Of a stretch of DNA of 18,159 nucleotides, positions 1-18,159 are shown piece by piece. Within the stretch, counting starts at the first letter, position 1, and each line of letters opens with the position of its first letter. The stretch is from positions 1-18,159 of the forward strand of contig CAZFVS010000011.1 in the NCBI GenBank assembly GCA_964522265.1, given 5' to 3'. The notes under the pieces are model-generated. The model did not search any database, had not been told where the DNA came from, and saw only the letters and a program-made list of their open reading frames with translations. The stretch comes from an uncultured Gammaproteobacteria bacterium (GTDB lineage: Bacteria > Patescibacteriota > Microgenomatia > Daviesbacterales > UBA10151). The position numbers were made by a program, and so were the translations under genes.

Positions 1-1017
1 TTTTACTTTTGAAAGAAGATCCTGAATCAAGTTCAGGATGACATATGCTGATCCAAAAAAAGATAGGATTAAAAAAGGGTGAAGCGGAATAAGATGCCAG
101 ATATGCCCTTTATTGGAAAATAAAAAAGGGAGAGCGAATACTATAAAAAAAATAGAAAATATATAAAATCTTCTCTGTCTTAAAATCAATCCTAAGAAAA
201 TAGATACCACCCCTGGCCAAAACCATTTGCCAATCCCACTATGGAGATATTCTTTTAAAAGTTTAAAGTTTTCAAAATATGATGTTCTCACCTCTGCTCC
301 CGGAAAGCCTATCATAAAATACCTACTGAAAAAATCTGATTTATAAAAATATTGGCTGAAAAACCATCCAAGTATTAATGAGGAAATAAGTAACAGTGCA
401 TTTCTAAAATCTCTTAATTTTAGTTTGTTTTTCCAAAAAATAATGATGAGCGCAGGAACAATGGTTAAGGGCACCAGTGTTTTTGTCAGAAGTAATGCAA
501 CTAAGCTCAGGGAAAATGGCATTAAAAAATGCTTATTTTTACTGGCTTTCAAAGCAAATAAAACGGTTAAAATAAAAAGTGTTGTTAATATAGAATCCAG
601 GTTTCCTGATCTTGATCTATACAAGAACCAGGGAGACGAAGTTAATGCTAAAGCTGATAAAAAACCCACACTTTTGTTAAAAAGTTCCCGACCTAAAAAA
701 TAAAGACTAATAACCCCCAAAAAACCAATTATTGCAGGGGCAAACCTTACCCAAAACTCATTGATTCCAAAAAATTTAAAGGAAAGGGCAATCAGCCAAA
801 AACCAAAAGGCGGGTGGTCTGTATAAGAGTTTCCATTAAAAGTTAGGCGCAAAAAATCACCAGTTTTTAAGATATTCCTGGCAATCTCGGCATACCATGC
901 CTCATCCCACGACACCAGTGAAGACTGTCCCAGTTTATAGAAAAAAAGGGGGAGGGTAAGCGATAAAAGGGCAACGGCAATAATATCTAATTTAAATTTT
1001 TTCCAAAAATCAGTCAT
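1..1017 (-). CDS. GT-C fold membrane glycosyltransferase, ArnT/PMT-like (GT39/GT83-type). This is the N-terminal 339 codons; the C-terminus runs off the window.
   Basis: It is absent from the ORF track because there is no stop inside the window. I checked all 339 minus-strand codons from ATG (1017-1015) down to position 1 and found none. The translation starts MTDFWKKFKLDIIAVALLSLTLPLFFYKLGQSSLVSWDEAWYAEIARNILKTGDFLRLTFNGNSYTDHPPFGFWLIALSFKFFG. The WDEAWYAEIARNIL ... DHPPFGFW stretch lines up with the first-loop DExRYAEIxREM region of ArnT/PMT_2-type enzymes. The rest is polytopic and hydrophobic. The start overlaps the upstream stop by 8 nt (ATGACTGA). Confidence 0.8.
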   Translation of the reverse strand, partial: MTDFWKKFKLDIIAVALLSLTLPLFFYKLGQSSLVSWDEAWYAEIARNILKTGDFLRLTFNGNSYTDHPPFGFWLIALSFKFFGINEFWVRFAPAIIGFLGVISLYFLGRELFNKSVGFLSALALTSSPWFLYRSRSGNLDSILTTLFILTVLFALKASKNKHFLMPFSLSLVALLLTKTLVPLTIVPALIIIFWKNKLKLRDFRNALLLISSLILGWFFSQYFYKSDFFSRYFMIGFPGAEVRTSYFENFKLLKEYLHSGIGKWFWPGVVSIFLGLILRQRRFYIFSIFFIVFALPFLFSNKGHIWHLIPLHPFLILSFFGSAYVILNLIQDLLSKVK

Positions 1018-1753
1018 ACTTGCCCTGAAGATCGTTAAATTTAATCCGTAAAATATCTCTAACCGCCTCCAGGGAATCTTTGACAATTTGCACCTGTTCA
1101 GTCCCAACATGATGCCAATCTACAAAAACACCAGCTATTTTCAAATTTTTTTTCTTTGCAATAAACAAAGCCTCAACGTCAAAACCTGCATTCACAGCTG
1201 CACCGGAAGCCTTTGATCTCTTCCAATCCTTAAACATAGGTTTAAAAACTGTAATAATCGCCTTCCTGTTAAACCCTTTAAAGCCGCACTGGGTATCGGC
1301 AAAAGGCAGACCCAAAAAAATATTTCTGACCAAAGTAAACACCCATGCTGCTAATTTTCGTAAAACAGGCGCTCCTTTTCTGCCTGAACGGGATCCAATC
1401 ACAATATCATACCCGCTTTTAAATTTCGGTAACAATTTGTCAATTTCTGTAATCGGGGTCGCTTGATCCATATCAGTAAATAGTGCAATATCACCTTTGG
1501 ATTTCAACATGCCTGTCATCACTGTAATAGCCTTCCCCCCATGTAAATTCTTAATCAGTTTGAAGTTCTTTTTACTTTTTATCTCCTTTTCAACCACGCC
1601 AATCGTATTATTGGTTGACCCGTCATCTATTATAAGAACTTCATACGGGTATCTCTGTGTTTTCAGATAACTATCAATTTCACCAATCGTCTGTCTTTTT
1701 AAATTAGCTGCTTCATTATAGGAAGGTACAATTACAGATACTTTTGTTGTCAT
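1010..1753 (-). CDS. GT2 (GT-A fold) polyprenol/dolichol-phosphate hexosyltransferase-like (ALG5/DPM1/GtrB-like)
   Basis: 247-aa ORF with the motifs VIVPSYNEAANL, LIIDDGSTNNT and FTDMDQATPITEIDKLL. Their order is typical of lipid-phosphate sugar synthases of family GT2. It has an ATGA overlap with the upstream gene and an 8-nt overlap with the downstream gene. Confidence 0.8.
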   Translation of the reverse strand: MTTKVSVIVPSYNEAANLKRQTIGEIDSYLKTQRYPYEVLIIDDGSTNNTIGVVEKEIKSKKNFKLIKNLHGGKAITVMTGMLKSKGDIALFTDMDQATPITEIDKLLPKFKSGYDIVIGSRSGRKGAPVLRKLAAWVFTLVRNIFLGLPFADTQCGFKGFNRKAIITVFKPMFKDWKRSKASGAAVNAGFDVEALFIAKKKNLKIAGVFVDWHHVGTEQVQIVKDSLEAVRDILRIKFNDLQGKYD

Positions 1754-3270
1754 AGCTGGAAATGGCTTAATTTAAAAAGCCTAACTCCATTAGTACTTTT
1801 TTCCCAATCTATTTTACTCCAACCAAAAGCAGCTATCTCATACTTAGGATGACCAACGGGTTTGCATACTTTATCTTCACAAACTACAAATAACTGGTCT
1901 GTAATTTCAAAAGGTACTTTTTTGGGTTCATATCCATATAAATCTAAGTAATATTGGTATGCAGCATCATAGTTGTGCTCGGCAATTAGGGCAAAATTAA
2001 ACGGCTTGTTTCCGGATGCAGCAATAATACTTTTAGAAATTTCCTGTGTTCTTTTAAGCTGATTGTTTGGGGTACTAAATAATGGGCTTCGGGCAATACT
2101 TACTATCATTAGAATTAAAACCAAAATAATCATCCCCGCTTTTAAATATTTTTCTATACGCCATGCGGAGCGAATTGTTTGCGTTAAACCACCTAACAGC
2201 AAAAACGGTACAGGGTTTAAAAATCCCAAATAGTGATCATAAATTGTCTGTTTGTATAATGATAACCCTAAAATTCCCCCTACCATCCAAACCCCCAAAA
2301 CCAACATTGGCCAGCTTAAAGCTCTTTCTTTTACCCATTTGTAAAGAGTAATCAGTAAAGGTATTAAAACCAAGGCTGATATAAGTTGAACCAACCATCT
2401 ATTTTCTCCCGTGATATATCTTTCAATAAGATTATGCGTATAAATAGGATAAATCCTTCCTAAGGCATTCAAAATATTTAAGTTGACTGTTGTTTCCCTG
2501 TCACCAAAAAAGAACTTTGAAAAAGCATGAAAATTCATAAAACCATGCCGGAAATCAAATATAACCGGGGGGGACATGAGTATTGCAAACAGTATTCCGG
2601 CAAGAATTGTAAAGACAATGAATTTCTTCAAATCTTTTTTACTTATTTTGGTTTTGACTAACTCATAAATCCATAAAACTCCGGCAATGGGCAACAGTAT
2701 TAAGGATAAATAATGCATTTGGATAGCAAATGCAACTGCTAAACCTGAAAGAAGCAGCCACCTGAAATCTTTATATTTTCTTATGTGGTAAAAACCAATT
2801 ATTGCAAGCAGCGCAAAAAAGGGTGCCGGGTTAGGGTTCCATGAGGAATGTGAATAGATAATATTTACAGGCGATAAACTATATAGAACTGATGAAATTA
2901 CAGCTGCAGATTTTCCAAACCATTCACGCGCCAGATAATAAATTAATCCAACGGTAAGCGTCCCCACCAAAACCACCATACCTGCTGCTGCAACTGGGTT
3001 CAGCCAAAAAATAGCCATTGGTACGGACATCATGTAATAGTACAGTGGCCCGTTATACATATCTCCGATAGAGGTAGGCGGCCCAATAAGCGGGATGTGG
3101 TGCTCCACTAACATCTCTTTGATTATTAAAGCGTCTCTTCCTTCATCACCCAGAAAAAACATATATTGGTCAATCTTATAAAACCTTAATGCTCCGCTGA
3201 TCAAAATGATTATTAATAATACGCAGGTCTCTTTTTTGTTATTTCTGATCCATTGAATAATTTTTTTCAT
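1750..3270 (-). CDS. GT-C fold membrane glycosyltransferase, ArnT/PMT_2-like, with a C-terminal soluble domain of about 110 aa
   Basis: 506-aa ORF with many hydrophobic helices. The N-terminal loop FFLGDEGRDALIIKEM resembles the acidic loop-1 motif of ArnT/PMT-type GT-C enzymes. The non-hydrophobic tail runs from SPLFSTPNNQ to SHFQL. It lies 5 nt downstream of a GT2 gene. Confidence 0.7.
   Translation of the reverse strand: MKKIIQWIRNNKKETCVLLIIILISGALRFYKIDQYMFFLGDEGRDALIIKEMLVEHHIPLIGPPTSIGDMYNGPLYYYMMSVPMAIFWLNPVAAAGMVVLVGTLTVGLIYYLAREWFGKSAAVISSVLYSLSPVNIIYSHSSWNPNPAPFFALLAIIGFYHIRKYKDFRWLLLSGLAVAFAIQMHYLSLILLPIAGVLWIYELVKTKISKKDLKKFIVFTILAGILFAILMSPPVIFDFRHGFMNFHAFSKFFFGDRETTVNLNILNALGRIYPIYTHNLIERYITGENRWLVQLISALVLIPLLITLYKWVKERALSWPMLVLGVWMVGGILGLSLYKQTIYDHYLGFLNPVPFLLLGGLTQTIRSAWRIEKYLKAGMIILVLILMIVSIARSPLFSTPNNQLKRTQEISKSIIAASGNKPFNFALIAEHNYDAAYQYYLDLYGYEPKKVPFEITDQLFVVCEDKVCKPVGHPKYEIAAFGWSKIDWEKSTNGVRLFKLSHFQL
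2567..2573. repeat. G7 homopolymer (C7 on the coding strand) inside the 506-aa GT-C gene
   Basis: Counted directly: ataaccGGGGGGGacatg. The coding strand reads ATG TCC CCC CCG GTT, encoding MSPPV. Confidence 0.9.
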
Positions 3271-3275
3271 TTTTT

Positions 3276-3980
3276 TTATTTAAAATTTAATTCCAACCAA
3301 AATTTCATAAAATCCCTAAAACTTCTTAGGACAACATAAAGATTTGCACCCGTTGCTATGCCGAATTTCCTGGGATAATGGTGTACCCCGACTTCAGCAA
3401 ATCTATATCCTTTACGTTTTGCCTTTACCAACATTTCTATCTGTGTTACTTTTTCTTTCGCTATCAAAGGCTGGATGCTATCAAAAACCTCTCTTTTGAT
3501 CATCTTGAACCCGCATGAGTAATCTTTGACATGCAGGCCTAAAAAAATTTCAGCCAGGGTCTTCCAACCCCATGTAAAAACTTTTCTTAAAAACGGATCA
3601 GCCCGGGTTAACCTATACCCTAAAATTAAATCCGCCTGGTCAGCTTTTTCTAAAAATTTGGTAATTTCTGAAAAATCAAACTGCCCATCCGAATCCATAA
3701 ATGCCACCCATGGATATCTGGAAGAAACAAATCCGGTCTTTAAAGCATCACCATACCCTTTATTTACCCTATGATTAATCAACCTAATTCTTTTATCTGT
3801 TTGTTCCAGCTCTGCAACAGTAGCCGCTGTATTATCTTTTGAGCCATCGTTCACAACTATAATCTCATAATCTTTAAGTTCTAACCCATCCAAGACTTTT
3901 TTAACATCTAAAATAGTTTTTTTAATATTTTCTCCCTCATTATATGCCGGAAAAAATACGGAAAGACTTTTTACAATCAT
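3276..3980 (-). CDS. GT2 polyprenol-phosphate glycosyltransferase-like (DPM1/GtrB/ArnC-like), short soluble form
   Basis: 234-aa ORF with the motifs SVFFPAYNEGENI, IVVNDGSKDNT and AFMDSDGQFDFSEITKFL (DxD region). It is the first gene of the minus-strand GT2>GT-C>GT2>GT-C series. Confidence 0.8.
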   Translation of the reverse strand: MIVKSLSVFFPAYNEGENIKKTILDVKKVLDGLELKDYEIIVVNDGSKDNTAATVAELEQTDKRIRLINHRVNKGYGDALKTGFVSSRYPWVAFMDSDGQFDFSEITKFLEKADQADLILGYRLTRADPFLRKVFTWGWKTLAEIFLGLHVKDYSCGFKMIKREVFDSIQPLIAKEKVTQIEMLVKAKRKGYRFAEVGVHHYPRKFGIATGANLYVVLRSFRDFMKFWLELNFK

Positions 3981-4010
3981 TCTAATATGCTAACATCAAA
4001 ATGTAGCCCT

Positions 4011-4024
4011 GTCATCTTGATGAC
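4011..4024. promoter_or_regulatory. 14-bp perfect palindrome GTCATC-tt-GATGAC in the 53-bp divergent intergenic region; candidate operator or 5'-UTR hairpin
   Basis: Read directly. GTCATC (4011-4016) and GATGAC (4019-4024) are exact reverse complements. The site ends 9 nt before the ATG at 4034. Confidence 0.3.
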
Positions 4025-4033
4025 CCTTCGAAT

Positions 4034-5215
4034 ATGAACAAAGAAGTATTTAAGGTTTTTTTAATGATAGATTTAGCGGCAATTATTATTACATTACTCA
4101 TATGGTTGCCTCATTTACTTACAATCAAAAGCTTTTTCAACCTTGATTTTAGCAGCGGATTCAATACAATCTACAGGAATTTCGACGGATTGGAGTATGT
4201 CGTGATAACCAAAAGTTTTTACAACCCAAACTTGATTGCTAATTTACCCCAATCTCTTCCTGCCACTTATTATGCCTCCCATTTTCCTCTTTATTCAATT
4301 TTCATTTTACTGCTTGCACCATTTTTAGGTTTTCTGAAATCCATGTTGTTTGTCCCTTTTGTTTTTACTATATTTTCTGCTAAAGCATTTTATTTACTGA
4401 TCAGAGACTTTAAACTATCCAACCATCCGTTTTGGCTCACTCTCTTATTTTTAGTTTTGCCTGCGAGGTGGCTGATTGTCCATAGTGTCGGATCTTCAGA
4501 ACCTATGTTTATATTTTTCATAATCACCGCTCTTTATTGTTTTATGAAATTTGAGCAGTCCCGGAAATGGCTATGGATTTACCTTACCGGATTGTCAGGC
4601 CTTTTTGCCCAACTCACCAGACCACCGGGTATTTTGCTTTTTGTTGCATTAGGTATTTACATATTATGGTCCGTCATTGCGAGCCACGTTCATTCACTAA
4701 ATGCGACGTGGCAATCTAATATCAAAAAAGTGCTTTCATACCATCCCCTGCTGCTTATCCCATTAGGCCTTTTTGCAGTTTTTTACTGGTTTGGGATTTC
4801 ATATCATGATTTTTGGGCTTATTTTCACTCAGGCGACAATATCCACTTAACTTTTCCTCCATTTCAGGTTTTTGATAAACATCAATTTTGGGTAGGAGAT
4901 ATCTGGCTTGAGGATATCATCTATATTTTTATCCTGGGTTTTTTTGGAGGAATTTATTTACTCAAACAAAAATTGTACCCATTAGCATTTTTTGTACTCA
5001 TTTATATGGTCGCCTCAAGCATGGTCGTGCACCGTGATATCGCCAGATACACTTTGCCTATTTTTCCGTTTCTGCTGATCGCTTTTGAAAAAATTTTAAC
5101 CTCCAAGGAATTTAAAATTGTTTTCGTAATAATAGCTTTAGGTGTTTATCTATATACCCAAAATTTTATTATAGAAAATGTGGCCCCTGTGCCAAATTTA
5201 GGAGCATTTAACTGA
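4034..5215 (+). CDS. Polytopic membrane protein, probable third GT-C-type glycosyltransferase (PIG-V / mannosyltransferase-like or related)
   Basis: 393-aa ORF, strongly hydrophobic with at least 9 helices. The loop after helix 1, YRNFDGLEYVVITKSFY, has the acidic D-x-x-E-Y pattern seen in loop 1 of GT-C enzymes. It sits inside a glycosylation island. The family assignment is tentative. Confidence 0.5.
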   Translation: MNKEVFKVFLMIDLAAIIITLLIWLPHLLTIKSFFNLDFSSGFNTIYRNFDGLEYVVITKSFYNPNLIANLPQSLPATYYASHFPLYSIFILLLAPFLGFLKSMLFVPFVFTIFSAKAFYLLIRDFKLSNHPFWLTLLFLVLPARWLIVHSVGSSEPMFIFFIITALYCFMKFEQSRKWLWIYLTGLSGLFAQLTRPPGILLFVALGIYILWSVIASHVHSLNATWQSNIKKVLSYHPLLLIPLGLFAVFYWFGISYHDFWAYFHSGDNIHLTFPPFQVFDKHQFWVGDIWLEDIIYIFILGFFGGIYLLKQKLYPLAFFVLIYMVASSMVVHRDIARYTLPIFPFLLIAFEKILTSKEFKIVFVIIALGVYLYTQNFIIENVAPVPNLGAFN

Positions 5216-5217
5216 TT

Positions 5218-5838
5218 ATGATTAAAGATATCCTTAACGGACATTTCCGTTTTGCAGATAGCATCAACCCTTTTGTTAAAAGTTTTATAATTTCTGAAAG
5301 TTTTTTTTGGACATCATGGTCACTTTTTACGCCGATTTTTGCAATTTTTGTAACCAGCAAAATTTCAGGAGGTAATATCCAAGTTGCAGCATCAACATTC
5401 AGTATATATTTTGTGGCAAGAATAATATCCGAGATTTTAACAAGTAAAATCTCATCAAAACTGGGCATCCGTGAAAAAATTTCATTGGTTGTTTTAGGAA
5501 TCTCTTTGGTTAGTATTTCCTATATCGGGTTTGCTTTTACAACCACCGTATTTCCGCTTTATATCTTCTGGATCATTTGTGGCTGGGGTTTTGGCATAGC
5601 AACTCCTCCAAAACTTTCACTATTTTCAACACATTTAGACAAAAGCAAGGAAACAGTGGAATGGGGTGCAACAGATTCCATCAATCTTACCCTGATGGCA
5701 CTTTCTACACTACTGGGAGGTTTTATTGCCAACCAATACGGCTTTAAACCATTATTTCTTTTAGCAAGCATTATTAATATTTTTGCAATAATTCCGTTTA
5801 TTATCTACAAAATCTCAGCAACTCAGCAAAATAATTAA
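5218..5838 (+). CDS. Six-helix membrane protein resembling one half of an MFS transporter
   Basis: 206-aa ORF starting 2 nt after the upstream stop. I count six hydrophobic segments. The loop SKISSKLGIREKISL between helices 2 and 3 resembles MFS motif A (G-x-x-x-D-R/K-x-G-R-R/K). Confidence 0.45.
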   Translation: MIKDILNGHFRFADSINPFVKSFIISESFFWTSWSLFTPIFAIFVTSKISGGNIQVAASTFSIYFVARIISEILTSKISSKLGIREKISLVVLGISLVSISYIGFAFTTTVFPLYIFWIICGWGFGIATPPKLSLFSTHLDKSKETVEWGATDSINLTLMALSTLLGGFIANQYGFKPLFLLASIINIFAIIPFIIYKISATQQNN

Positions 5839-5845
5839 TTATATA

Positions 5846-7030
5846 CTAATTTTGCTCATGCTTCCAGGTTACAAAGTGGTTTATTGTAAAATTCCATATT
5901 AAGACTGGCGGTATGGTTGCAAAAAAGTAGAGGTTATAAAATGCGATTTTAATCCCCAAAAATAAAGCAAACCCGTCACCATAGACCATATGCAGAAATT
6001 TAACGATTAAAACGCTGATCGCCAGTCCTCCAAGACTTACTAAATTAAAAATCCCCAATTTTTGCCAGAAAGTGCTTTTTGTTTTTCTGTGTCTGAACGT
6101 CCAAATATTATTTAAACTAAAATTATTTAGAATCGCTACCTCTGTAGAAAATCCTTTGGCTGTTGCCGGTCTAAACCCCAAAAAAGAGATAAAAAAATTA
6201 TAGAAAATAAAATCTACCGCAGTCCCTATAAAACCAACCACCCCAAACTTAATAATTGTTTTTGCCCTTCTCGAATAATAAAAGAGTGGAAAATCAATCC
6301 CCCATTTGTGGAGTCTGGCATCAATAGCATAAGTTATTACGTCATAAGTATAATTAATAACTTTATTTTTAGAATAACCTTCATGCCTATTTCGAAAAAC
6401 CAAGGGTACCTCTTTATATTTTGCTCCAGCTAAAATTGCTTCATTTAAAAAAGCCGGTTGTATAATAAATGTCTGCTCCTTCCAGGGTAGTCTTTTCAGA
6501 TTAATCCTTTTAAAAAGGGCTGGCGTAAATGCTCTTGCTGAATTGGTAAATTCCTTGATACTAAAGGGGCCCATTATAAGTCTGCAGATAAGGGAGGCTC
6601 CTGCGCTAAAAAGTCTCCTTTGAAAAGATAATCTATTCTGACCACCTTCAACAAACCTGGAACCAAATACAAAATTATATCCTTCTTCCAGCGCACCAAT
6701 CAACCTTGGCAAAACATCTGCCTGTACCTGTCCGTCTGCATCAAGCTGAACCATAATATCCGGTTTTAAACTCTTCAGAGAATAGTTGTGACCTTCTATA
6801 AGGCCTACTCCCAATCCTCTTCCTACTTTAATAACATGAATCCTTGGGTCTTTTCTTGATAATCCTTCAGCCAGTTCTCCTGTCCCGTCAGGGGAATTAC
6901 TGTCAGCAATCAAAATCTCAATACTATAACCGGGCAGGTTTTCCTCTTGTTCCAAAACTTCGTCAACAAATTTCTTGAGGCTATTTTTCTCATTATATGT
7001 AGGCAAAACAACTACTATTTTTTTTGACAT
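5846..7030 (-). CDS. Fusion of a polyprenol-phosphate mannose-synthase-like GT2 domain (DPM1/Ppm1-like) with a C-terminal GtrA-like four-helix domain
   Basis: 394-aa ORF. The N-terminal motifs VVLPTYNEKNSL, LIADSNSPDGT, VQLDADGQ and FGSRFVEGG match the DPM1-type pattern. The C-terminal part (IIKFGVVGFIGTAVDFIFYNFFISF ... ILNNFSLNNIWTFRH ...) matches the GtrA-family pattern. Confidence 0.8.
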   Translation of the reverse strand: MSKKIVVVLPTYNEKNSLKKFVDEVLEQEENLPGYSIEILIADSNSPDGTGELAEGLSRKDPRIHVIKVGRGLGVGLIEGHNYSLKSLKPDIMVQLDADGQVQADVLPRLIGALEEGYNFVFGSRFVEGGQNRLSFQRRLFSAGASLICRLIMGPFSIKEFTNSARAFTPALFKRINLKRLPWKEQTFIIQPAFLNEAILAGAKYKEVPLVFRNRHEGYSKNKVINYTYDVITYAIDARLHKWGIDFPLFYYSRRAKTIIKFGVVGFIGTAVDFIFYNFFISFLGFRPATAKGFSTEVAILNNFSLNNIWTFRHRKTKSTFWQKLGIFNLVSLGGLAISVLIVKFLHMVYGDGFALFLGIKIAFYNLYFFATIPPVLIWNFTINHFVTWKHEQN

Positions 7031-7051
7031 GAGTTTTGATTGTATACGAAT

Positions 7052-8131
7052 TTAGGAGAACTTAGCAAGATCGCTATCTACCATAATACCTATCAGTTCC
7101 CTAAATTTAATCTTCGCTTCCCATCCTAAAATTCTTTTAGCCTTAGCAGGATTTCCCCAAAGCGGAGCATGGCTTGGGCCGGTTTCCAGAGGCCTTAAAA
7201 AATCAGGGTTTCGTATTACATGGTCTCTCCAGTCCAAACCAACATGTTCGAAAGCAACTTCCAAAAGCTCTTTAATACTATGCGTCTCATTGGTAGCTAT
7301 AACAAACTCATCAGGCTCATCTTGCTGCATCATCAGCCACATGGCCTGGACATATTCCTTCGCATAGCCCCAATCCCTTTTGGTATCCAGAGCCCCCATT
7401 TCCAGTTTCCAATCTTTTGTGATAATTGGTTTACCAGCTTCATTTAAGGGGGGGGTTTTTACTTTATTTACAATGCAGGCCACCCCGACTGTTACTTTCC
7501 TGGTTACATATTGCATCCCCCTTCTTGGGCTTTCATGGTTGAATAAAATTCCGCAAACCACAAATAATTTCTCACTACCTTCCCGCAATATCCTGGCGTT
7601 GTGGTGTGCCAGCAGTTTTGCAGCCCCATAAGGGTTATTAGGTTTCATTAAAGTATTTTCATCTTGCGGTGCAACAGGAGGGGCTCCATATAATTCAGAG
7701 GTTGAAGCCTGATATACCCTCACACTACGCCCTGACCGCTTCAATCTTAAGGCAGATTCATAAATCCTCAAAGGGCCAAGTGCGTTTATATCAGAGGTAT
7801 AAACCCTTCTTTTGAAAGAGTCTGCCGGTGATGCCTCCGCACCCAAATTGTAGATTTCATCCGGTTTGAATTCTGAAACAGCAGCTTCAATAGATCTCTC
7901 ATCATCTAAACTTCCTCTGAAAAATTGGATTTCAGAGCGCAAATGATCAACATTGCCTAAATGCCCTGTACTGCTGCTGCGGATAAATCCTCCGACTTCA
8001 TAACCTTTTTCAAGCAAGAACTCCGCCAAGTATGAACCGTCTTGTCCTGTTATTCCGGTAATGAATGCCTTCTTTTTTTGAACAGTTTGAGCAGGTTGGT
8101 TTTTGTTGGAAACATCTCGTTGTTTAACCAT
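7052..8131 (-). CDS. gmd: GDP-mannose 4,6-dehydratase
   Basis: 359-aa ORF. The motifs KKAFITGITGQDGSYLAEFLLEKGYEV, QASTSELYG, NPYGAAKL, ILFNHESPRRG and KRDWGYAKEYV are canonical Gmd motifs. It carries a basic N-terminal extension of about 20 aa and a loop insertion (NKVKTPPLNEAGKPIITKDWK) relative to E. coli Gmd, judged from memory. Confidence 0.9.
   Translation of the reverse strand: MVKQRDVSNKNQPAQTVQKKKAFITGITGQDGSYLAEFLLEKGYEVGGFIRSSSTGHLGNVDHLRSEIQFFRGSLDDERSIEAAVSEFKPDEIYNLGAEASPADSFKRRVYTSDINALGPLRIYESALRLKRSGRSVRVYQASTSELYGAPPVAPQDENTLMKPNNPYGAAKLLAHHNARILREGSEKLFVVCGILFNHESPRRGMQYVTRKVTVGVACIVNKVKTPPLNEAGKPIITKDWKLEMGALDTKRDWGYAKEYVQAMWLMMQQDEPDEFVIATNETHSIKELLEVAFEHVGLDWRDHVIRNPDFLRPLETGPSHAPLWGNPAKAKRILGWEAKIKFRELIGIMVDSDLAKFS
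7448..7455. repeat. G8 homopolymer (C8 on the coding strand) inside gmd
   Basis: Counted directly: catttaaGGGGGGGGttttt. The coding strand reads AAA ACC CCC CCC TTA, encoding KTPPL. It is the longest G/C run in the window. Confidence 0.9.
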
Positions 8132-8152
8132 TAAGTAGTTATATTAAGCTAG

Positions 8153-9043
8153 TTAAGAAAACGTGTCAATCTGTTTTTTAAAAGTCTTGATATTCTCTGC
8201 GTTTGTATGCAAGATCCCATCCCCAAATTTGCTGATGAATTTGGTTACATCCAAAAAACTATATTGCGACCTTGGTGCAATTCTGGTTTTATGGTACTGT
8301 GCAAAAGAGATTTCTCTGATCAACTTTTTATCTAAATTAAACTCCTCCGCTATTTGTTGGGCAAAATCATACGGGGTGGTAAAATCTGTTGAGCCGAGAT
8401 GAAATATGCCCTCTGTTTTACCAGTGATGATCTTGGCCAAAGCATGCGAAATATCATCTATAAATCCCGGAGTTATTTTCTGATTCTTAACTGCCACAAC
8501 TTCTTTTCCCATGCGCAATTGTTCTAAAAAAAATCTGCCTAAGTCTTTTTTCTGGGGGTAATGGCTTCTGTAAGGCATTTCAATTCTGAGAATTGAAAAA
8601 TCACATCCACTACCCTCAATAAACTCATCGGCAAAATGCTTGGTTTTAGCATACCAACCTAACGGGTTTTTTGTATCATCCTCAAGGTACGGACGGTCTT
8701 TTTTCCGACCGTCAAAAACATATGATGTCGAAAAATGAATCAGGAATTTTTTATTTTTTCGGCAAATTTGCGCCAGGTTTTTTGGAGCCAGAGAGTTTAG
8801 TTTATAAATAAACCCATCCTTATCCCCATTTTCTTTTTCTGCACCATCAACATCAGTATAAGCTGCAAGGTTTATAACTGTTTCAGGATTATTTTTTTCA
8901 ATGTAGGATTCCAATTTAGGCAGATCCAAAATATCCAGTTCATAAAGATCAGGCGCTAGAAATTCAAAAAGACCTTTATTAATTTCGGTAAATCTGGATC
9001 CCACTAAACCGCTTTCACCCAAAACCAGGATCTTTTTCTTCAT
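8153..9043 (-). CDS. rfbD: RmlD-family SDR 4-ketoreductase (dTDP-4-dehydrorhamnose reductase-like). The actual substrate is uncertain.
   Basis: The motifs MKKKILVLGESGLVGS, INLAAYTDVDGAE, HFSTSYVFDG, PLGWYAKTKHFAD (YxxxK) and VKNQKITPGFIDDIS follow the RmlD substrate-binding-domain pattern. I prefer the ATG at 9043 (296 aa) over the track start at 9073, because the longer form would overlap the rfbB 3' end by 29 nt and adds no Rossmann sequence. Confidence 0.7.
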   Translation of the reverse strand: MKKKILVLGESGLVGSRFTEINKGLFEFLAPDLYELDILDLPKLESYIEKNNPETVINLAAYTDVDGAEKENGDKDGFIYKLNSLAPKNLAQICRKNKKFLIHFSTSYVFDGRKKDRPYLEDDTKNPLGWYAKTKHFADEFIEGSGCDFSILRIEMPYRSHYPQKKDLGRFFLEQLRMGKEVVAVKNQKITPGFIDDISHALAKIITGKTEGIFHLGSTDFTTPYDFAQQIAEEFNLDKKLIREISFAQYHKTRIAPRSQYSFLDVTKFISKFGDGILHTNAENIKTFKKQIDTFS

Positions 9044-9044
9044 A

Positions 9045-10043
9045 TCAATAACCTTTCTGTGCTTTCCTATCAACCACAGGCCTGGATTTTTTTAAAGGTT
9101 TCCACCACCACATATTTTTTTTATACCACTCGATTGTTAGTTTAAATCCCCTATCAAAATCCATCTGCGGCACAAAGCCCAGTTTTCTTAATTTAGCATC
9201 GTCTATCGCGTACCTAAAATCATGCCCCAGTCTGTGTTCTACAAACTCAATCCATGCCTCATCCTTACCTAAGAGATCAAGGATCTTTTTAGTAATCTCC
9301 ATATTTGTGAGTTCTGTTCCTGAAATTAAATACTTTTCACCAACTGTACCTTTATTTAGAACAAAATCAATCGCCCGGCAATGATCTTCCACATATAACC
9401 ACTCCCTGATATTTTCACCCTTACCCATAAGCGGCACTTTTTTACCCATCAGTAAATTTGTGACAAATCTGGGTATTAATTTTTCAGGATCATGAAACGG
9501 CCCGAAATTGTCTGCACAATTTGTGACAGTTATCGGCAGTCCGTAGGTGATAAAATATGCAATAACTAATTGTTCTGCTCCACTCTTTGAAGCAGCATAT
9601 GGAGACCTGGGGGCAAAATTAGTTTCTTCGGTAAAAGGGGGGTCATCCAAACCCAAACTGCCGTATACCTCATCTGTTGAAATATGGTGAAACCTCTTAA
9701 CTTTATTTTTTAAAGCGCTGTCCAGTAAAACATTTGTTCCCAACACATTAGTTTTGACAAAAATAGTAGGATCTATTATTGACCTGTCGACATGGGTTTC
9801 AGCAGCAAAATGGACTACAATATCCACTCCTTCCATTGATTTTTCAACTATTTTTGCATCACAGATATCACCCTTGATAAATTGATAGTTTGGATTATCC
9901 TGAAAATCTTTTAAGCTTTCAACATGTCCTGCATAAGTCAGTTTATCTAAATTGACAATCCAATCTTTTGGGTGGTTTTTAAACCAGTACCTGATAAAAT
10001 TTGACCCAATAAAACCCGCTCCACCTGTTACAAGTAATTTCAT
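9045..10043 (-). CDS. rfbB: dTDP-glucose 4,6-dehydratase
   Basis: 332-aa ORF with the canonical RmlB motifs MKLLVTGGAGFIGSNFIRY, VHFAAETHVDRS, HISTDEVYG and SPYAASKSGAE. Confidence 0.9.
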   Translation of the reverse strand: MKLLVTGGAGFIGSNFIRYWFKNHPKDWIVNLDKLTYAGHVESLKDFQDNPNYQFIKGDICDAKIVEKSMEGVDIVVHFAAETHVDRSIIDPTIFVKTNVLGTNVLLDSALKNKVKRFHHISTDEVYGSLGLDDPPFTEETNFAPRSPYAASKSGAEQLVIAYFITYGLPITVTNCADNFGPFHDPEKLIPRFVTNLLMGKKVPLMGKGENIREWLYVEDHCRAIDFVLNKGTVGEKYLISGTELTNMEITKKILDLLGKDEAWIEFVEHRLGHDFRYAIDDAKLRKLGFVPQMDFDRGFKLTIEWYKKNMWWWKPLKKSRPVVDRKAQKGY

Positions 10044-10058
10044 TATTAAATATAATTC

Positions 10059-10772
10059 CTATTTCTTGGACCAGAAATTTCCTGCCTCAAGCAAGGTATC
10101 AAAAGTACCTGCATCCCTCCAATAACCCTTCAACATACTCCATTTGAGCTGTCTCTTTTCAATATAAAAATTATTGACATCCGTAATCTCCAATTCCCCT
10201 CTTGTTGATGGTTTAATTTTTTTTATAAAATTAAAGGCTTGATGGTCATAAATATATAGCCCTGTTACGGCAAAATTTGTATCTGGTTTTGCGGGTTTTT
10301 CTGTTATTCTTATAATCTTCGATCCATCTTCGGAGTCAAAGGTTGGTACACCAAAACGCTGCGGATCTGGTACTTCCTTTAAAAAAATCACCCCTCCACT
10401 GTTAAATTCCTGCACATCTTTTGATATATCCGCATCTGTGGTGTTATCCCCTAAAATCACAGTTACACTTTCACCGTCAAGAAAATCCTCCGCCAAAGAC
10501 AGTGCATCTGCAATCCCTCCTTCTTTCTCCTGGTATGCAAATTCCAGATGTTTTATGCCCAAATCACGTCCGTTTCTTAAAATTTGAATAAAATGTCCTG
10601 CATGAGGTCCGCCGACAACAACCATTATCTCTGCAATGCCGGCTTTGATAAGAGTGTTAATGGGATAAAAAATCATCGGTTTATTATAAACCGGAAGAAG
10701 ATGTTTATTGGTAACGTAGGTTAATGGGTATAATCTTGTACCCAATCCCCCTGCCAGTATAACGCCTTTCAT
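10059..10772 (-). CDS. rfbA: Glucose-1-phosphate thymidylyltransferase-like sugar nucleotidyltransferase (short RmlA form)
   Basis: 237-aa ORF. MKGVILAGGLGTRLYPLTYVTNKHLLPVYNKPMIFYP closely parallels the RmlA N-terminus. GGIADAL, VILGDN and EKP are also present. It is shorter than the classic 290-aa RmlA. Confidence 0.75.
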   Translation of the reverse strand: MKGVILAGGLGTRLYPLTYVTNKHLLPVYNKPMIFYPINTLIKAGIAEIMVVVGGPHAGHFIQILRNGRDLGIKHLEFAYQEKEGGIADALSLAEDFLDGESVTVILGDNTTDADISKDVQEFNSGGVIFLKEVPDPQRFGVPTFDSEDGSKIIRITEKPAKPDTNFAVTGLYIYDHQAFNFIKKIKPSTRGELEITDVNNFYIEKRQLKWSMLKGYWRDAGTFDTLLEAGNFWSKK

Positions 10773-11020
10773 ATTATTGTCCCTATAAAAATCACAATCA
10801 CTAAAACAGCTATTAAAATATATTCAATAATAGTCTCTAAAGTCAAACTTTTGTCAAAATAATGGTAGATTAGTGCTAAACTCATATAAATTACCGTTAC
10901 CGAAAAGATCAGTTCTAACTGTATTGTAGTTTTACTACGGAAAATAAAGCTGAGGATGATAATACCCAAACTAAGAGGTATTAGCAAGAAAAAGGCGTTA
11001 ATTTTAATCTTTTTAATCAT
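10769..11020 (-). CDS. Small three-helix membrane protein, function unknown
   Basis: 83-aa ORF, almost entirely hydrophobic. It has ATGA overlaps at both ends (with the CAP-domain gene and with rfbA), which argues it is translated. Confidence 0.6.
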   Translation of the reverse strand: MIKKIKINAFFLLIPLSLGIIILSFIFRSKTTIQLELIFSVTVIYMSLALIYHYFDKSLTLETIIEYILIAVLVIVIFIGTII

Positions 11021-11904
11021 AGTATGGCTCCAATATTTGAGTTTGCTAATGCGCTAGCTGCCACTGTAAGTAATGCCAGATGAGATAAATGTCTTGATGT
11101 AAGCCGGAAAACAGCTCTTTTTTTTAAAACATAAAGGTCCACTGTGATCAGTAATGCAACTAAAAATATCAGGCTAAAACCAAAATTCTTGGTCACCAAG
11201 TATGGGTCCAGTAAAACATTGTTGGATAATATCTCTTTTTGTACTCCTGCCCTGTTAGATTCAGGTACGGTTATAACCTGGCTGCCTGGTATCTTTTGAG
11301 TTGATTCCAATGTCTGCTGAGGAGATTGTGGAATCTGGGCTAACTCTTCGACAGGTGTACCAAACTCCTGAACTACTAAAATAGTAGGCTGGCCGTTTAA
11401 AGTTCCTTCCACCACAGCCATACCGATATTTTTATATTTTGGGTTGATTATGTTATCCCGATGGGTAGTAGATGCCATCCATGCTTCAACCACCTCGCTG
11501 GAGGTGTAGAAATTCCTTGCCAGATTTTCCCCTGCATTGGTAAATTTATAACCGGCTTTTTGTATAAAACCCCAGGGGTCTTTACCCGATGGGGAATAGT
11601 GTGCCCAATAATTTTCAGCAAACATATTTTCAGCCTTTGCTTTTGCAGCTTCATCAAGCCTTGGATCTTCAGTTACAGATGGCAAGCCCAAAGCTTCCCG
11701 TTTAGCATTTGTCAGCTTTATCAGCTCCTGCTGGTTTATATTTGAAGCAATCCCCAAAATCCCCGGCTTTATTGTTGAGACAAGATGCAAACCCATCTGC
11801 AACACAATAAAAATAGCTATGTAAACAGCCAAAGCCGGGGCTGAAATAAGATGGGCTTTTTTATGAGTTTGGGGATGAGGCAAAAAAAGATGTTTCCAGT
11901 TCAC
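11017..11904 (-). CDS. Membrane-anchored CAP/SCP (YkwD-like) domain protein
   Basis: 295-aa ORF with an N-terminal anchor (ISAPALAVYIAIFIVLQMGL). The central segment, NAKREALGLPSVTEDPRLDEAAKAKAENMFAENYWAHYSP ... AGENLARNF ... VVEAWMASTTHRDNIINPKYKNIGMAV, matches the CAP-domain pattern. A Q/P/S-rich linker and two C-terminal hydrophobic helices follow. Confidence 0.75.
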   Translation of the reverse strand: MNWKHLFLPHPQTHKKAHLISAPALAVYIAIFIVLQMGLHLVSTIKPGILGIASNINQQELIKLTNAKREALGLPSVTEDPRLDEAAKAKAENMFAENYWAHYSPSGKDPWGFIQKAGYKFTNAGENLARNFYTSSEVVEAWMASTTHRDNIINPKYKNIGMAVVEGTLNGQPTILVVQEFGTPVEELAQIPQSPQQTLESTQKIPGSQVITVPESNRAGVQKEILSNNVLLDPYLVTKNFGFSLIFLVALLITVDLYVLKKRAVFRLTSRHLSHLALLTVAASALANSNIGAIL

Positions 11905-11920
11905 AACTAAAGTATATCAT

Positions 11921-12223
11921 CTAACCATATAATAACTCCGTCTCCATTTTTTTACCGTTAACAGGAATTCCTAATGCAAACCCTAAGGCATTGGCAACAG
12001 AAACCCCAACCCTGATACCGGTAAAAGAACCGGGACCTGTTGCTACATTAACTCCGGTCAAATCCTGTAAAGATATCCCTGCTTTTTTCAACGCATTTTG
12101 AATAAGAGGAAGTAAGGCTTGAGAACCGAGTTGCTGTTTGCTGACAAGTACTAATTTTGTCTCTTTTAGCGAAACTTCAACCTCCCCCTGTTTTGTTGTG
12201 TTTATCATCAAAGTTGCTTTCAT
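11921..12223 (-). CDS. tsaB: Minimal TsaB/YeaZ-like protein (N-terminal ASKHA subdomain only)
   Basis: 100-aa ORF. GVNVATGPGSFTGIRVGVSVANALGFALGIP is the hallmark TsaB motif. The alignment from memory to E. coli TsaB covers only about its first 100 residues. The next gene starts 16 nt downstream, so there is no room for a frameshifted C-terminal half. Confidence 0.7.
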   Translation of the reverse strand: MKATLMINTTKQGEVEVSLKETKLVLVSKQQLGSQALLPLIQNALKKAGISLQDLTGVNVATGPGSFTGIRVGVSVANALGFALGIPVNGKKMETELLYG

Positions 12224-12242
12224 ACACTTATAGTATTATAAT
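12214..12242 (+). promoter_or_regulatory. Sigma70-like promoter for the efflux operon: -35 TTGCTT (12214-12219), 17-nt spacer, -10 TATAAT (12237-12242)
   Basis: The hexamers and spacing were read directly. The -35 lies inside the first codons of tsaB on the other strand. The predicted 5' UTR is about 14 nt. Confidence 0.4.
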
Positions 12243-12257
12243 TAGCGGCTGCTGGTA

Positions 12258-12285
12258 ATTATATGAAAATTATATCAATTTTCAA
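12258..12285 (-). promoter_or_regulatory. Sigma70-like promoter for tsaB and the downstream minus-strand genes: -35 TTGAAA (12285-12280), 16-nt spacer, -10 TATAAT (12263-12258)
   Basis: Read directly on the minus strand. The -10 overlaps the A of the ATG at 12263. It forms an 8-bp inverted repeat with the plus-strand -10: TATAATTA at 12237-12244 and TAATTATA at 12256-12263. Confidence 0.4.
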
Positions 12286-13354
12286 ACATATCCCTAAAAA
12301 AGTTTTAATCGCCTCTGCTGTTTTTCTTATAATCATCTTCTGGTATGCATCAGCACAGAAACCAAAACAGGTGCAGATGCAATTTGCAAAGGTGAAAACC
12401 GCTGATATTAAATCCCAAGTCTCTGCTTCTGGAATCTTAACCGGTAAACACAGTACCCGTTTAAAATTTAAGTCTTCAGGCAAACTTGCCTATATTAATG
12501 TTAAACAGGGGGATAGGATAAACACCGGACAACTTATTGCAGGCCTTGACACCCAGGATCTCTCCATAGCTTTACGACAAGCCCAAAATACTTATACCGC
12601 TAAAGATGCAACAGCCAAAAATATTGAGGACCAGGTTAAAAACCATGACAGTGATGAAACTTTTGCCCAAAAAGACACCCGGACAGCAGCACAAACAGCC
12701 AGAGATAATGCTTATGATAACCTGAAAGCTGCTGAGCAGGCTGTCCAGGATGCACAGATATTTTCTCCTACTGCCGGTTTGGTAATCCAAACCAGTTTTG
12801 TACCGGGCCAAATTGTTTCCCAGTCAGATATTATTGTTGAAGTATCTGACGATTCAGAAATTTTCTTTGACGCCGATGTTGATGAAGCGGATATCAACAA
12901 AGTTTCCCAAAATCAAACTGCTCAAGTCACATTAAATGCTTATGGCGATAAAGTTTTTAACGGTATTGTTGATGAGATAGTCCCGCAAACTAAAACCTCC
13001 TCCTCAAATGCAACAACTGTGACTGCCAGGATAAAATTGGGCGACAGCGATATAAAATTTATTTCCGGATTAAATGGTCAGGCTTCGATTATTACTGCTG
13101 AGCAAAAAGAGGTTTTAGTCATACCCCAGGATACACTGCGGGATGAAAATACTGTTTTGGTCAAGACATCAAATGGTATCAGGCCTGTTAAAATCACCAC
13201 AGGACTAAAATCCGATAACGATGTTGAGATAAAGTCAGGTTTACACGAGAATGAGGAAGTTGTTGAAAATCCCTCACAGGTAAAAAATAACTTTCAGGGA
13301 TCAAACCCACTATTTAGGATATTCAGAGGTGTATTTAACCCAAGACGTGGATGA
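12263..13354 (+). CDS. HlyD/MacA-type membrane-fusion (periplasmic adaptor) protein
   Basis: 363-aa ORF with an N-terminal anchor (VLIASAVFLIIIFWY). The lipoyl-like halves are VKQGDRINTGQLIAGLD and IFSPTAGLVIQ. An Ala/Gln/Asp-rich helical hairpin lies between them, and a beta-barrel-like C-terminus follows. Confidence 0.8.
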   Translation: MKIISIFKHIPKKVLIASAVFLIIIFWYASAQKPKQVQMQFAKVKTADIKSQVSASGILTGKHSTRLKFKSSGKLAYINVKQGDRINTGQLIAGLDTQDLSIALRQAQNTYTAKDATAKNIEDQVKNHDSDETFAQKDTRTAAQTARDNAYDNLKAAEQAVQDAQIFSPTAGLVIQTSFVPGQIVSQSDIIVEVSDDSEIFFDADVDEADINKVSQNQTAQVTLNAYGDKVFNGIVDEIVPQTKTSSSNATTVTARIKLGDSDIKFISGLNGQASIITAEQKEVLVIPQDTLRDENTVLVKTSNGIRPVKITTGLKSDNDVEIKSGLHENEEVVENPSQVKNNFQGSNPLFRIFRGVFNPRRG

Positions 13355-14022
13355 ACCTGGTTCAACTTACAAATATTAATAAGATTTACCAAACAGATCA
13401 AACTGTTAGTTTTCAGGCCCTAAAAAATATAAATTTATCAGTCCGAAAAGGCGAATTTTTAGCTGTAATCGGTCCCTCCGGCTCAGGCAAATCAACCCTG
13501 ATGAATATAATCGGCCTTTTAGACAGAGCCACATCAGGATCTTACTGCCTGGACGGAATGGATACTACCCATCTGCGCCCGGACACGCTGGCCCGGCTCA
13601 GAAATAAGGAGATCGGATTTGTTTTTCAACAATTTAATCTGCTTGCAAGAACCAGCGCCCTGGCAAATGTAATTTTGCCGCTTATTTATAGCGGCGTCCC
13701 GGAAGGTGAACGCCAAAAAAGGGCAGAAAAGATGCTGGATGCTGTCGGCCTTTCGGAAAAATTAAAATCCCATCCTAGCCAGCTTTCCGGCGGGCAGCAA
13801 CAGAGGGTAGCAATAGCCAGAGCCTTGGTTACCAACCCTGAAATAATTTTAGCTGATGAACCAACCGGAAATCTGGATTCAAAAAGCGGGGCGGAAATAA
13901 TTGAGCTTTTTAAAAAATTAAACCAAGACGGTAAAACGATTATAATAATCACCCATGAAGACAATATTGCAAAACAGGCAAAAAAAATAATACATATTAG
14001 AGATGGAGAAATCATAAAGTAA
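13351..14022 (+). CDS. ABC transporter ATP-binding protein, MacB/LolD-type
   Basis: 223-aa ORF with Walker [11 protein letters not shown]-loop FQQFNL, signature [15 protein letters not shown], Walker B ILADEPT and H-loop ITHE. It has an ATGA overlap with the adaptor gene. Confidence 0.9.
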
Positions 14023-14130
14023 TTTATAATTTACAATTTAAAATTTTCATTGAATTTTCAATTAAAAATGTTTAAAAAAATTACAAATTTAATCATTTAT
14101 TGAAAATTGAAAACTAAAAATTAAAAATTT
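14023..14130. promoter_or_regulatory. Extremely AT-rich 108-bp spacer between the ATPase and permease genes. It contains the palindrome ATTGAA-tt-TTCAAT (14049-14062) and a related ATTGAA-aa-TTGAAA (14099-14112).
   Basis: I counted 10 G/C in 108 nt. The palindrome half-sites are exact reverse complements. Several -10-like hexamers are present (TATAAT 14025-14030, TACAAT 14032-14037). Function is unknown. Confidence 0.3.
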
Positions 14131-15321
14131 ATGAACATATTCGAAACTATCAAATTATCTTTTACAGCAATATTGGCAAACAGACTGCGTTCTTTTTTAA
14201 CCATCCTTGGTATAGTCATCGGCGTAACATCCGTTATTCTGCTAATTTCGCTGGTATCCGGTTTAAAAAGCTATATTACTACCCAAATTCAGGGTTTAGG
14301 GTCAAATTTAATATTCGTAATCCCGGGCAGAATCGGCGGAGCCAGATCCCCGGGAGGAATTCAAGCCAACCGCTTGACGCTCCAGGATGCAACTAACCTA
14401 AAAAATAAGCTTGCCGGAGAAGCTGAAGTCTCTGCTGTAGTACAAAGAAACTCCACATTAAAATATGCCAACAAAACAGACAAAGGCACTGCGGTTTTCG
14501 GGGTACAGGCTAATTACCCAAAATTAATATCAATTAAAATACTGGAAGGACGCTTTTTCAGCATTTCAGAAGACAGCGCAGGAAGGAAAGTAGCGGTAAT
14601 TGGAATATCCGTGCAAAATACTTTATTCCCGGGCCAGGGTATTATGGGGAAAAAAATTGATATTGCAGGAAGCAAATATGAAGTTGTCGGACTGTTTGAC
14701 AAAAGAGGCTCAATTTTTGGAATTGACCAGGATAATTCGGTCTTTATCCCATTATCCGGCGCCCAAAAGCAATTTGGCATAGACAAATTAAACACTATAT
14801 ATATTAGCGCTGCTAAATCGGACAGTGTTAAGACAGTCCAGCAAAAGGCTGCAACTATCTTAAAAAGGCGGCTTTCCGAAGATGAATTTACAATCCAAAC
14901 GCAGGAACAAACCCTTTCAACTATTTCCCAAATCACAGGGGTACTCACCCTGGCCTTAGGAGGTATTGCAGCAATCTCCCTTATTGTAGGCGGTATCGGG
15001 ATTATGAATATCATGTTGGTCTCGGTCACGGAACGAACCAGGGAAATAGGTTTGAGAAAGGCTTTGGGCGCCAGAAACATTGATATAAGAAACCAGTTTT
15101 TAATAGAAGCCCTGACTTTATCCGGTTTGGGCGGGTTTATAGGAATTTTCCTGGGGATTTTACTTTCAGTTATTATAGGGAAATTTATTACTACCACAAT
15201 TCCACTTTGGTCAGTTGCGCTATCATTCGGGTTTTCAATACTGGTGGGAATATTTTTTGGTGTTACCCCTGCAATCCGCGCCGCCCGCCTTGACCCCATC
15301 CAGGCGCTAAAATATGAGTAG
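14131..15321 (+). CDS. MacB-type ABC transporter permease (MacB periplasmic core domain + FtsX domain)
   Basis: 396-aa ORF. The N-terminal helix is LRSFLTILGIVIGVTSVILLISL. A soluble domain of about 220 aa follows, then three C-terminal helices with ERTREIGLRKALGA and P(A)IRAARLDPIQALKYE, the typical FtsX/MacB ending. Confidence 0.9.
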   Translation: MNIFETIKLSFTAILANRLRSFLTILGIVIGVTSVILLISLVSGLKSYITTQIQGLGSNLIFVIPGRIGGARSPGGIQANRLTLQDATNLKNKLAGEAEVSAVVQRNSTLKYANKTDKGTAVFGVQANYPKLISIKILEGRFFSISEDSAGRKVAVIGISVQNTLFPGQGIMGKKIDIAGSKYEVVGLFDKRGSIFGIDQDNSVFIPLSGAQKQFGIDKLNTIYISAAKSDSVKTVQQKAATILKRRLSEDEFTIQTQEQTLSTISQITGVLTLALGGIAAISLIVGGIGIMNIMLVSVTERTREIGLRKALGARNIDIRNQFLIEALTLSGLGGFIGIFLGILLSVIIGKFITTTIPLWSVALSFGFSILVGIFFGVTPAIRAARLDPIQALKYE

Positions 15322-15336
15322 CGTACTATTTTTTTT
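15317..15336 (+). terminator. Weak candidate intrinsic terminator after the permease gene
   Basis: AGTA-gcg-TACT forms a 4-bp stem and is followed 1 nt later by a T8 run (15329-15336). The stem is very short, so this is marginal. Confidence 0.2.
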
Positions 15337-15388
15337 ACTCTGGGTACAATGAGTGCTATAGCTATGTTATGTTATTTGATCCCAAAAT

Positions 15389-15397
15389 TGATATAAT
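15389..15397 (+). promoter_or_regulatory. Extended -10 element TGaTATAAT, 6 nt upstream of the prfB ATG
   Basis: Read directly: TG at 15389-15390, TATAAT at 15392-15397, ATG at 15404. There is no purine-rich SD in the 6-nt gap (tctcac). The geometry would place the transcription start at or next to the A of the start codon. Confidence 0.35.
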
Positions 15398-15403
15398 TCT
15401 CAC

Positions 15404-16480
15404 ATGGATGAGATTAAAAATCATTTGCAGGATCAAGAAGCACGGCTTGTGAAGATTCTACAACAAATTGATGAGGGTGCCCTGAAAAGAAGAATCGAAA
15501 AACAAAAAGACCTAACTATGAAGGAAGGATTTTGGAGTGACCCACAAAAAGCTCAATCCGTTGGAAGAAAGCTTAGTGATGATCAAAAACTTCTTGAAAC
15601 CTTAATTAATACTGAGCACCGAATAAACAATGCTTTAGAAGTATGTCAAGAAAAAGCCCTGGAAGATGATCTTAAAAAAGAAATTGTTGAGATTGAAAAA
15701 CAATTATCAGAAGTTGAATTAAAACTTTTTTTATCAGGTCCTCATGATAACTCCGAAGCAATTATATCGGTTCATTCCGGCACAGGTGGAACCGAAGCAA
15801 TGGATTGGGCAGCTATGCTTTCGAGAATGTACCAAAGGTTTTTTGATAAAAAGGGTTGGGAATATGAGATTACAGATGAAAGTTTGGGGGAAGAAGCCGG
15901 GATCAAACAGATGTCCATGATTGTACATGAGCCCTACTCTTACGGTCTTTTAAAAAATGAAAAAGGTACACACCGCTTGGTCAGACAATCCCCTTTTAAT
16001 GCTGACCATTTACGCCAGACATCTTTTGCTTTAGTGGAAGTCTTACCGGTCATTGAAAACCAAGAAGAAGTACAGATTAATGAAGCTGACATAGAATTTG
16101 AAGCTTTCCGTTCAGGAGGAGCAGGCGGGCAAAATGTCAATAAAGTAAATACTGCTGTCAGGTTGAAACATATCCCGACAGGTATTGTTGTCACAGCCCA
16201 AACAGAAAGATCGCAGCTGCAAAACAGGGAGAATGCCATGAAAATTTTAACGGCAAAGCTTTGGGACAAACAACAGCTGGAGCAAAAGCAGGCAGAAAAG
16301 GAGATGAGGGGTACAACAACCCAGGCTTCATGGGGAACCCAAATCCGCTCGTACGTACTTCACCCCTATAAAATGGTCAAGGATTTAAGGACAGGGGAAG
16401 AGACATCAGATGCCGAGGGGGTTTTAGATGGAAATTTAGATGAATTTATAGAAGCAGAGATCAGAACTCTAAGCTTATAG
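15404..16480 (+). CDS. prfB: Peptide chain release factor 2, encoded in a single frame
   Basis: 358-aa ORF with GGQ ([18 protein letters not shown]) and the RF2-specific SPF tripeptide (RQSPFNA). [16 protein letters not shown] and [12 protein letters not shown] parallel E. coli RF2. Confidence 0.92.
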
Positions 16481-16516
16481 TTGCTTTTCTTCTCTGTTTA
16501 TATTAAAATTCGCCAC

Positions 16517-17305
16517 ATGGAAAGAAAATTCGGCTCAGCTGAACTGGCTTTGGCTGTAAGCGCTGTGAATGGACTTTTGAAAAGTAATGATTATGATGTA
16601 TCGACTGCCGGGGAAGTTTTGGCTGCTTTAACTGACCCTAATCTGTTAAATGAACTGCAGGGCGTTAACCTACAACAGGCTCAAATAGGGGGTGACCTTG
16701 TACACTACTTAGCACAAAGAGGGATGATTTCCCAGGAAACCGCCAGTAAAACTTTAGAAAAATTCGAACAGGTTGCCGATAAAGCCCGGCAGACAGCAGT
16801 TGTCTTAAGAAAACTGCCCATAGAACAAGTTGGACAATATGCTAAAGCAGAACTATCAACATATATTACACAGGAAGGAAACGACGTTGAGTTACAAACT
16901 CGTTTTAATTCTTTAAGTATCCTGGAAAAAGCAATATACAACTTAGAAACTTTAGATGGTTGGGTGTCAGAAGGAACCTGGTTAAAGGAGTTTCTGGAGA
17001 GACGGCCTGTTGATATACGTCTATTCCATCTAGGTTTCTTTAGCTTCTTTAGCAATGCTAAATTTCTAATATTAGTCAAAATTAATGACTGTGGATGGTA
17101 CCATACTAATTCGACAACATATAGCTCTCTAGGTATCTTAGTTAATAATAATTACTATGGTGATAGAGCAAAGCTAACATCAAACGACTTGGAGATTCTT
17201 TGGGATAGATATAATAAACACAAATTTGTGACAAAACTCGCTTTACTTAATAGGACCAAATTTGCAAAAAAATTAATAAGTTATTTAAAAAATAAATATG
17301 GCTGA
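16517..17305 (+). CDS. Hypothetical protein with no recognisable domain
   Basis: The open frame runs 16481-17305. I prefer the first ATG at 16517 (262 aa, MERKFGSAELALAV...) over the TTG at 16481. The N-terminal two thirds look helical. The 3' end overlaps the next gene start by 8 nt (ATGGCTGA), which supports translation on this strand. Confidence 0.55.
   Translation: MERKFGSAELALAVSAVNGLLKSNDYDVSTAGEVLAALTDPNLLNELQGVNLQQAQIGGDLVHYLAQRGMISQETASKTLEKFEQVADKARQTAVVLRKLPIEQVGQYAKAELSTYITQEGNDVELQTRFNSLSILEKAIYNLETLDGWVSEGTWLKEFLERRPVDIRLFHLGFFSFFSNAKFLILVKINDCGWYHTNSTTYSSLGILVNNNYYGDRAKLTSNDLEILWDRYNKHKFVTKLALLNRTKFAKKLISYLKNKYG
17036..17053. repeat. Perfect tandem duplication of a 9-mer (TTCTTTAGC x2) inside the orphan gene
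   Basis: Read directly: 17036-17044 and 17045-17053 are identical. The repeat is in frame and encodes FFS-FFS within GFFSFFSN. Confidence 0.9.
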
Positions 17306-17723
17306 AAAAGATCCGTTCGCAAGATTTAGGGAACTTGAGGGAAAATTGGATGATTTTTATGAATACGCCATGGGAAAAATTGACCGGGGATACCCACAAA
17401 TTCCCATCTCACAAGATCAAATTCGCATCATCGAACACCTTCAGGCACAACTTATAACCCAAATTCAAAGGGCAGAAACTGCGGAAAGAAAAGTTGCCGA
17501 TCTTCAGGCAGAGTTACTGGAACAACAGTTGCAACAACTTAAAGAAGCAAGGAGTCATCCACTGGAAAATTATCCTGACCAGGGTATCACACTATTACTG
17601 AGAACGCTTCGAAGAAGATTTAGCATCAAATACCACCCTGATAAAATAGGAGCAAATCGTGTGATGGGTCAAATAAACAGAGCCTTGGATTTTCTGGAAG
17701 ATCCCGAACATTCTCATCTTTGA
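17298..17723 (+). CDS. Small coiled-coil protein with a C-terminal J-domain-like segment (HPD motif)
   Basis: 141-aa ORF. The central part is heptad-like and Q/E/L-rich (QAQLITQIQRAETAERKVADLQAELLEQQLQQLKEA). The C-terminus, LLRTLRRRFSIKYHPDKIGANRVMGQINRALDFLEDPE, matches helix II - HPD loop - helix III of DnaJ J-domains. Helix I is poorly defined. Confidence 0.55.
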   Translation: MAEKDPFARFRELEGKLDDFYEYAMGKIDRGYPQIPISQDQIRIIEHLQAQLITQIQRAETAERKVADLQAELLEQQLQQLKEARSHPLENYPDQGITLLLRTLRRRFSIKYHPDKIGANRVMGQINRALDFLEDPEHSHL

Positions 17724-17766
17724 CCTGTTCTTGTAATCGGATATTTTCTTTTATATATTATTATCC

Positions 17767-18159
17767 CTACGGAATATGCCAATACAGTGTGACTGTACCG
17801 TTTTGATGGTCTACCACCACTCCTTTGCCAACGGTCCCTGTTAAATAGCAGGCCTGGCTGTCAGCAAAAGAATAAGATACTCCTTTGTCTGCAGCATAAA
17901 TTGATGTCCCCGCATATTCCACAATATCTAAACCACGATGGCTAGTACCACCACTATTAAAAATATAATAAACTTGTCCAAATCTGGTAGAGATCTGCCC
18001 CGAGGAACAACTTGAACTCTCTGAACAATCTCCCCCGCTGTAGTTGGCAGTCGGTTTGCCTAATCTTCCAGAATCCAGATAGGGCTTTGGGTCAACTTTA
18101 TTATCCTTTCCGTCAATATAATATTTATCATCCGCTCCTTTGGCTACATGCGCCGGGGT
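17767..18159 (-). CDS. M23/LytM-like peptidase-domain protein. This is the C-terminal 130 codons; the N-terminus is off the window.
   Basis: It is absent from the ORF track. I translated the minus strand from 18159 to the TAG at 17769-17767 and found no internal stop. It contains SHRGLDI (HxxxD), GTSIYAADKG and GVVVDHQNGTVTLYWHIP, matching the first two thirds of an M23 domain. The upstream segment TPAHVAKG...VDPKPYL resembles the end of a preceding M23 domain. Confidence 0.55.
   Translation of the reverse strand, partial: TPAHVAKGADDKYYIDGKDNKVDPKPYLDSGRLGKPTANYSGGDCSESSSCSSGQISTRFGQVYYIFNSGGTSHRGLDIVEYAGTSIYAADKGVSYSFADSQACYLTGTVGKGVVVDHQNGTVTLYWHIP

Follow-up and report, generated by a model that had tools for sequence, protein, structure and literature searches.

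A probable envelope-glycosylation island of putative lipid-phosphate sugar synthases and GT-C glycosyltransferases in Candidatus Daviesbacteria

In mycobacteria, polyprenyl-phosphate sugar pathways comprise Ppm1 with Pmt, PimE and Mpt, as well as PpgS (Rv3631), Rv3632 and the GT-C Rv3779; one or few lipid-linked donors supply many GT-Cs, and the pathway genes are scattered over the genome. Mtb Ppm1 also provides a precedent for a synthase fused to a membrane-protein partner, although that partner is an Lnt-like domain and not a GT-C, and synthases without transmembrane (TM) segments (e.g., PpgS and human DPM1) occur in the polyprenyl-monophosphate class. Several GT-A/GT-C pairs can be found in a single genome, as in L. 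lactis (CsdAB, CsdCD and CsdEF, with CflA), B. subtilis (three pairs, i.e., CsbB/GtcA/YfhO, YkoT/S and YkcC/B), S. mutans (SccN/M and SccP/Q) and S. pyogenes (GacI/J/K/L), with the streptococcal loci being linked to rhamnose (rml) genes (PMC8035078, PMC11754754). The same logic has been reviewed in variants with a cytoplasmic GT-A, a small three-TM helper protein or a Wzx-type flippase (PMC8035078). Type-III DPMS was strictly defined by its authors as restricted to hyperthermophilic archaea (PMC5526996, PMC12992685), and the DPMS TM domain has been proposed to be able to flip the product (PMC12992685). The first-pass annotation of the locus described here had not recognized its triplicated arrangement as a characterized system; the novelty was overstated, as multiple GT-A/GT-C pairs, some of them beside rhamnose genes, were already characterized (PMC8035078, PMC11754754). 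The mechanism of lipid-carrier glycosylation itself is well known; new here are its likely occurrence in a CPR lineage, a group for which it is not known to have been described, the large extent of the island and its preservation among relatives, and the covalent GT2::GT-C fusion of GT2b with GTC2.

The window (i.e., the whole stretch of DNA analyzed, 18,159 nt) derives from Candidatus Daviesbacteria (Microgenomates, CPR), an ultra-small bacterium from groundwater. Positions 1-7030 and the adjoining sugar-nucleotide genes, which extend to ~11020, likely form the proximal section of an island for envelope glycosylation that spans at least 17 kb. All open reading frames were found exactly where they had been annotated. 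On the minus strand, GT2b (3276-3980, 234 aa), GTC2 (1750-3270, 506 aa), GT2a (1010-1753, 247 aa) and GTC1 (1-1017, N-terminal 339 aa, truncated by the window edge) form a single run headed by GT2b, and each of the junctions previously reported was read in the sequence: GT2b and GTC2 are separated by 5 nt (AAAAA), GTC2 and GT2a overlap in an ATGA, and the GT2a stop covers the GTC1 start by 8 nt (ATGACTGA). Translational coupling is suggested by the two overlaps. GTC3 (4034-5215, plus strand, 393 aa) is divergently transcribed from GT2b and is followed by a half-MFS gene (5218-5838, plus strand, 206 aa), which meets the DPMS-like synthase gene (5846-7030, minus strand, 394 aa) tail-to-tail. The 7-nt gap described for this arrangement was found, with half-MFS as the partner of the synthase gene; GTC3, which had been placed there as well, lies upstream of half-MFS on the plus strand.

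The three proposed GT2 genes all encode a Pfam Glycos_transf_2 match (GT2a, E = 4e-23; GT2b, E = 3e-32; DPMS-like synthase, E = 9e-25), and DPMS, ArnC and GtrB are their best solved (PDB) relatives. Each protein contains a single DxD motif (DMD94 in GT2a, DSD96 in GT2b), and both QxxRW and TED are absent from all three. GT2a and GT2b are soluble proteins with zero TM segments and are putative synthases of a polyprenyl-phosphate hexose (GT2a, ALG5/DPM1/PpgS-like) and a polyprenyl-phosphate sugar (GT2b), respectively. Near-full-length NCBIfam matches of the GT2s were obtained for ArnC, PpgS, Dol-P-hexose transferase, AglJ and PgfS, with residues 3-211 of the 234 in GT2b covered by ArnC (E = 4e-19), PpgS (residues 8-211, E = 1e-15), Dol-P-hexose transferase and AglJ. 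A role as processive synthases is not supported, as PgaC, NodC and CelA match the N-terminal ~100 residues only and the QxxRW and TED motifs are lacking; the GT2s instead resemble the polyprenyl-phosphate sugar synthases ArnC, DPMS, GtrB and PpgS. GT2a has been kept in all 14 related loci, and some of its homologs carry the JGI name "dolichyl-phosphate beta-glucosyltransferase".

GT2b and GTC2 constitute one ORF in five of 12 loci. Among the best 120 homologs, 16 are GT2b::GTC2 fusions with an in-frame, seamless junction, and the fusion also occurs in ~10 distinct 50%-identity clusters (31-52% identity). GT2a is fused in none of its own best 120. As in-frame fusion across many lineages is hard to explain otherwise, a direct functional link between GT2b and GTC2 is suggested. 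The N-terminus of GTC2 ahead of TM1 reads as basic, making it compatible with a cytoplasmic GT2 domain, and since many relatives have GT2b covalently joined to this cytoplasmic N-terminus, it is probably the partner GT-C that keeps GT2a and GT2b at the membrane. These observations bear on a distinctly improbable alternative, namely that the short GT2s are ordinary cytoplasmic glycosyltransferases extending an Und-PP-linked repeat unit or modifying a soluble acceptor, with GT-C adjacency reflecting a shared polysaccharide locus and no donor-transferase coupling. The lack of TM helices in GT2a and GT2b would fit such a role, as would their weaker, mostly N-terminal matches to PglI, WcaA, EpsD/E and TuaG and the closure of the island by a Wzx flippase, a type usually handling Und-PP-oligosaccharides. 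However, many lineages have GT2b joined in-frame to a GT-C, polyprenyl-monophosphate sugar synthases (ArnC, DPMS, GtrB) rank first among the solved relatives of GT2a and of GT2b, and these enzymes, along with PpgS, match GT2b over nearly its full length. TM-less polyprenyl-monophosphate synthases are moreover known, including PpgS, human DPM1 and, separately, the cytoplasmic GT-A variant of PMC8035078.

The third synthase combines a GT2 catalytic domain with the C-terminal GtrA-like TM domain noticed earlier, which was recovered as Pfam GtrA_DPMS_TM at residues 261-389 (E = 1e-19). The "synthase-GtrA fusion" is not a new one, as the protein is homologous over its full length to the type-III DPMS whose structure was solved from Pyrococcus furiosus (PfDPMS, 5MLZ; E = 2e-31, residues 2-370, 34.7% identity over 329 aligned; E = 1e-43 in a profile comparison). 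D97-A98-D99, Q101, R125, R138, S142, K184 and N303 are kept, as are the metal and Pren-P phosphate ligands of PfDPMS; HPP of the archaeal enzyme is replaced by VQA, and N248 by D273. The DPMS-like gene is the last of an rml/gmd operon, and its co-transcription with 6-deoxyhexose genes raises the possibility of a donor sugar other than GDP-mannose.

A Pfam PMT_2 or PMT match was obtained for each of the three membrane proteins that had been called GT-C-like. GTC1 (PMT_2, E = 1e-20; PMT, E = 6e-9; STT3, E = 2e-7) is ArnT-like, with ArnT as its sole solved sequence relative (5EZM, E = 1.4e-15, WDEAWYAEI aligned to PDEGRYAEI). GTC2 (PMT_2, E = 2e-12) has an ArnT-like fold with a C-terminal extracytoplasmic alpha/beta domain, and GTC3 (PMT, E = 1.7e-7, 31.5 bits vs. 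a gathering score of 22.7) is a minimal GT-C without a large soluble domain. The AlphaFold2 models of GTC2 (pLDDT 88.8, pTM 0.89) and GTC3 (pLDDT 88.5, pTM 0.90) were both identified as GT-C using Foldseek. For GTC2, the best match was ArnT (5F15, E = 4.5e-9, TM 0.59/0.56) and the remaining significant matches were GT-C throughout; for GTC3, the best 45 matches all have the GT-C fold, nearly all being GT-C glycosyltransferases (including STT3/PglB with TMq 0.52-0.57, Pmt4, ArnT, Emb, ALG and PimE). The acidic loop-1 motifs that had been quoted are present, and the acidic residues are invariant or nearly so in homologs: G41-D42-E43-G44-R45-D46 of GTC2 is invariant in 38 sequences, and D51, G52, Y55 and K60 of GTC3 are invariant in 40, with E54 conserved in at least 90%. 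GTC3 has 1418 homologs and was kept in 14 of 14 loci. None of the proteins reached an NCBIfam equivalog cut-off (for GTC1, 59.6 vs. 567 for ArnT and 21.6 vs. 800 for Pmt), and homology thus gives no basis for assigning a sugar or an acceptor.

The PMT or PMT_2 matches in all three GT-Cs, and the presence of Pmt4 and Pmt1/2 among the structural matches, would agree with Ppm1/Pmt-like protein O-glycosylation, in which Ser/Thr residues of surface or secreted proteins (e.g., pilins, S-layer-like proteins or the neighboring membrane-anchored CAP-domain protein) would receive the lipid-linked sugars. The CAP-domain protein is syntenic in all loci, is flanked at each end by TM segments and contains a Pro/Gln/Ser/Thr-rich linker, and pilin glycosylation has been predicted for CPR bacteria (PMC11623550). 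We consider protein O-glycosylation possible but not likely, as PMT_2 is a generic GT-C model that includes ArnT-type enzymes, ArnT and STT3/AglB surpass Pmt as structural matches, and the Pmt equivalog was matched by GTC1 only, at the low score given above.

CPR bacteria are regarded as monoderm and without LPS, which makes lipid A unavailable as an acceptor. An ArnC/ArnT-like modification of membrane lipids or lipoglycans would place sugars onto a glycolipid or a lipoteichoic-acid (LTA)-like anchor. ArnT tops both the sequence matches of GTC1 and the structural matches of GTC2, ArnC is among the best GT2 matches, and CsbB/GtcA/YfhO glycosylate LTA along the same lines (PMC8035078), with a YfhO-like protein present in L019. 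Such a modification is nonetheless improbable, given that CPR bacteria would offer no lipid A, that all ArnT and ArnC equivalog scores lie far under their cut-offs and that LTA synthase was not found in the loci.

Upstream of the DPMS-like gene, separated by a 21-nt gap, lies a GDP-mannose 4,6-dehydratase gene (7052-8131; GDP_Man_Dehyd, E = 3e-96; syntenic in 13 of 14 loci), preceded, likewise on the minus strand, by genes for an RmlD-type reductase (8153-9073; RmlD_sub_bind, E = 5e-56), an RmlB-like dTDP-glucose 4,6-dehydratase (9045-10043; GDP_Man_Dehyd, E = 9e-70; Epimerase, E = 4e-61; 61-89% identity to relatives) and a short RmlA-like sugar-1-phosphate nucleotidyltransferase (10059-10772; NTP_transferase, E = 5e-54; syntenic in every locus). 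The likely true start of RmlD is an ATG at 9043 that overlaps the RmlB stop; its ortholog in L001 begins MKKKIL. The proposal that the locus adjoins its own nucleotide-sugar supply thus holds as far as these conserved neighbors are concerned but is incomplete, as rmlC is absent from the window. The rml-DPMS operon is headed by a gene for an 83-aa protein (10769-11020, minus strand) with three hydrophobic segments predicted as TM helices and no Pfam family match, which occupies the same position in 14 of 14 loci (tblastn, E = 3e-27 to 7e-7) and, by analogy, might serve the TM-less GT2s as a membrane partner. Half-MFS is indeed half-size, corresponding to the N-terminal half of the MFS fold only (MFS_1, E = 2e-13, profile positions 3-171 of 347). 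It was found in the window and L001 only, its slot elsewhere being empty or occupied by EamA (L019), NUDIX and an IS200-like transposase (L004) or an unknown ORF (L009); half-MFS is accessory cargo outside the core.

Gene order proved to be conserved in 14 related Daviesbacteria loci, including one complete 820-kb genome. In relatives, the complete island comprises three GT2s and five to six GT-Cs along with a giant membrane protein and a Wzx-type flippase, and the "three pairs" of the first-pass annotation result from the position of the window edge. GTC1 is an accessory member: its orthologs (58-86% identity) occur in only three of the 14 loci (L001, L018 and L019; 462 aa in L001, indicating a complete length of ~462 aa), and in loci without it that are long enough, GT2a is directly followed by another GT-C. 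Neither Wzx nor a free-standing GtrA is encoded in the window; in six loci a Wzx gene follows the GT-C array. The 3:5-6 ratio of GT2s to GT-Cs misfits a simple one-synthase-one-transferase scheme, and the absence of GTC1, which overlaps GT2a in the window, from most relatives also counts against the model favored here, as do the lack of rmlC, Wzx and a free-standing GtrA in the window. The ratio, and the fixed order in which L018 and L019 carry these genes with the Wzx flippase and another giant polytopic protein, might be expected if a few lipid-linked monosaccharide donors fed five to seven GT-Cs acting in turn, with the Wzx-type protein flipping a primer on which they would assemble or lengthen a glycan, similar to the ER-lumen ALG3/9/12 steps or to LM/LAM/arabinogalactan synthesis in mycobacteria. 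Consistent with such an assembly line, the GT-Cs span very different families (PMT/PMT_2, YfhO-like and PTPS_related; hhalign probability for GTC2 vs. GTC3, 4.7%), suggesting differing acceptor specificities, and the structural matches include ALG12, ALG9, Emb, Aft and PimE. It remains a rather unlikely explanation, because a priming phosphoglycosyltransferase was not found in the 20-kb loci, the GT2b::GTC2 fusion and gene overlaps favor dedicated synthase-transferase couples for at least those members, and several GT-Cs also share one donor in ordinary decoration systems (S. mutans, PMC11754754).

Overall, the island most likely serves to charge a lipid carrier in the membrane with sugars and to move these to a cell-surface molecule. 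The general logic proposed initially, in which cytoplasmic GT2s make polyprenyl-phosphate sugars that GT-Cs use outside, is supported by the GT-C folds and acidic loops, the class of the GT2s and the conserved gene order, the three points on which it was examined. From the folds, motifs, homologies, gene fusion and synteny we infer the donor lipid, sugars, flipping step and acceptor as follows. At the cytoplasmic face, the three GT-A/GT2 enzymes would each use a nucleotide sugar to attach a single sugar to polyprenyl phosphate. Candidates for flipping the lipid-linked sugars are the GtrA-like domain, which may help the DPMS-like synthase to flip its own product, and/or the Wzx-type flippase at the far island end of relatives. 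The GT-Cs (GTC1-3 here, five to six in the complete island) would then transfer the sugars outside via acidic residues of the first external loop. Our best guess for the acceptor, and the weakest link of the model, is a cell-wall glycopolymer, possibly with 6-deoxyhexose, based on the invariable rml/gmd linkage and on a parallel with how rhamnan is decorated in streptococci and lactococci. This is a conjecture, as the 14 loci showed neither a priming phosphoglycosyltransferase nor a rhamnan synthase nor an LCP ligase, except for one LytR_C protein (L002).

Compared with known systems, the island resembles the mycobacterial PpgS system in that a soluble GT2 synthase would work with a small membrane protein and a GT-C, yet its proteins have no close sequence relationship to those pathways. 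As in ArnC/ArnT (5EZM/5F15, 9HWJ), the ArnT loop-1 DE..YAE motif is aligned in GTC1; however, ArnC has two C-terminal TM helices that neither GT2a nor GT2b shares, other arn genes are absent, and lipid A is not expected in a CPR monoderm. GtrB (structural homolog sll0501, 5EKP) is among the best GT2 relatives and the GtrA fold is present as a domain, but unlike phage or enterobacterial GtrABC the window has neither a free-standing GtrA nor a GtrC-family transferase, and O-antigen is not expected. The DPMS-like synthase shares with type-III DPMS (5MLZ; PMC5526996) its GT2 catalytic domain, interface helices and GtrA-like four-TM domain, as well as DAD..Q and the equivalents of R117, R131, S135, K178 and N277; in contrast, it is bacterial and presumably mesophilic, and has V-Q-A for HPP in DADxQHPP (x = Gly) and an invariant Asp for N248. 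Like the Gram-positive multi-component (three-component) transmembrane glycosylation systems of L. lactis, B. subtilis, S. pyogenes and S. mutans, the island has a putative lipid-phosphate sugar synthase (GT-A/GT2) adjacent to a GT-C transferase with an acidic motif in an external loop. It differs from them in that no protein is at equivalog level with any characterized member, GT2a and GT2b are TM-less with GT2b fused to its own GT-C in many relatives, one synthase has the archaeal type-III DPMS architecture, and all units lie in one fixed-order island of a CPR host in which GT-Cs outnumber synthases.

ORF calls on the window returned exactly the gene coordinates of the first-pass annotation, and the minus-strand junctions it described were borne out by the sequence: 5 nt separate the synthase gene GT2b (3276-3980) from the membrane protein gene GTC2 (1750-3270), GTC2 shares an ATGA overlap with the second synthase gene GT2a (1010-1753), and GT2a and GTC1 (1-1017) overlap by ATGACTGA. 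Pfam searches gave Glycos_transf_2 matches for all three GT2 genes (E 4e-23, 3e-32 and 9e-25), PMT_2 or PMT matches for the three polytopic proteins proposed to be GT-C-like, GTC1, GTC2 and the plus-strand GTC3 at 4034-5215 (E 1e-20, 2e-12 and 1.7e-7, the last above the gathering score), and a GtrA_DPMS_TM match (E 1e-19) for the GtrA-like C-terminus of the third synthase (DPMS-like; 5846-7030, minus strand). For half-MFS (5218-5838, plus strand), the MFS_1 match covers the N-terminal half. The 7-nt tail-to-tail gap at 5838/5846 is present, but the neighbour across it is half-MFS and not GTC3, which lies upstream of half-MFS. GTC1 is clipped by the window edge, with 339 of about 462 aa retained as judged from L001, the locus of the closest relative. 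A promoter and terminator scan performed at chance level (43 found versus 40.4 expected, and 11 versus 10.8), so operon structure is read from gene overlaps and spacing only. With a G+C content of ~36% and close homologs labelled Candidatus Daviesbacteria or Patescibacteria in the homolog search, the window's host is a Microgenomates-group CPR bacterium. Several public MAG records (L005-L009; CAYSNN01, CAZLKE01, CAYMZB01, CAYMIA01 and CAYWKL01) carry the same island synteny at 58-65% identity, and their “uncultured Gammaproteobacteria bacterium” titles are probably wrong.

Searching with the DPMS-like protein recovered genomes of 12 related species, all of which keep the gene order at 50-90% protein identity: TsaB, CAP, an 83-aa ORF, RmlA, RmlB, (RmlC), RmlD, GDP-mannose 4,6-dehydratase (GMD), DPMS-like, GTC3 on the opposite strand, GT2b, GTC2, GT2a and further GT-C genes. 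The same order was found in two additional loci, one of them from a complete 820-kb genome. Comparison with these loci revealed that the earlier description of three synthase-transferase pairs reflects where the window ends, as the full ratio is three GT2 to five or six GT-C proteins. After GT2a, L018 and L019 encode a GTC1-type GT-C (457-464 aa) and a second PMT_2 GT-C (495-522 aa), followed by a PTPS_related GT-C-clan protein and a Wzx-type flippase (Polysacc_synt_3), with a YfhO-like protein in L019 only. GTC1 orthologs (58-86% identity) occur only in L001, L018 and L019; in the remaining 10 loci of sufficient extent, a GT-C of ~500 aa (type B) comes directly after GT2a. In six related loci a Wzx-type gene stands at the end of the island; its counterpart here would lie past the left edge of the window, within which neither a free-standing GtrA nor a Wzx was found, a GtrA-like domain being present in DPMS-like. 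At the island end, the Wzx-type flippase is followed by a giant protein of >1,100 aa (L018:18980-22220; L019:20025-21521; 51% identical between the two) with a signal peptide, a conserved external domain of ~480 aa, a long polytopic region and no Pfam match. At 17 kb or more, the island takes up about 2% of the complete 0.82-Mb Daviesbacteria genome, and its order is kept across species with only 50-65% protein identity; an island this large and conserved in such a reduced genome suggests an important envelope function.

Some positions within the island vary. An extra PMT_2 GT-C is inserted between GTC2 and GT2a in L008 (14676-16154), and a LytR_C-domain protein follows GT2a in L002 (15592-16689), a possible sign that the island is connected with the attachment of cell-wall polymers. 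The slot between DPMS-like and GTC3 holds half-MFS in the window (5218-5838), half-MFS with extra 851-aa and 241-aa ORFs lacking a Pfam match in L001 (11598-15495), an EamA transporter in L019 (7240-8076), a NUDIX protein and an IS200-like transposase in L004 (11184-12331) and a 301-aa ORF of unknown nature in L009 (11190-12095), and can also be empty. Half-MFS was considered as a dedicated flippase and rejected, because no locus other than the window and the closest relative has it and the slot carries unrelated cargo in other loci; it is accessory.

In a PDB search, the top matches for the three GT2s were Pyrococcus furiosus dolichyl-phosphate mannose synthase (PfDPMS), ArnC and GtrB/sll0501. 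Near-full-length NCBIfam matches were to ArnC, PpgS, a haloarchaeal Dol-P-hexose transferase, AglJ and PgfS, whereas the processive enzymes PgaC, NodC and CelA matched only over the N-terminal ~100 residues. Each GT2 carries one DxD motif (DMD94 in GT2a, DSD96 in GT2b and DAD97 in DPMS-like) and has neither QxxRW nor TED, and JGI labels GT2a homologs “dolichyl-phosphate beta-glucosyltransferase”. By these matches, the GT2s appear to fit the polyprenyl-monophosphate sugar synthase group (DPM1/ALG5/GtrB/ArnC/PpgS) rather than the processive synthases, and we infer that they form Pren-P-sugars from NDP-sugars. DPMS-like has a transmembrane (TM) domain, but GT2a and GT2b contain no hydrophobic segment and thus lack the own-TM membrane attachment seen in GtrB, ArnC and CsbB. 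PpgS and human DPM1 are TM-less synthases of this class, so the absence of a TM segment does not exclude synthase function. A cytoplasmic GT-A variant offers a further precedent (PMC8035078).

The GT-C assignment was followed up at the level of fold and motif. GTC1 could be aligned by sequence to ArnT (5EZM; E 1.4e-15), with its loop-1 WDEAWYAEI aligning to PDEGRYAEI of ArnT and D38-E39 corresponding to the ArnT DE. Sequence searches of the PDB yielded no matches for GTC2 and GTC3, for which structure prediction and Foldseek were therefore needed. The AlphaFold2 models were confident, with pLDDT and pTM values of 88.8 and 0.89 for GTC2 and 88.5 and 0.90 for GTC3. ArnT was the top Foldseek match of GTC2 (E 4.5e-9, TM 0.59/0.56), followed by AglB, ALG12, STT3, Pmt4, PglB, Aft and Emb, with ranks 1-44 all GT-C; for GTC3, the top 45 matches all have the GT-C fold and are nearly all glycosyltransferases, unrelated folds appearing only at a probability <0.1. 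Among 38-40 homologs, G41-D42-E43-G44-R45-D46 of GTC2 and D51, G52 and Y55 of GTC3 are invariant, while E54 of GTC3 is kept in at least 90%, and these acidic residues lie just after TM1 in both predicted models. The sequence and model evidence thus places GTC1-3 in the GT-C superfamily with an acidic motif in the predicted first extracytoplasmic loop, as had been proposed, and all three would use a polyprenyl-phosphate-linked sugar donor.

GTC1 scored 59.6 bits against the NCBIfam ArnT equivalog NF009784 (cut-off 567) and 21.6 bits against the Pmt model NF058602 (cut-off 800), and GTC2 and GTC3 matched neither. As no protein reached any NCBIfam equivalog cut-off, none was filed as ArnT, Pmt, ArnC or GtrB. 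The window GT-Cs are also far apart from one another, with identities of 25-29% over short stretches and a non-significant profile-profile probability of 4.7% between GTC3 and GTC2, and the idea that these two are recent paralogs was dropped. Pairwise identity among the three GT2s is 22-31%. Judged by this divergence, the GT-C and GT2 families are old and specialised and not recent duplicates.

GT2b and GTC2, separate genes in the window, form a single ORF of 716-726 aa in 5 of the 12 loci and of 708-739 aa in 16 of the 120 top homologs. In-frame fusions, encoding proteins of 716-739 aa, are located at L004:13624-15792, L005:12417-14576, L007:12329-14479, L011:12405-14585, L012:12398-14569 and L018:10001-12220. 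The fusion junction is seamless: the amphipathic helix that ends the GT2 (...KLW) is continuous with the basic N-terminus of the GT-C and its TM1, and the junction is about 12 residues shorter than in the two-gene form. An exhaustive search found about ten distinct 50%-identity clusters matching both halves of the fused query at 31-52% identity. The fusion is strong evidence that synthase and transferase work together, and it explains how a TM-less synthase gets to the membrane. A GT2a::GT-C fusion, sought as a second Rosetta stone, was found in none of the 120 top homologs. No description of a GT2/GT39 fusion turned up in the literature searched, which is not proof of novelty; natural GT2::GT-C fusions could offer a tractable model for the coupling, across the membrane, between making a lipid-linked donor and using it.

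The synthase-GtrA fusion highlighted in the first-pass annotation is not a new architecture but a solved one, as DPMS-like is a full-length homolog of the type-III dolichyl-phosphate mannose synthase (DPMS) of P. furiosus. It aligned to 5MLZ over query residues 2-370 (E 2e-31, 34.7% identity), and a profile of 14 orthologs matched the same structure at E 1e-43. Type-III DPMSs are defined by motifs, and their GtrA-like TM domain is proposed to flip the product (Gandini et al. 2026, PMC12992685). These motifs comprise 89-DADxQHPP-96 (x = L, F or Y), the Dol-P phosphate ligands R117 (in SRY), R131, S135 and K178, a polar pocket formed by N248 and N277, and the gating residue F338 (PMC12992685). 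DPMS-like shares the monomeric arrangement of a GT2 and a GtrA-like 4-TM domain and keeps the phosphate ligands (S124-R125-F126, R138, S142 and K184), with Phe replacing the Tyr of SRY. In contrast, its donor motif reads D97-A98-D99-G100-Q101-V102-Q103-A104, with VQA in place of HPP and Gly at x; D97, A98, D99 and Q101 are invariant in the 14 orthologs. N277 aligns with the invariant N303, whereas N248 aligns with an invariant Asp (D273). The alignments end before TMH4 and do not place F338, and an invariant F381-x-x-N384 in DPMS-like is spaced like F338..N341. Strict membership of the type-III family was rejected on account of the deviations at HPP, x and N248, although architecture and Pren-P-binding residues are common to both. 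DPMS-like is thus a bacterial relative of an archaeal enzyme that is itself proposed to flip its own product. Its donor sugar, to judge from these substitutions, may differ from that of type-III DPMS, and the position of its gene at the end of a 6-deoxyhexose nucleotide-sugar operon, together with the altered donor motif, makes an unusual donor possible.

Among the nucleotide-sugar genes upstream of DPMS-like, rmlC (dTDP-4-dehydrorhamnose 3,5-epimerase) separates rmlB from rmlD in 9 of the 12 related loci (L001:7466-8002) and immediately follows rmlB in L018 and L019. The window has a direct overlap of rmlB with rmlD (junction 9030-9085), and no rmlC was detectable anywhere (tblastn best E 0.04), leaving the local dTDP-L-rhamnose pathway incomplete unless rmlC is elsewhere in the genome. 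The TTG start called at 9073 for RmlD (8153-9073, minus strand) is probably wrong; an ATG at 9043 (MKKKILVLG) is likelier; it gives the same start as in the L001 ortholog and overlaps the stop codon of RmlB. The rml-DPMS operon is headed by an 83-aa ORF (10769-11020, minus strand) predicted to have three TM helices, which shares 4 nt with the CAP stop and another 4 nt with the RmlA start and holds the same position in 14 of 14 loci. It has no Pfam family, and its identification as a GacJ or GtrA homolog was set aside for want of a family match; by analogy with GacJ, Rv3632 and DPM3 it may be a helper of the TM-less GT2s. Beyond the CAP gene lies a TsaB-like ORF of 100 aa (11921-12223, minus strand), whose match to the TsaD/TsaB Pfam model (264 positions) is confined to positions 30-84. 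Every related locus has the short form (117 aa in L018), so it is not a local truncation.

The folds, catalytic motifs, homology classes, gene fusions, translational coupling and synteny described here agree with the logic of the earlier interpretation, which overstated the novelty and the three-pair framing. The three outcomes that the first-pass annotation named as refuting were checked and none was observed: membrane proteins lacking a GT-C fold or conserved loop-1 acidic residues, GT2s that group with processive synthases, and an arrangement kept in no relative. On the cytoplasmic side, each GT2 would load a single sugar onto polyprenyl phosphate, flipping of the lipid-linked sugar would fall to the GtrA-like domain, the distal Wzx-type protein or both, and the GT-Cs would pass the sugar on outside the membrane via their loop-1 acidic residues. 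As acceptor, a wall glycopolymer is favoured by analogy, given that the island is linked to rml/gmd genes and that streptococci and lactococci provide a precedent. Genes for the synthesis of such acceptors (LTA, WTA, rhamnan or SCWP polymers) were not recognised in the loci. Transfer to protein by O-glycosylation is a live alternative, and a CAP/SCP-domain protein encoded at 11017-11904 (minus strand), which has hydrophobic segments towards either end and a linker rich in Pro, Gln, Ser and Thr, is a conceivable surface acceptor; in every locus its gene keeps synteny with the rml genes. Another live alternative is a mycobacterial-type assembly line with sequential steps. A more far-reaching reading, which we consider improbable, is that of a self-contained, CPR-only extracytoplasmic glycan assembly line in which DPMS-like makes a Pren-P-6-deoxyhexose and the fusions couple synthesis, flipping and transfer; its donor is suggested by the constant co-transcription of DPMS-like with rml/gmd and by the altered donor motif (HPP to VQA, N248 to Asp). 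If it were true, Pren-P-rhamnose or Pren-P-fucose would be a donor class without prior description, and the GT2::GT-C fusion would couple the three steps in one polypeptide, possibly without a separate flippase.

CPR bacteria (Patescibacteria) are ultra-small and mostly uncultured, those studied live attached to other microbes, and to our knowledge their surface chemistry is essentially unknown. The literature searched held nothing relevant on GT-C glycosylation in CPR, Patescibacteria or Daviesbacteria, which again does not prove novelty, and a recent paper on Saccharibacteria terms their glycosylation “unexplored” (PMC11623550). The island offers a defined set of candidate genes for the surface glycans of CPR bacteria. 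Multi-pair systems as such are already characterised (PMC8035078, PMC11754754). Lactococcus lactis has three GT-A/GT-C pairs (CsdAB, CsdCD and CsdEF) that share one GtrA-type flippase, Bacillus subtilis also has three pairs, and the GacI/J/K/L variant, which acts on rhamnan, combines a cytoplasmic GT-A with a small 3-TM helper and a Wzx-type flippase (PMC8035078), while SccN/M and SccP/Q of Streptococcus mutans form two pairs inside a rhamnan locus (PMC11754754). [quoted passage not shown]
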